Shown: positions 1-43,220 of the stretch, in pieces
Layout: each line of letters begins with the position of its first letter
How positions within the stretch are numbered: the first letter of the stretch is position 1
From: a virus
Reading direction: 5' to 3' (one strand)
Virus record (IMG/VR): IMGVR_UViG_3300045988_055839
DNA length: 43,220 nt
Notes under the pieces: generated by a model
Told to the model about the DNA's origin: nothing
Database searches by the model: none
The model's input: the letters and a program-made list of their open reading frames with translations, nothing else
Position numbers and translations under genes: made by a program

Positions 1-136
1 CGAGCCGATCTGCGCGGAGTTACCGGACGAGCCGATCCGCGCGTAGTAACCGGACGAGCCGATCTGCGCGGAGTCACCGGACGAGCCGATCTTCGCGGAG
101 TCACCGGACGAGCCGATCTGCGCGGAGTCACCGGAC
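1..136 (-). repeat. 27-bp tandem repeat (5 units) encoding in-frame nonapeptide repeats SG[DNY][SY]A[QKR]IGS
   Basis: Units at 1-27, 28-54, 55-81, 82-108 and 109-135 differ at only a few positions. The minus-strand frame stays open and continues the ORF that starts at 474. Confidence 0.95.
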
Positions 137-474
137 AGATTCGTTCCATTCGTTTTTTCAAGTGTAAAATCAATGCACGCTTTCAAGAACCCTTTAAGTC
201 CGAGTTTTGCGCCAACGTGAATTTTATTTGTTGCCCGCTTTTCTCCGTCATTCCATACCTGCCCCAATGCTTCCACTTCCGCAAATTCAGAAAAATTTCC
301 GTTGCTATCCACGAGATCGTAATGGTTCAGAACCTCCCACGGGTCCTCGCAGAAATGCATAACGCCTTTATGGCAGCATCCCTCACCGTACTCCTCATAT
401 GTCGTGTTTTCCTCGTACTGTTTCCCTCTGCAGAAAAAATCTTTCTCGAATCCATTAAAACCTTTCATTCCCAT
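1..474 (-). CDS. Nonapeptide-repeat protein, N-terminal part (gene split by the window ends; continues at 43220)
   Basis: ATG at 474 with AAAGGAG about 8 nt upstream. Translates MGMKGFNGFEKDFFCRGKQYEENTTYEEYGEGCCHKGVMHFCEDPWEVLNHYDL...EKTNGTNL, then SGDSAQIGS-type repeats. No stop before position 1. The N-domain resembles a phage/bacterial family I recall as DUF7666 (unverified). Confidence 0.8.
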   Translation of the reverse strand, partial: MGMKGFNGFEKDFFCRGKQYEENTTYEEYGEGCCHKGVMHFCEDPWEVLNHYDLVDSNGNFSEFAEVEALGQVWNDGEKRATNKIHVGAKLGLKGFLKACIDFTLEKTNGTNLSGDSAQIGSSGDSAKIGSSGDSAQIGSSGYYARIGSSGNSAQIGS

Positions 475-549
475 TGCCTTTTCTCCTTTCATGTGCTATG
501 ATGATGTTGTCTTTTTATGGATGCCCTTCGTCTCTCCGGAGGGCATTTT

Positions 550-786
550 TTATATTCTCAACCACATCTGGAACACTCTGTCTTTCTTCTTTTTTGCCTT
601 TTCCGCTTCTGTTCTCTTTCGCTTCTCCTCCGCGTCAACCGCCAGAAAAGCAAGGAATCCAAGAATCATCAGTGAAAAGCACCAGAAGAACCCGCCCCAG
701 TTGATGTCGCTGATGGCCACGAGTGCCGTAACCCACAGAATCACTTCTGCTGCTACAATTTTTTTCTTCAATGCTTCGCCCTCCAT
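550..786 (-). CDS. Small membrane protein (78 aa)
   Basis: Track ORF. Two hydrophobic segments followed by a Lys/Glu-rich tail. GGAG upstream. The start overlaps the end of the upstream ORF 768..1055 (operon coupling). No family recognised. Confidence 0.55.
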   Translation of the reverse strand: MEGEALKKKIVAAEVILWVTALVAISDINWGGFFWCFSLMILGFLAFLAVDAEEKRKRTEAEKAKKKKDRVFQMWLRI

Positions 787-1055
787 TTCTCCAGCTCCAC
801 TGTGTCGAACACAAGCGGGCTGTTTTTCTTCATCGGGTTGATTTTCCTCACAACCCCCGCCGGTGCGTATTTCTCGGCGCGTTCAAGTACCGCTTCGCCC
901 AATAACGGGTTTTTCAGCTTAAGCAGCTCCGATTTCCGCATATACCTCGCCGGATATCGAATCCGGTTTTCTTCTGTTTTCTCTCTGATCCTGACCTCTC
1001 GGCCCAGAAACATAAAGAGCATCTTTTCCGCTTCTGCTTTCGTAATTTCTTCCAT
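768..1055 (-). CDS. Hypothetical early protein (95 aa), possibly an excisionase/MerR-like DNA-binding fold
   Basis: AAGGAGG about 8 nt upstream of ATG 1055. The pattern RYMRKSELLKL...PLVFDTVELEKW resembles HTH_17/excisionase-type domains. The functional call is weak. Confidence 0.55.
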   Translation of the reverse strand: MEEITKAEAEKMLFMFLGREVRIREKTEENRIRYPARYMRKSELLKLKNPLLGEAVLERAEKYAPAGVVRKINPMKKNSPLVFDTVELEKWRAKH

Positions 1056-1068
1056 CCGGGGAACCTCC

Positions 1069-1215
1069 TTACATCACCAACACGGCCGCCACAACCGTTA
1101 TCAGCACCACGAAAGTTACCAGCCAAGCGCCGAACCAGAATTTTGCTTTCTTTCTGGCTTCCCGTATCACCTCAACCGCGAACTCTTCCGCCTGCTCCCA
1201 TGTCGTTTCTTCCAT
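1069..1215 (-). CDS. Small tail-anchored membrane protein (48 aa)
   Basis: Internal Met32 of track ORF 1069..1308, chosen because AAGGAGG lies 5 nt upstream and the longer form would overlap the 1224..1817 gene. Has a C-terminal TM segment (FWFGAWLVTFVVLITVVAAVLV). Confidence 0.5.
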   Translation of the reverse strand: MEETTWEQAEEFAVEVIREARKKAKFWFGAWLVTFVVLITVVAAVLVM

Positions 1216-1223
1216 GTTCCTCC

Positions 1224-1817
1224 TTACTCGATTCGTTCCCACTGGAAGCGGCCTTTCCCTGAGTTGCGCCACTGTCCGATACCTCTGAGTGCGCCGTAAT
1301 CGAACCATTCAGCCACTGCTCCAGCCATCGTGTCAGTTAAGCACTGTACCGTGAACTCAATCCATGCTCCCGCTGGGATGCTCTCACTGTTCGCCAGGGC
1401 TGTTTTTTCTCCCTGTGGTGTCTGTCCCCTGAGCGGTCGCTCACAATTTCCGATTGTTCCCTCAAAATGAATCGGGATCTGACGTTCTTTCACAAAGATC
1501 AGTCCATCAATCTCTTTTTTGTAAGCCTTAATCTTAGAACTTTTTGTTCCTGGTACCTTTCTCAGCATTCCAGCCGCATCCTTGAAGAATCCCTTGATCT
1601 GGTAGTCCCAATAGATCGGCACTCCCTCTTTGTTTCTCGGGAATATGGTCATTCCCTTCTCGATGGCTGCTTCCACGCCGAGCGCTTCGACCTCTTCCTT
1701 CTTGCTCGGCGCGTTCGGTGCCATAGACGCAATATAGGTCTTATGGATCTCCTTATCTGCCGCCGCTGTTCCAAGAATTTCCTCGGTGAATGTTAATCTT
1801 ACTTTCATTTCCTTCAT
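1224..1817 (-). CDS. RAMP-like protein (Cas7/Csm3-like motif pattern), 197 aa
   Basis: Start at Met31 of the track ORF (AAGGAG 7 nt upstream). Motif order: N-terminal beta-strand plus LGT (KVRLTFTEEILGT), IPIYWDYQIKGFFKDAAG (compare IPGSSIKGxxR), SIPAGAWIEFTV, and a C-terminal glycine-rich loop GALRGIGQWRNSGKGRFQW (compare LGGGGTRGNGRIQF of Csm3). The coding call is solid; the family call is by eye only. Confidence 0.6.
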   Translation of the reverse strand: MKEMKVRLTFTEEILGTAAADKEIHKTYIASMAPNAPSKKEEVEALGVEAAIEKGMTIFPRNKEGVPIYWDYQIKGFFKDAAGMLRKVPGTKSSKIKAYKKEIDGLIFVKERQIPIHFEGTIGNCERPLRGQTPQGEKTALANSESIPAGAWIEFTVQCLTDTMAGAVAEWFDYGALRGIGQWRNSGKGRFQWERIE

Positions 1818-2337
1818 GTTGTTTCTCCTTTTCGTTTTGAATTTTGATCCTTTCGTTGCTCCGATACTCTTCTCCACGCCTTCGCGTATCAAATCGCCGC
1901 ACTTCATTTCTTTGCTCAGAAATTCCTTTCTGTGCTATTCCATTCCCTTGCCGAGCTGCTCGACGCTCTTCCGTTGCTCATCTTGGCTTACACTGCTATT
2001 CCTTTGCTCCGACCTGCGATTCCTTTCCGTAGCATTCCGGTTCGTTGGCTCGCTGTACCATGCCCTCGCTAAGCTCTACTGTTCGGAGCCATTCCATGGC
2101 TTTTCGTTGCCCAGTTTTTCGTAGATCCTCCTTCGCTTTTCAGCTCATGACGGTGCATCGCTATTCCATAACCCTTCTACTCAACGTTTTTCCTTGCCAT
2201 CGCTGATCATGCCCGCGCGTTGCTGCTCCTTTGCAACTCTATGCTCGTCTATTCTTTGCCTTTCCCTCGCAATTCCTTTGCATTTCAATCCGGCGTATTT
2301 CTTCGCTCCGCTTTTCCCTAGCGATTCAATGTCGTGC

Positions 2338-3090
2338 TTAGCCCCGCTCTTCCATCGCTGTGATAACTTTGTTGATGAAATATTTCTGTCCTTTCCCCGT
2401 CACTTTCGGGGTGCGGCTGATCCGAACATTTCCGTTCGGCTGGGTTATGGTTGACTCCTTGATCTCCATTACGCCGAGATCCATGCTCTTCTGAGTCGGC
2501 ATGTTGTAGCTGGCTCCGTCCTTCCGGATCAGATAACCGTTTTCCCGCATCCACTGGAAGAGCCGCTTCTCGCCGATGTCAACCCCATTCTGCTTAATCA
2601 ACTTTGCAAGGTCGCCGATCAAGATTGACGTTTTGCTTGCGCTCACCGCATCCGCGAAAATCTCTTTCGGTCGCATCCGTTCGATCGTCCGGTTCTGCTC
2701 CTCAATGGTTTTCTGCGCTTCGAGGACTGCCAGAGCCAGAAGTTCCTTTCCCTGCGGTGCTGTCTGCTGATACCCGCCGGTTTTCCGGATCGCTGGGAGA
2801 ACCTCCGACGTTATCCAGTGCTTGAATCTCTTTGCTTCTTCCATCTTGCTCGAGAGAATCAAGCTATACAGCCCGGATTCGTTAATCAGCGTCACTTCCC
2901 GCCGCTGACCTGCCAGAACGATTTGTTCGGTCAGCTTGTCCTCAGCGTCTACGTGATCTCGAATTGCTTTCTGCTGGTTTTGGTATTTCAGCACCTTAGC
3001 GATACTGGAGCCAACAAACCACGGTTCTCCGTTTCGCATCTCGATTCGAATGCTCCCGAACTCTGCATTCGTGATAATCATTTCGTTCAT
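2338..3090 (-). CDS. Phage antirepressor (Bro-N domain plus KilAC/ANT C-terminal domain), 250 aa
   Basis: N-terminus FGSIRIEMRNGEPWFVGSSIAKVLKY...INESGLYSLILSSKMEEAKRFKHWITSEVLPAIRKTG is a typical Bro-N domain. The C-terminal half (ILIGDLAKLIKQNGVDIGEKRLFQWMRENGYL) is a typical KilAC domain. Confidence 0.9.
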   Translation of the reverse strand: MNEMIITNAEFGSIRIEMRNGEPWFVGSSIAKVLKYQNQQKAIRDHVDAEDKLTEQIVLAGQRREVTLINESGLYSLILSSKMEEAKRFKHWITSEVLPAIRKTGGYQQTAPQGKELLALAVLEAQKTIEEQNRTIERMRPKEIFADAVSASKTSILIGDLAKLIKQNGVDIGEKRLFQWMRENGYLIRKDGASYNMPTQKSMDLGVMEIKESTITQPNGNVRISRTPKVTGKGQKYFINKVITAMEERG

Positions 3091-3232
3091 GCTTCCACCT
3101 TCTTTCTGTGGTCAAGAAAAGCTATTTTGCGTACCGAGCACCGCTTGCGATGCTCAATATATGTTTTTATATCTTTTTCTTATTCTTATTCTTATTCTAG
3201 GGGCGTTACTGTGACGCTACACCTCTGTTAGC

Positions 3233-3253
3233 GTAACGTTATGATAACGTTAC
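3233..3253. promoter_or_regulatory. Perfect 10-bp-arm palindrome GTAACGTTAT-g-ATAACGTTAC upstream of the antirepressor gene (putative operator)
   Basis: Read directly from the sequence. Additional GCGTTAC/GCGTAAC half-site-like copies lie at about 3203-3240. Sits in an AT-rich 400-bp intergenic region between divergent genes. Confidence 0.45.
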
Positions 3254-3493
3254 TAAGCAAATTGCAATGTTCCTAGTTGCATTTTGCTGTGCATTAAAAT
3301 GGTAAAAAATGCACGATTTTTTCTAAAAGCCAGCATAAATTTCTTAATAGTTTTTCTCCGTTAAAGAAAACATTTATTAAAATCGAAATCACGCTGAGGA
3401 TAATTGCTAATGTCGAATTTTCCAATTTTTTGCTATTTTCCATCGCTTCTCCCTCTTTTTTGTGGTATACTCCGCTTGAAAGGAGGTGCGAAA

Positions 3494-3673
3494 ATGGATT
3501 TTCATATTCCTAACCTTGCAAACGGAACATTCGTTCCTATGGAAGTTCAGCTAAGAGAAGCCAAGGAAAGAGAACTTCGCAAAAAGCAGCGTCGTCATGA
3601 TTTTCTTGTAACTCTCTTTAGCGTGGTCGCAAGCGTAATCGCCGGATTGATTACCGACCTTCTTGTTCATTAA
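3494..3673 (+). CDS. Small tail-anchored membrane protein (59 aa)
   Basis: ATG 3494 preceded by AAAGGAGGTG. Basic middle (RELRKKQRRH) and a C-terminal TM segment (FLVTLFSVVASVIAGLITDLLV). Confidence 0.55.
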   Translation: MDFHIPNLANGTFVPMEVQLREAKERELRKKQRRHDFLVTLFSVVASVIAGLITDLLVH

Positions 3674-3769
3674 TTATCTGAAAAGCCAATGAGCAAGAAA
3701 ACAACCAAATGCTCCGCAGGTTATAGAAAGTGCACTGCAAAGAATCCAAAACGCAACTCTATTTCTCAT
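3674..3769 (-). CDS. Small hydrophobic peptide (31 aa), convergent with 3494..3673
   Basis: ATG 3769 with AAGGAGG 6 nt upstream. Translates MRNRVAFWILCSALSITCGAFGCFLAHWLFR. Below the 60-aa track cutoff. Its stop codon directly abuts the stop of the plus-strand gene. Confidence 0.4.
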   Translation of the reverse strand: MRNRVAFWILCSALSITCGAFGCFLAHWLFR

Positions 3770-3841
3770 GGCTGACCTCCTTTCCTGTCTTTGGAGAGGA
3801 CGTTGGCCATTTTAAATTTTTCCGCATATCCACCTCCTGTT

Positions 3842-3988
3842 TCAGAATCCGTCCATGATCGCTAACGCGGTCAACGCTGCCGCCGACCAATATAGAATCT
3901 TTGGCTCTGTTCTCTTCTCCTTAATTCCGTTCATCGCCGCGAAAAGAAATAAGAATATGTTCAGAGCCAAGATAAACGTTTTCTTCAT
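3842..3988 (-). CDS. Small two-TM membrane protein (48 aa)
   Basis: Met42 of track ORF 3842..4111, preceded by AAGGAG. Translates MKKTFILALNIFLFLFAAMNGIKEKRTEPKILYWSAAALTALAIMDGF. Confidence 0.5.
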   Translation of the reverse strand: MKKTFILALNIFLFLFAAMNGIKEKRTEPKILYWSAAALTALAIMDGF

Positions 3989-3998
3989 GGCTTTCTCC

Positions 3999-4148
3999 TT
4001 ATGTTTTCTGTAACCGGGCTTTGTCCGCTTCTTCTCTATCGCGAAGTGCCGAAAGATAGATGATGACCATGTTCTTACTGTCTTCTGGCAGTGACATGAA
4101 AATATCTGCAAATTTCTTGCAATCTTCTTTATCTTTTTCTGCTACCAT
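3999..4148 (-). CDS. First leftward (lytic-direction) gene, 49-aa acidic protein
   Basis: ATG 4148 preceded by AAAGGAGGTGAGTAC. Translates MVAEKDKEDCKKFADIFMSLPEDSKNMVIIYLSALRDREEADKARLQKT. Lies immediately downstream of the consensus leftward promoter. Confidence 0.5.
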   Translation of the reverse strand: MVAEKDKEDCKKFADIFMSLPEDSKNMVIIYLSALRDREEADKARLQKT

Positions 4149-4162
4149 GTACTCACCTCCTT

Positions 4163-4232
4163 TGTACTTTGTACATTCTCAATATAGCACCATGTACATA
4201 CTTTGTCAACATGTTTTTTCGTACTTTGTACG
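4163..4232. promoter_or_regulatory. Three operator-like boxes of the genetic switch (GTACTTTGTAC twice exactly, plus GTACATACTTTGTCAAC)
   Basis: tGTACTTTGTACa at 4163-4175, cGTACTTTGTACg at 4220-4232, and a related box at 4191-4213 overlapping the -35/spacer of the leftward promoter. Confidence 0.6.
4181..4209 (-). promoter_or_regulatory. Leftward promoter (TTGACA-17 nt-TGcTATATT)
   Basis: On the minus strand: TTGACA, a 17-nt spacer ending in TG, then TATATT. About 30 nt upstream of the RBS of the 49-aa gene. Confidence 0.65.
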
Positions 4233-4242
4233 ATTTTTTCTA

Positions 4243-4271
4243 TTGATATTTTGCTCATTCTGGTGTAAACT
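4243..4271 (+). promoter_or_regulatory. Rightward promoter (TTGATA-17 nt-TAAACT) for the Xre-type gene
   Basis: TTGATA at 4243-4248 and TAAACT at 4266-4271, followed by AGGAGG and ATG 4293. Confidence 0.55.
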
Positions 4272-4292
4272 ATCATTAGACAGGAGGTGAAA

Positions 4293-4646
4293 ATGTTGCA
4301 TGAAAGATTGAAAATGCTGCGTAAAGCCTTAAACATAGGTAGCCAGCAAAAATTCGCAAACGATCTTGGGATATCGTTTTCGAACGTCTCAAGTTATGAG
4401 ATGGGAAGGCGAACCCCTTCTGATGCCGTCATTAAATTAATTTGTGAGAAATATAATGTGCGGGAAGAATGGCTCCGAGATGGAGAAGGTGAAATGTTTC
4501 GTGATGTTGATGTAGACTTCGGAACTATATGTGCTGAAATCGGAATTGAAGACTTGAAAGCCAAAGAAGCAATTATGAAATATTATCATCTGTCAAAAGA
4601 AGACAAGGAACTTTTTTGGAAGTTCATGGATCGTTTTTCGAAATAA
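4293..4646 (+). CDS. Xre-family HTH transcriptional regulator (117 aa)
   Basis: LKMLRKALNIGSQQKFANDLGISFSNVSSYEMGRRTPS is a canonical HTH_3 motif. ATG 4293 lies 5 nt after AGGAGG (the track begins at GTG 4287). Confidence 0.85.
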   Translation: MLHERLKMLRKALNIGSQQKFANDLGISFSNVSSYEMGRRTPSDAVIKLICEKYNVREEWLRDGEGEMFRDVDVDFGTICAEIGIEDLKAKEAIMKYYHLSKEDKELFWKFMDRFSK

Positions 4647-4681
4647 AAGAAGCAGGGGTCAGTTCCCCTGCTTCTTATTTT
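4647..4681. terminator. Rho-independent terminator (12-bp stem AAGAAGCAGGGG/CCCCTGCTTCTT), bidirectional context
   Basis: Perfect hairpin directly after the TAA of the Xre gene, followed by ATTTT. The convergent 45-aa ORF ends inside it. Confidence 0.8.
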
Positions 4682-4796
4682 CCGCGTATAATCTTTTTAC
4701 AAAGCCATAAATCATATCAATGTACGCTGGATTGTAAATTTCGTCTACCATCCGTTTTATTTCTTTCTTTTTGTCTTCCGGTTGTTCATCTCTCAT
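4659..4796 (-). CDS. Small hypothetical protein (45 aa)
   Basis: ATG 4796 with GGGAGG about 10 nt upstream. Translates MRDEQPEDKKKEIKRMVDEIYNPAYIDMIYGFVKRLYAENKKQGN. Below the track cutoff. Confidence 0.35.
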   Translation of the reverse strand: MRDEQPEDKKKEIKRMVDEIYNPAYIDMIYGFVKRLYAENKKQGN

Positions 4797-4942
4797 GATT
4801 ATGTACCTCCCTGACAGTGCCAATCAAAATAGTGATACCACGATTATAGAACATTTGTTCGATAATGTCAACCGTGCGCCACGTATCTGCCTATTTCGAT
4901 ATACAGAATCTCTAATTTTTCAACTTTTTTCTCCCCCCTTAT

Positions 4943-4969
4943 TGACAGTTTTTAAAAATATGATAAAAT
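4943..4969 (+). promoter_or_regulatory. Promoter for the CI-like repressor operon (TTGACA ... TGaTAAAAT extended -10)
   Basis: TTGACA at 4943-4948 and TGATAAAAT at 4961-4969. The spacer is short (about 15 nt) but the extended -10 is present. Confidence 0.5.
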
Positions 4970-5097
4970 TTTCTGTATAACATCTTTATACTTATATTAC
5001 ACCGGATACCGCACAAGATGTTGACGTAATTTCATGTGTGCTTGCTCTTTTGCTTGATAATTTTCGTCAGAATCTTGATACAAAGGGGGAATTTAAG

Positions 5098-5832
5098 GTG
5101 ACTACAAAGAAAGAGATGTTAGACACGTTTGCGGAAAATCTGGAAAAAGAGCGCATAAAGCTCGGGTATACTCAATGTGATTTCGCGAAAAAGCTGGGGA
5201 TTTCGGCATCTTCTTACCGGAACATCATTTCCCGCCGCGTGGACACGTTCAGTATCATGCTTGCGCCGAAACTCTATGAGCTGACAGGAAGATTCTTATA
5301 CGAGATGTTCGGGCAACGCAGTATCGAGATTGAAGTGCTGAACAAATTCCGCAAATTAACAGATCGGCAGAAAGCCTACATAACCGCCAAAATAGAATTC
5401 GAGCTTGAGATGAAAGCCAAAGAAGAAGATCCTGCGAACATGTTGGATGTCCTGCTTCTGACAGGAAACATGGAAGATGGGATGGTTCTGGATTCCGCAC
5501 ATGAAGAGCATGTGTATTGCCCGGAATATATCAAGAAATACGGAGAGCGGCTGCACTGTGGCATCCGGATAACATCGAACCACTTACATCCCGTATATAT
5601 CAAGGGTGATATCATCGGAATCTCGAAGCGGCCGCCCAGGGACGGTGATACATGCGTCCTGGTCAATAAAAAGAACGGGCGGGCGTACATCCGTAAATTT
5701 ATCCAGTCGGAACCGTGCAGAATGGAGCCGATAAACGGGTATGGGGAGGTCATAACCATAGATCACAACAACCCGGACGAGATGAGGGAATGGGTTATAT
5801 TTGGCGTGGTTATCACGGTTCTGCGCAGATAG
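5098..5832 (+). CDS. CI/LexA-like repressor: N-terminal Xre HTH plus C-terminal S24 peptidase domain
   Basis: HTH: [29 protein letters not shown]-terminal S24 pattern: [18 protein letters not shown]...[19 protein letters not shown], with Ser and Lys retained at the expected positions. GTG 5098 follows AAGGGGGA by 7 nt; ATG 5116 is an alternative start (the track starts at 5038). Confidence 0.8.
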
Positions 5833-5843
5833 GGGGAATCAAT

Positions 5844-6233
5844 ATGGCAGAGACAAAATATTGCAAACATTGCGGACAGGTTATTGACGCGGATTGTGTC
5901 GTGTGTCCGAAGTGTGGAAAGCAGGTTGAGGATCTTAAAACAGATCAGAAGAACGTTATTATTAATAACAACAACAGTAGCAGCGCATCCTCTTCTGCTT
6001 CTTCATCAGCAGCGGCAGCGGCGAGTGCAAGCCAAGGAGTATACGTCACAGGAAAACCAAAAAATAAATGGGTTGCTTTCTTCCTGTGCCTTTTTACTTT
6101 ATGCGGACACAAATTCTACGAAGGAAAATTCGGAATGGGTATCCTGTACCTCTGTACCCTGGGGATTTTTGGAATCGGCTGGATTATCGACCTGTTTACG
6201 ATTCTAGGAAAACCGAATCCGTATTATGTATAG
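5844..6233 (+). CDS. Zinc-ribbon plus TM2-domain membrane protein (129 aa)
   Basis: N-terminal CKHCG...CPKCG zinc ribbon, a Ser/Ala-rich linker, then a C-terminal TM2-like motif ([43 protein letters not shown]). Confidence 0.8.
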
Positions 6234-6245
6234 ATAATAAAAAAT

Positions 6246-6282
6246 GGCCTAACAGACTGTGGCGCAATCTGTTAGGCCTTTC
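6246..6282 (+). terminator. Rho-independent terminator (GGCCTAACAGA/TCTGTTAGGCC)
   Basis: 11-bp perfect stem with an 11-nt loop, followed by TTTC. Directly downstream of the TM2 gene. Confidence 0.7.
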
Positions 6283-6479
6283 ATAAGAGGTTACTCCCCG
6301 GAAGGAATAATCTAATGAACATGATTATGTTATCACACTTCCGGCGGCTTCGCAAGTGGAACGGGAAAATTTTCGATTTTTTTCGACTATTTTTTCCCGT
6401 CTGTTTGCGGCCGCTTTTTTGCACCCATTTTGCGCCGTCTCTGTGGCTTTTCCAGCCACTAAACGAAAGGAGCCTATAG

Positions 6480-7586
6480 ATGGCAAAGGCGAAGTATACA
6501 AAGCAAAAGAACGGGTATTTTCAAGCCCGTGTGTGGGATGGAAGTTATGTTGATGGGAAAAAGCACTATATTACGATCCGGTCGAAGAAAAGCAGTAAGG
6601 ATCTGGAAGCAAAGGTGGCAGCCTACAACGACAAAATTAAGAACCTTGAAGCCGTCCGAGATAAAAACATCCTGTTTCTGGACTACGCCGGGCGGTGGCT
6701 GACAGTCTACAAAGCCGAAGCAACGAACAACACGAAGAGGATGTACCGGAATATCATTGAAAAGCATCTGCGGCAGATGGACGGCGTGCGGCTCTGCGAT
6801 GTCCTGCCGATCCACTACCAGACAGTCCTTAACGACGCGGCCGGAAAGAAACGCATCCAGCAGCAGATACAGCTTACATTCTCGCAGATCATGAAGGCCG
6901 CGGTGCATGACCGCCTGTATCCAGCCAACTTGCTCGAAGATCTCAAGGACGTGATGAAGCCAATCGACTACAAGGCAGATGAAAAGCGGCCACTGACCAT
7001 AAACGAGAAAAAGGCGATGCAAGACGCTGAATTATCCCCATCTGATCGAATTTTTGTGGATATCTTGTACTGTACCGGATTAAGATGTGGAGAAGTGCTC
7101 GCCCTTACTCGGTTTGATATTGATTTTTCCGAAAAGATCATCAATGTGAACAAAGCAGTTGAATTTGATGATGCCGGGAAACCGAGCATCAAAGAACCGA
7201 AATCGAAGAACGGATTCCGGCAGGTTCCAATTCCGCCGCAGCTCTATACGTCGCTGGAAAGCTACGTGCGGTTCTGCATCAAGGGAACACTTCTGTTTTC
7301 CATGCAGGGCGACAAAATGGTGTCTAAATCCTCTTACCGCCGGAAGTGGGAAAGAATCATAAAGGAAATGAATAGAGTCGCTGAAAAGCCCGTCTGCGGA
7401 CTAACAGCCCATATCTTCCGTCACAACTACTGTACGTCGCTCTGCTACCAGATCCCGCGTATCTCGATCAAGAATATTGCGTCTCTCCTGGGGGATGACG
7501 AAGCAATGGTTTTGAGGATTTACAATCACATCATGCTGGAAAAAGAGGACACCGCCGGAGCGGTAGAAGCTGCTCTTTCTATGTGA
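6480..7586 (+). CDS. int: Tyrosine integrase (368 aa)
   Basis: N-terminal AKAKYTKQKNGYFQARVWDG arm-binding-type start. Catalytic signature: GLRCGEVLAL (Arg), HIFRHNYCT (HxxR), LLGDDEAMVLRIYNH (Tyr). Lies adjacent to attP. Confidence 0.92.
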   Translation: MAKAKYTKQKNGYFQARVWDGSYVDGKKHYITIRSKKSSKDLEAKVAAYNDKIKNLEAVRDKNILFLDYAGRWLTVYKAEATNNTKRMYRNIIEKHLRQMDGVRLCDVLPIHYQTVLNDAAGKKRIQQQIQLTFSQIMKAAVHDRLYPANLLEDLKDVMKPIDYKADEKRPLTINEKKAMQDAELSPSDRIFVDILYCTGLRCGEVLALTRFDIDFSEKIINVNKAVEFDDAGKPSIKEPKSKNGFRQVPIPPQLYTSLESYVRFCIKGTLLFSMQGDKMVSKSSYRRKWERIIKEMNRVAEKPVCGLTAHIFRHNYCTSLCYQIPRISIKNIASLLGDDEAMVLRIYNHIMLEKEDTAGAVEAALSM

Positions 7587-7591
7587 TCCGA

Positions 7592-7614
7592 TGTGACACG
7601 AAAATGACACATTT
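7592..7614 (+). repeat. attP arm-type direct repeat, copy 1 (TGTGACACGAAAATGACACATTT)
   Basis: 22/23 identical to 7829-7851 in direct orientation. The two copies flank the tRNA-derived core. Confidence 0.6.
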
Positions 7615-7684
7615 ACATTCCTTTACATACCCTTACAATCCCTTACTTTGATTTTTCAATAATTTCATTCCGACAACGCAAAAA

Positions 7685-7727
7685 GGCTGAAAACCCTTGA
7701 TTTTACTAGGGTTTCCAGCCTTTTCAT
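7685..7727 (+). terminator. Rho-independent terminator after int (GGCTGAAAACCCT/AGGGTTTCCAGCC)
   Basis: 13-bp stem with one mismatch and a 10-nt loop, followed by TTTTCATTT. Confidence 0.65.
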
Positions 7728-7731
7728 TTGA

Positions 7732-7785
7732 TGAAGCATCGGGGATTCGAACCCCGGACAACTTGATTAAAAGTCAAGTGCTCCT
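7732..7785 (-). other. attP core: 3' portion of a tRNA-Lys(UUU) gene (D-stem 3' strand through the acceptor 3' strand)
   Basis: Minus strand reads GAGCA-CTTGA-CTTTTAA-TCAAG-TTGTC-CGGGG-TTCGAAT-CCCCG-ATGCTTC-A: anticodon arm with TTT, T-arm, and acceptor 3' strand. No matching 5' acceptor strand (GAAGCAT) or canonical D-arm lies upstream, so this is a fragment. Confidence 0.75.
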
Positions 7786-7828
7786 TACCTACTAAAATGC
7801 CCGCAAATACGCCATTCTTGAGAAAAGT

Positions 7829-7851
7829 TGTGACACAAAAATGACACATTT
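7829..7851 (+). repeat. attP arm-type direct repeat, copy 2 (TGTGACACAAAAATGACACATTT)
   Basis: See copy 1 at 7592-7614. Confidence 0.6.
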
Positions 7852-7860
7852 GATATTAAC

Positions 7861-7878
7861 ACACACTGGCCAGTGTGT
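7861..7878. promoter_or_regulatory. Perfect 18-bp palindrome ACACACTGGCCAGTGTGT at the attP edge
   Basis: Read directly from the sequence. It shares the GTGTCA/TGACAC motif with the arm repeats. Possibly a recombination-directionality or host-factor site. Confidence 0.4.
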
Positions 7879-7883
7879 CAAAC

Positions 7884-7917
7884 AAAAAAAGTCGTGTCAA
7901 AATGGCACGACTTTTTT
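7884..7917 (-). terminator. Rho-independent terminator of the moron operon (GTCGTG/CACGAC flanked by A and T tracts)
   Basis: AAAAAAAGTCGTGtcaaaatggCACGACTTTTTT, immediately after the stop of 7928..8422. Symmetric A/T tracts make it bidirectional. Confidence 0.7.
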
Positions 7918-7927
7918 ATTTGTTTTC

Positions 7928-8422
7928 TCATGCTTCTTTTTCCGCGAGATCGAGGTCTGATCCATCGAGAAATTCCCCGTCCTCGTCCGTATTACAGTAT
8001 TCGAGCGCGTATTCGTCTGCAAATACGTACCCACCAGACTTGCGGTACGAGCAGCTATATTTAGCAAGCTCGGCTTTTGCCAAGTCGTACTGGTCGCCCG
8101 TCCAGCGTTTCAGTTCTTCCGGGCTTGCGTTTTCTCCACAGATGCAATCGCCTTCGGTAAAGTTGTTAAATTGTTTCTTGGAGTAGCTGCCTACTCCATG
8201 CTTTAAAATTATAGTGTTATAAAACTCATTCATCTCTGTTTTCTCCTTTTCTGCTTTTTTGGTATCCTCTCTAACTACTCTATCGAGTAGTAAAAGGACA
8301 TACTCCGGCGGGTTTCTTTTTCCCGCCTCCCATCCCTCAAGAGTCCTTTTGGGGATGTTATATTTTCTTGCGAACGCCTCCTGTGTTAAGCCGGAGGCGT
8401 TCCGGATTTCTTTTATTTTCAT
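7928..8422 (-). CDS. Xre/antitoxin-type HTH protein with an uncharacterised acidic C-terminal domain (164 aa)
   Basis: MKIKEIRNASGLTQEAFARKYNIPKRTLEGWEAGKRNPPEYVLLLL is the HTH type seen in HigA/MqsA-like antitoxins. The roughly 100-aa C-terminal domain (Cys-containing, with a very acidic end) is not recognised. Confidence 0.75.
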   Translation of the reverse strand: MKIKEIRNASGLTQEAFARKYNIPKRTLEGWEAGKRNPPEYVLLLLDRVVREDTKKAEKEKTEMNEFYNTIILKHGVGSYSKKQFNNFTEGDCICGENASPEELKRWTGDQYDLAKAELAKYSCSYRKSGGYVFADEYALEYCNTDEDGEFLDGSDLDLAEKEA

Positions 8423-8760
8423 TATTTTTCTCCTTTATATTCAATAAATTCGTCGTCTGTCTCAACGAATTTATTGATTTCTTCGATCAGTTCCTCTTCG
8501 CTGACCGTCTGGAACTCACCGCACTCGTAAGTTCCGTCTTCGAGGCGGTGATCATCGAAGCTTCCGCACACCGGGCAGAAGTCAAATTCTGCCGTAGTGC
8601 CGTAGGAAGCTTCCCAACGGCCATTTTCTAAACGGGTGTAATCAGTCCAGAAACCGTATGAACCCCCGTTTGCTGATTTTTCGGATTCGTACTCCGAAAA
8701 ATCATTAAATCTTACTCTCTGGATTCCTTCCAGACTTTTAATTTTTTCTGTTTTTTCCAT
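8422..8760 (-). CDS. Hypothetical acidic protein (112 aa) with a CPVC...C motif
   Basis: AAGGAGG upstream of ATG 8760. Its stop overlaps the start of the next gene (TAATG). Contains FCPVCGSFDDHRLEDGTYEC. No family recognised. Confidence 0.7.
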   Translation of the reverse strand: MEKTEKIKSLEGIQRVRFNDFSEYESEKSANGGSYGFWTDYTRLENGRWEASYGTTAEFDFCPVCGSFDDHRLEDGTYECGEFQTVSEEELIEEINKFVETDDEFIEYKGEK

Positions 8761-8804
8761 TTTAATTTCCTCCTTGATTTTTGTTATCCCTTAACTTTGA
8801 TTAT

Positions 8805-8833
8805 ATAATACCACTCATTGGCGTATACGTCAA
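8805..8833 (-). promoter_or_regulatory. Near-consensus sigma-A-type promoter of the moron (TTGACG-17 nt-TGgTATTAT)
   Basis: On the minus strand: TTGACG, a 17-nt spacer with an extended -10 TG, then TATTAT. Lies between the endolysin terminator and the RBS of 8422..8760. Confidence 0.65.
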
Positions 8834-8865
8834 TAGGTTATTTTAGTTTTTTTTTATTTTTTGCA

Positions 8866-8897
8866 ATAAAAAAAGGCGCGGGGAAAATCCCCACGCC
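8866..8897 (-). terminator. Rho-independent terminator after the endolysin gene
   Basis: Minus strand: GGCGTGGGGattttCCCCGCGCC followed by TTTTTTT. One position is a G-U pair on the minus strand but a C-A mismatch on the plus strand, which supports minus-strand function. Confidence 0.75.
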
Positions 8898-8918
8898 TCT
8901 TGATATCTTTTATATTTT

Positions 8919-10037
8919 TTACTGTCGATTACACCACTCCTGTAAAGCCTTGACCATCGCTGACGGGTAGCTGATCACGCTGTCTACAGGTGTGCCGAGT
9001 TTTTTCTGGAGCGCACGGATGGTCTGCGGTCCGATATATCCGTCCACGGTCACTCCCGCCCATTTCTGCATGGCTTTGATCAGATCGGAGCCGCCGGACA
9101 GCTTGCCAGACCATTCGGCCGCCGCGATGCCAGCACAGTATTTTTTATTGGCGGTTGGCTGATTGCTGATCACGCCGTCTACTCCGGTTTTAAAAATCTC
9201 CTGCAAGCGTTTGGTCAGCTCCGGCCCCCAAACGCCGTCAACCGAGATCGTTTTTGCGGTCGGCTTCTGATCGGATGCAGATGCCGGGCCACCGTAAGTG
9301 CAGTATGCTGTGTGGCAATTGATCCAGCCCGCACCAGAGAGCAACCGTCCCCAGCTTCCATTCTGAATTTCTGTCACCGTGTAGCTGCCGCGGTCTTTGA
9401 TCGTTCCAACGCGTCGGCTGTCTGCATCCGGTTTCTCCCGGATATTCAGATCGGTGTTGACTCGATAGATTCCCGGTTTGTAGGTTTTCTCTCCGGATGC
9501 ATTGGCGCTTCCGGAAGAATCGAAGTTTCCGTTACTGATCAACTTTTTGAATCTCGTCCAATCACCTCTTGCATTAATCTGCGATGGGCAGTTTTTGCTG
9601 CAGATATCGAGATGGCGGTAAACTCTGGATGCTGGGATGCCTGTTTCTTTCATGAGCTGCCGCACCAGCGCCGCGGTGTTCTGGAATGCCTTTTCGTAAT
9701 CGTATCCGCCCTGTACGCACATTTCCACGCCAATGCTGTTCCGGTTGCCATAAGAGCCGAACAGGTTGCCGTTTCCGTAGTTGATGCCAACGTGCCAGCA
9801 TCCGCGGCTATGCGGCGCGGCCTGGTAGGCAGTATCTCCATCGTCCACGTAGTAGTGTGCAGACATGTTCTGGAAATTACCGTCATGCTGCGCTTTGGCG
9901 TGTGCTCGTGCATTGGCACCTGCTGCGAAGTTGTCGGTGTTATGTACAACAATACACTGTGGGTTGTTGTACGGATAGGTGTTCTGGCTGCTGATGTATG
10001 ATCTGTTAATTCTCATTTGTCGATGCTCCTTTTCCAT
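8919..10037 (-). CDS. Endolysin: N-acetylmuramoyl-L-alanine amidase (Amidase_2/PGRP type) plus SH3 plus two PG_binding_1 repeats
   Basis: N-terminal CIVVHNTDN...AHYYVDD...VGVEMC amidase_2 pattern. SH3-like segment YRVNTDLNIREKPDADSRRVGTIKDRGSYTVTEIQNGSWGRL. Two VDGxxGPxTxxxLQ repeats at the C-terminus. Confidence 0.92.
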   Translation of the reverse strand: MEKEHRQMRINRSYISSQNTYPYNNPQCIVVHNTDNFAAGANARAHAKAQHDGNFQNMSAHYYVDDGDTAYQAAPHSRGCWHVGINYGNGNLFGSYGNRNSIGVEMCVQGGYDYEKAFQNTAALVRQLMKETGIPASRVYRHLDICSKNCPSQINARGDWTRFKKLISNGNFDSSGSANASGEKTYKPGIYRVNTDLNIREKPDADSRRVGTIKDRGSYTVTEIQNGSWGRLLSGAGWINCHTAYCTYGGPASASDQKPTAKTISVDGVWGPELTKRLQEIFKTGVDGVISNQPTANKKYCAGIAAAEWSGKLSGGSDLIKAMQKWAGVTVDGYIGPQTIRALQKKLGTPVDSVISYPSAMVKALQEWCNRQ

Positions 10038-10093
10038 AAATTTCGATTCTTAGGAACATTGTACTCTTTTTCTCACGGCTCTTTGTAGGCTTG

Positions 10094-10906
10094 TTAGACT
10101 ATGTATCGGTGATGGCTGTATCTTACGTTTTCCTGCGTTACTTTTGCGTAGATCATCGTGGTACTGATCCGCGTATGACCGAGGAGTTTCTGCAGATCTG
10201 TCACGTCCATGCCGTGGTCTATCGCATTTGTAGCTGTGGTGTGCCGGATCAGATGAGGAAATAGCGGTCTCACGATGCCGGATCGCACGCCGATGTTGTG
10301 GATGACCTGCTCTATAGCTTGCTTTTGCAGAGCATGGTAAGGCTTACGTATTGTACAGAAAACGGCATCTGTATCGTCTTTTCTGGTAGCCCAATACTTC
10401 TGCAGAGTGTATTCTGCGCGGGCGTTAAGATAAGAAACTCGGTGTTTGCGGCCTTTTCCGAACAATCTGACTTCTTTCGTGGAGAAATCAATATCTTCTT
10501 TTTTGAGGATCGCCATTTCCGAAACACGGCATCCGGTACTGTAGAAAAACTCGATCATTGCTCTTTCTCGAAGATCAACGCACGCATCCCGTACCATTTC
10601 CATCTCGATGCCATCAAGTGGCTCTCGCGGCTTCTCCTCGTACTTAATGGCGTGGATTTTCGCACATGGGTTCTCCGGAATGTAATATTCCAGACAACAC
10701 CAGTCAAGAAACGTATTGATAACGATGCGCTTAGTGTCAATGGTATGATCCGAGTTCTTCCCAACCAGCCCGTACAAATATAAGCGGATATCATTTGCCG
10801 TGATTTTCTCAACTGGCTTGCCGACGGCGTACAAAAACTGTTCCAGATAACATTTGTAAGTTATAAGCGACTGCGGACTCATGCCCTCAATCTTTTTCGA
10901 TACCAT
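10094..10906 (-). CDS. Second tyrosine recombinase, XerC/XerD-like (270 aa from ATG 10906; the N-terminus may be truncated)
   Basis: Catalytic residues are present: TGCRVSEMAIL (Arg), GKGRKHRV (Lys), HLIRHTTAT (HxxR), LLGHTRISTTMIYAKV (His...Tyr). The frame stays open for 41 codons upstream of the ATG, back to the tail-fibre stop, with no ATG/GTG/TTG. Confidence 0.85.
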   Translation of the reverse strand: MVSKKIEGMSPQSLITYKCYLEQFLYAVGKPVEKITANDIRLYLYGLVGKNSDHTIDTKRIVINTFLDWCCLEYYIPENPCAKIHAIKYEEKPREPLDGIEMEMVRDACVDLRERAMIEFFYSTGCRVSEMAILKKEDIDFSTKEVRLFGKGRKHRVSYLNARAEYTLQKYWATRKDDTDAVFCTIRKPYHALQKQAIEQVIHNIGVRSGIVRPLFPHLIRHTTATNAIDHGMDVTDLQKLLGHTRISTTMIYAKVTQENVRYSHHRYIV

Positions 10907-11029
10907 GTAGACCTTATAGCACGCTGGTAAAAGATCGTCAGGAACCGCTACATCCCTGCACTTCTTTTCAATGTTGTAATCGTCCGAAAAGATCTTAAAT
11001 GTATATTTAAAAAAATAAATTTTAGTTAA

Positions 11030-12625
11030 TTAGTTGATACTCTGTATAGATTTTAGAAACCCACTAATACATTCTGCCATTCTTTTGCCGCCAATAGATG
11101 TGGGATGAAAAAACATATCATTTTCATTTAGTACAAATGAAGAAATATTGTTTTCGTTCCAACCAACCAAGCTATTTAAATCAATACATGGAACATGATT
11201 ATTCCCACACGCATTTAAAGTTGCCTTTGCAAAATCTCTAGTTGTGTTACCATTAGAATTTTTTAACCCATCAGCACTGCCTTTTTTTAAAAAGAAATTT
11301 TCACCATTGCTATTTTTTACTGGTGTTTGTGTCATAAAAACGATTCTTTTTGTTGGGTATTTTGTTGTTAGCTTTTTCATAAGAGCATTTAGTCCACCAT
11401 AGAATGTTCCAGTAAATGTTTGGTCATCTGTGTTGATGTCATTTTCTGTGCCTATTGTTCTATCTTGTGCCCAATCATTTGTTCCGCCCATAACAAGCAT
11501 GACATCAAAATCTTCCGTGATTTCGGCAAGGCATTCATCTGTAGCCATTGCCATCAAACGTCTGCCACCAACGCCATGATTATAATATTTAGAAAATCCC
11601 AATTCCCTTTGTACATAATCTTGCCATGTCTGTTGAGCAGTGATGCTGTCTCCATAAGTGCATAATATTTTACCAACATAAGGCTTTTCTAAATCAGATT
11701 TTAAAATCTTAATTTTTTTTCCTCCAATAGAAAAATCAATATTTGAAGTATCTTTGTCTGTTACATCGTAAACATAAATATCAACTGCATATGATGCATT
11801 CTCAGTAGTTGAATATATAGAAAATCCTCTAATGTCTGATTTCGCAGTATATGACATTACTGATGTTTCAAATTTTCCTATTCCAAGACTCTGTGCTTTT
11901 CCAATTGATCCCTCAAATTTATATGAAAAAGCATTGGCATATACTGATATATCGGTGCTGCTATTATTTTTGAATTTAATTACAACAATATATTTTTTAC
12001 CATTTTCAAACAGAGATATATTTATAAAGGCTTTGTATTGTTCCTTTGCAGCATTTATCGATGTAATTGTATTACCATTTAGCGTTATATCGCTTGATGA
12101 GCCTTCAGAATTAAATGTCAATTCATCTATTTTATCCTTAAATACAATATAATCAATATCCGCAATATCTTCCTTTAGCGAATCAATGTTCTCTCCTACA
12201 ACCTTCGAATCCGCCGCTTGTCCGGACTCTTTCAGTGTACTGTCTACCGGCACAATTTTTGCTTCTGTTGCCTGGATCTGCTTTCTTACGGCATCACCGG
12301 CCGTGCTGTATTTTGTTCCGTCCGCTCCGACCCGGATGTCCTGAAGCTCTGCGTCTCCCGTGGTGGAGCCACTGGGCAACTGGGTGAAAGTGTCGATTCG
12401 CGATGCGTTTGCTTTAGACAGCGTGGCGACCTCATTAACTGCGTCAACTACGCTTTTTGCGGACGTAGTCAGCGATTCGACAGTTTTGCTTTTAAGACCG
12501 GAAGAAACGAAATTCCACAAATTTCCGAAACTGAATTTTTTTGTTTTTCCGTTTAACTCACTTAAAATCGAAATGTCGTTGTCTTCGAGTTCTGATTTTT
12601 CTGAATAATTTTTAAACTCCGGCAT
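11030..12625 (-). CDS. Tail fibre / receptor-binding protein with a C-terminal SGNH (GDSL) hydrolase domain (531 aa)
   Basis: SGNH blocks: [24 protein letters not shown], and FHPT near the end. The N-terminal ~140 aa have normal GC; the last ~1.2 kb is strongly AT-rich. Confidence 0.85.
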
Positions 12626-12627
12626 GA

Positions 12628-15495
12628 TTACTCCTCCGATTCATATCTTTTTAATTTTTTTTTGAGGTCAGATACTTCTTTGCTTAGCTCCTGTATGGCT
12701 TTATAAGCCACTCCAATAGCATTGTACATATCAATATTACTCTTATCGTGGTCTAATATATCGCCTGTCAAGTCGAAACCGTCGCCAATTACAAAACCAA
12801 TGTGTCTTCCGTCGTCATCTTTCGCGTGATGCTTTAATTTGTATCGATATACAGTCGTTTCATTAATTTTTTCAAGGGCACCGTCTTCATAGGCATGAAT
12901 GTCTTCTTTCCATTCTGCTTTGGATCCAGTAACCCATGACATGGCTTTGCAAGTTCCATCTTCTGTAGCAACAAAGTTATAATTATCTTTGTTGAATGCA
13001 TTTTCTCCGTTCCATCCGCCCCAGATTATCCACGGGCCTATAGCGCCAATACCATTTTCCTGAGTTCCTGATGTTTCCCAGTATTCTGCCGGTTCTCCAT
13101 ACACTTCTGTCCTCTTGATCTGCCAACCGCCCAATTCCAAGAAAACATCTCTTTTCCCATTGATGTTTCCTGCAGCATCATAATGAAAATAATCGCCCAG
13201 TTTGATTGATTCCACTTTTCCTACAGAAAATCCCTTGTTATTCCAGGAACCAATTAGCTCATTATTTTCGTCGTATACACAGAATTCACCGTTTCCGTTA
13301 TTTTCTCCGCCGAGTTTCAGTGTACCTCCGCGTGCAAAAGAAAAGTTGAGATACAATTTTCCATTCAGTAAATAAACGCCTTGCTCTTCTCCGTTATTCG
13401 TTAAACGATTAAAAATTTCTTCCTGGTCGAGGGCTTTGTTAAGCTCATCAACAGCGCTATCATCGGTATATTTATTTTTCTTCTCCCAATCATCCGCAGA
13501 AAATTCTCCGTCCTGTCGGTCTCTTACACAGGTCATAATATCTGCATCTGTGCCGCCAAACCACAAATCACCTACGTTGTACGGAGGAACCGGCGTGTTC
13601 ACAAAAATTTGCGCTTTGCCGTCAATAAAATCAAATAAGTCATCCGGAACCTTTGATTTTACCCAATTTCCGCCAATGTAAATAAACTCATCACCATTGC
13701 TCGGAACTTTCCACAGATCTCCCTCATGAATAGATTTTTCTTTTTCCCAAACGGTCAGAAAAGGATTTCCATTCCCATCTAAGATGTTTTTTCCGTCAGA
13801 GTCCAGCAAATATGTTTCTTCCGTGGCCGTCCATTCAATCGAAGGGTCGTTTTCCTGATACCATGATTCCGCTTTTTTGTCTATGGAGTTTTCAATGTCT
13901 TTGATATTGTCCGCATATTCCCCGTCAACAAAATCATCAAGAATTTTTTTTGAAAGTCTCGAGATAACGGTATCAATGCTTTCACCCTTGATGCTGACTG
14001 CAGAAGCCGAGATTCTAACCTCTCCGGTTTCCGCATTAACGTAAAGTGTTTCTGTACCAGACGCGTCCTGAATAACAAGCTCGCCGCCTACACCCCAGTC
14101 AAAATTGATGCCTATCGTCGTCATGATTTTGGAAATAAGCGTTCCATCGACTGTAAGGCCCGCATTCCAAGTGTTTCCACCATCGCTGGAAACCGCAACC
14201 GCTTCTGCCGTCATCTTCCATACGATTTGTGATTCCTTTAATGTAGGCTTGTCGTGAAGATAATAGATATTGCTACCGTCTGACTGTTCTTCCGTTGTCA
14301 TATACACTCCAGAAGAATTATCCAAACGTTCGCTTAAGCTATTCATCTGTTTTTCAAATTCTGTGTAGTGCCGCTGCGTTATGCGCTTCATCTTCTGATA
14401 GATTTCTGCCGCTTTTCCTCCATAAGAAGAAGCTGTTCTTTCCGGTGTATCCAAGTCGCACTTTAAGTTGGTGAAACCAAGATAGTTAAATTCAACAGAT
14501 GTTAATACGGTTGGGAAAACGGATCCATTATTTTTCCTAACAAAACAGGTGTCCATGACCTCCGCCATGGGATACGCAATGTGACTTCCGCTAAAAGAAT
14601 ACAGCTTCAACCCGATAACATTGTTCGCGATGAGCTGCAGTCCGTCAGATTCTTTTCCAACTATTAACGGATTATCAACCGAAAAGCAATACTGAGTATC
14701 TCCAATGATAAGATCAGAATCTTTCCCATCCTCTGTCTCAACTGTGGTCCGTACACCTGTTATTTTAATCGGATCTGTAGACACTTCCGGCGTGCTCTTA
14801 AAATCTTCAAAGACCTGGAACCCATCTGTGTTATAGCTTCCGTCCGCTTTTTTTATGTCGTTCATGTTGTAACTTTTGATAACAACACGTTCGTTTTCGT
14901 CACACAGCGCGTTTCCACCGGCGATCATCGCTATGTTGGCCAGAACAGACCTACAATTCACATTCTCCGGGGCTTCTTCTACCACAAAATCCTGATTAGG
15001 AAACGACGCGCTTCCGATAATAAGGTTGCACTGGCGGCAAACATCCTGATAAATTCGGAATAATGTAGCTGGGTAAGTTACGCCTGGAACATATGACACG
15101 CTCGTTTTCGAAATTGCATCGGCGGCCGTAAATTTAAGTGTACTGCCTGGAGCAACCGGATCTGTGACATAAAACGTTCCTTCTTTTATTTTTTCTGTGG
15201 TTCCGTCAGCCAAAATAACGCCACTTTTTAATGTTATTTTAGCTGCGAGAAAGTCTTTTTCATCAAAACTGCCGTCGCTATTATCAATGGTAAGTTTAAT
15301 TGTTTTCGAAATCGCCGCACCAAGAGGGAAAGAATTATTTCCCGCCGTCTGTGTGATAGAGTTACCTGTCACGCGAAAGTTTTTTTCCGGACTAAGCGTA
15401 AGCGTAGAGCCATCCGAAAGCGTTGCATCTGCATACGGATAGATTATTGCCCCATTTTTCACTTGTTCCCTAAACGCCGTACTTACATTTTTCAT
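12628..15495 (-). CDS. Tail-associated structural protein (Tal/tail-spike type, 955 aa) with a C-terminal intramolecular-chaperone (peptidase S74-like) module
   Basis: Positioned directly after the Dit-like gene. The C-terminus ...[29 protein letters not shown]...[29 protein letters not shown] matches the S74 auto-cleaving chaperone pattern of phage fibres. Confidence 0.85.
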
Positions 15496-15872
15496 ACAGG
15501 ATTAACCCCCGTTGCTTGAAAACTTAACTCTGAGCATTTTTCCTCGCCATCTACAAGCGAATAAAAGGCTGTTTCGATGTTTGCAGTGTAAAAAGGTGAT
15601 GTTTCCCATTTGCCTGAATATACATTGAAATGGAAAAAATCATACTGTTTTTTTCCCTTGATTTCCTGCAGGATTTTAGCGGCATTTGCTGCAGAAATAT
15701 CGCTCCATTTGAGCTTGTACGCTTCAACCGTAAAGAGCGGTGTGTTCATCATAACGCCGCTCATAATACGCCCAGAGTCATCCGATGAAGTGGTCGCATA
15801 AGAAAGAGAATATCCATCTTCGTCCACTTCCGGAGCTTCAAAAGAGCCAAATTTCAAGTGTTTTTGTGACAT
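15492..15872 (-). CDS. Putative distal tail protein (Dit-like, 126 aa), called by position
   Basis: Lies between the tape measure and the Tal-type gene, translationally coupled to the latter (ATGA overlap). Short for a Dit, so the function is assigned by synteny only. Confidence 0.6.
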   Translation of the reverse strand: MSQKHLKFGSFEAPEVDEDGYSLSYATTSSDDSGRIMSGVMMNTPLFTVEAYKLKWSDISAANAAKILQEIKGKKQYDFFHFNVYSGKWETSPFYTANIETAFYSLVDGEEKCSELSFQATGVNPV

Positions 15873-15886
15873 GATAGCCCCTTTCC

Positions 15887-18800
15887 TTAAAATTCGAATT
15901 GGTTTTGACCAGTCTGCATCTGTCTCAACTTTCCTTCTGAAATCGTCTCGTCGAAAATAATCTTTCTATCAAGCTGAGCTACAAATCTATAAGTAGATGA
16001 CTTTCCGCCGGACTCTTCCCGGACAATCTTACGAATAAGGCCCTCCGGTGCTTCGATGTTGTTTCCGCTCCGCTGATCACCAAGGACAGCAAGGAATTCC
16101 TGGTTCGGCGGAATAACTGCGCCGGATGCCAGATGCGGAATTTTTCCAATTGTTGAAATATTTACCCCAGGAATTTTGTTTGCACCGCGAATCAACGTGT
16201 TGATTCCGTTAATCGCCTGGTTAATCATGCTGATAATTCCATTAATCGGAGCACGCAGGACGTCGCCAAGTCCGCTCATAATGCTAGAAAAAATATTTTT
16301 GACGCTCTGCCAAGCATTCCGCCAGTCACCAGTAAACGCGTATTTAATAAAATTCATAATCCCAATAAATACGTTTTTCATAGTTCCGAATATTGACTTA
16401 ATCAAATCGCAAAGAACCTGCGGAGCAATGCCAGCTACGCCAAAATATTTTACCCAGTCAACAGAGAATAATTTTTTCACCAGTGACATAAATGGAGTTA
16501 AAATATAGTCTCCAATCCATTCAATTACAGCGCCGCATGTATCCGCAAATCCCTGTGCTATTTGTCCTGCACCGGAAAAAGCTTTTTTCCAGTCGCCCGT
16601 AAACACACCAACAAGGAAATCGATCAAACCGCCGAGCATATCCAGAATTCCGTTCGCCATTTCTACCGCAGCGCCCAATAAATCAATAGCCGCGTCGCCT
16701 AGCCATTGTACTACAGGAGCCAATAACGGAATTACATTTTGAAGAATCCAATTAATAAGGGGAACAAGAACGTTATTCCAAATTTGCTGTAGCGCATCAA
16801 TGATTTTTGCGCACACATCAAGGAATTTATCGACAAAATCTGTAAGAGGTCCATTAATCAAATCTTCGAGCCGCGTTCCCCATTCATCGATGATAGGCAC
16901 TACATAACTATTGTAAAGATCAAGCAATGTTTCCAAAATAGACGCACAGCCTGATTCGATGTCATCAATAAATGGCTTAACGCTCTCATCATAAAATGCA
17001 ATGATTTTGTCGGATGTATCGTTTAAAAAGTCCTCGATAACCTGCGCGAGATGCTGAATAGGTGCGATTGTTTCGTTAATCGCTTCGACTAATTTATCTT
17101 TGTTATCGATCCATGGCTGCCAGGCAAGATACATTTTATCGCGCTCGTATCGTGCAAAAATTTCTACAGCCAAGCCGCCTAAAGATGCAAAAATTCCGAT
17201 AAGATTTCCTGTCAAATCCTGCGCTGTTTGTGTGCCAAACGTTTTTGCAAATACTTCGGCTATCGTTTTTGCGATAAGTCCGAATTCATCTGCAATTTCT
17301 GCTCCGACGTTGAAAACGTCAACCAAAAATTTCTTGATTCTATCTTTATTTCTGCTCAGATAGCTTTCAAAACCGCCTACAAGATTAACAGCCAGTGTAA
17401 GGCCTACGCTTGCTATTGATCCGGCCACGACCCCGAGATTATAGATTACAGATTCTGCAAAGCGTTTTGCGGCTCCTACTACTTCCGGGTCCGTGAAAAT
17501 CTCCGCAAGATTCTTTTTGATGGATGCAAAATCCTTTTTTAGCTCTGCAAGCTGCGGTTTGTAATCTCCAAGGCCATCCCAGAAGCCGGACATAAACAGG
17601 TCTTTAATTTTTTTCAGTAAATCAAAAACTTTCTGCAGATTATCCAGAAAAGCGTTAGGGATCTGCTCTTCCGTGAACATCGGCGCACTGCCTGTCCCTC
17701 CTCCACCGCCGCCAGCTCCCGGGGATTTTCCGCCCCCGCCGCTGCCGGAACCGCTGTCGCTTTTCGAATCCATCTTGTTCAGATCATCGAGAGGGGAAAG
17801 GTATTTTTCCGTTGCTTCTGCGGCCGCATCTGCCGCATCTGCCGCGTCGTTGGTTGCGTCAGCTACATCTTCCGCACTCGATGCCGTATCGCTTAGAGAT
17901 GCCGCGTAGTCCTTCTGGACGGCTAATGCTCGGGTGTATGTTTTTTTTCCGGAAAGCATCGAAAAAAACATACTCACGTATGTTGCCGCGGTGCTAAGCA
18001 TGTCGATGAATTTTGACAGAATCGGTGCAATCGCTGTAAGAATCGGCGCAAATGCTGTCGCAAGACTGTTTTTGAGCCGTTCCAAGCTGCCCCACAACAT
18101 AGAGATAGCCGAGTTGGTTGAGCCGGATTCCTGCGCCAAATTTGACATTCCAGCCACAACCGCGCTTCTCAGCTTATTGAAAAGAACGAATAATGAGCGG
18201 ATGCCGAGACCGTATTTTAACAACGTCATAATTCCGTTTTTGGCATTTCCCGCCGCGCTTCCGGTCTCTTTCAGCGAATTTGCGGCTTTCTTTCCGCTGT
18301 CAGCCACTTTTTTATTTGAATTTGCCAGCTTTTCTCCGTCGCCAGCGGCTTTTTTTGTTGCTGCGCTGCTTGCTGATTTCGAATAATTATCAATGCTGTC
18401 TTTTACGCCGTCATATGACGTTTTCAGCCGGTCATTGATATTTGCCAGCTTTTCTTCTTCCTGCGCCAGTTTTTCCGTCGACGCTGCTGCTTCTTTTGTA
18501 GGTTCGGTATTAATCGTTGCAGTACCGGCTTCTTCCATCTCACGCATTTTGTTTGCGACCGAATCGTATTTGTCACGTAAAAAGTCAAGGTCAACCGCAA
18601 GCTCTCCCATTTCTGCCGTCTTACTTCCGTCATCATTCGACGACCAAAGTTCATCCCATTTTTCTTTGGTAATCGAAATTTTCTCATCCAATTTCGCAAG
18701 TTCTGACTCAAGCTGTGCGTACTGCTGGGTTGGAGTTTCTGATCCTAGTGCGGACGTGAACGCTCTTCCTGTTTCTTCAAGATCCTGCAACTCACCTTTT

Positions 18801-19228
18801 GCATATTCAATTGTTTTTGCGAGCTGGTCAATATCATACTGATAGCTCTTATACTTTTTGCTGTCTTCACTTCCGCCCAGCGCCACAAATTTTTCCTGCG
18901 CATAGATTAGTTTGTCCATCTGCGTCTTAGCAGACTCTATCTGTGCCTGAATCTCTTTGTATTCGTCGGTCGGTATCTGCTGTTTTCCGAGTTCAGCAAC
19001 CTTTTCTTTGAGCTGTTCGACTCTTTTTTCCTGCTCTCTGTACTGATCGTTCAGCTTCGAGAACGCGTTCGCCTGTTTGTTGAGTGATGCTTTGGCCTTG
19101 TCTCCAAGACCATTAATAGACGAGATACACTGCCGCACATTCGCTTCCAGCTCCTTACTGCCAGCTTTTGCGCCGTTGGTGTCAATCTCCGTATCAATGA
19201 TGATATAGCCGTCAGCCTGTCCCGCCAT
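15887..19228 (-). CDS. Tape measure protein (1113 aa)
   Basis: Largest ORF. Coiled-coil N-terminal third, Gly-rich linker (GSGSGGGGKSPGAGGGGGGTGS), long hydrophobic repeat region. Canonical position after the chaperone genes. Confidence 0.92.
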   Translation of the reverse strand: MAGQADGYIIIDTEIDTNGAKAGSKELEANVRQCISSINGLGDKAKASLNKQANAFSKLNDQYREQEKRVEQLKEKVAELGKQQIPTDEYKEIQAQIESAKTQMDKLIYAQEKFVALGGSEDSKKYKSYQYDIDQLAKTIEYAKGELQDLEETGRAFTSALGSETPTQQYAQLESELAKLDEKISITKEKWDELWSSNDDGSKTAEMGELAVDLDFLRDKYDSVANKMREMEEAGTATINTEPTKEAAASTEKLAQEEEKLANINDRLKTSYDGVKDSIDNYSKSASSAATKKAAGDGEKLANSNKKVADSGKKAANSLKETGSAAGNAKNGIMTLLKYGLGIRSLFVLFNKLRSAVVAGMSNLAQESGSTNSAISMLWGSLERLKNSLATAFAPILTAIAPILSKFIDMLSTAATYVSMFFSMLSGKKTYTRALAVQKDYAASLSDTASSAEDVADATNDAADAADAAAEATEKYLSPLDDLNKMDSKSDSGSGSGGGGKSPGAGGGGGGTGSAPMFTEEQIPNAFLDNLQKVFDLLKKIKDLFMSGFWDGLGDYKPQLAELKKDFASIKKNLAEIFTDPEVVGAAKRFAESVIYNLGVVAGSIASVGLTLAVNLVGGFESYLSRNKDRIKKFLVDVFNVGAEIADEFGLIAKTIAEVFAKTFGTQTAQDLTGNLIGIFASLGGLAVEIFARYERDKMYLAWQPWIDNKDKLVEAINETIAPIQHLAQVIEDFLNDTSDKIIAFYDESVKPFIDDIESGCASILETLLDLYNSYVVPIIDEWGTRLEDLINGPLTDFVDKFLDVCAKIIDALQQIWNNVLVPLINWILQNVIPLLAPVVQWLGDAAIDLLGAAVEMANGILDMLGGLIDFLVGVFTGDWKKAFSGAGQIAQGFADTCGAVIEWIGDYILTPFMSLVKKLFSVDWVKYFGVAGIAPQVLCDLIKSIFGTMKNVFIGIMNFIKYAFTGDWRNAWQSVKNIFSSIMSGLGDVLRAPINGIISMINQAINGINTLIRGANKIPGVNISTIGKIPHLASGAVIPPNQEFLAVLGDQRSGNNIEAPEGLIRKIVREESGGKSSTYRFVAQLDRKIIFDETISEGKLRQMQTGQNQFEF

Positions 19229-19236
19229 GCGTTTTT

Positions 19237-19265
19237 CCTTCCTACCGTGTAACTTTTAACGGTTT
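19237..19265 (-). promoter_or_regulatory. Conserved 5'-UTR hairpin plus RBS motif, copy upstream of the tape measure gene
   Basis: Minus strand: ACCGTtaaaagttacACGGTAGGAAGGAAAAACGC-ATG. Related copies lie at 20895-20923 and 24188-24216. Confidence 0.55.
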
Positions 19266-19292
19266 GTGCCGGTGCTTCGTATGCTCCGGCAG

Positions 19293-19892
19293 TTATTTTG
19301 ATATTCCGAAAAGCTCTCTAAGAGCTGCTTTTTCTTCTTCGCTTCTCTGACCGCTTGCCGATTTCAGATCGATGATAGCCTTGTTATCTCTGTAATATTC
19401 CTGTTCCCACTTGTCCAGTTTCTTTCCTTTGGCTTTTTTATCTCGGATACTTACCACGGTCGCAAACGTGCCTTCCCCGATCTCCATGTAGAATGCAAAA
19501 AAAGTCCACCAGTGCAGATACTTCTGACCGCGCACATCTTTTCCGGCAACCTTATTGATAGACGGTATAATAATGGTTGCATCCTGTATCCAGTCCATCA
19601 ATTTCGGTCTTTTCCGCTTTGTATCCTCAGAAAATCCGCAGTCAATAAATTCACATGCTTTTTCCGCAGCTTCTTCCCATTCGGCGGGTTTCATATCGTC
19701 AAAATCAATATAGAGGATGGCTAACATGCTTATGACCTGTTCCGCCTTTTTTTCGTCCTCGGTCATATCTGGATCGAAAATTTCGGGATCGTTCATGCAT
19801 TGCAAAATATCCAATACCACTCGGTAATCTGAGCGTATTGGATATTCTTTGCCTGCAACGTTGAGCGATGTCGGAAGGCTCCACGCGTCCAT
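19293..19892 (-). CDS. Tail assembly protein (Gp15-like, 199 aa)
   Basis: Positioned immediately upstream of the tape measure gene. Its start overlaps the stop of the previous chaperone (TAATG). The sequence resembles the 'bacteriophage Gp15' family as I recall it (unverified). Confidence 0.7.
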   Translation of the reverse strand: MDAWSLPTSLNVAGKEYPIRSDYRVVLDILQCMNDPEIFDPDMTEDEKKAEQVISMLAILYIDFDDMKPAEWEEAAEKACEFIDCGFSEDTKRKRPKLMDWIQDATIIIPSINKVAGKDVRGQKYLHWWTFFAFYMEIGEGTFATVVSIRDKKAKGKKLDKWEQEYYRDNKAIIDLKSASGQRSEEEKAALRELFGISK

Positions 19893-20323
19893 TATTTACG
19901 ATATTTAGCAACGTATTTATTCATACGTGTTCGAACTTTTTTCGCTCGGTGTTCGGTCTCTGTCTCGATCACGCGGCCGATAGCGTCAACAACTTCTTCG
20001 AAAAACAGCTTTCCAGAAGCAAGTGGAGAGAACGGGCCTAAGATGCTGAAAAATGATTCTTTCGAATCCGATCCGATCAGATAGGAAAGCTCATCAGCAA
20101 CCATGTTTTCAACCTTTTTGATGTCCGCCGGTTCGTTTTCAGGCGCTGAAAAGCTGTTCAGATGCTCTACAACCTCATCATATCGTGAGATAAGATTGGT
20201 GTCGGACGGTCGAAAATCAAATTTCCCGTATACATGGCCCTGCTTATTTTTGATATAATAAGTTTTTAAGCCATCGTCAATAATGATATCGTTACTCTGC
20301 AGTTTTACGAGTTTGTTGCTCAT
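19892..20323 (-). CDS. Tail assembly chaperone (143 aa), called by position
   Basis: Lies between the major tail protein and the Gp15-like gene. Acidic protein of typical chaperone size. Confidence 0.65.
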   Translation of the reverse strand: MSNKLVKLQSNDIIIDDGLKTYYIKNKQGHVYGKFDFRPSDTNLISRYDEVVEHLNSFSAPENEPADIKKVENMVADELSYLIGSDSKESFFSILGPFSPLASGKLFFEEVVDAIGRVIETETEHRAKKVRTRMNKYVAKYRK

Positions 20324-20353
20324 TGGAAAGCTCCTTTCTATTCGTGTGTGATC

Positions 20354-20887
20354 TTACGCCAGGGATGTGCTTTTATCGGAAGCTGGCGCTGCGCCCTCAT
20401 TAAATTCCGGAGTTCCGGTTTTAAGAGAAGCTGCGCTTACGTATCCTTTTGTGAATTTGCCATCCTCAGAAACAGCGAACGGGATATTGAGACCTGCAGT
20501 ATCGCCGCCGTAAGACTGCGGTTTTACGATGACCTCACGCACGTACGCAAGATGATTGGTCGCCGCTGTGTCCTCCACGATGACCTCCAGCATAAGGGTT
20601 TTACAGGCATCGCCTTTTTTACGTTCAAGGGCGATATCTCGCAGTACCGGATACAGTTTGTTATCCGGGTCAGCATAGAACGGATCAGCGTCCATAGACG
20701 GCTCATATCCGTTGTCTCTCGTTTTGGTCTGGCCGAGAATATTTTTGGTTGTTTCGGTGTCCGGGTTAAGCTCTACGGACATATCCTCGATGTCATCACC
20801 TACCAGCACCCAGCTTGCGGATGCCACGACTCTCTTGAATGTCGAATCAAGGTAAGTGGCCATTGCTTCACGCTCAAGTTTTGACAT
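20354..20887 (-). CDS. Major tail protein (177 aa)
   Basis: Position and size fit. Preceded by the conserved hairpin/RBS motif that it shares with the capsid and tape measure genes. No sheath gene is present, which implies siphovirus morphology. Confidence 0.75.
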   Translation of the reverse strand: MSKLEREAMATYLDSTFKRVVASASWVLVGDDIEDMSVELNPDTETTKNILGQTKTRDNGYEPSMDADPFYADPDNKLYPVLRDIALERKKGDACKTLMLEVIVEDTAATNHLAYVREVIVKPQSYGGDTAGLNIPFAVSEDGKFTKGYVSAASLKTGTPEFNEGAAPASDKSTSLA

Positions 20888-20894
20888 GTTTTTT

Positions 20895-20923
20895 CCTTTC
20901 TACCGCGTAACTTTTCGCGGTCA
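20895..20923 (-). promoter_or_regulatory. Conserved 5'-UTR hairpin plus RBS motif, copy upstream of the major tail gene
   Basis: Minus strand: ACCGCGaaaagttaCGCGGTAGAAAGGAAAAAAC-ATG. Confidence 0.55.
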
Positions 20924-20950
20924 GCGGCTGCCGAATCGGTGCCGGTATGA

Positions 20951-21460
20951 TTATTTTTTGAATTTCTTTCGATATTTTAATGACATGCTGATAACCCAAT
21001 CCTCCACTTTGTTTTCTGCCACCGTATCAAGATAAGATGGCGTAAGGCGGGCTATAGATTCAATAACTCTTCCTTCTGTAAGTGTCGGGTAAGATTCCAG
21101 ATGATATTCTTTCCCATCCACCTGCACAGGCTGTTTTTCCAGCCATTTTCCGAGAGTGTCAAGAAATTCTTTGATTTCTGTCTTAATTCCCGGCGTTGTA
21201 GGTGCTGAGCGATACACGATGTAAAACGGATAGTTGCAAAGCTGATCCACAATTCCTGTGATGTATTTCTTTTCAGAAGCAACCACAGCTCCACTCACTG
21301 GATAGAATGCAATCCCTTCATCCTCTTTGAGCGAAGAAAACTTGATCTTTTCGGTCGGCTGAAGTCCGGGGAAAGTGTTCAGAACTGTTTCCAGCGCTTT
21401 CGTTACGATGTCGTATCCGTCCACATCGTATGTAACAGTTTTTTTAACCTCCTCCGGCAC
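20951..21460 (-). CDS. Neck / tail-completion protein (169 aa), called by position
   Basis: Third of three consecutive overlapping small structural ORFs between the connector and the major tail protein. Confidence 0.65.
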   Translation of the reverse strand: MPEEVKKTVTYDVDGYDIVTKALETVLNTFPGLQPTEKIKFSSLKEDEGIAFYPVSGAVVASEKKYITGIVDQLCNYPFYIVYRSAPTTPGIKTEIKEFLDTLGKWLEKQPVQVDGKEYHLESYPTLTEGRVIESIARLTPSYLDTVAENKVEDWVISMSLKYRKKFKK

Positions 21461-21896
21461 GTTTCTTCACTCCCTTCACCCATTCTTTGCCGTGTGCCGC
21501 TTTTGCGGCATCAAACCAGTGATCCGTAGCAGACGGATGCGCGGTTCTATCGAATTTCAGTGGTGTATCAGTAACAACTTTTTTTGCGCCAGGTCTCGCC
21601 CACGCTGAACGCGTCTCCGGATCAACCATAAGTTTTCCCTCGTACAGGAACCGTCCATACGGTGGAGCGCCTGCGCACACCTTTCCAGTGCCCTGCATGG
21701 ATGCACTGCGCACTCTGGTTGCATCCACCATGATTCCGTCACGAAAAGGCATGTACGGGATCATATCATTCATAACCTGTCCATCAAGCCAGAACTGCGC
21801 TTCCTGGAACTGCTTGTCAAACCTCGTAAGGTCTACCTGTACCTTAACATGTCCATTCACGACCGAAAAACTGGGGAAATGTTTCGTATTGCTCAT
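21444..21896 (-). CDS. Neck / head-closure ('minor capsid') protein (150 aa)
   Basis: Overlaps both neighbours. The sequence type (FDKQFQEAQFWLDGQVMNDMIPYMPFRDG...PPYGRFLYEG) is typical of siphovirus 'minor capsid'/HK97 gp10-like neck proteins. Confidence 0.7.
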   Translation of the reverse strand: MSNTKHFPSFSVVNGHVKVQVDLTRFDKQFQEAQFWLDGQVMNDMIPYMPFRDGIMVDATRVRSASMQGTGKVCAGAPPYGRFLYEGKLMVDPETRSAWARPGAKKVVTDTPLKFDRTAHPSATDHWFDAAKAAHGKEWVKGVKKRAGGG

Positions 21897-22447
21897 TATT
21901 TTCCCCCTATTTCAAAATGAGGAATAAGCCTGTACGGACCGCCTACATTGCTGATGGAAAACACATTATCGTATTTTTTATTCATGTAGTCATAGAATCC
22001 GCGGTCTACTCTGCTTGTGTATTCCGCGTCTTTCACCACGCCGTACATCTGTCGTTCAACGATTGTTGTAATCGGCATTTTTTTGTGATCCTGCACGTAC
22101 GCTCCGTTATGGTCGATAAGATATGCTTGTTCTTTCTTCACGCAATAATCGCCCAAAACAAAGAAATCCTCGCTGGCGAAAGTGATCGTTCCCGGAAGCT
22201 CTTCATTTGTCTGAGCTTTCCAGGCTTTCGGCGATAACCATTTCTTTCCCTGCACCACAATCGTGCCGTTATCTGGCGTGTACGCCACATGCAGGCTGGC
22301 CGTATCGGCGCTGTCAATACCGGTCCTGACAATATTTGCGACCTTATCTGTGATAAGATCCACATGCTGCAGCACGGTCGGATACCAGAATACATTCCCG
22401 GTTTGATCTTCGTACCGATTGAAAAGAGTTATGGTTTCATCATACAT
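21896..22447 (-). CDS. Neck / 'minor capsid' protein (183 aa)
   Basis: Assigned by synteny within the head-tail joining block. Its stop overlaps the next start. Confidence 0.65.
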   Translation of the reverse strand: MYDETITLFNRYEDQTGNVFWYPTVLQHVDLITDKVANIVRTGIDSADTASLHVAYTPDNGTIVVQGKKWLSPKAWKAQTNEELPGTITFASEDFFVLGDYCVKKEQAYLIDHNGAYVQDHKKMPITTIVERQMYGVVKDAEYTSRVDRGFYDYMNKKYDNVFSISNVGGPYRLIPHFEIGGK

Positions 22448-22455
22448 GGTTTCAC

Positions 22456-22653
22456 CTACTTCTTATTCTTTACAAGCGCCGTCTCATATTGACCGCTAAA
22501 ACGTGATTTTCCATTTGAGTACCACGTATAGCCTTTGGGATTCGTAAGAGCATTTTCTACGGGTTTCCAGCCTTTAGGGGGGGTATTGAAACGTTTTACC
22601 ACCTTACCGTTTACAGTTTTCATCATTCCACTGTTGCTACCTCTTCCGCCCAT
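22456..22653 (-). CDS. Small hypothetical structural-module protein (65 aa)
   Basis: Track ORF, tightly packed between the connector and neck genes. Basic and Gly-rich. Confidence 0.5.
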   Translation of the reverse strand: MGGRGSNSGMMKTVNGKVVKRFNTPPKGWKPVENALTNPKGYTWYSNGKSRFSGQYETALVKNKK

Positions 22654-22654
22654 C

Positions 22655-23137
22655 TCACAACCTCACTCCTGCATACAGGACCGGAACGCCGTCATCCGTC
22701 ATAACGCCCTGTAGATTTTCGAGAATAATCTGTGTCACGAGCACGTTTTCTACCTTTTTGTCCATCGCCGCTTGTCCGTAGACGCTGGAATTTGTACCGC
22801 TGGTTCCGGTCACGTAGGAGATGCTTTCACTGCCGGAAGAAATCGAAGAAACGGCCTTATTGATGACCGTTCCATCTTCTCTTTTTACGGTTCCTACTGT
22901 TTCCATCGCGGCATTTTTTACGGTGTCGATCTGAAAAAGCGCATCCGCCAGTGTACAGACCGCTTTCTTGATCTTTTTCTGTGCCCGTTCGTTTTCCGGC
23001 AGCCCGTCTGCAAGCCGGTCGAATGTCAAAACATCAATTCGATCACTTGCCCGCTCGGCGTACCGCGGAAAGTCGGATTCTGGCACGGTATCGCCGAAAT
23101 ATGAAGTTGTGTAAAATTCATAATCTGCATAAGCCAT
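22655..23137 (-). CDS. Head-tail connector (gp6-like, 160 aa)
   Basis: ATG 23137 with GGAGG 8 nt upstream (the track start 23155 is a TTG). MAYADYEFYTTSYFGDTVPESDFPRYAERASDRID is a typical 'phage gp6-like head-tail connector' N-terminus. Confidence 0.75.
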   Translation of the reverse strand: MAYADYEFYTTSYFGDTVPESDFPRYAERASDRIDVLTFDRLADGLPENERAQKKIKKAVCTLADALFQIDTVKNAAMETVGTVKREDGTVINKAVSSISSGSESISYVTGTSGTNSSVYGQAAMDKKVENVLVTQIILENLQGVMTDDGVPVLYAGVRL

Positions 23138-23151
23138 GCCAGATACCTCCG

Positions 23152-24180
23152 TCAACCGTTGGACTTAATCAGTCCCATACGGATGTTTTTGTGATTGAAT
23201 GCAAGTGACCAGTTCGCTTTTGCTCCGAGTTCCGCATTGGTCGGGGATTCTTTTGTGATTCTGTTTGCATTGATTGAGAATCCGTTCGGATGCAGCACGT
23301 AGCCCTGTTTTGTGTACAACTTACGAATACCGGCTTTGGTTTCCGGATCGTAGTCTGCATAGTACGGGTCCTCGTAGTTGGTTTTATCGCAGGTGAGCAC
23401 CGTTCCAGATCCGATCATATAGCTCTTATAGATCGGAACGTCTGTAGATGTGTCTACCGTGAAACGATCAGATACAACTGGAATGAATCCGCCGATCGTC
23501 GGAAGCTCAACATCTCGCTCGATAGCATTGGTGATCGTGTACTTGTTGTAATCAACCAGCCCCATAGCCTTGTAACGAGCGTAGATGTAAGAGTTAAGGA
23601 CCAGCAGACCCATGTTCTCGTCTGCGTCTCCAACTGCTTTCTGCTGCGCGAAAATCAGTGTTGTATCATTGATTTTGTTTGCATCGGTTACGGTTGTAAC
23701 CCCAGAAGATGCCGTCGCCGAAAGATCCGTAACATGATCTTTCATACCGTCCAGTGAAAGAACTGCATCAACAATAGCCATGAGATCACGGGTTCTTACC
23801 TGCCGATAGAATCCAGCAACTGAATTCGCAACGTGCGTCATCGGGTCAGCGCCGGTCAGCTCTTTTGTGAAATCCTGGGATTTCCATGCTTTCATACGCT
23901 GGGTCAGCATACAAGTCTGTTTCTTTCCACTGATCTCTGTCGGGGTGTTGTCGGTTTCACCATCATTGTTGAGCGCGTGAGATTCATCCTCATCAATCGG
24001 AACATAGAACGGAAGTGTTGCAACGTTTCCTTTTGTTCCGATCAGATCCATGATCGTCTGATCCTGTACAAGGATTCCAGACGCTAAGATTCGGTCATTC
24101 CAGGTCGGCTGCTCGCTCATGTAGTCGGAGAACACCTCCGGATCAAATGAAAAGCCGCCAAAAGTACCAGTTCTTGGCAT
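23152..24180 (-). CDS. Major capsid protein (342 aa)
   Basis: Follows the scaffold gene; size and position are canonical. Preceded by the conserved hairpin/RBS motif. Confidence 0.85.
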   Translation of the reverse strand: MPRTGTFGGFSFDPEVFSDYMSEQPTWNDRILASGILVQDQTIMDLIGTKGNVATLPFYVPIDEDESHALNNDGETDNTPTEISGKKQTCMLTQRMKAWKSQDFTKELTGADPMTHVANSVAGFYRQVRTRDLMAIVDAVLSLDGMKDHVTDLSATASSGVTTVTDANKINDTTLIFAQQKAVGDADENMGLLVLNSYIYARYKAMGLVDYNKYTITNAIERDVELPTIGGFIPVVSDRFTVDTSTDVPIYKSYMIGSGTVLTCDKTNYEDPYYADYDPETKAGIRKLYTKQGYVLHPNGFSINANRITKESPTNAELGAKANWSLAFNHKNIRMGLIKSNG

Positions 24181-24187
24181 TGTGTTT

Positions 24188-24216
24188 CCTTTCTACCGCG
24201 TAACTTTTTGCGGTCA
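24188..24216 (-). promoter_or_regulatory. Conserved 5'-UTR hairpin plus RBS motif, copy upstream of the major capsid gene
   Basis: Minus strand: ACCGCaaaaagttacGCGGTAGAAAGGAAACACA-ATG. Confidence 0.55.
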
Positions 24217-24239
24217 AGCGTTATCGCGTGATAACGGTG

Positions 24240-24902
24240 TTATTTCGAGAGTGCTTCGTACAGCTCGGGATCTTCTTCTCTTAATTTGAGTCTTTCATCA
24301 AGATTCATTTTGCGGAAAGTTTCTTTCGTAATCTCGCCGCCATTGCCGCCGGTTGTAGGCTGTGTGAACTTGGCTGCATTGCTCTTTGCCTTTTTGGTTC
24401 CGGCATCCGCGAAAATCCCTGCTTTCTGTTTTCCGTCCTTGTCGGTAATCATCTCTGTGAAGATATCCGAAATAGACTTTCCTTTTGCAGAATCAGCATC
24501 CAGCGCTTTTGTAAGCTCTGCGCGGTAGTAGTCGGCAGTAATATCGTTCAAAAACTCGTATTTCTTCGCTCCCTTTTCGTTTGTAGCCGTCAAGAAATCA
24601 TTTACCTGTTTTTCGACTTCTGCCTTTCTGGCATCTGCTGCCCGTCCAGCTTTCTCTTCGTTGAGCTGTGTGGTGAGGGTTGTAACTTTCGTCTGTAATT
24701 CTTCGACGTTCACATCTTTGAATCCCTCCAGCTCTTTCTGCACATCGTCCAGCGAGTTCTTGTACTCATCACGCTTTGTAACTACCTTGTCATAATCTGA
24801 TTTGGTCCGATAGTTTTCTTCCATCTTCTTTTTCAGATCTGCTTTTTTGTCTTCCGGAATCTCGATTTCGAGTTCTGAAAGAATTGCTTCGTAATTCTGC
24901 AT
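24240..24902 (-). CDS. Scaffolding protein (220 aa)
   Basis: Highly charged coiled-coil protein immediately upstream of the capsid gene. Resembles the DUF4355-type scaffold. Confidence 0.8.
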   Translation of the reverse strand: MQNYEAILSELEIEIPEDKKADLKKKMEENYRTKSDYDKVVTKRDEYKNSLDDVQKELEGFKDVNVEELQTKVTTLTTQLNEEKAGRAADARKAEVEKQVNDFLTATNEKGAKKYEFLNDITADYYRAELTKALDADSAKGKSISDIFTEMITDKDGKQKAGIFADAGTKKAKSNAAKFTQPTTGGNGGEITKETFRKMNLDERLKLREEDPELYEALSK

Positions 24903-24977
24903 TTTCTATCCTCCTAAACGTTGTTTTTAACTGCCCGTCGGCAGTAATGGATTTAGGCAGATCAACCTCTGCCGGGG

Positions 24978-25068
24978 TAATGGGAAAATAGGATTCGAAC
25001 CTATCAAGCAGTCCAAAGATCCAGCATCTTATGGCAGAATCAAGGGGGATGATGCCAGTTTTCCATTA
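24978..25068 (-). ncRNA. tRNA-like element (non-canonical cloverleaf with a perfect T-arm)
   Basis: Minus strand: TAATGGAAAA closes with TTTTCCCATTA. T-arm ATAGG-TTCGAAT-CCTAT. Two further hairpins: GGCATCA..TGAT..TGCC and AAGAT-GCTGG-ATCTT. The D-arm and anticodon loop do not fit a standard tRNA. Confidence 0.4.
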
Positions 25069-25311
25069 CTGTTTCCCAATTGTGTAATTCATAGTAATAA
25101 GAAACACGCCGCGTTTTCAGAAAGGCTTGAGGAACGGAAAACGCGGCATATTTCAGACACGTTCCGAGCCTTGTGCAGGCTCTTAACAGGATCCCCTAGA
25201 ACGTCGAAAGGAGGTGAATTGAACATCAAAATGACTTACAAGCCCATCCCAACTTCTTTTCACTCTCCTATCATACTATATTCAATGTTTTTCGTTGTAC
25301 CCATCTTGTCA

Positions 25312-25737
25312 TCACGAATCAGCAAGCTTTCGTATCTGCTGCATGATAGCCTGTCTTTCGTCGCGAAAATCCGCATCAAGAATCATCGCCTGTAACATAT
25401 CGAACACCTCAACCATCAGGCGGCCGACGGAATCCATAAGCTTATCTTTGTGCGCCGCGTCTCCGTGTTCCTGGTACGCCATTTTTGCCGCAATGTACTC
25501 GTCATACAGCGCGTCAATATTCTTATCGTATTTTCCATTGCTGTACTTCTTAATCAGCGTTTCTGACGCGTCCATCATGGCCGCAGGAATGCTCTCACAC
25601 TCCATTTTTCGCATATTGCATAACGTGGTCGTGATTTTGAACATTGCGTCAAGGTTATCTGTCGTGAGTTTCTGCATCGCAGATTCTTTTTCTCTTTCCA
25701 ACTGCTTTTCCAGCACTTCTTTCACGTTTCCCATCAT
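25312..25737 (-). CDS. Hypothetical helical protein (141 aa), island gene
   Basis: Track ORF. Its start overlaps the stop of the upstream gene (ATGA). No family recognised. Confidence 0.7.
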   Translation of the reverse strand: MMGNVKEVLEKQLEREKESAMQKLTTDNLDAMFKITTTLCNMRKMECESIPAAMMDASETLIKKYSNGKYDKNIDALYDEYIAAKMAYQEHGDAAHKDKLMDSVGRLMVEVFDMLQAMILDADFRDERQAIMQQIRKLADS

Positions 25738-26327
25738 TCAACCTCGATTCCTTTCATGCGTTTTTTGTATTTTTCGTTCAATTCTTTCTGCGACTCAGTG
25801 ATATGGACCATATCATAGCCGGTCGAGATCAGATCAAGAATAATTTTGTCAACCTCTTTCAATTCATCGCCCACATCATCTATCAGCGAAGCTACAAGCA
25901 TGAAATCTTCCACATTTCCTTTTTCAAGTAGCATTGCGGCATAGCTCTGATATACCGCTTTTGTCTCCTCTTCCCATTCGCGATAGGCGGAAAATCCATC
26001 CTCTACGGCTTTCTGCTTAGTGCCTTTTCCGACGGAAATGCTTTTTGCGGCATACCATCCGTCCGGAATCATTTTAACCTCGCCAGAAAACGCATCTGGA
26101 ATAATTTTCCCGTGCCGTTCGATGTAATACCGGCACACCTTACGGCGCTCAAGGCTTTCTGCGATGTGCTGGTACTCATGTATCCGTTTGTAACCTTTCA
26201 GCCCGAGAAAATCGAAATAATCTGCCATCTGGCCGTGCATCATGATAGCTGCCACGAAGCGGCTGTTGATTTCCGAAAAAATAGCATCCGCATCTGTTAC
26301 GTCTGTTTTGCTTCGGAAAGTAATCAT
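25734..26327 (-). CDS. Ferritin-like fold protein (197 aa), island gene
   Basis: IFSEINSRFVAAIMMHGQMADYFDFLGLKGYKRIHEYQHIAESLERRK resembles ferritin/Dps helices A-B, including an ExxH motif. GGGGGTGA RBS. Confidence 0.6.
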   Translation of the reverse strand: MITFRSKTDVTDADAIFSEINSRFVAAIMMHGQMADYFDFLGLKGYKRIHEYQHIAESLERRKVCRYYIERHGKIIPDAFSGEVKMIPDGWYAAKSISVGKGTKQKAVEDGFSAYREWEEETKAVYQSYAAMLLEKGNVEDFMLVASLIDDVGDELKEVDKIILDLISTGYDMVHITESQKELNEKYKKRMKGIEVE

Positions 26328-26340
26328 GATTCGTCACCCC

Positions 26341-26769
26341 CTACGCAACTTTTTTGATGATGAGGTTCGCGTCTTTTACCAGGACTTCGGTTGTAGAAAT
26401 ATTTCCGACTGATACAGTAAGGCTTGTTCCTGCCGGTACAGGGATCAGCGTGTCCGCGCTCACATTCTGATAAGTGTTCGCCGTAACTACGGTATAGTCC
26501 ATCTCTGTTCCTCCAACCGCTTCTCCGTTCAGTTTCAGCGTAAGCACGGTCGCGCCTGCTGCCGCCGCTGTTACGTTGCCGTTGAATTGTAATTCCACTG
26601 CGATAGGAAGGTTCGTGCGGTTCGTTATTGTGAAAATTCCGCTTCCCTCGATGTGGTTCAGCCATCCGCTGGAGCATCCACAACGACGGGATTTTACGCG
26701 GGTATTTGTGAATACAATATTCTGTCCTGCTGCTACTGTCTGTTCTGCTTTGGCAATTACATTTAACAT
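26341..26769 (-). CDS. BclA-C-terminal-domain-like (C1q/TNF jelly-roll-like) protein, 142 aa
   Basis: Start at Met22 (AAAAGGAGAG RBS). The beta-rich sequence ends ...LTLKLNGEAVGGTEMD...SLTVSVGNISTTEVLVKDANLIIKKVA. As I recall it, the B. anthracis BclA CTD has ...LTIQVNGVPVPGTGSS... and ends ...ASIIIEKVA (recollection, unverified). Confidence 0.6.
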   Translation of the reverse strand: MLNVIAKAEQTVAAGQNIVFTNTRVKSRRCGCSSGWLNHIEGSGIFTITNRTNLPIAVELQFNGNVTAAAAGATVLTLKLNGEAVGGTEMDYTVVTANTYQNVSADTLIPVPAGTSLTVSVGNISTTEVLVKDANLIIKKVA

Positions 26770-26837
26770 AATTTCTCTCCTTTTCTTAACAAAACAGGGG
26801 TAAGCTCCACGCCTACCCCTGCAATTTTGCACAACTA

Positions 26838-27050
26838 CTATTTCGTAGATTTGGAATCTTCCAACATGCTGATTATTTTATTTTGGTTTTCGATGATCCG
26901 GTCAAGGTACTTTCTGTCCTGTTCCTGCAGATGTTTTGCGATATCCGCATTGCTTGCCTGTGACAGGTCGCTCTGATAATTCATCGCCTGAAGGAATACA
27001 CCGAACAGGTTCAGAAGATCGAGTGCGGACAGCTCGCTTGTGTTCATCAC
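26838..27050 (-). CDS. Hypothetical protein (70 aa), island gene
   Basis: Track ORF. Translationally coupled to the upstream gene (overlap at 27047-27050). Confidence 0.6.
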   Translation of the reverse strand: MMNTSELSALDLLNLFGVFLQAMNYQSDLSQASNADIAKHLQEQDRKYLDRIIENQNKIISMLEDSKSTK

Positions 27051-27733
27051 AGCACGTTACCGCCATTTCCGCAGCATCCGCCGTATCCTGTCATGTTGTA
27101 CGCAAAATACGGGGAGCATGTAAGATAAGCCGGTGTAGGTGTCGGGCGTACCGCATCAATGATTGTACGGGTCTGAGAAACCTGTGAAATCTGATTGTAC
27201 GCGTTCTGCAGATCGCGGTCACGGTCTGACAGCTTATCTCTAAGTGCCTGGATGGTGTTTTCCTGCATCATCTGTCTGGTTGCGTTTCCATCGGCCAGAA
27301 TGCTCTCCTTGATGTCACAGCAACACTGTGCCATCTGCGCCTGCATATTCTGTGCCATGAGTGCCGCATCATACCGGCTCTGCAGGATTTCTTTCTGCGT
27401 TTCACAGCAACAATTCTGCTGTGCCGCCTGTACCTGCTGTAAGCCGAGCTGATTGGTGTAACGATTTTCCAATACGTCCCTCTGTGTCTGGCAAGCAGTG
27501 TTGGAAACGTTCTGATTGGTGTTGAAAATATCACGTTTCACAAATTCATCCGAAATGAAATTATCATGTACGCCAGTTTCAACGCCGCCGCGGTTCCATC
27601 CGCCCATCATCGGGAACAGAAATGCCAGCAAAATAATCCAGATCCACCAGCAGCCACCGCCCCAGTCATCGTCATTGTTTCTCGTTACGGCTGCTACATC
27701 AGCCGCGCTAAGTCCCATTGTTCCATCTGTCAT
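27047..27733 (-). CDS. Membrane-anchored Gln-rich coiled-coil protein with Cys-triplet repeats (228 aa)
   Basis: AAGGAG RBS. N-terminal TM segment (WWIWIILLAFLFPMMGGW). Three ~30-aa repeats: ACQTQRDVLENRY, CCCETQKEILQSRY, CCCDIKESILADG. The C-terminus is ...GYGGCCGNGGNVL. Confidence 0.75.
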   Translation of the reverse strand: MTDGTMGLSAADVAAVTRNNDDDWGGGCWWIWIILLAFLFPMMGGWNRGGVETGVHDNFISDEFVKRDIFNTNQNVSNTACQTQRDVLENRYTNQLGLQQVQAAQQNCCCETQKEILQSRYDAALMAQNMQAQMAQCCCDIKESILADGNATRQMMQENTIQALRDKLSDRDRDLQNAYNQISQVSQTRTIIDAVRPTPTPAYLTCSPYFAYNMTGYGGCCGNGGNVL

Positions 27734-27786
27734 GGTTCTTTCTCCTTATTCTTCTATTTATTAAGGCTGTGCACCGCCCTAATATC

Positions 27787-28047
27787 TTATTTCATTAGCC
27801 CGGAGAACTGCCCCGGGTCCATCCCGTTCTGTCTGCACATTTCCTCGAATACCTGCTTCGGGTTCTTTCCCTTGCACATATCCATAGCTTTTTTAACATT
27901 CGGGTTCGTCTGCGCCATCTGTTCTACTGCGGCCTGCGGGTTGCCCGCCTGTTTGAGCTTATTGACCATCTGCATAGCCTGCATCATCGCGCCCATCGGG
28001 TTGTTACCGCCTCTCATATTGCCTATCATGCTCATTAATGGATTCAT
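27787..28047 (-). CDS. Met/Gln/Asn-rich small protein (86 aa), island gene
   Basis: Track ORF. Its start overlaps the stop of the upstream gene (ATGA). Low-complexity N-terminus MNPLMSMIGNMRGGNNPMGAMMQAMQM. Confidence 0.6.
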   Translation of the reverse strand: MNPLMSMIGNMRGGNNPMGAMMQAMQMVNKLKQAGNPQAAVEQMAQTNPNVKKAMDMCKGKNPKQVFEEMCRQNGMDPGQFSGLMK

Positions 28048-28496
28048 ACGGGTTCCTCCTTATTCTCCGGCTTTTCGCCTAATCGCGTCAGCAGAGCGTC
28101 AAATTCCTGCCGCGTAACGTATTCTTGTCTTTCTTCTTTTGGCTGGCTCTGTGCCAGGTTTAGGGCTTCTGGCGAGATCTCGGCGAACTGAAACACCTTG
28201 AAAGTCGCGCTTCCCATGCCGTCCACAGACTTAACGTAGAAAACAGGGCTGTTGTTGTCCATCATCCAGGCAGTGTGTCCAGGCTGGACAATCTGATTTC
28301 TTGCGCCCTCGATGCCTGCAACCTGTATCCAATTTACGTTGCTAGTCGGTGCCTGCGGCTGTTGCTGACTCTGTGGTGCATACATGCTCATCTGCTGGTT
28401 TCTCGCCTGTTCCAACTGATTAATTCTTTGCTGTAACATCGCCTGTTCATTTGCAAATGCCTGTGGATCAATTGTTGTATACGGATACATATTCAT
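28044..28496 (-). CDS. Gln-rich N-terminus plus small beta-domain protein (150 aa), island gene
   Basis: GGAGGG RBS; the start may be Met3 at 28490. Contains NWIQVAGIEGARNQIVQPGHTAWMMDNNSPVFYVKSVDGMGSATFKVFQF. No family assigned. Confidence 0.7.
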   Translation of the reverse strand: MNMYPYTTIDPQAFANEQAMLQQRINQLEQARNQQMSMYAPQSQQQPQAPTSNVNWIQVAGIEGARNQIVQPGHTAWMMDNNSPVFYVKSVDGMGSATFKVFQFAEISPEALNLAQSQPKEERQEYVTRQEFDALLTRLGEKPENKEEPV

Positions 28497-28530
28497 CCCT
28501 CCGTTCTCTTTCTACTCATATTTTAGGCGC

Positions 28531-28562
28531 AAAAAAAGGACTCTGACAGTTCGTCAAAGTCC
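28531..28562 (-). terminator. Strong rho-independent terminator between the sigma-r4-like gene and the downstream island genes
   Basis: Minus strand: GGACTTTGACgaactGTCAGAGTCC followed by TTTTTTT. 10-bp stem including one G-U pair. Confidence 0.75.
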
Positions 28563-28586
28563 CATGAAATGCTTAAAAAAGTATCA

Positions 28587-28787
28587 TCAGCATACTTTAA
28601 TGATTTTGGTGTTTACGTTTCTGCTGATCCGTTTTGCAGTAGAAACAGAAATGTTCATTAGTTCCGCACACTTTTCAAGCGGAATATTCCTACTCCGATA
28701 ATCAAAAAGTGTACGTTCGTCACGCGTAAAATTACAATACGTGCGAAAATATTCCAGCTCCGGTACTGTGAATTCATACACTTTCAA
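28587..28787 (-). CDS. Small sigma-70 region-4 / LuxR-type HTH protein (66 aa)
   Basis: FTRDERTLFDYRSRNIPLEKCAELMNISVSTAKRISRNVNTKI fits the r4_2/GerE HTH pattern. TTG start with an AGAGGG RBS. Confidence 0.6.
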   Translation of the reverse strand: MKVYEFTVPELEYFRTYCNFTRDERTLFDYRSRNIPLEKCAELMNISVSTAKRISRNVNTKIIKVC

Positions 28788-28798
28788 GATAAGCCCTC

Positions 28799-29131
28799 TT
28801 AATTTTTCTTGTCGGTCATCGCATTTACAAGTTCTTCCCTCGTTTTTTTTAAGCCCTCGATGTTGTTCCCTGTAATCTTATTTTCGATCAGGTTGAACAT
28901 ACTCCTCATTATCAGATTCATATCATCTCGTTGGGTGCGGATAGAGGTATAATCTTTCTCAAGTTTTGACTTGATATCCTTGATATCCTCCTCCATCGTC
29001 TGCATCCTCTTTTCCAGATCCCTCTCGGGCTTTTTGAATTTCTTCCATGCTCCGGTCAGAACCACAATCGCGCCACCTACTGTAGTTATCCAGCCGCAGA
29101 GAATCATGATTTGATTAATCGTCTCAATCAT
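28799..29131 (-). CDS. N-terminally anchored coiled-coil membrane protein (110 aa)
   Basis: Met14 of the track ORF, overlapping the stop of the head-morphogenesis gene. TM segment IMILCGWITTVGGAIVVLTGAW followed by a charged coiled coil. Confidence 0.6.
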   Translation of the reverse strand: MIETINQIMILCGWITTVGGAIVVLTGAWKKFKKPERDLEKRMQTMEEDIKDIKSKLEKDYTSIRTQRDDMNLIMRSMFNLIENKITGNNIEGLKKTREELVNAMTDKKN

Positions 29132-30362
29132 CTGCTTTTTCCTTTTTGCGTTTTTGATATCGCCGTGCATCCGCTGCGGCTCTTGCTGCCTGTTTTCGGT
29201 CCCAATGGGCTATTTTCAATCGCTCATCATAAGGGCGCAGGTTGTTGTCTTCGCAAAACTTGCGATATGCTTTATTTTGCTTACTAAGCAAATTAGCTTT
29301 TTGCTCTGTTCTACTTTGCAATTTGCTTTTCGTCTCGTCATCGCTTGCGTTGTCTATAGCATATTGCAAAGTTTGAATTTGCCTTTTGCTGTTTCGTATT
29401 CTGCGCTCCAACAATCGTTGCCGCTTCTGTGCTTCTTCAACCTTACGATTATCTGCGTATGAGATGTTCTTAGCGTCAAATGGGTTGTTCTTTCCGTCTC
29501 CCGATCCGAAGCTATGACGGCAATTCCAGCCACCCAGCCCCTCGCCGGTGCCGTATCCGGTCACCTCGTAGAAATTCGGGTATTTCTTGTTTTTTCCGGT
29601 TCGGGAATAGAATCGCCCTTGCCACCAAAGATGATTTCCCGGGTTCTGCCCGCCGTCTCCCGTTCGTGCGCCTACATGAGCAGAAACAAGAATAATATCC
29701 CAGTCCATCTCCTCCATCCGCGCTTCTGATACATCGCACGCCGCCTGCGCTATACCGGTGCGTACGATGGTCATGGTCGCAGATTCAAGGCTCTGCCGGT
29801 ATCCTGTCGGGTACTTGACTGTCAGCCCCTCCTCGGACACTTTCTCGATCAGATCAGCCACCATAGCGCCGTAAGACTCTCCGCCGCTCAGAACCCTGTG
29901 ATAGGCGCTGTCAAGCTCGTTGATAAAAAGTCTCTGCGCTTCTTCTGCGGTCGTCCGGGTGAAGTTCCGCCATGTGCCCGCGGTCGCCTTATAGTCTCTT
30001 TCCAGTACGCGCATTAGTGTGGGGGAAAGAAGAATCGGCGTAGGTACCAGCCCAGCCGCCTTATATACCGCGTCGTCCCACTTGAGCGTCTGTATTCCCG
30101 CGTCAACGCAGGCTGATTTGATCTCTGATAGCTGCTGATTGGTCGCCTTTGCTATCTCTTTCTGGATATCTTCCAGCAGATAGCCAGCTTCCTGCAGTGC
30201 TTCGATTCTCCACTTGTCCGCCGCCGTCAGCATGTAGTTTTCGCCGCGTTCCATGCGTGTTAAAATCGCCTTGACGATCTTCCGCATGATCCGGTTGTGT
30301 AAATCCTCTGTGATGGCTTCTGCGCCCTCTGCCGCGTGCTGCAGATACTCCGGGGTAAGCAT
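29124..30362 (-). CDS. Head morphogenesis protein (SPP1 gp7 / Mu F-like), 412 aa
   Basis: Positioned after the portal and holin genes. Mu F-type core with ...GTGEGLGGWNCRHSF..., followed by a basic coiled-coil C-terminal tail. Confidence 0.85.
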   Translation of the reverse strand: MLTPEYLQHAAEGAEAITEDLHNRIMRKIVKAILTRMERGENYMLTAADKWRIEALQEAGYLLEDIQKEIAKATNQQLSEIKSACVDAGIQTLKWDDAVYKAAGLVPTPILLSPTLMRVLERDYKATAGTWRNFTRTTAEEAQRLFINELDSAYHRVLSGGESYGAMVADLIEKVSEEGLTVKYPTGYRQSLESATMTIVRTGIAQAACDVSEARMEEMDWDIILVSAHVGARTGDGGQNPGNHLWWQGRFYSRTGKNKKYPNFYEVTGYGTGEGLGGWNCRHSFGSGDGKNNPFDAKNISYADNRKVEEAQKRQRLLERRIRNSKRQIQTLQYAIDNASDDETKSKLQSRTEQKANLLSKQNKAYRKFCEDNNLRPYDERLKIAHWDRKQAARAAADARRYQKRKKEKADD

Positions 30363-30365
30363 GTC

Positions 30366-30632
30366 TTATTCCTCTTTCTGTGCCTGTTTGATGATCTGGT
30401 TTGCTCCGGTGCTTGCTAATCCGCTGACAATGCCGACGGCTACCGCATTAAGCACGTCATGCGCCGGAAAGTCCGGGATTGTGTACATACCAACAACGCC
30501 AAGCACCGCTCCCGCCAATCCTACTGCGCACGGAATCCACTTGTTGCTAATATCCGTTGCTTTCATCACCATGCCTACCAGATAGCAGACTATTGTGATG
30601 CAGACTACTGTTGCTACTCCACTCATATCCAT
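30366..30632 (-). CDS. Holin (Hol118-like), 88 aa
   Basis: Met68 of the track ORF, with AAGGAGG upstream. MDMSGVATVVCITIVCYLVGMVMKATDISNKWIPCAVGLAGAVLGVV...GLASTGANQIIKQAQKEE aligns by eye with Listeria phage A118 Hol118 (...[25 protein letters not shown]...). Confidence 0.7.
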   Translation of the reverse strand: MDMSGVATVVCITIVCYLVGMVMKATDISNKWIPCAVGLAGAVLGVVGMYTIPDFPAHDVLNAVAVGIVSGLASTGANQIIKQAQKEE

Positions 30633-30636
30633 GTTA

Positions 30637-32082
30637 TCATTCCTCCTTATATTTGCTGTCAAAAAGCTCGTCCTCTTTCGGAGTGGCTTCTTCGACCATT
30701 GCCTTTGCGTCTTCCTCCGAGAATCCCTCGAACTTAACGAAATACATCCACGCCGGTACTTTTCCGGCATTAACGTAATTCCACCAGCGTGCGCGGTCCT
30801 CCTCGCGGTTATACGTGATGTCTCCGAAGTCATAGGTTACTTCGTATTCCCCTGCCGGACTCTCCCCGTACAGATCCGCATATACGCTCAACGCATAATA
30901 GACGGCATCCATGCACTTCTCGAGCTGGTCCCGAACATCTTTGATGTACTGGATCGTCCGCCGGTCATCGGATTCTACCTGCGTTGCCGTTACCATTCCA
31001 GTCTTCTGGTCGAACACAAAATAGCCATTCGAAAAGCCCGCCTTATAACCGATCTGCGACAATAGCGCATTGATTCCCTTAACCCTCACTTCTGTGTTGA
31101 GCGTCGGGTTGATTTCCTGGTAGAAAGAATCCGGCCCATCGCCGTAGACGTTTCGAACGTACTTCGGCAAGTTCTTTGTTGCGGCAGCTCCCGGGTTCAC
31201 CTTATTAACCGGCGTGCCAGCCGGAGACAATAACCGATCATCTGCCAGAACGATTCGTTCACTGTCGTGGATTTCTCCGGTCATGCGTGAATATGCAATA
31301 TCAAGGTCTTTCAGCTCTTCCAGCGCTTCGGCATATACCGGCAGGCCGAGCGGTGTTGACTTGTCCACGTTGTTCGCTTGCGGTGTCACGAATACGCCAA
31401 ACATCGGGCCATCCAGGCTTTCTCCGTTCGCTTTCAGAATCGGCGGGGAGTCTGCCATAAGCTCAGACCATTTCGTATCTTTCAGCGCCACCGGATCGCC
31501 GATTGAATCGGGAGATTTCGACCGATACGCCCGGTTGGAAATATAGTAAGGGCGTACTGTTTCCTCGCCCTGCTTCTCTTCTGCAAATCGGTGGTATTCC
31601 AGCCGCGTGTAGTACCATTTTCCTTGCGTGTACGTATCTTTGAATATCATTCCGGTGATATTCTGGTTGTCATAATCGGTTATAAGCACTTCATCAGGTG
31701 TGAATACATCCAACGTCTTCCCGTTCGGCTTGATGATTACTGTGCCATACGCACAACCATATTCCACCCATTTTCGGATACTGAAAAACACTGCATCCGT
31801 CTGTTGCTGCAGCCACTCCGCCCTTGCTGATCCCTCGATTGTGATTTTAATTGCTAGCGTCGCAAGCCGCGCTGTTTCGGAGCTTAACGATTTTGCAAAA
31901 TTAATTGTTCGGATGCCGTTTTTTACATCTTTCCACGGCGGTTCTCCGGAATAAACAGCAGCGCATTTTTTAATTACCGTATCCATTACCGGGGATTCGA
32001 TCGTATCAACGTTAAACGCCTGCTCCGCTTCGCTTCGAAAAAACATGCTTAGCCACCTCTTAATAGTTGTTATCAGTCCCAT
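30637..32082 (-). CDS. Portal protein (SPP1 gp6-like), about 481 aa
   Basis: Size and position directly after TerL. The start is set at Met11 (the track GTG at 32112 would overlap the upstream gene). Confidence 0.88.
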   Translation of the reverse strand: MGLITTIKRWLSMFFRSEAEQAFNVDTIESPVMDTVIKKCAAVYSGEPPWKDVKNGIRTINFAKSLSSETARLATLAIKITIEGSARAEWLQQQTDAVFFSIRKWVEYGCAYGTVIIKPNGKTLDVFTPDEVLITDYDNQNITGMIFKDTYTQGKWYYTRLEYHRFAEEKQGEETVRPYYISNRAYRSKSPDSIGDPVALKDTKWSELMADSPPILKANGESLDGPMFGVFVTPQANNVDKSTPLGLPVYAEALEELKDLDIAYSRMTGEIHDSERIVLADDRLLSPAGTPVNKVNPGAAATKNLPKYVRNVYGDGPDSFYQEINPTLNTEVRVKGINALLSQIGYKAGFSNGYFVFDQKTGMVTATQVESDDRRTIQYIKDVRDQLEKCMDAVYYALSVYADLYGESPAGEYEVTYDFGDITYNREEDRARWWNYVNAGKVPAWMYFVKFEGFSEEDAKAMVEEATPKEDELFDSKYKEE

Positions 32083-32084
32083 TC

Positions 32085-32276
32085 CTAGCCCTCTGTCACT
32101 TTTCTGCCGCACATCGGGCAGTAATTGACGTTATGCGGCGTTCCCTCGATGCTCCCCGCCGCTCTTGTCTCGACCATCGTCTTACGGATCAGCTTGCACT
32201 GATAGATGTACCGTGCACGCTGATCGAATCTTTCTAAGGTTTTCCAGTTTTTCAGCTCATCGCAAAATTCGCACAT
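32085..32276 (-). CDS. Small zinc-ribbon protein (63 aa)
   Basis: CEFC...CPMCG motif. Wedged between TerL and the portal gene, with a 1-nt overlap to TerL. Confidence 0.6.
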   Translation of the reverse strand: MCEFCDELKNWKTLERFDQRARYIYQCKLIRKTMVETRAAGSIEGTPHNVNYCPMCGRKVTEG

Positions 32277-33823
32277 TATGCACTATACCCCCTTCGATTA
32301 AATAATGGTTCGTACGCATAACGTAAAGCCGAGATAGCATGGTCGTTACCGTCTGGATATCCGCTGATAACGTTCCCGTCCTTATCCCGGTCGTATTCGT
32401 ATTCCGTGATTTCTTTGTAAGCGTGCGGTGTCCGCTTCGGATCAATCACGAGAGTTCGTGCCTGCAGGAATTTGAATCCGTATTCAATGCTTCCCGGTCC
32501 TTTGATTGCTCCCCTGGCCGGGAGTCCGGCATCCCTATAGTCGTTTACGGACTTAGGCTCCGCGGAATCGCAGATAATCGTATAGTCATCATACCCTTTT
32601 TCTTTGATCCATTTTGCTGTTTTCTCATTGCTCCACTTATTCACGTATAGTTCGTCAATGAGATAGATTTTCTCCCGCGCCGAATCGTAGTAAGTCCGTA
32701 GGTAGCAATACTGATCCGGGTACCATCCGAAGTCAACGCCTGGATAGATACGGTCCATGTGGCTAATCTCTTCGTCTGTGATGTCTCGGATCTCCAGATA
32801 TTCAAACACGTTTCCGCCGTCTCCGTTCGGGATGCCGAGATACTCATGCTCGTACGCTTCCGGATTGACTTCTTTTAGATGTTCCGCGTCCTCGATGAAC
32901 TTCTTTCCGAGCCATTCCGGCGGCGCGTCTGTATAGCACGAGTGGTGTATCACTCTTTTCGGATTCGGCACGAGCTTGATTCGGTTGACCCAGTTACTTT
33001 TGCTTTTGGGAGGGTTGTAGGATGAGAAATCATAGGATATGTCACCGCCTCGCAAAACTGACTGATTCACGGAACGCTCCTGTGCGTCGCCTTTCATCTG
33101 GTCTTTCTCCTCTTTCCAGAGGATTCCTATATACCCAAATTCCGGCTTAATGGATTTCAGTTTTGTTTCGTCATCCAGTCCGCGAAAGTATATCGTCTGT
33201 CCAGTCTTGATATACTTAATTTCGAGCGGAGACACCTTAAACTCGAACTCTTCCATCAGCCCCAGCTCATTAATCGCCCATTTCATGTTGGCATACACGG
33301 AATCTTTCAGTGTCCCGGCTACCTGTCTTGTGATACACGCGTGCATCTGCGGGTTATTCTTGAGGATTTCAACGATTTTGAAAGCCACATAGGACGATTT
33401 CAGACCGCCACGCCCGCCCTCAAACACGTATTCAATGTTAGGCTCAATCCGCCGGTTGATGTCCACGAATGCTTTTCCAATCACCCTTGCAGGCAGCTCA
33501 TACACCGCCGTGTCTGCTTTCTTGTCCGCCACAAGCTGCTCCCACTTCTCAACAGCCATCATATTTCCCTCGATGGCCTTACTATACACCGACGCTACGA
33601 TCCGCGCGTTATTGTTCGCATTTTCATCGTCAATTCCAAGCTTTGCGAGAGACTTTTTTGCCTGCGCAGGTGCCGGGTTCTCGGCTATCATCTTAGCCAG
33701 TTCGGAAAGGGTCTTTTTCTGCCTGCGCACCTGTCCAGACTTGATACCGCCTTTTCTGGCGTTCTCTCTTACCTCGCTCTTACTTCTCCGGTTTGTCGGT
33801 ATTAAGTTTTGTTCGTTCGCCAT
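32276..33823 (-). CDS. terL: Terminase large subunit (PBSX-type) with a basic N-terminal extension of about 120 aa
   Basis: Walker A FEGGRGGLKSSY, ATPase and nuclease regions over the remaining ~390 aa. The N-terminus NRRSKSEVRENARKGGIKSGQVRRQKK resembles small-terminase DNA-binding N-termini. Confidence 0.9.
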   Translation of the reverse strand: MANEQNLIPTNRRSKSEVRENARKGGIKSGQVRRQKKTLSELAKMIAENPAPAQAKKSLAKLGIDDENANNNARIVASVYSKAIEGNMMAVEKWEQLVADKKADTAVYELPARVIGKAFVDINRRIEPNIEYVFEGGRGGLKSSYVAFKIVEILKNNPQMHACITRQVAGTLKDSVYANMKWAINELGLMEEFEFKVSPLEIKYIKTGQTIYFRGLDDETKLKSIKPEFGYIGILWKEEKDQMKGDAQERSVNQSVLRGGDISYDFSSYNPPKSKSNWVNRIKLVPNPKRVIHHSCYTDAPPEWLGKKFIEDAEHLKEVNPEAYEHEYLGIPNGDGGNVFEYLEIRDITDEEISHMDRIYPGVDFGWYPDQYCYLRTYYDSAREKIYLIDELYVNKWSNEKTAKWIKEKGYDDYTIICDSAEPKSVNDYRDAGLPARGAIKGPGSIEYGFKFLQARTLVIDPKRTPHAYKEITEYEYDRDKDGNVISGYPDGNDHAISALRYAYEPLFNRRGYSA

Positions 33824-33853
33824 TCCATCATCTCTGTTCCCTTTCCTGCAGCT

Positions 33854-34216
33854 TTATTTCTTTACCCAACTCTTTGTTTTACCGTCCCACCGAAAGCCTT
33901 TTTCTTTTAACATGCTTCGTATGTTGTAAGTTTGTCCCGAAACGCTGTTTACTTTGTCCCATCTGATACCATAGCTCTCAATTCCTCTGGAATCATCATA
34001 GCTCACAATACCATGTTGGATTTTGTAAGTAACATCCCGCGTATTGGCTTTCGGGTTGCTGTTATCGAACGTTCCATAGGCTTTTACGATCTCAATTCCG
34101 CCTTTTTCGTTCTTTCTCTCTACGGCATCATAGACATCATCTCTATAATGTGCCCCGTAGATTGAATTTCTACGGTAGAATGTCGTAATTGTCTGTTCTT
34201 TCGCTCTCGGGTCCAA
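33854..34216 (-). CDS. Hypothetical protein (120 aa) with a C-terminal ...LKEKGFRWDGKTKSWVK motif
   Basis: Track ORF upstream of TerL. The C-terminal motif type occurs in various phage and plasmid DNA-associated proteins. No firm family assignment. Confidence 0.65.
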   Translation of the reverse strand: MDPRAKEQTITTFYRRNSIYGAHYRDDVYDAVERKNEKGGIEIVKAYGTFDNSNPKANTRDVTYKIQHGIVSYDDSRGIESYGIRWDKVNSVSGQTYNIRSMLKEKGFRWDGKTKSWVKK

Positions 34217-34266
34217 TGCTGATTGGCTTTTCCTGCCTATTCCGCTTGCCCCCCTCGTCCGCCCAT

Positions 34267-34887
34267 CTAGGTTCCCTCCTTCTTGTATCTCTCCTGGAAC
34301 GCTGCGACCTTTTCCACGTCCCCTTCCAGTTCTTCCGGAACTTTCCCGAAGAAGATCACATGCTCCGGTGATAATCGTTTCATCATTTCTTCATATCCCC
34401 GCAGGAATGCCGACTTTTTCGCCTTGCTGTTCTGCGTTCCCACACTGGATACTGCCACCACGCTTCCCACCGGCTCGCCATCAAAGCACCACTCGAACGA
34501 GCTTTCATCGCTCCATGCGATCGTAGGTATTACACGCAGTCCATTCATCTGCATATATGCCGCGCACCAGTGTTTTCTGTAATGGTTATAAATCTGCATG
34601 GCTTTTGGAAAGTCTGTGTACATGCTGAAATCCGGTGAAAGCACGTAGTCATAGTCTCTCAGTACCTCAATATACCTGTCCGGGTTGTTCCATACCCGTT
34701 CGAACTGGTAGTCATCCAGGAAGAAATGAACGCCTTTCCCGGCTCTTTTCGCTGTGCTGGCCGCGTAGTTGAATCCGATCCACTCGCACGGCTCGTACTC
34801 TTTCGGCATAATCTCGGGAATCCCGTACTCTCCCACGCCGGAGAAGATCATTTTCTCGAGATTGTCGTAAGTCTTGTTTGTAGGCAT
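34267..34887 (-). CDS. DUF4417-family protein (206 aa)
   Basis: GVHFFLDDYQFERVWNNPDRY...VLSPDFSMYTDFP...IPTIAWSD matches my recollection of DUF4417. ATG 34887 lies 6 nt after GGGGGTGA. Confidence 0.75.
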   Translation of the reverse strand: MPTNKTYDNLEKMIFSGVGEYGIPEIMPKEYEPCEWIGFNYAASTAKRAGKGVHFFLDDYQFERVWNNPDRYIEVLRDYDYVLSPDFSMYTDFPKAMQIYNHYRKHWCAAYMQMNGLRVIPTIAWSDESSFEWCFDGEPVGSVVAVSSVGTQNSKAKKSAFLRGYEEMMKRLSPEHVIFFGKVPEELEGDVEKVAAFQERYKKEGT

Positions 34888-34895
34888 AAAAATCA

Positions 34896-34940
34896 CCCCC
34901 ATACTAATACACTTCTATTCTTAGTGTACTGGTATGGGGG
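34896..34940 (-). terminator. Long hairpin (CCCCCATAC...GTATGGGGG) whose 3' arm contains the DUF4417 RBS; terminator or translational control element
   Basis: Minus strand: CCCCCATACCAGTACACTaagaatagAAGTGTATTAGTATGGGGG followed by TGATTTTT-ATG. The GGGGGTGA Shine-Dalgarno sequence lies within and next to the stem. Confidence 0.5.
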
Positions 34941-34998
34941 CTTTTCGTTGTACCCTTTTTGTTACTCTTCTGGATATGTTTCTGTTTTTTCTTCTTCC

Positions 34999-35910
34999 TT
35001 ATCCGCTATAGTCCTCAAACCTTTTTACCTTCATGAACGTGTAGACAGAATTGACCCATCTTTGCATTTTCTTTAGTGTATCGCCGCTTCTTAATTTTTG
35101 CTTATCATATATCATTACATAAGGTCGATATCCTATATCTCGAAGCGTATAGATTCTATCTAAATCTTGTTCTACTGTGCTGTCAAACCCGCAGAGGACG
35201 TACACTGTCATTTTGTGATAGTCCCACCCAGTTTTTGCTTTAAACATCTCAAATTTGGGGATTATTTTTTCCTTGTCTTCATATCTGTCCCACGCAAAGT
35301 GTATTTGTTTTATTTTCATGTTCTTTATATACTCTGCTTTTTCCTCGGACATTATGCGAATATCGCATCCTTGTGAAAAATCTATATACGCTTTGCTTTT
35401 GATAAGCTGTTCACTTAAGTTACGCCATTCCTGGCACGCAAACATATTTGGATCAAGTAATACTATATTTCTTTGTCCGTTCCAAAATTCATTTAAATTT
35501 GCAACTTTCCTTGAGCATTTTCCCTCTTTTTCTCCTACTATGCAAAACTTGCATCCTCTCGGACAACCTCTTGTCAAAAATCCATATGCCGTATCTTTGC
35601 ATATATCATGATATAATGAATAATCCGGATAAATGTGTTCTATTTCATAAGGAAGAGGATTCCCACCAGTTGGATAATCATATCCTGTTCCACCTCTAAT
35701 AATTTTATTCGCGCAAATTGGATGCGCATAGTCCGGTGAAAAAGTGAATACTTTACTCATATACACCAAATCATAAGGTTTTTTCCATGCCATCAACGGG
35801 TCATACCATTCTACAAGATCCCCGTTTGCCTTATGATATGCAGAAAGCTTCATCAAAGGAAGATTAGGGAAGTTATGACCGTCAACATCAATAAGTCCAA
35901 TTTTCATCAT
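34999..35910 (-). CDS. Radical SAM enzyme (303 aa) with an N-terminal B12-binding-like region
   Basis: CxxxCxxC cluster motif in FLTRGCPRGCKFCIV. N-terminal MKIGLIDVDGHNFPNLPLMKLSAYHKANGDLVEWYD is Rossmann-like. The gene is markedly AT-rich relative to its flanks. Confidence 0.85.
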   Translation of the reverse strand: MMKIGLIDVDGHNFPNLPLMKLSAYHKANGDLVEWYDPLMAWKKPYDLVYMSKVFTFSPDYAHPICANKIIRGGTGYDYPTGGNPLPYEIEHIYPDYSLYHDICKDTAYGFLTRGCPRGCKFCIVGEKEGKCSRKVANLNEFWNGQRNIVLLDPNMFACQEWRNLSEQLIKSKAYIDFSQGCDIRIMSEEKAEYIKNMKIKQIHFAWDRYEDKEKIIPKFEMFKAKTGWDYHKMTVYVLCGFDSTVEQDLDRIYTLRDIGYRPYVMIYDKQKLRSGDTLKKMQRWVNSVYTFMKVKRFEDYSG

Positions 35911-36206
35911 AACTCCTTCCCGTGCAAAAGCAGCAATCTATACAGCTCCTCGATTGTCTTCCGCCTGTACCCCTGGAAATCTTTCCGCTGCATTGGGATG
36001 TACTGCACCTGGCTGATCCGGTCATATCCAATTCCAAGCGTAAGATTCGCGAACAGGGCACTCGATATCTCCGGGCAAGTCTTCTGTGCGGCCTGTAAGA
36101 TAAGATTCTGGTCGTAGTCGTGCGCGTTTCTGCAATATGATACGATCTTATCCCCAAGTTCTTTCGAAATCCCGTAATCTTTCAAAAATGTGCCACGAAT
36201 GCTCAT
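35907..36206 (-). CDS. Hypothetical protein (99 aa)
   Basis: AAAGGAG RBS; ATGA overlap with the radical SAM gene. Possibly a small regulator; no family recognised. Confidence 0.65.
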   Translation of the reverse strand: MSIRGTFLKDYGISKELGDKIVSYCRNAHDYDQNLILQAAQKTCPEISSALFANLTLGIGYDRISQVQYIPMQRKDFQGYRRKTIEELYRLLLLHGKEL

Positions 36207-36225
36207 GGTGCAGCTCCTTTCTGCG

Positions 36226-36423
36226 TTACGCTTCTTTTACCTCATCTCTTAACTGGCAGAATTTGTAGGTGACGCAATACTCTCCCACACTGAATACCGC
36301 AATATGTGTAGAGATATCAACCAAAGTTGCATCACTCCACTGATACGAATTTACGTTGCCATCCGCGATTGACGGGCGGCGGATCTTATACCTGTTCCCT
36401 ATCACAAGTTCTTCTTTTGTCAT
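36226..36423 (-). CDS. Hypothetical protein (65 aa)
   Basis: Track ORF with an AAGGAGAG RBS. Confidence 0.55.
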   Translation of the reverse strand: MTKEELVIGNRYKIRRPSIADGNVNSYQWSDATLVDISTHIAVFSVGEYCVTYKFCQLRDEVKEA

Positions 36424-36518
36424 TTTGATTTTTTCTCTCCTTCTTCATCCAAGTTCATGCTTTCTAAGTCTTCAATTAGCTTGCTATATTTACTTAATGT
36501 CTGATCTTCTTTTACCAT
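36420..36518 (-). CDS. Small acidic ORF (32 aa), coupled at both ends
   Basis: Its ATG overlaps the ImmA stop (AGATGGTAA) and its TGA overlaps the next ATG (ATGA). Translates MVKEDQTLSKYSKLIEDLESMNLDEEGEKKSK. Confidence 0.35.
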   Translation of the reverse strand: MVKEDQTLSKYSKLIEDLESMNLDEEGEKKSK

Positions 36519-37096
36519 CTTAAATACCCCAAAAATTTTCCTCGATTAGATGCAACTTCTACCGACACATTAAAATACTCTGCAATCTTGGAAGTATCTA
36601 CTACGTTACCGTCCGCAATCCTTTTAAGAACTGTAAGATATTCCGATGCTGGCATTAAAAAAGCTGCTGCAAACTCATTTGCTTGATATTCTTTTTCGGA
36701 GCTTCCTATTCGATGATAAATGTTATTCTCTTGTCTTGCCCATAACTCTTTATTAGTTCTATATCCCATATGAAGAAAGAGATGTCCTAATTCATGCGCA
36801 ATTGTAAATCTTTCTCTTTTTTCGTCTTGATATGGGGATACAATAATCCTAAATCCATCCCCTTCCTTTTCAACTGCGCCATCTGAAAATGAAGTTTCTT
36901 TTTGGATAGTACCACCTAATATTTCAACAATATCACCAATATTCTGAATCGGAACAGAAATGTCATATACATTTAGTATATCTTCTGCTAATGAATTAAT
37001 CATTACTTTAGTTGGCTTTAATACATCATATCTATTCTCTCCCTCATACGGCTCATACAGTGCGCCACATCTGTCACATTTGTATGCTCTACTCAT
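36512..37096 (-). CDS. ImmA/IrrE-family metallopeptidase (DUF955), 194 aa, with a chimeric zinc-ribbon-like N-terminus
   Basis: HELGH (HExxH) followed by ...EKEYQANEFAAAFLMP, typical of ImmA/IrrE. The first ~25 aa (MSRAYKCDRCGALYEPYEGENRY) are encoded in higher-GC DNA; the rest is AT-rich. Confidence 0.8.
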   Translation of the reverse strand: MSRAYKCDRCGALYEPYEGENRYDVLKPTKVMINSLAEDILNVYDISVPIQNIGDIVEILGGTIQKETSFSDGAVEKEGDGFRIIVSPYQDEKRERFTIAHELGHLFLHMGYRTNKELWARQENNIYHRIGSSEKEYQANEFAAAFLMPASEYLTVLKRIADGNVVDTSKIAEYFNVSVEVASNRGKFLGYLRW

Positions 37097-37386
37097 TCTT
37101 CCTCACCTCCTCCAAACCCTTCAAAGACCGTTTTAACTACTCCTCTTGTCACTTCTGGCATTACAGCATAAGGCATAGCAATTCCTTTTTGGATATATCG
37201 CTCTGCCGACTTCGCGATCTGCTCCTCCAATCTCTCATACCGCGCAAGCTTCTCGGCGGTCTCATTCAGTACCTGGCATTCATCTGACGCGCAGTATTCC
37301 CCGTCATACGGGCAACTGGTACCGCACTGCTTAATATATGCGGTACCGTCAAAAGAATCTTCGGTAAGTCTTTTCACTCTTCCCAT
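37093..37386 (-). CDS. Hypothetical Cys-rich protein (97 aa)
   Basis: Met11 of the track ORF (GGAGGAGTGAAG RBS). Contains CGTSCPYDGEYCASDEC. Confidence 0.6.
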   Translation of the reverse strand: MGRVKRLTEDSFDGTAYIKQCGTSCPYDGEYCASDECQVLNETAEKLARYERLEEQIAKSAERYIQKGIAMPYAVMPEVTRGVVKTVFEGFGGGEEE

Positions 37387-37388
37387 CT

Positions 37389-37688
37389 TCACTCCTCCGG
37401 CATATCTGTATACCAAATTTTTTCGATTTCTTCCGCCAACAAAACCATGCTTTGCGTTTGTCCCTTATATACCGGCCCACACAGAATCTCTACTGCTTTG
37501 CACTGTGCGCTCTGTTTTGCAATCAGATGCAACACTTCCATCGCTCTTTCTTCTGTTTTGTAAGTTCCAAGCTGTTCGAATTGGTCTGCGCAGATTTTAA
37601 AACAACCTCCAACCGTCTCAGCCACATAAAGCACTCTGCAAGTATCAATATTGAAGATTGCTTTCTTGTCCTGTCTTCTAATCAGCAT
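37389..37688 (-). CDS. Hypothetical protein (99 aa), paralogue of 37678..37986
   Basis: Met17 of the track ORF. Shares its layout with the upstream gene (MLIRRQDKK.../MIIKSQNKD..., YKTEERAMEVL/YKTKKKAEKVL, ending ...MPEE/...MPAEEEE). Confidence 0.6.
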   Translation of the reverse strand: MLIRRQDKKAIFNIDTCRVLYVAETVGGCFKICADQFEQLGTYKTEERAMEVLHLIAKQSAQCKAVEILCGPVYKGQTQSMVLLAEEIEKIWYTDMPEE

Positions 37689-37986
37689 CTTCTTCCTCCT
37701 CTTCTGCTGGCATTTGATACACATATTCCTGTGCAAGCGCTTGATACACGGTTACACGGATTCCGCCGATCCCTCTACCCGCGTAAATGATTTCATCTGC
37801 TTTGCAGCATCCAATTTGCTCAGCAATTTCATCAAGAACCTTTTCTGCTTTCTTTTTTGTTTTATAGACTCCTACTACACCTGCTCTTGTCTCGATACCA
37901 TACCGGCCGTCCGGTCCGCAGAACATATGGAAATCATTTCCGTATGTATCTACCACAAGATCTTTGTTTTGACTCTTAATTATCAT
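37678..37986 (-). CDS. Hypothetical protein (102 aa), paralogue of 37389..37688
   Basis: Met9 of the track ORF, with an AAGGAGAAGGA RBS. Confidence 0.6.
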   Translation of the reverse strand: MIIKSQNKDLVVDTYGNDFHMFCGPDGRYGIETRAGVVGVYKTKKKAEKVLDEIAEQIGCCKADEIIYAGRGIGGIRVTVYQALAQEYVYQMPAEEEEEDAD

Positions 37987-38115
37987 TCCTTCTCCTTTTT
38001 CCTCACGCAAATCTCAACTGTTCCTGGCTGTCATCGATATTCAGATTCGGCACCCGCTCCCCTACTTTTAGGTATGGGCAGTTGTCTTCTACCAGTTTCT
38101 GCGCCATAATCGGCA

Positions 38116-38304
38116 CTACACTGTCATTTTAGCTCCGCACTTCGGGCAGAACTTCCATTTTGCTTTGATATATTCTGTACTGGATCTTCCTGTTTCAACT
38201 GCATCATAACTCTCAATCTGAAAGCCACAACCAGAGCATTCAGCATGGATATAGTCGTTGTGCTCTTCTCTACTTTTCCACTTTGCTTTTTTCGTTTTTC
38301 CCAT
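38116..38304 (-). CDS. Small zinc-ribbon protein (62 aa)
   Basis: CSGCG...CPKCG motif. Confidence 0.6.
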   Translation of the reverse strand: MGKTKKAKWKSREEHNDYIHAECSGCGFQIESYDAVETGRSSTEYIKAKWKFCPKCGAKMTV

Positions 38305-38443
38305 GGTTCCTGCTCCATTCCTTCAGATACTGTTCCTGTTCTTCATCCTCCCGCGGATCCTTCGGTCGCTCCGGCGGGTCAAGTACCATTTTTGTGCACG
38401 CCAGAACCGCAGCGCAAAACAGAATTATTCCGATTATTTCCAT
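38270..38443 (-). CDS. Small N-terminally anchored membrane protein (57 aa)
   Basis: ATG 38443 with GGAGGA upstream. Translates MEIIGIILFCAAVLACTKMVLDPPERPKDPREDEEQEQYLKEW.... Below the track cutoff; overlaps the next gene by 35 nt. Confidence 0.4.
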   Translation of the reverse strand: MEIIGIILFCAAVLACTKMVLDPPERPKDPREDEEQEQYLKEWSRNHGKNEKSKVEK

Positions 38444-38526
38444 TTCCGTCCTCCTCTCCGACGATTCTTTTTCTTGCCTTGTCCCACTCTCGTAAAAGCG
38501 GGAGCGGAAAGTTGTTTTTTGGGTAT

Positions 38527-38955
38527 TTACTTTTTCGTGCCATTTTCGTTCACTCCAAAGCCAAACTCTTTTGCGAGATCCATATCCTCAAATTCCAGCG
38601 TCGCGCCGGTCTTTTCGTGCAACTCCTCGTACATCTTAGCCAGACCTACACTGTTCATTTTCCGTACTGCCGCAGTGTAGTTGTCCATGTACCGGTCAAG
38701 CGCCTTTTTGTACCCCCAGGTCTCATATATCGCCAGTGCCGAGCACACGACGTTCGCCGCGCTGATGCAGTCCTCTGCTTTCAGCAGCTTTTCCTGTGCT
38801 TCTTTCTGGTAGGCTTCGGACAGGTTTCTCTGCATCCTGTCCACCCATTTCCGCAGGATCTCGAGCTTTACGCCTGTGATCCCGCTCACTTCTGCGGCCG
38901 TCATCAACTCAGGGCTTAACCGCGTTGACGGCTTTTTCTTCAATTTGTTGCTCAT
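38527..38955 (-). CDS. Hypothetical replication-module protein (142 aa)
   Basis: Track ORF downstream of the replisome organizer gene. No family recognised. Confidence 0.65.
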   Translation of the reverse strand: MSNKLKKKPSTRLSPELMTAAEVSGITGVKLEILRKWVDRMQRNLSEAYQKEAQEKLLKAEDCISAANVVCSALAIYETWGYKKALDRYMDNYTAAVRKMNSVGLAKMYEELHEKTGATLEFEDMDLAKEFGFGVNENGTKK

Positions 38956-39054
38956 AGGTCCCTCCCCTGTCCTTTTCTTAGTGTTTCATCATCTGGAAGA
39001 AGCAAAACGCTACTGTTGCGCAGATAATTGCTGTTTTGATTACTGATACCATGC

Positions 39055-39876
39055 TTAACCTCCTGTCAATGCCTGCTCCAACGCCGCGAAATCGTAGTCA
39101 CGTTGATTAAAGTTGTTAAATTTGTTTTCTTTCTGCTGCTTCGTCGGCTCTCTTTTTCCCGGCTCATAATTCGCGTCGAGATAATCCACGTAACCAGAAT
39201 TGAAAAAGGTACTGCCGTACTGCGGCTTTCTCCAGTCCTCCTTTTCCAGTTCCGTCTTATACCTCTGAATTGCTCTCTCAAGCTCTTCCTGCCCGATTTT
39301 AAGCAGTTTTTTCTTTGCTGTATCACTTACCTGCCCCTTGCCTTTTTTGTTCGGATACAGGCTCCACAGCCGCTCGAAAAGAATCTTTGCTTCTTTGGTT
39401 TCCTCCGCCTTTTTCGACGGCTTCGGCTCTTCGTGTTCCTCTTGCTTCTCCTCTACCGGCGGTGGTGTTTCCTGCTCCACAGCTTCTATTTTCGCCTGTT
39501 CCCTGTACCGCGCCTGCCGCTTCCGGTTGCTCGCCCGGATCTGTTCCAGCGCGGCTACGTTCTGATGTTCTTCCCATCCAGGGATCAGAAGCGTGTTTTC
39601 CTCGTTTCGGCTTATCATTCCCATACTTTCCAGCGCTTTCATGGCTACCAGAATAGTACTTTCTGGGAATCCAAGCTCATTTGCGAGCATCGCCGGAGTA
39701 TACGGGATGTTTTCGGTAAGGAAAATATATCCATTGGAATTGCACCGCCCTGCAAGAGTCAGCAGCATGACCCAGATAAGAACGATGTTGTTTCCCTCCG
39801 GCAGGCCGCGCAGATACTTGATCTTTCGATTATCGAACATGTCTATCGACATCTTAACCCACTTAACCTCGCCCAT
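39055..39876 (-). CDS. Phage replisome organizer (N-terminal domain type), 273 aa
   Basis: MGEVKWVKMSIDMFDNRKIKYLRGLPEGNNIVLIWVMLLTLAGRCNSNGYIFL is the characteristic Phage_rep_org_N start. ATG 39876 follows GAAGGTG. Confidence 0.85.
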   Translation of the reverse strand: MGEVKWVKMSIDMFDNRKIKYLRGLPEGNNIVLIWVMLLTLAGRCNSNGYIFLTENIPYTPAMLANELGFPESTILVAMKALESMGMISRNEENTLLIPGWEEHQNVAALEQIRASNRKRQARYREQAKIEAVEQETPPPVEEKQEEHEEPKPSKKAEETKEAKILFERLWSLYPNKKGKGQVSDTAKKKLLKIGQEELERAIQRYKTELEKEDWRKPQYGSTFFNSGYVDYLDANYEPGKREPTKQQKENKFNNFNQRDYDFAALEQALTGG

Positions 39877-40237
39877 CGTCCGCACCTTCTTTCAGACTCA
39901 TTCCCGCTTCGTATTCGCGGAATATTGTCATCCAGTCGTCGAGTTCCATCGTGACCAGGATCTTATGATTGTTTCTTTTGTGGAATACTGCGGGCAAAAC
40001 GTCTTTTCCACTTTCTTTCGCGTCGTGTTTCGCCTGATCTATCCAATCATAGAGTTGCATTCGCTCTTGATGTTTCGCTTCCACGTGGATTCCCGGGAGG
40101 CCTACAACATCGGATGCGTCACCGGTATTTCCGCAGTATTGCGCGGTCCGGCGGGACTCCGTGTAGCCATACTCCCGGAACTTTCTGGAAAGCTCCAGCT
40201 CGAAGCGTTTCCCTTTCTGTTTGCTGTTAATCGGCAT
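39863..40237 (-). CDS. PD-(D/E)XK nuclease, putative Holliday junction resolvase (124 aa)
   Basis: MPINSKQKGKRFELELSRKF...DASDVVGLPGIHVEAKH shows the D...E-x-K motif. Start at Met32 (AAGGGG RBS); the longer form from 40330 has no RBS. Confidence 0.65.
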   Translation of the reverse strand: MPINSKQKGKRFELELSRKFREYGYTESRRTAQYCGNTGDASDVVGLPGIHVEAKHQERMQLYDWIDQAKHDAKESGKDVLPAVFHKRNNHKILVTMELDDWMTIFREYEAGMSLKEGADDGRG

Positions 40238-40338
40238 CTCTGCCCCTTTCCGGCGGCTCCAGCCAGCCGCCTTTTTTGTCGTGACATATAAAACATGAAC
40301 CGTTTTGAGATACTCTGTTGACAGTTCCATGCTGGACT

Positions 40339-40983
40339 CTATGACTTCCCATCCGGGTTATCATCTACAACAATTCCGTATACGTGATACATTTTTTCGA
40401 AGCTCGGCATTCCGCGTTGATGCGCGATCGTGTGGTGCGTCCTGCACAGGCAGATTTTCCGGTATCCAGAATCATCCACCCGCCGCCGGTCATTTCCCAT
40501 GCCTATTGTATCAACGTGGTGGATTTCTCCATCTTTCCCGCACACCGCGCATTTTCTGTGCTTGATGCACGCGTACAGGTACTTACCGACATCATCCGCG
40601 CGCTCTATTCCGCTGTCTGAGAGCGGTATTCCCTCTTTCAAGACGAAATCCATCACAAACGTAATGAAATCCCGTGCCGTCCCCATTGAACAGTCTGAAA
40701 GGGAAAAATACGGTTCTCCGGTCTCGATCATGTAATTGCATTTCATAATCTCTTTCATCTCCTCCGGGAGATAGCCCAACTCAATAGCTATATCCCGAAT
40801 GGTCGCGTATGCTTTCTTCCGCTGCAGATTGGAGATATGCCGCCCATCATCGAAACGCATTTCTGTATTCGTGATGGTTTTATTTTCAATTTCTTCTTTC
40901 AGCCTGCTTTTCGGTAGCCGCACTACAAGCCACGTATCGCCGTCTTTTTCCACGGATTTTACGATTTCAGCCAGAGCGTGCAT
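40339..40983 (-). CDS. HNH-type zinc-finger nuclease-domain protein (214 aa)
   Basis: C-terminal CAVCGKDGEIHHVDTIGMGNDRRR...ICLCRTHHTIAH. Positioned between ERF and the resolvase. Confidence 0.7.
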   Translation of the reverse strand: MHALAEIVKSVEKDGDTWLVVRLPKSRLKEEIENKTITNTEMRFDDGRHISNLQRKKAYATIRDIAIELGYLPEEMKEIMKCNYMIETGEPYFSLSDCSMGTARDFITFVMDFVLKEGIPLSDSGIERADDVGKYLYACIKHRKCAVCGKDGEIHHVDTIGMGNDRRRVDDSGYRKICLCRTHHTIAHQRGMPSFEKMYHVYGIVVDDNPDGKS

Positions 40984-41669
40984 TATGCATCACCCGTTGG
41001 CATCTCTACTGCATTCGGTGTCTTTTGTAATTTTTTCATTGCTTTGTTGTACTGCAGAATATTCAATTTTTCTAATGCATCGACTCCAAATAATGCAAAA
41101 ATCTGTTCTTTTCTCACACCGGTACGGCTTAATTCAGCGTTGATTCTGCGTACCATCTCCTCGTTAATTAATGATTTCCCTGCATCCGCAGTTGATTGTT
41201 CATTTGTTTTTCGTGCTTCTGGAGATTCTGCATCTGGATCGTCTACCATATCCGCCGTTGGAATGCAGAACACCTGGAAACATGCGTATTTGTAAGCAAT
41301 TGCCATTGCCTTATTGGTTGCCTTATCTCCTGTGTCCATTGCTTCTCCTACAATGGTCGATTCGACAAAGGAACCATCTTCCGCATAAAATGTGAATTTG
41401 ATTTTGCAGGTCACATAATGCATCATTGAACCGTTTTTTGTTTGCATTTCTTTCACATCTCGTTCCAGAATATTCGGGACAATTACCACCTTGTTTTTTG
41501 CCAAAGCAGGATGCAAAGCGTTGTAAACGTCGTCAACGCTCCGGAATTTAAAGCCCTGTTGCTTATTAACCTTGTCTTTCCCGACCGCTCCGACATCCGC
41601 GATCACGCCAGCAATCGAGCGGTAAATCATCGGGTAGTCTCTGCTTCTGTCAACCTCCACAGCTCCCAT
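40983..41669 (-). CDS. ERF-family single-strand annealing protein (228 aa)
   Basis: QGFKFRSVDDVYNALHPALAKNKVVIVP...GEAMDTGDKATNKAMAIAYKYACFQVFCIPT is the ERF core. Confidence 0.88.
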   Translation of the reverse strand: MGAVEVDRSRDYPMIYRSIAGVIADVGAVGKDKVNKQQGFKFRSVDDVYNALHPALAKNKVVIVPNILERDVKEMQTKNGSMMHYVTCKIKFTFYAEDGSFVESTIVGEAMDTGDKATNKAMAIAYKYACFQVFCIPTADMVDDPDAESPEARKTNEQSTADAGKSLINEEMVRRINAELSRTGVRKEQIFALFGVDALEKLNILQYNKAMKKLQKTPNAVEMPTGDA

Positions 41670-42631
41670 TATGCCTGTCTCCTCTCAAAATAGATTCCGA
41701 TGCTGTTAAAAGCAATTTCCACCTGTTCCAGCTCCTCCGGTGTAACAACAACCTTGTACCACATGGTAACCGTCTGCGGCTGCGGAAACGGCAGATCGTC
41801 GCCGTCCTCAGAATCATCGAGTGTAAAAGGTACTTCCGGTTCTTGCGCCGCCACTGTAGCAGCTTTCAGCGCTTCTTCCGCCTTTTTCCGTTCCTCTTCT
41901 CTTACTCTGGCGATTTCTTCGATTTTTTTTCGCTCTTCCTCCCGTGCTCTCTCAATCTCAGCCTGCCGACGCTGCTCCTCTTCCTGCTCGCGGCGGATGC
42001 GTTCCGCCTCCAATGCCCGCTTTTTGTTGTCCTCGTATGTATTAATCAGGGTAAGGGCGGCACCAAGGTCACGGCTCTTCTGATAGACCTGCAACGCATC
42101 TTCCACAACCTCAGACTGCGTATTGCTGATAATGCCGATCTCAGAAGCAACCTTTTCAGCCATCGCCAGAAGCTCTTTTTCGATCTGTTTCAGACTGGTG
42201 GTGGCGTTGTCCCACTTTTTCACATAGATCTCCTTGAGTGGCAGGTACTCCGCCCATTCACCGGCGCATTTTGCATACAGCGTCTCAACATCCCCATGGC
42301 GCTTGCGGATGCGCTCTGCCTCCATCTCTTTCAGCTGACTATCGATCATGCAGATCGGCTCGTCGATGATTTCAAGAAGCTCTTTTACCTTCTCCTCGAA
42401 GTCGTTGTAAGGCACTAGGCACTGCGCCTTTACTTCTTTCCGACGTTTCTCTACTTCTTCTCTGGTCTTCCGGAGAGACGCCAGTTCCGCCTTGGCCACG
42501 CTCTTAGATTCCTCAGTGAATACCGCTCCCTGATACTCCGCCATCTTTTCGGACAACTTAGCTTTCACATCCTCAAAGTTACACCGGATCACAGCCGGTT
42601 CCTGGCTAATTTCGATCTTTAATTCATTCAT
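41669..42631 (-). CDS. DUF1351-family protein (320 aa)
   Basis: N-terminal ...PAVIRCNFEDVKAKLSEKMAEYQGAVFTEESKSVAKAELASLRK... plus a charged coiled coil. The usual partner upstream of ERF/RecT genes in Gram-positive phages. Confidence 0.8.
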   Translation of the reverse strand: MNELKIEISQEPAVIRCNFEDVKAKLSEKMAEYQGAVFTEESKSVAKAELASLRKTREEVEKRRKEVKAQCLVPYNDFEEKVKELLEIIDEPICMIDSQLKEMEAERIRKRHGDVETLYAKCAGEWAEYLPLKEIYVKKWDNATTSLKQIEKELLAMAEKVASEIGIISNTQSEVVEDALQVYQKSRDLGAALTLINTYEDNKKRALEAERIRREQEEEQRRQAEIERAREEERKKIEEIARVREEERKKAEEALKAATVAAQEPEVPFTLDDSEDGDDLPFPQPQTVTMWYKVVVTPEELEQVEIAFNSIGIYFERRQA

Positions 42632-42818
42632 TTTCTTTTTCTCCTTCTTTTCTGTTTTCTTCTACTTTCTGCAATCCGAGAATCGCCGCGATTGTCTCAA
42701 CCTGCGGGAATTTTTCAGATTCCAGATACCGGCGTACTGCTTCGATATAGCAGCTTGCGCCGTCCTCGACTCCCTTTGATGTGCTTACATCCATTCCTGT
42801 GTATTCATACTTTTTCAT
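42624..42818 (-). CDS. Hypothetical protein (64 aa)
   Basis: Track ORF that overlaps both neighbours, so it is operon-coupled. Confidence 0.55.
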   Translation of the reverse strand: MKKYEYTGMDVSTSKGVEDGASCYIEAVRRYLESEKFPQVETIAAILGLQKVEENRKEGEKENE

Positions 42819-43220
42819 TCCTGTACCTCCACAAATTCTCCATTTTTCAGCGTGTAATAAGTGTTCTCTTTGATTTTTTCGCCGTCTACACGCTCTGTTT
42901 TTACGCAGATCGGCACATAGCGTCCTTTTTCTTCATCTTTCACCCATTCCGTAAGCGTGATCCAACTCCCCTTTTTTCCTTTTGCTTTTGATCTGCTGCC
43001 TGCGCACATAATCACAGCGTCTTCTCCGGTGCTGTTGATCTTCGCGTAGTCACCGGACGAGCCGATCTTCGCGGAGTTACCGGACGAGCCGATCTTCGCG
43101 GAGTCACCGGACGAGCCGATCTGCGCGGAGTTACCGGACGAGCCGATCCGCGCGTAGTAACCGGACGAGCCGATCTTCGCGTAGTAACCGGACGAGCCGA
43201 TCTGCGCGGAGTTACCGGAC
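42815..43220 (-). CDS. Nonapeptide-repeat protein, C-terminal part (continuation of the gene that starts at 474)
   Basis: The frame containing track ORF 42815..43015 stays open upstream to 43220. It reads SGNSAQIGS SGYYAKIGS SGYYARIGS SGNSAQIGS SGDSAKIGS SGNSAKIGS SGDYAKINS TGEDAVIMCAGSRSKAKGKKGSWITLTEWVKDEEKGRYVPICVKTERVDGEK.... Confidence 0.8.
   Translation of the reverse strand, partial: SGNSAQIGSSGYYAKIGSSGYYARIGSSGNSAQIGSSGDSAKIGSSGNSAKIGSSGDYAKINSTGEDAVIMCAGSRSKAKGKKGSWITLTEWVKDEEKGRYVPICVKTERVDGEKIKENTYYTLKNGEFVEVQE
43031..43220 (-). repeat. 27-bp tandem repeat (7 units), same family as 1-136
   Basis: Units at 43031, 43058, 43085, 43112, 43139, 43166 and 43193. The last 28 nt are identical to window positions 1-28, and 43112-43165 is identical to 1-54. 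Confidence 0.95.

Follow-up and report, generated by a model that had tools for sequence, protein, structure and literature searches.

A phage gene with a predicted Cas7-like RAMP fold is paired with a pentanucleotide-periodic array

A solo gene on the minus strand of a 43,220-nucleotide gut phage sequence (the window) encodes a 197-residue protein whose family profile and structural model indicate a RAMP/Cas7-like fold, diverged from known Cas7, and beside it lies an array in which a G recurs every fifth nucleotide. Across related loci the pairing of gene and array is near-obligate and strand-specific, and the phased G of the array is under purifying selection. Gene and array together probably form an undescribed RNA-protein module and not a stray cas gene. 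In its fuller form, the proposal is that a diverged, stand-alone Cas7-type RAMP works with the adjacent array as a two-part phage module that coats its own transcript early in infection; we hold the chances of this being right or wrong to be about equal. A search of the literature on solo, orphan and viral Cas7, on prophage RAMPs and on pentanucleotide periodicity turned up no description of such a module.

The RAMP gene, its fold and its family

The gene occupies positions 1224 to 1817 on the minus strand (translation MKEMKVRLTF...FQWERIE), where its open reading frame is supported by homologues, public gene calls, a profile match, an AlphaFold model and Foldseek comparisons. A ribosome-binding site read off the sequence, AAGGAG (1825 to 1830, minus strand), has the ATG at 1817 seven bases downstream. 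Homologue lengths concentrate at 195-199 residues and the public gene calls give 197, leaving a longer, 227-residue start (to 1907) unsupported; the longer reading is also disfavoured because its added codons overlap the periodic array.

The AlphaFold model of the 197-residue protein (pLDDT 90.6, pTM 0.84) contains the ferredoxin/RRM-like beta-alpha-beta-beta-alpha-beta core of the RAMP superfamily. Foldseek comparison of this model with the PDB returned 123 matches at E <= 1e-3, and the best 50 of these 123 are without exception RAMP proteins, each at probability 1.00 and led by type VII Cas7 and Csm3 (leading matches 8z4j_J, 9g9f_E, 9j9e_D1, 9ash_F and 6s6b_I). The best structural matches have E values of about 1e-6 and TM-scores of about 0.57; query-normalised TM-scores among the best 50 of the 123 are mostly 0.4-0.58, and sequence identity to the matches is 8-15%. 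TM-scores of 0.4-0.6 show that the model is similar to these structures at the level of the fold, not closely. A Cas6 structure (3zfv_C) also occurs among the matches. The structures nearest to the model are Cas7, Csm3 and Cmr4, not Cas5 or Cas6, and together with a thumb-like hairpin they would place the protein in the Cas7 group.

Sequence comparisons point the same way when the whole family is used as the query. The family profile matches type VII Cas7 (E 6e-6) and Csm4 (E 2.9e-4) among PDB sequences, in both cases on the C-terminal glycine-rich loop, and a viral protein in BFVD with 59% identity is labelled 'Cas system-associated RAMP superfamily protein'. Single-sequence scans of the window protein against Pfam, PHROGs, NCBIfam and PADLOC matched nothing, and a single-sequence PDB search gave a chance match only. 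Among 79 family members, one reached PF03787 (RAMPs) at E 0.055 and two reached the Cas6 model PF10040 at E 0.17 or weaker, so that neither the window protein against the curated RAMP/Cas models nor the 79 members against PF03787 gave a match above threshold. As judged by sequence, the protein is outside recognisable Csm3 and any curated Cas family. A preliminary description of this DNA had proposed a stand-alone Cas7/Csm3-like RAMP, to be checked by profile searches and by an AlphaFold model with structural comparison. The RAMP assignment is borne out by the profile match and by the model. The likeness to Cas7/Csm3 holds for the fold and the glycine-rich loop but does not extend to membership recognisable in Csm3 or curated Cas families, and the profile searches succeed with the family profile against Cas7 and Csm4 in the PDB while coming back empty from Pfam, NCBIfam and PADLOC.

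Closer examination of residue conservation, in an alignment of 79 sequences (A1), reveals that the ordered RAMP motifs listed in the preliminary description are all present and coincide with conserved positions. This conservation far exceeds chance; the protein has matches in more than 7,897 clusters (90% identity). L15 and G16, which follow strand 1, are conserved, as are R127, L129 and R130 in 'ERPLRG', S144, E145 and G150 in 'SESIPAG', and Y174, G175, G179, Q182, W183, R184, N185, G189 and F191 in 'YGALRGIGQWRNSGKGRF'. The segment PIYWDYQIKGFFKD (residues 67-80; 1578 to 1619, minus strand) stands at the RAMP '..KG..R' position at the start of helix alpha-1, placed by A1 and by the model, in which the helix runs from residue 71 to 85. 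Its G76 and K79 are invariant and its P67 and Y72 near-invariant; its sequence alignment to Cas7 (profile domain 1) is weak and by itself not significant. The glycine-rich loop GIGQWRNSGKGRF, a RAMP hallmark (residues 179-191; 1245 to 1283, minus strand), is defined by conservation and by profile alignment. G179 and G189 are invariant in it, conservation is 90% or higher at Q182, W183, R184, N185 and F191, and the family profile aligns it to 'GIGGWLNKGYGRV' of type VII Cas7 and 'GIGGKRNSGYGKF' of Csm4.

Between these elements lies a long beta-hairpin (residues 123-147; 1377 to 1451, minus strand), with modelled strands at 123-133 and 136-147 and conserved residues R127, L129, R130, G136, R138, S144 and E145. 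Its topology suggests that it may be the counterpart of the Cas7 thumb. In the insertion between strand 1 and helix 1, E42 is the sole near-invariant acidic residue, and D21 varies across A1. The segment around E42 is modelled at low confidence.

The family is very large. Its clusters at 50% identity have 1,723 representatives, and the identical protein is found on 105 public contigs. A genome-collection scan, with an alignment of 18 sequences as the query, was used to find relatives; among the related contigs that were sampled, the labels name several Clostridia families as well as Coriobacteriia. A plasmid collection held no homologue of the protein, and in a phage GenBank collection the matches were confined to four unannotated metagenomic records. 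The usual annotation of the protein is 'hypothetical protein'.

Two family members, P0197 and P0200, are natural RAMP-RAMP tandem fusions. The model of P0200 (pTM 0.81, its N-terminal half covered by two sequences only) matches Cas7-11/gRAMP and a fused type III-D Cas7 chain over approximately 500 aligned columns (E 3e-13), with TMq of 0.42-0.45 for these multi-Cas7 matches versus approximately 0.30 for single-domain matches. The model sets two RAMP domains side by side, as successive Cas7 domains are, and because the fusions model like Cas7-11 we count them as support for side-by-side packing.

No CRISPR-like array occurs within the window, and a scan of 20 ORFs from the neighbourhood and the early region yielded no cas family; within these bounds, the earlier statement that the genome lacks both further cas genes and a CRISPR array stands. 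Across 132 non-redundant loci, no third conserved partner gene emerged from neighbourhood statistics computed on same-strand ORFs with the arrays excluded. In the co-occurrence analysis suggested at the outset, the periodic array accompanies the gene and no other gene is conserved with it. Neighbours at related loci include Cro-like HTH, SSB, DUF1351, Erf and similar proteins, and the module sits after the Cro/antirepressor genes and ahead of the recombination and replication genes. Related phages also encode a DnaD-like replisome organiser.

The periodic array and its pairing with the gene

The array extends from 1845 to 2358 on the minus strand, overlapping the Ant gene by its final 21 nt and stopping 28 nt short of the RAMP start, and comprises approximately 100 units of the form G-(C/A)-a-N-N as delimited by autocorrelation and HMM segmentation. 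Fourteen of its units, roughly every sixth, are hexamers with a terminal extra G. Against a baseline of approximately 0.24, its autocorrelation is 0.39 for a lag of 5 and 0.45 for a lag of 36; the array is the highest-scoring 5-nt periodic region of the entire window and, by HMM segmentation of both strands, the only long array. Tandem Repeats Finder detected no repeat in it, the units being too degenerate. The 430-bp ORF-free region placed directly upstream of the gene by the preliminary description is correct, and four sister contigs have a gene-free gap of 500-540 nt at this position.

Other readings of the region were considered and rejected. A hidden coding sequence is incompatible with a 5-nt period and with the stops found in all three frames, and no ORF of at least 40 residues lies on the minus strand inside the array. 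A structured RNA is contradicted by a folding energy like that of shuffled sequence (z -0.36). Rfam 15 gave nothing relevant at E <= 1 in window positions 1-5000 and four strong-array loci, where the sub-threshold matches were at E 0.088 (window) and 0.72 (L086). A scan of positions 500-3400 found no sigma-70-like promoter, and the stretch between the upstream genes and the array is without a promoter-like site. The array strand is purine-rich in composition. We presume that 1845-2358 serves as a 5' leader RNA and as the binding platform of the RAMP protein.

The periodicity shows in autocorrelation peaks at lags 5, 10/11, 15/16, 21, 26, 31 and 36. Around anchor motifs each fifth position is a G with a frequency of 0.78-0.92, and repeat spacings of 21, 26, 31, 36 and 41 nt follow the rule 5n+1. 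Comparison of homologous arrays gave a mismatch rate of 2.1% for the phased G and of 7-13% for the remaining phases, so that the phased G evolves 3-6 times slower than the remaining array positions. The extra G of the hexamers, with 1.6% mismatch, is as conserved as the phased G, and indels between homologous arrays peak at 5, 10, 26 and 31 nt.

The pairing with the gene was established from both sides. Array motifs reach a density of approximately 1.7 per 200 nt right before the start codon or right after the stop codon, compared with 0.05-0.1 elsewhere, and the enrichment is restricted to the strand of the gene. Of 149 related loci, 147 exceed the threshold of a G-periodicity score that makes no use of the motif, and in 143 of these the best window adjoins the gene. 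By HMM segmentation, 75 loci have a downstream array only, 59 have an upstream array only, 12 have one on each side and one has none; the median array has 428 nt and 83 units. The G-strand is the coding strand of the gene for upstream and downstream arrays alike. Searching with the fusion protein P0200 retrieved 13 distant relatives, 31-39% identical to it, and every one of them has an adjacent array, of up to 1.5 kb. Reciprocally, all 19 contigs found by searching with the array motif alone encode a family protein, at most 1 kb away on the same strand in 18 and elsewhere on the contig in one. The locus L166 was considered as an array without protein, its two flanking ORFs being unrelated to the family, yet a relative is encoded elsewhere on its contig. 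Strand specificity could also be explained by single-stranded DNA or by purine loading of transcribed regions.

A terminator lies between array and gene in one of 60 upstream-array loci. Terminators follow downstream arrays in 6 of 73 loci, compared with 23 of 447 controls (5%), which is no enrichment; a discrete RNA product thus has no independent sign in these data. A discrete RNA with its own terminator, as the clear terminator that follows the array of locus L086 might suggest, is not supported by the counts across loci.

Proposed mechanism and alternative explanations

In the mechanism that we propose, the array would be transcribed together with the gene as part of an early lytic operon, forming a 5' leader in the window phage and a 3' trailer in about half of the relatives. 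The resulting RNA would be unstructured and purine-rich, with a G at each fifth base and an extra G about every sixth unit. RAMP protomers would line up on this RNA as Cas7 subunits do on crRNA, each reading one phased G and covering about 5 nt instead of 6, and would give rise either to a ribonucleoprotein filament of some length or to several particles of 5n+1 nt; about 100 protomer sites would be available on the window array. The particle would most likely target a host factor at an early stage of infection; a decoy directed at class 1 CRISPR subunits, or at another RNA-binding defence, is one example. We infer that the array acts as RNA and that filaments form. Binding at one protomer per unit is suggested by co-location and, by analogy, by the behaviour of the fold in other systems, and an anti-defence role is suggested by the position of the gene, a slot that in other temperate phages holds host-takeover and anti-defence genes. 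To our knowledge, every known Cas7 backbone binds 6 nt per subunit, and a 5-nt register would be unprecedented for the fold.

A bolder version, to which we give somewhat less than an even chance, posits a CRISPR-independent system in gut phages in which a Cas7-derived protein polymerises on a scaffold RNA into filaments of tens to hundreds of subunits and serves as an early decoy. Under this filament reading, the G at every five nucleotides would be the only conserved feature of the scaffold RNA, in a register unlike that of any Cas complex, and an example of its role would be a giant decoy against RNA-guided or RNA-binding host defences. The suggestion, made in the preliminary description, of a new RNA-guided module survives in part: an RNA-linked module has strong support from the cognate periodic array, but guidance in the CRISPR sense is unlikely because the array is low-complexity, periodic and without spacers. 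For the decoy or anti-CRISPR role also listed there, the data speak neither for nor against.

Alternatively, the protein might act without the array, as an anti-CRISPR decoy in which a viral RAMP replaces genuine Cas7 or Cas5, slots into or caps a host type I, III or VII backbone and poisons the complex, the array being a mere regulatory leader or trailer of the mRNA. The viral Cas5 and Cas8 homologues AcrIB3 and AcrIB4 reportedly poison complexes as decoys. The Cas7-like fold, the place of the gene in the early operon beside an antirepressor and the documentation of orphan viral cas genes as anti-CRISPRs (bioRxiv 10.1101/2023.06.24.545427) are all in keeping with such a decoy. We nevertheless think it unlikely, given that 40-300 phased sites kept by purifying selection over 200-1,500 nt are more than a simple regulatory element needs, that several Clostridia families plus Coriobacteriia and more than 1,700 clusters (50% identity) fit poorly with narrow subtype specificity, and that curated Cas models are blind to this protein whereas known viral Cas decoys stay recognisably host-like. 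Similarly improbable is a Cas6-like or toxIN-like sequence-specific endoribonuclease that cuts the array at GCAAAG|G hexamers and retains the 5n+1-nt small RNAs as guides, antitoxins or sponges. The spacings of 21, 26, 31, 36 and 41 nt do suggest discrete units, the extra G of the hexamers (1.6% mismatch) is conserved like the phased G, E42 offers a near-invariant acidic residue in the strand 1-helix 1 insertion, and Cas6 figures both in the fold match 3zfv_C and in the Pfam model weakly reached by two members. The closest folds, however, are backbone Cas7 and Csm3, not Cas6; the array lacks Cas6-type hairpins, its units are degenerate and of variable length where type III toxin-antitoxin RNAs repeat exactly in tandem, and no catalytic residue can be aligned. 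Processing also overlaps in part with the coating that we favour, and the two could coexist.

The array might instead function as double- or single-stranded DNA, namely as origin iterons, an R-loop priming site or a partition-like site, bound by the RAMP-fold protein. We find this doubtful to the same degree, even though the layout resembles that of iteron replicons, where sites flank the initiator gene, arrays occur on either or both sides of the gene, and the module comes just before recombination and replication genes. AT-hook-like tails, KKRGR(P/K)K, which are better known from DNA binding, occur in about 10 of 150 cluster representatives; no dedicated terminator marks off an RNA product, and a purine-rich non-template strand would favour R-loops. 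Against these points, a 5-bp repeat would turn successive sites to opposite faces of the duplex, a double-stranded site does not need its G-strand always to be the coding strand of the gene, and the phages already have a DnaD-like replisome organiser, usually with its own origin. We also know of no RAMP-fold protein that binds double-stranded DNA sequence-specifically. Finally, convergence or chance could have given a RAMP likeness to a small alpha/beta protein of unrelated function, as the silence of the curated family models and the 8-15% identity to the structural matches would allow. This we regard as highly improbable, since the sequence profile and the predicted structure, two independent methods, agree, the best 50 structural matches are all RAMPs, the sequence match sits on the diagnostic glycine-rich loop, and the fused form resembles multi-Cas7 proteins.

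Relation to known systems and significance

Among known proteins, type VII Cas7 (8yhd, 8z4j, 9j9e) and Csm3/Cmr4 have the same size as the phage protein, about 200 residues, and share its predicted RAMP/RRM-like core, long beta-hairpin and C-terminal glycine-rich loop; type VII Cas7 provides the best profile match (E 6e-6), and the best structural matches come from this group as a whole. Unlike the type VII and type III proteins, the phage protein is encoded in a phage early operon and has neither a Cas5, Cas10, Cas11, Cas14 or Cas6 partner nor a CRISPR array, so that the neighbouring cas genes and the repeat-spacer array characteristic of CRISPR-Cas are both missing. Its array repeats every 5 nt (5n+1) instead of the 6 nt of their backbones, and the catalytic Asp of Csm3/Cmr4 could not be placed on the phage protein by alignment. 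The likeness to Cas7-11/gRAMP (type III-E) and to fused type III-D Cas7 lies in the fusions P0197 and P0200. These have two domains only, lack the Cas11 insertion, the crRNA-processing domain and the TPR-CHAT partner of Cas7-11/gRAMP, and contrast with the single domain of the window protein.

Cas7-like subunits outside canonical CRISPR immunity are also found in type IV-B Csf and in haloarchaeal HRAMP. The type IV-B backbone is described as assembling on non-CRISPR RNA (bioRxiv 10.1101/2020.07.31.231399), and HRAMP comprises Cas5 and Cas7 homologues without an array (PMC8730458). Both have several Cas-like subunits, are cellular or plasmid-borne and lack a dedicated periodic RNA, whereas the phage module consists of a single protein with its own array. 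AcrIB3, AcrIB4 and AcrVIA2 resemble the phage gene as lone cas-derived phage genes with a plausible counter-defence logic; they are clearly host-Cas-like and act without a cognate RNA, in contrast to the very diverged, very large and array-paired phage RAMP family.

Outside CRISPR biology, TRAP and viral helical nucleoproteins offer a parallel by analogy only, in a short conserved element that recurs every 5-6 nt and is read each time by one subunit of an oligomer. TRAP in Bacillus binds an RNA with 11 G/UAG triplets spaced 2-3 nt apart to regulate attenuation, and viral helical nucleoproteins cover a fixed number of nucleotides per subunit. The folds are unrelated, the phage protein being RAMP-like, and TRAP has 11 repeats compared with 40-300 in the phage arrays. 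In type III toxin-antitoxin systems (toxIN, cptIN) a protein gene adjoins a repetitive non-coding RNA array that the protein is thought to bind. A ToxI-type array is a small number of exact tandem repeats of 34-36 nt that precede the toxin gene, from which a terminator separates them, whereas the phage units are degenerate pentamers on either side of the gene, with a terminator between in 1 of 60 loci; ToxN, moreover, is not a RAMP.

RAMP and Cas7 proteins are known almost only within multi-subunit CRISPR effectors, and the family described here is a very large phage branch without Cas partners. Its newly described partner is a non-coding array of considerable length whose 5-nt G periodicity is under selection, and an array with a G at every fifth position beside a gene of approximately 200 codons whose product ends in QWRNSGxGRF provides a rule for searching metagenomes. 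If the protein coats the transcript, a Cas7 backbone would have been re-tuned to a sequence-phased RNA that is not a guide, and if the bolder filament reading is true, the module would add a new class to the phage ribonucleoproteins and represent a branch of the RAMP lineage that has gone unrecognised. The gene-array pair may also find use as a compact polymer of protein and RNA. In the Clostridia phages that abound in the gut, the module would likely serve counter-defence or host takeover, and it offers a testable case for how mobile elements exapt CRISPR components.

Fold, family and genome setting of a solo RAMP gene

The RAMP gene lies at window positions 1224-1817 on the minus strand and, by ORF call and translation, comprises 197 codons; the ribosome-binding site AAGGAG is read seven bases upstream of its ATG. 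A longer, 227-codon reading was rejected because homologue lengths concentrate at 195-199 aa and public gene calls, made independently in four sister contigs, give 197 aa. The exact protein is found on 105 public contigs; matches number more than 7,897 among clusters at 90% identity and 1,723, at E <= 1e-3, among representatives of 50%-identity clusters; the few named members of its own cluster all carry the label ‘hypothetical protein’. Sampled related contigs from bacterial assemblies carry source labels that are mainly gut and rumen Clostridia (Oscillospiraceae, Lachnospiraceae, Ruminococcaceae), with some Coriobacteriia, and the plasmid collection searched for homologues yielded no match. 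In a 79-sequence family alignment G76, K79, R127, S144, G179 and G189 are invariant, and L15, G16, E42, T57, F59, P67, Y72, L129, R130, G136, R138, E145, G150, Y174, G175, Q182, W183, R184, N185 and F191 are at least 90% conserved. The RAMP-type motifs listed in the preliminary description are all present and coincide with conserved columns of this alignment.

Single-sequence searches of Pfam, PHROGs, NCBIfam, PADLOC and the PDB gave no match. Against PDB sequences, the family profile detects a 200-aa type VII CRISPR Cas7 (E 6e-6) and Csm4 (E 2.9e-4), and both alignments span the C-terminal loop, where GIGQWRNSGKGRF of the family is paired with GIGGWLNKGYGRV of the type VII Cas7 and GIGGKRNSGYGKF of Csm4. 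An AlphaFold2 model built on the alignment (pLDDT 90.6, pTM 0.84) is uncertain only in a helical insertion at residues 21-55. Foldseek comparison of this model with the PDB returns 123 matches at E <= 1e-3, and the best 50 are all RAMPs (E ~1e-6 to 1e-4, probability 1.00, query-normalised TM-score mostly 0.4-0.58), namely type VII Cas7 (8z4j_J, 8yhd_B, 9j9e_D1), Csm3 (9g9f_E, 9ash_F, 6xn3_F) and Cmr4 (6s6b_I), with Csm4, Csm5 and one Cas6 ranked after them. Searching a viral structure library gave as best match a protein of 59% identity whose label reads ‘Cas system-associated RAMP superfamily protein’; one automatic annotation had therefore already made the same fold call. Since profile and structure searches return RAMPs and no confident match to another family, the predicted RAMP fold stands, and a chance resemblance is highly improbable.

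The designation ‘Cas7/Csm3-like RAMP’ thus holds for the fold and fails for membership of a specific Cas family. None of the curated Cas models recognises the protein, PF03787 is touched by only one of the 79 aligned members (E 0.055), and by these tests the protein belongs to no curated Cas family and to no CRISPR-Cas system. The 21-55 insertion (codons ~1653-1757), between strand 1 and helix 1, holds the nearly invariant E42 and could be a partner contact, an RNA contact or a Csm3-like catalytic loop.

The window is a temperate phage genome with joining ends. The same 27-nt tandem repeat occurs at both ends (1-136 and 43037-43220) and the first 28 nt equal the last 28 nt, so that the contig represents a closed or permuted genome. 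The integrase, CI-like repressor and HTH protein genes occupy the plus strand. The early lytic operon, on the minus strand, runs from small ORFs through the Bro-N/KilAC antirepressor (Ant, 2338-3090), ~500 nt without a gene, the RAMP gene, three small ORFs and a DUF7666 repeat protein (from ~495 across the junction to ~42818) to DUF1351, Erf, HNHc_6, a RusA/PDDEXK_15 resolvase and a DnaD-like replisome organiser. This order bears out the original placement of the gene in the early region, directly downstream of an ORF-free stretch. As far as the scan reached, its solo status holds as well: 20 ORFs from the neighbourhood and the early region include no cas gene, and the window contains no CRISPR array. 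The co-occurrence analysis that had been suggested, run on 132 non-redundant related loci, revealed no conserved third gene travelling with the RAMP gene; the commonest neighbour is a Cro-like HTH gene ~1.1 kb upstream (61 loci), and SSB (28) and DUF1351 (14) are also common.

Within the DUF7666 ORF (minus strand) the end repeat encodes ~12 copies of the 9-aa unit SG(D/N/Y)(S/Y)A(Q/K/R)IGS; the protein measures 251, 260 or 287 aa in sister contigs, so the copy number of the unit varies between phages. Genes for an IrrE/Peptidase_M78-domain protein (36512-37096, minus strand) and a DUF4417 protein (34267-34902, minus strand), unconnected with the RAMP finding, lie between the replication and late genes.

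A pentanucleotide-periodic array flanking the gene

Across 160 related loci, the 7-mers GCAAAGG, GGAATAG, GCATAGC and GGCATAG are enriched 6-8-fold within 450 nt upstream of the gene, on the gene's strand only. Their density per 200 nt per locus is ~1.6-1.7 immediately 5' of the start codon, 1.3-1.7 in the first 400 nt past the stop codon and 0.05-0.1 away from the gene flanks, the array lying on one flank or the other depending on the locus. Autocorrelation of the array region reveals a strong 5-nt period (lag 5, 0.42; lag 10, 0.38; lags 26 and 31, 0.41; baseline 0.22-0.23), and GCAANGG motifs are spaced by 21, 26, 31, 36 and 41 nt, that is, 5n+1. The unit was read from profiles anchored on GCAAAGG, in which G recurs at a frequency of 78-92% every five positions in either direction from the anchor, position 2 is C or A, position 3 is mostly A, the last two are nearly free, and a phase slip of one base coincides exactly with the anchor's GG. 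These profiles define the unit as G-(C/A)-a-N-N, and roughly one unit in six gains an extra G; hexamers account for 16% of units, and their extra base is G.

No region of the 43 kb scores higher for periodicity than the window's own array (minus strand, 1845-2358), whose autocorrelation is 0.39 at lag 5 and reaches 0.45 at lag 36. HMM segmentation assigns it 100 units, 14 of them hexamers, and finds no other long array on either strand. Unit positions 1-2 favour GA (GGAAUAGC) in this array and in those of the related loci L001, L002, L029, L094 and L109, and GC (GGCAUAGC) in most relatives; the share of C at position 2 varies between loci, from 0.30 to 0.86.

Scored for G periodicity without reference to motifs, 147 of 149 loci pass the threshold set by controls; the exceptions are L015, whose sequence ends just upstream of the gene, and L060. 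The best-scoring window directly flanks the RAMP gene in 143. Counting arrays of at least 100 nt, HMM segmentation assigns 75 loci to a downstream-only layout, 59 to an upstream-only one and 12 to both sides; one locus lacks an array, and in two the called array overlaps the gene call (median size 428 nt, 83 units). A both-strand scan of 0.9 Mb of flanking sequence picked up only about six arrays away from the gene. A second array lies 1.5-5.4 kb from the gene in L129 (13389-14062), L137 (6457-6661), L149 (3165-3464) and L109 (9829-9976). Distant relatives, 31-39% identical to the query P0200 (a fusion protein), have an adjoining array in 13 of 13 cases, and in two 73-kb phages the gene is flanked on either side by arrays reaching 1.0-1.5 kb (L186, blocks 2168-3682 and 4639-5678; L187, blocks 222-670, 2554-3933 and 4763-5838). 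More than 3 kb of G-every-5 array surrounds the ~32-33%-identical relative in these phages, by far the largest seen. In the reciprocal search, the array pattern GCAAAGGCATAGCN{8,38}GCAAAGGCA retrieved 19 IMG/VR contigs; 18 have a RAMP gene on the same strand within 1 kb, and the nineteenth encodes a relative elsewhere on the contig.

Among 197 homologous array pairs (75-96% identity), the phased G mismatches in 2.1% of cases and the extra G in 1.6%, against 7.2%, 9.7%, 9.7% and 13.0% for the remaining four phases; indel lengths peak at 5, 10, 26 and 31 nt. The pairs are not independent of one another, but this pattern matches the expectation under purifying selection on the G register.

Substrate and assembly

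The G-rich strand of the array is always the coding strand of the gene, for upstream and downstream arrays alike. The array lies within the early operon, no promoter-like site was found for it, and no terminator separates upstream array from gene in 59 of 60 loci. Purines predominate in the array (A 0.32, G 0.33, C 0.19, T 0.16), no stable fold was found (z -0.36), and an Rfam search gave no match. To our knowledge, every characterised RAMP fold binds RNA. Two observations speak against RNA or are neutral: terminators are not enriched 3' of downstream arrays, and AT-hook-like KKRGR(P/K)K tails end ~10 of 150 cluster representatives (P0122, P0124, P0140, P0142, P0169, P0207, P0210, P0220, P0267). 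On balance RNA is more likely than DNA to be the substrate, and we regard a DNA-level element as unlikely. The AT-hook-like motifs terminate extensions of 50-160 aa, mostly C-terminal but N-terminal in P0220 and P0139, which hint at extra nucleic-acid contacts, with DNA or RNA.

Head-to-tail fusions of two RAMP domain copies occur naturally in two cluster representatives, P0197 (458 aa) and P0200 (432 aa). The AlphaFold model of P0200 (pLDDT 82, pTM 0.81, its N-terminal half backed by only two aligned sequences) finds its best PDB matches in the multi-Cas7 single-chain effectors Cas7-11/gRAMP and a fused type III-D chain (~490-570 columns, E 3e-13, TMq 0.42-0.45); single Cas7 subunits cover only half of the model, at TMq ~0.30. 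Because the match to multi-Cas7 chains extends over both domains, the model predicts that neighbouring domains pack like successive Cas7 units. Type III crRNAs form 6-nt length ladders set by the number of Cas7 subunits; the unit lengths of the array recall these ladders but follow a different register, 5n+1.

A proposed Cas-derived ribonucleoprotein

We propose that this diverged protein, probably derived from Cas7, works in a Cas7-like way. It would bind its own co-transcribed array with one protomer per phased G, ~5 nt per protomer, and from the first minutes of lytic growth this would yield either a long RNP or a collection of 5n+1-nt particles. We give a low probability to an anti-CRISPR decoy that acts as protein only. 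A Cas6-like or toxIN-like processing module, for which one Cas6 appears among the structural matches, ranked after Cas7, Csm3 and Cmr4, is comparably doubtful.

For the proposed array-bound protein, the nearest precedents are type IV-B backbones, which sit on non-CRISPR RNA (10.1101/2020.07.31.231399), HRAMP (PMC8730458) and orphan viral cas genes that serve as anti-CRISPRs (10.1101/2023.06.24.545427). All three differ from it in having no dedicated periodic array and no 5-nt register and in not being single-protein modules. No description of a RAMP-array module was found in open-access papers and bioRxiv; one may exist elsewhere. Lambdoid phages keep host-takeover and anti-defence genes between Cro/Ant and the recombination genes. 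The RAMP module occupies this slot, and a decoy or sponge role is thus our leading guess, held with low confidence. Read as a Cas-derived RNP, the module has a substantial chance of being worth calling a new class.

Follow-up and report, generated by a model that had tools for sequence, protein, structure and literature searches.

The window, a stretch of 43,220 nucleotides from the IMG/VR virus record IMGVR_UViG_3300045988_055839, represents a temperate phage genome of gut Clostridia. Between the endolysin gene and the tRNA-Lys attP, a two-gene cassette occupies positions 7885–8901 on the minus strand, in the order terminator, promoter, gene 1, gene 2 and second terminator (Table 1). The two genes meet at TAATG, where base 8422 is common to the stop codon of gene 1 and the start codon of gene 2. 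Each gene is preceded by a strong ribosome-binding site. The upstream boundary is formed by the intrinsic terminator of the endolysin gene, which is kept in relatives according to a comparison of the flanks. At the downstream boundary, the hairpin carries an A-run and a T-run on its sides. Because these runs flank the stem, the hairpin reads as a terminator on either strand and is apparently bidirectional. A 1.8-kb region holds 8 promoter-like sites (2.9 ± 1.8 in shuffles) and 9 terminator-like sites (2.4 ± 1.9 in shuffles).

A first-pass annotation of this DNA had described a self-contained accessory unit in a hotspot between the endolysin and attP, with terminators on both sides, its own near-consensus promoter and two overlapping genes. 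This anatomy holds. Both terminators are present, the promoter TTGACG-17-TGgTATTAT was found with 10 of 12 matches, the TAATG overlap is seen in the sequence, and the locus is variable. Membership of the core lysis module had been named as evidence against this picture; the cassette lies outside that module. A role as tail-fibre invertase, considered for the second tyrosine recombinase, was dropped because convincing inverted repeats were not found.

Table 1. Positions of the cassette features and flanking genes in the window.
Feature	Position	Strand	Details
Integrase	6480–7586		flank of the cassette
tRNA-Lys	7732–7803		between integrase and cassette
Hairpin terminator, downstream boundary	7885–7917		15-bp stem; 10 nt past the gene 2 stop
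Gene 2	8422→7928	-	164 aa; ribosome-binding site AAGGAG
Gene 2 C-terminal 'NTIILK' domain	7931–8233	-	residues 64–164; alpha/beta fold; pI 4.3
Gene 2 N-terminal domain, Xre HTH	8258–8422	-	residues 1–55; basic, pI 9.8
Gene 1	8422–8760	-	112 aa; pI 4.26; net charge -17
Gene 1 ribosome-binding site	8769–8775	-	AAGGAGG, 8 nt ahead of the ATG at 8760
Promoter, sigma-70 type with extended -10	8805–8833	-	TTGACG 8833–8828; 17-nt spacer; TATTAT 8810–8805; upstream TG
18-bp palindrome, ATTGACGTA/TACGCCAAT	8817–8834		one mismatch; overlaps the -35 element and spacer
Intrinsic terminator of the endolysin gene, upstream boundary	8871–8901	-	14-bp stem, 8 GC, then T-run
Amidase_2 endolysin	8919–10037		flank of the cassette

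The palindrome over the promoter occurs once in the window, where 0.02 copies are expected by chance, and many relatives carry it in a perfect version, ATTGACGTATACGTCAAT. The cassette promoter is kept in 25 of 25 informative close relatives. Meanwhile, ATTGACGTATACGTCAAT is found in 25/25 informative relatives with an HTH of the gene 2 type, whichever gene comes next: it is retained where the first gene is gene 1, where a different 140-aa gene takes its place (L027), and where gene 1 is absent (L035–37). The palindrome always accompanies the gene 2-type HTH. In L035–37, a second copy of the window promoter and palindrome drives an AcrIC5-like operon, whereas the AcrIC5-like operon of L025, L028 and L043 has another perfect palindrome, TACTCCAnTGGAGTA. 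The promoter and palindrome common to the relatives partly reflect common descent, not independent selection. We regard the palindrome as the putative operator of the gene 2 HTH.

Gene 1 is predicted to contain an N-terminal beta-sheet core (RFNDFSEY...GxYGFWTDY...SYGTTADF), which is its best-conserved part, followed by a CPxCG...C zinc-knuckle and an acidic C-terminal helix. The acidity and the CPVC...C motif pointed out by the first-pass annotation are both present, the motif reading C62-P-V-C65...H72...C80. Most homologues have a fourth Cys at the position of Ser29 in the window, giving Cys4, and the subfamily of the window has Cys3 with a possible His. The AF2 model of gene 1 (pLDDT 77) found no fold match in the PDB by Foldseek, the best hit being an unrelated protein (E 0.11, TM 0.33), and no RelE/MqsR-like fold was returned. 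Searches of Pfam, PHROGs, PADLOC and NCBIfam yielded at most weak zinc-ribbon noise for gene 1, and nothing meaningful came out of sequence and profile searches against the PDB. The earlier view that gene 1 matches no recognisable family is correct for the family libraries, with no Pfam family found in 146 members. It does not make gene 1 an orphan, as the protein belongs to a large phage family of about 495 representatives at 50% identity. We regard gene 1 as a candidate anti-defence effector.

Gene 2 has a predicted two-domain architecture (AF2 model, pLDDT 93). The Xre HTH recognised earlier is borne out by HTH_3 at residues 3–48 (E 5.6e-10). Structures matched by it are HigA2, C.Esp1396I and Atu1735, HigA2 being matched with E 0.03 in the PDB sequence search and with a Foldseek probability of 1.0. 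TIGR03830 matches the HTH part only, with 25.7 bits (E 8e-6) against a cut-off of 61.8, so that gene 2 does not reach the MqsA-family threshold (TIGR03830/PF15731) for an antitoxin-type HTH. The label 'antitoxin-type', which had been given to this domain, is right about the likeness to HigA2, but the same likeness is found in several Aca repressors, namely Aca6, Aca9 and Aca10 (PMC9410906). In PADLOC-DB 2.0, gene 1 has no match and gene 2 has generic HTH matches (HTH_VI, RmrA, control proteins) at residues 2–67. Stand-alone relatives of this HTH have 57–68 aa. We suggest that the gene 2 HTH is a putative Aca-type autorepressor.

The C-terminal domain of gene 2, referred to as the NTIILK domain, is very acidic, as had been noted. 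It had also been described as an unknown Cys-containing domain, and this part needs correction: the cysteines are not conserved across the family, ruling out a metal site, and the domain represents a large undescribed phage family. This family comprises more than 465 clusters at 90% identity, mostly stand-alone phage proteins of about 100 aa. With gene 2 as query, Pfam, PHROGs, PADLOC and NCBIfam gave HTH matches only. Foldseek of the gene 2 model against the PDB likewise matched only the HTH, the full-length query lowering the sensitivity for the C-terminal domain, and Foldseek against BFVD returned uncharacterised gut-phage proteins only.

The genomic settings of the NTIILK domain are diverse. 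Among its fusion partners are at least three DNA-binding domains, one RHH and two Xre types, and other NTIILK genes are preceded by a separate HTH or RHH gene. In P0146, it is fused to an AcrIC5-like domain, the locus order being RHH, fusion gene, 86-aa gene and Cas8c fragment (91 bits). In L095, about 460 nt separate it from an AcrIC5-like ORF upstream. In phage contigs of about 200 kb, it comes next after a C5 DNA methyltransferase, and one phage has a fused HTH-NTIILK gene directly ahead of the HNH/terminase genes. Some homologues follow the lysis genes in unrelated prophages, in the same position as the cassette. Neighbour counts, which may be overestimates since regulators were detected with a limited seed set, gave 27 of 50 distinct NTIILK members without a detected regulator nearby (HTH or RHH) and 8 of 40 distinct gene 1 homologues without an HTH neighbour (e.g. 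L114, L116, L120 and L125 in large phages). In its distribution, the NTIILK domain behaves like a mobile effector, and it is our second candidate for an anti-defence effector.

The relatives show different cargo at this locus, as the first-pass annotation had thought worth surveying. Besides the replacement of gene 1 in L027 and its absence in L035–37, an insertion of 1.69 kb with four genes sits precisely at the downstream terminator of the cassette in L001, and six relatives have an extra AcrIC5-like/Cas8c-fragment operon in the hotspot. In the sister phages, which have the same integrase and endolysin, this operon starts with an AcrIC5-family gene, scoring 40.2 bits with PF22147 (cut-off 27). 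A truncated Cas8c comes second, covering positions 3–213 of the 559 in the PF09709 profile with 68 bits, and a stand-alone HTH closes the operon. The gene 2 HTH is 59% identical to this closing HTH, tying the regulator to a validated Acr family of which the AcrIC5 homologues are candidate members. Neither an AcrIC5-like gene nor a Cas8c fragment was found in the window phage, so its link to CRISPR is by association only. We also notice that it is unusual for an AcrIC5-family gene to be paired with a truncated Cas8c encoded by the phage itself, as in these sister phages.

In unrelated phages of about 55 kb, a promoter dyad is followed by a gene 1 homologue and then by a 68-aa HTH of the gene 2 type. 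The dyad, TATACGTCA-T-TGACGTATA, is a related TGACGTA dyad, and in L151 both arms are changed with the symmetry kept. Compared with the window palindrome, its half-sites stand in the opposite arrangement, and the operon extends to a gene for a small protease resembling IrrE/M78 (21.7 bits, slightly below the cut-off). The arrangement of the dyad and the protease gene could instead indicate an ImmR/ImmA-type regulatory switch.

Both families also occur in early or accessory regions of large phage contigs (90–216 kb), where the neighbours include a DNA methyltransferase, a Lar-type restriction-alleviation gene and AcrIC5-like genes. The gene 1 and NTIILK families are confined to phage and prophage contexts of gut Clostridia, and neither was found among PLSDB plasmids. 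A scan of GTDB genomes gave 5 loci, with hosts among Clostridia, Eubacterium and Lachnospiraceae. The only GenBank phage record with both families is one unannotated virome scaffold, and our literature searches found no description of either.

On the basis of these observations, we propose that the cassette belongs to the acr-aca type of operon, regulating itself and acting in counter-defence, a reading to which we give a probability of roughly 55%. In the general acr-aca design, an inverted repeat lies within the core promoter, Aca proteins have about 60–65 aa, and some Acrs, such as AcrIIA1, carry an HTH themselves (PMC9410906). An HTH in the second gene of a small directon is used in one study as an Acr hallmark (PMC7391736). 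The layout of the cassette favours this reading, as it is a short, terminator-bounded, same-strand operon of small genes (112 and 164 aa) on a mobile element, with an inverted repeat in its core promoter that the HTH putatively binds, and an HTH regulator within the operon. It is further favoured by the palindrome travelling with the HTH, by the 59% match of the HTH in AcrIC5-family operons, which links it to a validated Acr family, by the mobile-effector behaviour of the NTIILK domain, and by gene 1 travelling with the regulator in the 55-kb phages. The pI of 4.3 of both proteins, resembling the DNA mimics AcrIC5 and AcrIC9 (10.1101/2025.06.06.658234; PMC7391736), and the phage/prophage-only distribution of both families point in the same direction. 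On the other hand, autoregulation by an HTH and a palindrome is equally typical of toxin-antitoxin systems, restriction-modification controllers and phage repressors, which counts against the acr-aca reading, and no Acr match for gene 1 or gene 2 was found in Pfam, PHROGs, PDB sequence searches or Foldseek. By sequence and fold, these searches also showed no likeness of either protein to other known anti-defence proteins.

Under the acr-aca reading, the strong promoter would be active when the phage DNA enters the cell, and repression would keep its activity low in the lysogen. Gene 1 and the NTIILK domain, both small and very acidic, may bind and block a nucleic-acid-targeting immune complex of the host; in Clostridia hosts, type I-C CRISPR-Cas would be the most likely target. 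The gene 2 HTH would then dimerise on the 18-bp palindrome over the -35 element and turn the promoter off again, as Aca proteins and the bifunctional AcrIIA1 do.

We also considered the main idea of the first-pass annotation, that the cassette is a host-benefit moron of the prophage. From its autoregulated promoter, the lysogen would then express a modulator of defence, superinfection exclusion or host physiology. The cassette is in the classical moron position, next to attP at the end of the prophage, where terminators insulate it and it has a promoter of its own, and the variability of the locus and the NTIILK homologues after lysis genes in unrelated prophages agree with it. However, the large-contig neighbours are counter-defence company, and both candidate effectors are acidic, have 100–110 aa and lack an enzymatic or membrane domain. 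PADLOC gives nothing but the generic HTH in gene 2. The first-pass annotation had seen in the position and architecture of the cassette a match to the hotspot for defence, toxin-antitoxin or superinfection-exclusion cargo. The defence and toxin-antitoxin classes lost ground, as no toxin or defence match was found in PADLOC, NCBIfam or Pfam and our comparisons point to counter-defence. We consider the moron reading unlikely, and the defence and toxin-antitoxin readings are weaker than the acr-aca one.

Slightly less likely still is a type II toxin-antitoxin system with the toxin first, as in higBA or mqsRA. Here gene 1 would be the toxin, and gene 2 would serve as antitoxin and as autorepressor via the palindrome, its acidic C-terminal domain neutralising gene 1. 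Two small genes with a stop/start overlap, an own promoter and a promoter palindrome are consistent with such a system, as are an HTH closest to HigA2 and MqsA-type antitoxins, the pairing of gene 1 and HTH in two phage lineages, and the acidity, which is typical of antitoxins. RelE/HigB/MqsR-type toxins are basic, however, and gene 1 has the opposite character, with a net charge of -17. This charge, together with the frequent occurrence of gene 1 and NTIILK genes apart from an HTH partner, also speaks against gene 1 as a toxin, a role that had been raised before. Searches of Pfam, NCBIfam, PADLOC and the PDB linked gene 1 to no toxin family, and the homologues without an HTH neighbour are difficult to reconcile with this reading, as a lone toxin should not survive. 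In addition, the stand-alone HTH partners are too short for a neutralising domain, the NTIILK domain is mostly a stand-alone gene, often without a detected regulator, and the TIGR03830 score of gene 2 is far under the cut-off.

The least probable reading is an ordinary phage regulatory module, in which gene 2 is a transcription factor whose C-terminal domain serves in sensing or oligomerisation, and gene 1 acts as a zinc-ribbon cofactor. One HTH-NTIILK gene does stand before HNH/terminase genes, a frequent site of late regulators, and the 55-kb phage operon does run into an IrrE/ImmA-like protease gene, but near-identical phages can dispense with the cassette or exchange it, and both families occur mostly away from any DNA-binding domain. 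MqsA/YgiT carries CxxCG knuckles, which the CPVCG of gene 1 resembles, and the gene 2 HTH weakly matches the MqsA family model; we rejected the resulting idea of a split MqsA-like regulator (CPVCG zinc knuckle plus HTH), because MqsA, whose structures are deposited in the PDB, was returned for gene 1 neither by the profile search (E ≤ 10) nor by Foldseek, and because the conserved N-terminal beta core of gene 1 lies outside the zinc knuckle and is missing from MqsA.

Returning to the acr-aca reading, its broader form is more tentative than the reading itself. Gene 1 and the NTIILK domain could be two new, widespread anti-CRISPR or broader anti-defence families of gut Clostridia phages, gene 2 a new bifunctional Aca-Acr, and the HTH with its palindrome a new Aca-type marker. 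Taken furthest, this form would have the NTIILK domain bind its immune target and thereby draw the HTH off the operator, so that the inhibitor output would be matched to how much target is present in the cell. For the Clostridia that dominate the human gut, few inhibitors of CRISPR-Cas or of other immune systems are known, and the two large candidate families have no entry in any protein-family library. The HTH and palindrome pair could act as a guilt-by-association marker and, if the new-families reading is true, would serve inhibitor mining in gut viromes. If validated, the proteins may provide tools for controlling type I-C editors and help to explain gut phage-host dynamics. If validation fails, the locus is still a clear case of modular cargo exchange at an attP-proximal phage hotspot.

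Comparison with known systems places the cassette as follows. Like HigBA2 and MqsRA, it has a first gene, then an overlapping Xre-type HTH gene, and a palindromic putative operator, and the fold of its HTH is closest to the C-terminal domain of HigA2. The difference lies in the first gene, which is very acidic, matches neither a RelE/MqsR-like fold nor such a family, and often lacks an HTH partner.

AcrIC9 has 79 aa and a pI of 3.96, its gene lies in a short directon that carries an HTH in the second gene (PMC7391736; PMC10478522), and its crystal structure is deposited (PMC10478522). The cassette proteins are likewise small, with a pI of about 4, in a short directon with an HTH second gene, but they have no structural or sequence match to AcrIC9, and gene 1 also has a zinc-knuckle. 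The small and highly acidic AcrIC5 has been predicted to occlude the Cas8c PAM site (10.1101/2025.06.06.658234), and its gene is associated with aca1 in Pseudomonas (PMC7913775). By sequence, gene 1 and the NTIILK domain are unrelated to AcrIC5, and their partner is a HigA2/MqsA-like Xre HTH. They resemble acrIC5-aca operons in being small and acidic, and an AcrIC5-family gene occurs in the same hotspot of sister phages.

AcrIIA1 of Listeria prophages is a protein of roughly 150 aa in which an N-terminal HTH, the repressor of the anti-CRISPR promoter, is joined to an inhibitor domain at the C-terminus, and other small acr genes lie in its operon (PMC9410906; bioRxiv 10.1101/787200). In the PDB sequence search of gene 2 (E ≤ 1), AcrIIA1 was not matched. 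The C-terminal fold of gene 2 differs in having no PDB match, and its likely target, by association, is type I-C rather than Cas9. Like AcrIIA1, gene 2 shows a two-part plan in its predicted architecture and belongs to an operon with an inverted repeat in the core promoter.

The two-gene cassette of the window is probably an anti-defence, anti-CRISPR-like operon with a fused repressor of the anti-CRISPR-associated (Aca) type. It is made of two large uncharacterised phage protein families, while this kind of operon is itself already known. The window looks like the entire genome of a temperate phage that infects gut Clostridia. Its minus strand holds the early, structural, tail and lysis genes, followed on the plus strand by a CI-like repressor (HTH plus Peptidase_S24), a TM2 protein and the integrase. 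The TM2 gene (5715-6233), encoding a zinc-ribbon, a Ser/Ala-rich linker and the TM2 domain, is another lysogeny-side accessory gene. Relatives in IMG/VR are contigs of 31-47 kb. In GenBank, the sole phage record spanning the cassette is a scaffold from a human-faecal virome, which lacks annotation and shares 96% identity with the window across the cassette and the 3' end of the endolysin gene.

All elements listed in the first-pass annotation were located, including ORFs, promoter and terminators. Base 8422 is common to the gene 1 TAA and the gene 2 ATG, and the AAGGAG of gene 2 locates within the 3' end of gene 1. Compared with shuffled sequence, the cassette stretch is enriched in promoter-like and terminator-like sites.

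Features of the cassette, the attP region and related loci (window coordinates unless a contig is named)
Feature	Position	Strand	Remark
Integrase	6480-7586	plus	flanks cassette
Direct repeat TGACACnAAAATGACACATTT	7593-7614 and 7831-7852		either side of tRNA-Lys
tRNA-Lys(UUU)	7732-7803	minus	complete; ARAGORN
tRNA-Lys promoter	7881-7853		TTGACA-17-TAATAT, near-consensus
Endolysin (Amidase_2)	8919-10037	minus	other flank of cassette
Endolysin terminator	8901-8871	minus	first element in minus-strand order
A/T-rich spacer	between endolysin terminator and promoter	minus	second element
Promoter	8833-8805	minus	third element; TTGACG, 17-nt spacer, TGgTATTAT
AAGGAGG and gene 1	8760-8422	minus	fourth element; 112 aa
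Gene 2	8422-7928	minus	fifth element; 164 aa
Hairpin with flanking A- and T-runs	7917-7885		sixth element; ten bases past gene 2
AcrIC5/Cas8c-fragment operon	L035 4652-6398; L028 5498-6969; L043 5742-7100; L025 7361-8504 (minus); L015 69-2275
Methyltransferase-NTIILK examples	L045 3966-5309; L054 2880-4931

The 3' end of tRNA-Lys points towards the integrase, and the TGACACnAAAATGACACATTT repeats are candidate arm-type integrase sites. From the integrase side to the anticodon region, identity between the window and the relative L001 is 100%, and past there only ~75%; the L001 copy no longer folds or is called as a tRNA. The crossover core likely lies in the tRNA 3' half, as marked by this drop at the anticodon region. 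Since repeats, tRNA and identity drop match an expected attP with arm-type sites, the proposed position of the cassette between endolysin and attP is justified.

A second tyrosine recombinase (minus strand, 10094-10999; Phage_integrase, E 3e-34) locates between the endolysin and tail-fibre-like genes. Relatives have a 328-aa version, to which homology ends at 10999, leaving the window copy without its first 27 codons; at this breakpoint, the downstream module has been swapped and is low in GC (0.32). Inverted repeats for an invertase role were sought, and none was convincing. The kilobase with the lowest GC in the window encodes, after the Peptidase_S74-containing tail fibre, a protein of 531 aa (minus strand, 11030-12625) that ends in a GDSL/SGNH esterase domain (E 8e-14). 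L001 carries different genes at this locus, and the protein is probably a receptor-modifying tail protein gained by module exchange.

The gene 1 protein (pI 4.26, net charge -17) is not recognised by curated family libraries. Its AF2 model from 32 homologues (pLDDT 77) predicts a small beta-sheet together with a Cys-knuckle and a helix at the C-terminus, and it matched nothing in the PDB (best E 0.11). The family comprises 52 clusters by word-indexed search and 495 representatives at E<=1e-3 by exhaustive search; none of the 146 members checked has a shared Pfam domain. Most members hold four cysteines, the first being Ser in the window subfamily, and homologues occur in phages of 50-180 kb, within their early or accessory regions.

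Gene 2 begins with an Xre HTH (HTH_3, E 5.6e-10), whose nearest relatives by sequence and fold are Atu1735, HigA2 and restriction-modification controller proteins. In its model (pLDDT 93), a long helix would connect the HTH with residues 64-164, which form a compact alpha/beta domain (pI 4.3) for which a fold search with the full-length protein returned no PDB counterpart. We name this domain NTIILK for its invariant start. The family exceeds 465 clusters at 90% identity, mostly stand-alone proteins of ~96-104 aa without a Pfam domain.

NTIILK appears in varied contexts. In unrelated myovirus-like prophages, it comes at the lysis end, directly behind an Xre gene of its own frame (67 aa), and in another phage is joined to a different Xre domain just ahead of HNH/terminase genes. 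A ribbon-helix-helix (RHH) domain is fused to it in the protein P0139, RHH genes precede it in contigs L081, L093 and L015, and acidic C-terminal extensions of various kinds occur. The protein P0146 combines NTIILK and an AcrIC5-like domain (26.5 bits, E 7e-6) in one chain, with a truncated Cas8c (91 bits) in the same locus, and in L095 an AcrIC5-like ORF lies ~460 nt upstream of NTIILK. In phage contigs of ~100-216 kb (L045-L060), a gene for a C5 cytosine DNA methyltransferase stands immediately before that of NTIILK; the L054 methyltransferase ORF has 683 aa, not 321 aa, and by eye the additional stretch resembles an intein. A moron for defence or exclusion would fit the cassette position but not the neighbours of these genes in large phage contigs, and no defence model matched; we regard it as unlikely.

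In a ~55-kb phage lineage, a promoter with the spacer dyad TATACGTCA-T-TGACGTATA precedes a gene 1 homologue and a gene 2-type HTH of 68 aa. Both arms are changed in L151 (TATACGCCA-T-TGGCGTATA), and symmetry is kept. In these phages (L126-L153; e.g. L152 3899-4834), the operon runs on into a 106-115-aa HExxH protein with a weak IrrE/Peptidase_M78 match (21.7 bits, cut-off 22). The HTH and HExxH genes resemble an ImmR/ImmA-type pair, and the promoter could be de-repressed by proteolysis.

In a rough tally from our own seed set with simple ORF calling, 15 of 50 distinct NTIILK proteins are HTH-fused, one is AcrIC5-fused, six have an adjacent HTH/RHH gene but no fusion, and 27 show no such feature; for 40 distinct gene 1 proteins, an HTH lies downstream in 24, upstream in eight and is absent in eight. 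The tally and contexts indicate that gene 1 and NTIILK are independent modules; both recur in association with small DNA-binding proteins, and both can also stand alone. This weighs against a toxin-antitoxin module, which shares the layout and a HigA2-like HTH: both proteins are also found alone, gene 1 is acidic without a toxin fold, and the stand-alone HTH partners have just 57-68 aa. We consider that module improbable.

L001 shares 95% identity with the window on both sides of the cassette locus and carries a 1.69-kb insertion (L001 778-2468) exactly at the downstream hairpin (window ~7885-7889). Its four genes encode proteins of 148 and 112 aa, a 68-aa RHH related to the one ahead of the L015 fusion of NTIILK and AcrIC5, and a zinc-finger protein of 173 aa. 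We notice that their order resembles acr-acr-aca. Among 24 IMG/VR relatives with the fused HTH-NTIILK gene, one ends too near to judge the upstream gene; in the other 23, the first gene is gene 1 in 19, an unrelated 140-aa gene in L027, and missing in L035-37. The variable first gene and the L001 insertion indicate that the cassette is exchangeable cargo outside the lysis module, upholding the moron/hotspot proposal; it is not a conserved core lysis module. As near-identical phages gain and lose this cargo, a housekeeping regulator is very unlikely.

A Cys-rich protein of ~173-177 aa (KKCxICGKEF...SRECR...), without a match in Pfam, recurs directly downstream of or near NTIILK genes (L001 807-1328; right after gene 2 in L021-26, L033 and L034; L064/66/68 5804-6322). 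It is present in close as well as unrelated phages and may likewise belong to this accessory gene pool.

The 18-base palindrome ATTGACGTATACGCCAAT (8834-8817; one mismatch) overlaps the -35 and occurs once in the window against 0.02 copies expected by chance. It is perfect in many relatives and lies upstream of the operon in every relative with the upstream region on its contig, regardless of the first gene, part of this conservation among close relatives being due to shared ancestry. The hotspot holds an additional operon in six relatives (L025, L028, L035, L036, L037, L043). Its products are a member of the AcrIC5 family of 65 aa (PF22147, 40.2 bits, cut-off 27), a protein of ~324 aa whose match to Cas8c/Csd1 is confined to the N-terminal ~210 positions (PF09709, 65-68 bits; 65-91 bits across these operons including L015), and a stand-alone HTH of 57-65 aa with 59% identity to that of gene 2. 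In L035-37, promoter and palindrome of the window type occur a second time, ahead of this operon; a different perfect palindrome, TACTCCAnTGGAGTA, overlapping the -10, precedes it in L025, L028 and L043. This makes two HTH paralogues and two palindromes, the latter each within a core promoter.

By profile match, the AcrIC5-family genes are predicted inhibitors. Together with the Cas8c fragments, they suggest type I-C systems in the hosts of these sister phages. Since the neighbouring inhibitor is predicted to bind Cas8c, the phage Cas8c fragment could act as a decoy or as a subunit with dominant-negative effect; the literature searched gave no description of such a fragment paired with an AcrIC5-family gene.

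We put the probability that the cassette is an acr-aca-type operon for counter-defence, with autoregulation, at roughly 55%, based on its architecture, the conserved putative operator, the occurrence of its HTH family in AcrIC5-family operons, the links of NTIILK, by fusion or proximity, to AcrIC5-like domains and to Cas8c fragments, and the extreme acidity of both proteins. AcrIC5 and AcrIC9 are likewise acidic inhibitors of type I-C Cascade (PMC7913775; 10.1101/2025.06.06.658234; PMC7391736; PMC10478522). Judged from sequence, the gene 2 HTH would act as a fused Aca-type repressor on the putative palindrome operator, and gene 1 and NTIILK are candidate anti-CRISPR-like inhibitors of host immunity. 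The moron in a hotspot stands, and the defence or toxin-antitoxin class first proposed for it gives way to a probable anti-defence operon. Aca repressors typically have 60-65 aa, several resemble HigA2, and an HTH with an inverted repeat in the core promoter has been described for them (PMC9410906). The HTH paralogues here likewise come with core-promoter palindromes, and the HTH of gene 2 is fused, as in AcrIIA1, the precedent for an HTH joined to an inhibitor (PMC9410906).

Follow-up and report, generated by a model that had tools for sequence, protein, structure and literature searches.

In the window, by which is meant the whole 43,220-nucleotide stretch analysed (IMG/VR virus record IMGVR_UViG_3300045988_055839), nine minus-strand open reading frames, here called i1 to i9 in transcription order, lie between the MuF and scaffold genes of a gut Lachnospiraceae prophage. 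The first-pass annotation, made from the sequence alone, had described nine genes in a given order, and all nine were found on the minus strand in that order. Two starts were corrected: i1 begins at ATG 29131 (110 aa, the length of its homologues) rather than at 29170, and i7 at ATG 26769 (142 aa), since its homologues are 142 aa long and the PHROG match spans residues 22-163 of the longer reading frame. The features of the island and its borders are as follows.

28799..29131, minus strand: i1, 110 aa; TM segment near the N-terminus, C-terminal part helical and charged; gene overlapping the MuF end
28587..28787, minus strand: i2, 66-aa stand-alone LuxR/GerE-type (sigma region 4-like) HTH; candidate regulator of the block
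28577..28585, minus strand: GATACTTTT box, candidate operator, directly after the i2 stop codon
28537..28563, minus strand: intrinsic terminator-like hairpin and U-tract after i2 (12-bp stem, then TTTTTTT)
28520..28549, minus strand: promoter-like site for i3-i9 found by scan (CTGTCA, 18 nt, TAAAAT); overlaps the i2 terminator
28044..28496, minus strand: i3 (core gene), 150 aa; N-terminus rich in Gln, small conserved domain rich in beta structure, YVTRxEF helix at the C-terminus
27787..28047, minus strand: i4 (core gene), 86 aa; helical, rich in Met, Gln and Asn, with translational coupling to i3
27047..27733, minus strand: i5, 228-aa single-pass membrane protein; centre of the block
26838..27050, minus strand: i6, 70-aa helical protein; optional block member
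26794..26822, minus strand: hairpin followed by TTTTGTT between i6 and i7, upstream of the true i7 start
26341..26769, minus strand: i7, stand-alone jelly roll of the C1q/TNF type (142 aa), nearest to BclA-CTD and ExsFA/BxpB
25734..26327, minus strand: i8, 197-aa ferritin homologue with altered ferroxidase ligands; optional block member
25312..25737, minus strand: i9 (core gene), 141 aa; helical, coupled to i8
25101..25160, minus strand: strong hairpin with U-rich tail after i9 (dG -25.8 kcal/mol), the terminator-like end of i3-i9
24981..25078, minus strand: tRNA-like element, with acceptor stem and GGTTCGAATCC T-arm, that opens the scaffold leader

These are real genes, and purifying selection on them is strong, matching that on the capsid protein. 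Each of the nine is preceded by a Shine-Dalgarno sequence, all nine proteins are conserved in MT837318 (53-84% aa identity), with conservation extending to dozens of IMG/VR contigs, and comparison with a close relative gave dN/dS values of 0.044 (i3), 0.048 (i4), 0.008 (i5), 0.039 (i6) and 0.082 (i7), against 0.060 for the capsid protein. Translational coupling, which had been proposed for several of the genes, is seen at i3/i4 (ATGA), i5/i6 (GTGATG) and i8/i9 (ATGATG), and MuF overlaps i1; the GC content of the island is no different from that of its flanks. Only i1 and i5 among the nine proteins contain a hydrophobic (TM) segment, a single one each, and no N-terminal signal-peptide-like hydrophobic segment was found in any of them. 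PADLOC and NCBIfam searches of the island gave no match, and the earlier remark that no phage system of such composition has been described is in keeping with our searches, these two included, in which none turned up.

Presence and absence were compared in a synteny set of 80 phage loci whose capsid protein is at least 80% identical. The island occurs in about 50 of the 80, a count that, like the other locus counts given here, is biased and partly redundant, most loci coming from one large gut metagenome study and having been selected via i7 or the capsid protein. A short alternative cargo, in the order MuF-i1-Tad2-like-tRNA-Met-scaffold, is found in 25 loci, and in 3 the scaffold gene lies directly after MuF. 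The island is variable among close relatives, and its initial description as an insertion unrelated to head morphogenesis agrees with the existence, at this level of capsid identity, of relatives with and without it. The premise of that description, that scaffold directly follows MuF, stood as far as island-less relatives are concerned; SPP1 itself has small genes 8-10 at this junction. Although i1 is conserved beside MuF in 62 loci, it cannot strictly be counted in the portable block, being kept in 25 relatives lacking i2-i9. On the other hand, in the capsid-selected set i2 and i3-i9 are always present or absent together (both in 52 loci, neither in 28; n=80), as expected of the block's own small regulator that it had been suggested to be.

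The core order is i2-[variable slot]-i3-i4-i5-(i6)-i7-(i8)-i9, with tight spacing within i3-i9 (median i3/i4 -8 nt in 76 loci; i7/i9 12 nt), and the block is found at two different genome positions, in Lachnospiraceae and Clostridium phages. In one group of gut-phage loci (L001, L045-L054, L061 and L068) it stands in order after the tail and lysis genes and adjoins an integrase; in Butyrivibrio phage Ceridwen, for which only lytic growth was seen by its authors (PMC7372960), it follows the endolysin, with an i1 homologue two genes upstream of that gene; and C. perfringens phages have it flanked by the lysis cassette/antirepressor on one side and by the recombination genes on the other. Non-homologous capsid types accompany it. 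The slot between i2 and i3 is hypervariable and in relatives holds Tad2-like (anti-Thoeris) genes (PF11195, E 2.9e-28).

The transcription signals are consistent with a separate unit. The terminator that had been noted after i2 was recovered as a terminator-like hairpin at 28563-28537, and the GATACTTTT box preceding it is the only exact copy in the window, while diverse relatives carry one or two copies about 55-125 nt upstream of i3. At the position equivalent to the promoter-like site, relatives share a conserved (A/C)CTGTY-N18-19-TGnNAWAAT motif which, judged by its sequence, is of the housekeeping (sigma-A) extended -10 type. The hairpin between i6 and i7 is possibly an attenuator or an mRNA stabiliser, and the region containing the hairpin after i9 has a fold z of -3.7. 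The tRNA-like element beyond it marks the downstream boundary of the island: it is also present in island-less relatives and therefore belongs to the scaffold gene leader, so that, of the earlier statement that a structured RNA was part of the insertion, its adjacency to the island stands and its membership does not. In other lineages real tRNA genes occupy this slot; ARAGORN and Rfam made no call at the element in the window.

The N-terminal membrane anchor first assigned to i1 corresponds to a TM segment at residues 8-26 whose K/R-rich C-flank suggests an N-out/C-in topology. The HTH nature of i2 was likewise borne out, by a match to the PHROG sigma-factor family (E 1.4e-5) and by a family profile that matches the C-terminal, LuxR-type domains of SdiA (2.7e-6), NarL, VraR, ComA and GerE (0.0097), and also sigma-H (0.0025). 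Like GerE-like stand-alone LuxR/FixJ HTHs and sigma-70 region 4, it is, at 66 aa, little more than an HTH, but it differs from these in lying below every Pfam cut-off. The Gln-rich character and small beta domain reported for i3 are both apparent (21% Q+N, conserved beta-rich core); the gene is present in 77 of 91 loci and its product matches phrog_21718 (E 8e-19), with no match in Pfam and PDB searches. As had been described, i4 is rich in Met (17%) and in Gln and Asn (22% Q+N), and its Met residues are not conserved in the family alignment. The helical proteins i6 and i9 occur in 18 of 91 loci plus C. perfringens phages (absent from the L008 group) and in 80 of 91 loci, respectively, i9 matching phrog_28802 (E 1.5e-9).

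For i5, the reading as a membrane-anchored Cys-triplet protein is supported by a TM segment at residues 25-43 and 11 Cys with two CCC motifs, one of them invariant across the family. The protein also has a Gly/Asn linker, a helical region that carries the invariant triplet, a Pro-rich motif and a Cys/Gly tail; flanking charges give the TM segment only a weak bias (net -1.2 on its N side against about 0 on its C side). The family comprises 1,389 clusters at 50% identity, all of 80-300 aa and without fusions, and Pfam and PDB searches gave no match for i5.

Ferritin-like, as first proposed, i8 is so both by predicted fold (AF2 pLDDT 93, helices A-E; target-normalised TM to ferritins about 0.8) and by sequence (profile match to ferritin, E 2.8e-5), although no Pfam ferritin family call was made among 120 homologues. 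It shares with prokaryotic ferritin (Ftn; Archaeoglobus, Pyrococcus, Thermotoga) the whole architecture of the subunit, with helices A-D, a long BC loop and a short E helix. Three of the four helix-A/B ferroxidase ligands, on the other hand, are replaced (Glu17 by Arg23, Tyr24 by Met29, His53 by Glu60), R23 and M29 being invariant, whereas the Glu50 equivalent, E57, is kept. Of 91 loci, 37 carry the gene, as do C. perfringens phages.

The BclA-C/C1q-like assignment of i7 agrees with its predicted fold, a BclA/ExsF-type C1q jelly roll (AF2 pLDDT 86) whose top Foldseek PDB matches are 9h38, 3twi, 1wck, 8d02 and 7r1m, and 5 of 12 relatives match Pfam BclA_C (best E 4.4e-7, score below the family cut-off). 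The Bacillus exosporium proteins BclA-CTD, F-BclA and ExsFA/BxpB are the best fold matches (TM 0.61-0.70, E 1e-6 to 1e-4) and, like i7, have no signal peptide. In contrast to them, i7 is the 142-aa domain alone, with no collagen-like stalk and no exosporium leader, sequence identity is 11-19%, and some of its hosts are non-sporulating. Phages themselves, moreover, commonly use this fold, both in fibre knobs and in small stand-alone proteins of gut phages.

This likeness underlies the view, originally put forward, that the island encodes spore-coat or exosporium-like building blocks that alter the spore surface of the lysogen. C. perfringens and many Lachnospiraceae sporulate, i5 is Cys-rich, a ferritin-fold protein is present, i2 is GerE-like in size and type, and the proteins, like mother-cell coat proteins, have no signal peptides. 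The view is weakened, however, because some hosts are non-sporulating and some carrier phages lytic: Butyrivibrio, the host genus of the lytically growing Ceridwen, is non-spore-forming. Furthermore, the putative promoter is of the sigma-A extended -10 type, with no CATA---TA/CATACA-T seen by eye upstream of i3, i5 and i7, i5 is TM-anchored and bears no similarity to ExsY/CotY, and the only real link is the i7 fold, itself widespread among phage proteins; we consider a spore function very improbable. Nearly as improbable is a metal- or redox-handling module in which the Cys-triplet/CxC tail of i5, with its invariant CCC, and Met-rich i4 bind metal and i8, a ferritin by homology, stores it, as the ligand replacements, the unconserved Met residues and the absence of i8 from 54 of 91 loci argue against it. 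In architecture i5 is like T4 holin T (a single TM segment after a short N-terminus, and a large C-terminal domain containing Cys), and since the block follows the lysis cassette in its second genome context and an i1 homologue precedes the Ceridwen endolysin, i5 might act in a lysis-timing apparatus together with cytoplasmic partners, either as a holin of class III (T4 T-like) or as a holin regulator. Yet annotated holins are already present in carrier phages, island-less relatives presumably still lyse, and holin-family sequence similarity is absent beyond weak i1 matches, leaving this explanation remote.

More weight attaches to optional virion components, located either on the head, as fibres or decoration, or inside the particle, as proteins ejected into the cell after MuF, with i7 as a trimeric knob and i5 as a membrane-inserting pilot protein. 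Most loci have the block in the head module, its conservation equals that of the capsid protein, C1q-type knobs terminate many phage fibres, virion proteins likewise lack signal peptides, and dispensable decoration proteins would be compatible with island-less relatives. A virion role is nevertheless unlikely, and the capsid decoration raised in the first-pass annotation is disfavoured: in other phages the block lies after lysis genes, beside early genes or an integrase, unrelated capsid types occur with it, it has its own promoter motif and terminators, and no structural PHROG or Pfam annotation was found for its proteins. Loci of the acr-aca type likewise combine a small HTH regulator with a strong conserved promoter, and Tad2-like genes occur both in the i2-i3 slot of relatives and in the island-less cargo, as would suit a system devoted to counter-defence or to the exclusion of other phages, with expression either early or from the prophage. 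HK97 gp15, a membrane moron in a late operon, excludes superinfection (PMC3594210). A multi-gene make-up under strong purifying selection is, however, atypical of arms-race genes, no PADLOC match was obtained and no fold points to a known defence target, so that a system dedicated to this purpose is also unlikely.

There is, in our estimate, about an even chance that the island is a portable, self-regulated, moron-like accessory operon in a MuF/scaffold cargo hotspot and not part of head morphogenesis, as argued by its presence and absence among relatives, its relocation elsewhere, its own promoter motif and the flanking terminators. Within such an operon, i2 would control the i3-i9 promoter through the GATACTTTT boxes. 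With only i1 and i5 bearing a single hydrophobic segment and no signal peptides, the cytoplasmic face of the membrane is probably where the products come together, and there the block, judging from these sequence features, probably builds a complex. In this complex i5 would be anchor and stalk, its invariant Cys triplet stapling an oligomer or binding metal; the i7 jelly-roll trimer may dock on a conserved i5 peptide, as ExsF/BclA-type trimers do with leader peptides; i3/i4 and helical i6/i9 could serve as partners or chaperones, and i8 as an optional cage-like component. During infection the block would target a conserved function of the host's envelope or defences (takeover, exclusion or counter-defence), a role favoured over virion or spore because a phage seen only in lytic growth carries it and the adjacent slot holds Tad2-like genes. 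Among the possibilities listed at the outset, the third, a membrane-associated infection or exclusion apparatus, appears to fit best.

In common with the morons of temperate phages, of which HK97 gene 15 (tail operon) is an example, the island consists of additional DNA between adjacent late genes, is missing in some close relatives, is bracketed by a promoter-like site and terminators and includes a membrane protein (PMC3594210). Unlike the single-gene moron, it comprises 7 to 9 genes in one operon and brings its own regulator; it does not stand out in GC content, as classic morons do, and it occurs also in a phage seen only in lytic growth. Known morons and anti-defence genes are small and fast-evolving, while the island holds seven conserved genes under capsid-level constraint, and the conserved i3-i9 resemble no known anti-defence protein. 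With acr-aca-type anti-defence loci it shares the small HTH gene, the strong conserved promoter and a hypervariable slot, which in relatives holds Tad2-like genes, but its regulator lies upstream and not at the operon end.

Nine minus-strand genes, i1 to i9, occupy window positions 25312-29131 as an island between the MuF and scaffold genes, within a region where the minus strand is the coding strand for every gene from the large terminase through the capsid gene.

Minus-strand features flanking the island
33823-32276, minus strand: large terminase, ORF
30362-29124, minus strand: MuF gene, upstream flank of the island
25078-24981, minus strand: tRNA-like element with an acceptor stem and a GGTTCGAATCC T-arm, at the start of the scaffold-gene leader
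24902-24240, minus strand: scaffold gene, downstream flank of the island
24180-23152, minus strand: capsid gene, ORF

The nine ORFs described in the first-pass annotation are present, each preceded by a ribosome-binding site, and the translational coupling it noted is borne out by overlaps at four junctions, namely MuF/i1, i3/i4 (ATGA), i5/i6 (GTGATG) and i8/i9 (ATGATG). Two starts were corrected, that of i1 to 29131, giving a 110-aa product that matches its homologues, and that of i7 to 26769, giving 142 aa. When the 11-kb region was compared with GenBank phages by megablast, a single match was returned, a 7-kb metagenomic fragment. Since i1 to i9 are all found again at 53-84% identity in one GenBank gut-virome fragment, and also in many IMG/VR contigs, they are real genes. 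In comparison with a close relative, dN/dS values for i3 to i7 are 0.008-0.08 (0.06 for the capsid protein), and in diverged relatives i5, i6 and i7 are still 80-85% identical where terminase, portal and MuF have fallen to 37-64%. The window represents a temperate phage, with a tyrosine integrase beside tRNA-Lys, a CI-like repressor, an antirepressor and an amidase endolysin, and its host is placed in the Lachnospiraceae because the same island is found on a 96-kb contig of Coprococcus comes MSK.16.63, as part of a prophage with the full island, and because homologues are named from C. comes.

Comparison with related phages revealed that the island is variably present. Among 80 IMG/VR loci selected for a capsid protein at least 80% identical to that of the window, three arrangements were observed: about 50 possess the island in full, in 25 MuF-i1 is followed by a Tad2-like gene, a gene encoding about 105 aa, tRNA-Met and then the scaffold gene, and 3 pass from MuF to the scaffold gene with zero genes between, although most loci derive from one large gut dataset, are partly redundant, and were selected via the capsid protein or i7, which biases all such counts. 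In this capsid-selected set i2 and i3-i9 co-occur exactly, both being found in 52 loci and neither in 28. Because the terminase, portal, MuF and scaffold genes of the island-less phages are as similar to those of the window as are those of the island-bearing L008 group (a set of IMG/VR relatives), the island is, judging from gene content, dispensable for this head module, and the MuF/scaffold junction of these Lachnospiraceae phages is a hotspot for cargo, accommodating anti-defence genes, tRNAs or the present operon.

A second set of 91 loci, selected through i7, repeats the ordered block i2-i3-i4-i5-(i6)-i7-(i8)-i9, in which bracketed genes are optional, with a median spacing of -8 nt for i3/i4 and 12 nt for i7/i9. 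The block lies between MuF and the scaffold gene in approximately 65 of these loci, among them phages with no detectably related capsid protein, and in approximately 17 it follows the tail and lysis genes, convergent with an integrase. The Butyrivibrio fibrisolvens phage Ceridwen carries i3-i4-i5-i7 downstream of its endolysin, and in the Clostridium perfringens phages HMD-PC1 and vB_CpeS-17DYC the order is lysis cassette, an i2-like gene, small ORFs and an antirepressor, followed by i3, an i4-like gene, i5, i6, i8 and Gam/recombinase. Hundreds of gut-phage contigs of about 45 kb carry the block. Both the existence of island-less relatives and the occurrence of the block outside the head module thus agree with the earlier view of an insertion unrelated to head morphogenesis.

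The interval between i2 and i3 ranges from 76 nt to 4.6 kb and in relatives accommodates Tad2-like genes (PF11195, 2.9e-28), HTH genes and a tRNA. The Tad2-like (anti-Thoeris) genes of this slot are located at L010:8182-8727, L008:8371-8733 and L136:7981-8343, and such genes are also the short alternative cargo of island-less relatives; in the window itself the slot measures 90 nt and contains no gene. Where the block follows lysis genes, a conserved 125-aa ORF with the motif DGDWYDxWDSG directly precedes i3 (L050:8057-8434, L097:5540-5917, L001:6394-6774); it has no Pfam match and, according to the Ceridwen record, is similar to a Geobacillus phage GBK2 protein. On six larger contigs (L055-L058, L060 and L074; 96-146 kb) just i5 and i7 are found, often fragmented with each in two ORFs, a pattern suggestive of a decaying i5-i7 pair on these larger elements.

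Across diverse relatives the region preceding i3 contains a GATACTTTT box, in one or two copies, and an (A/C)CTGTY element, with a TGnNAWAAT extended -10 motif located 18-19 nt beyond the latter. The GATACTTTT box occurs in a single copy in the window, directly after i2, and a role as a general late-promoter box was set aside given this uniqueness. The strong terminator reported after i2 corresponds to a terminator-like 12-bp hairpin with a U-tract, and it overlaps the promoter-like site; a second strong hairpin with a U-rich tail (-25.8 kcal/mol) follows i9. Within the longer ORF initially annotated as i7, a GC-rich hairpin followed by TTTTGTT (26794-26822, minus strand) separates i6 from i7 and may set different expression levels of the two operon halves. 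In its presence or absence among collinear relatives (about 50 with the island, 25 with other cargo and 3 with none, n=80) the island matches the published description of morons (PMC3594210), which a putative own promoter (the extended -10 sequence motif) and putative terminators (hairpins with U-tracts after i2 and i9) would also fit; its base composition does not, being like that of its neighbours, with a GC of 0.43-0.51 against 0.45-0.52 in the flanks.

The gap of 409 nt before the scaffold gene has an unusually stable predicted fold (z = -3.7) and contains the hairpin that follows i9 together with the 98-nt tRNA-like element. A T-loop motif occurs in this gap in 60 of 65 relatives, and in many lineages the same gap contains one to three real tRNA genes (Tyr, Met, Ser, Ile, Thr, Ala, Asn); relatives informative for this slot include L003, L008, L018-L026, L062-L091, L136 and L140. 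Whichever tRNA or tRNA-like element comes last in the gap, it invariably terminates about 88 nt ahead of the scaffold start, and a conserved TTACC... leader comes next. Rfam and ARAGORN searches detected no RNA gene in or beside the island, both missing the tRNA-like element of the window. Since this element is kept in island-less phages, even where only about 135 nt separate MuF from the scaffold gene, it is part of the leader of the scaffold gene and delimits the cargo site on its downstream side, and the first-pass view of a structured RNA inserted with the island therefore does not hold. The idea that the island had left a duplicated tRNA 3' end as its insertion scar was set aside on the same ground. 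As a guess, the element may be an RNase P/Z processing signal.

Structure prediction covered i7 and i8. The assignment of i7 as a BclA-C/C1q-like jelly roll is supported by an AF2 model (pLDDT 86; strands over residues 2-140) that Foldseek matches with probability 1.00 and TM 0.61-0.70 to 9h38, 3twi, 1wck, 8d02 and 7r1m. The best PDB matches are, in order, the F-BclA and BclA C-terminal domains, then BxpB and ExsFA, with phage fibre knobs, C1q and TNF ligands ranked lower. BclA proper has a collagen-like stalk and an N-terminal exosporium leader, whereas i7 has neither and its beta domain is the whole 142-aa chain. Against BclA_C (PF18573) i7 scores 22 bits, under the Pfam gathering threshold of 38, and five of 12 relatives match at E <= 0.01, again sub-threshold (best 4.4e-7). 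Gut-phage metagenomes contain many similar stand-alone proteins; a genome-collection scan with a narrow i7 alignment returned five loci, of which two lie on probably mis-binned Bacteroidales bins. The ferritin-like nature of i8 is likewise upheld, as its model (pLDDT 93) is a complete ferritin subunit with a target-normalised TM of about 0.8 to Ftn structures, comprising helices 13-40, 44-72, 101-135, 139-168 and 173-192, that is, a four-helix bundle with a long BC loop and a short fifth helix, and its profile matches ferritins in sequence (2.8e-5). In an HMM alignment with Archaeoglobus ferritin, the helix A and B ferroxidase ligands Glu, Tyr and Glu-x-x-His correspond to R23, M29, E57 and E60, so that three of four are replaced, by Arg23, Met29 and Glu60; all four i8 residues are invariant in 51 homologues.

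The features checked for i1 to i5 agree with the first descriptions of these products. The membrane protein i1 has a single N-terminal hydrophobic segment and then a K/R-rich flank. The HTH protein i2 is of the stand-alone LuxR/GerE type, its family profile matching SdiA (2.7e-6), VpsT (8.8e-5), NarL (1.5e-4), VraR, sigma-H and GerE (0.0097), with a PHROG sigma-factor family match at 1.4e-5; it lies below Pfam cut-offs (Sigma70_r4, E 0.2), GerE being absent from the Pfam matches listed. A Gln-rich N-terminus, a conserved beta-rich core and, in the alignment, a YVTRxEF helix characterize i3, and i4 contains 17% Met and 22% Gln plus Asn; its Met motifs were set aside as copper sites because the Met residues are not conserved in the alignment. 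The i5 protein has one transmembrane segment and an invariant CCC, and its alignment also displays a Gly/Asn linker, a Pro-rich motif and a Cys/Gly tail. Its family comprises 1,389 clusters at 50% identity, and a representative-library search found no domain fusions hinting at function. No match was obtained for i3, i4, i5, i6 or i9 in Pfam, NCBIfam, PADLOC or PDB, nor any significant Pfam, NCBIfam or PADLOC family for i1, and PDB-sequence profile searches returned nothing for i3, i5 or i7. Beyond two weak coiled-coil matches, both to i1, the island matched none of the PADLOC defence-system models. No signal-peptide-like N-terminal hydrophobic segment was found in any of the nine proteins (0/9), and hydrophobic segments are limited to i1 and i5, with one transmembrane segment each.

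Taken together, these data bear on what the block does for its carriers. Head-morphogenesis or capsid-decoration genes are disfavoured, as the block has no fixed place in the head module, is missing from island-less relatives, lies elsewhere in other phages and is independent of capsid type. The first-pass annotation had favoured spore-coat or exosporium building blocks, a reading with which the i7 fold agrees and from which the other evidence leads away: the promoter motif is of the housekeeping type, and i5 has no homology to ExsY/CotY/CdeC-type proteins, neither it nor 13 relatives giving any Pfam, NCBIfam or PDB match. Furthermore, Butyrivibrio is an asporogenous genus, and the presence of the block in its phage Ceridwen indicates that it is not confined to endospore-forming hosts. 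A further point against a spore role is that the authors of this phage observed lytic growth only (PMC7372960). Carriage of the block by temperate phages and by one observed solely in lytic growth, beside anti-defence cargo, favours instead a role in the course of infection, be it host takeover, exclusion or counter-defence, the specific function being assigned with low confidence.

The absence of signal-peptide-like segments and the restriction of transmembrane segments to i1 and i5 make a complex at the cytoplasmic face of the membrane the simplest model, in which i5 would be the anchor. By analogy with ExsF, which binds anchor peptides (PDB 9h3d; PMC12357932), an i7 trimer may dock on one conserved i5 peptide, candidates being the N-terminal LSAADVAAVT and the Pro-rich RPTPTPAY. 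A bolder and rather improbable proposal is that i3-i9 build an unrecognised intracellular phage structure in Clostridia, with a membrane-tethered, Cys-stapled i5 stalk, a BclA/ExsF-type i7 trimer and sometimes an i8 cage, which would make it a novel type of infection apparatus or compartment shared by temperate and lytic phages; i8 would then form a non-ferroxidase ferritin-type cage in some phages only.

As had been surmised, literature searches on phage BclA/C1q, phage ferritin and phage coat or exosporium genes yielded no account of such a module, nor any particle proteomics of a carrier phage, and the F-ENA paper mentions no phage link. The block is a common module under capsid-level constraint, yet none of its proteins has a known function, and it includes an apparently undescribed phage ferritin homologue with altered ferroxidase ligands as well as a stand-alone BclA/ExsF-type domain. 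A role in host takeover or defence, if true, would amount to a novel multi-protein mechanism of phages that abound in the human gut, and cultured carriers, namely phages Ceridwen, HMD-PC1 and vB_CpeS-17DYC and the C. comes MSK.16.63 prophage, make the question of function testable.

Elsewhere in the window, two tyrosine-recombinase genes were found (10094-10906, minus strand, and 6480-7586, plus strand), one XerC-like and flanked by the endolysin and a GDSL-lipase tail gene, and one beside tRNA-Lys (7732-7803, minus strand), which may mark the attachment site. A Hol44-family holin-like gene (30366-30629, minus strand; PF16079, E 1.8e-23) lies between the portal and MuF genes, distant from the amidase endolysin at 8919-10037, and in relatives with another head type this family is found between head-tail connector genes.
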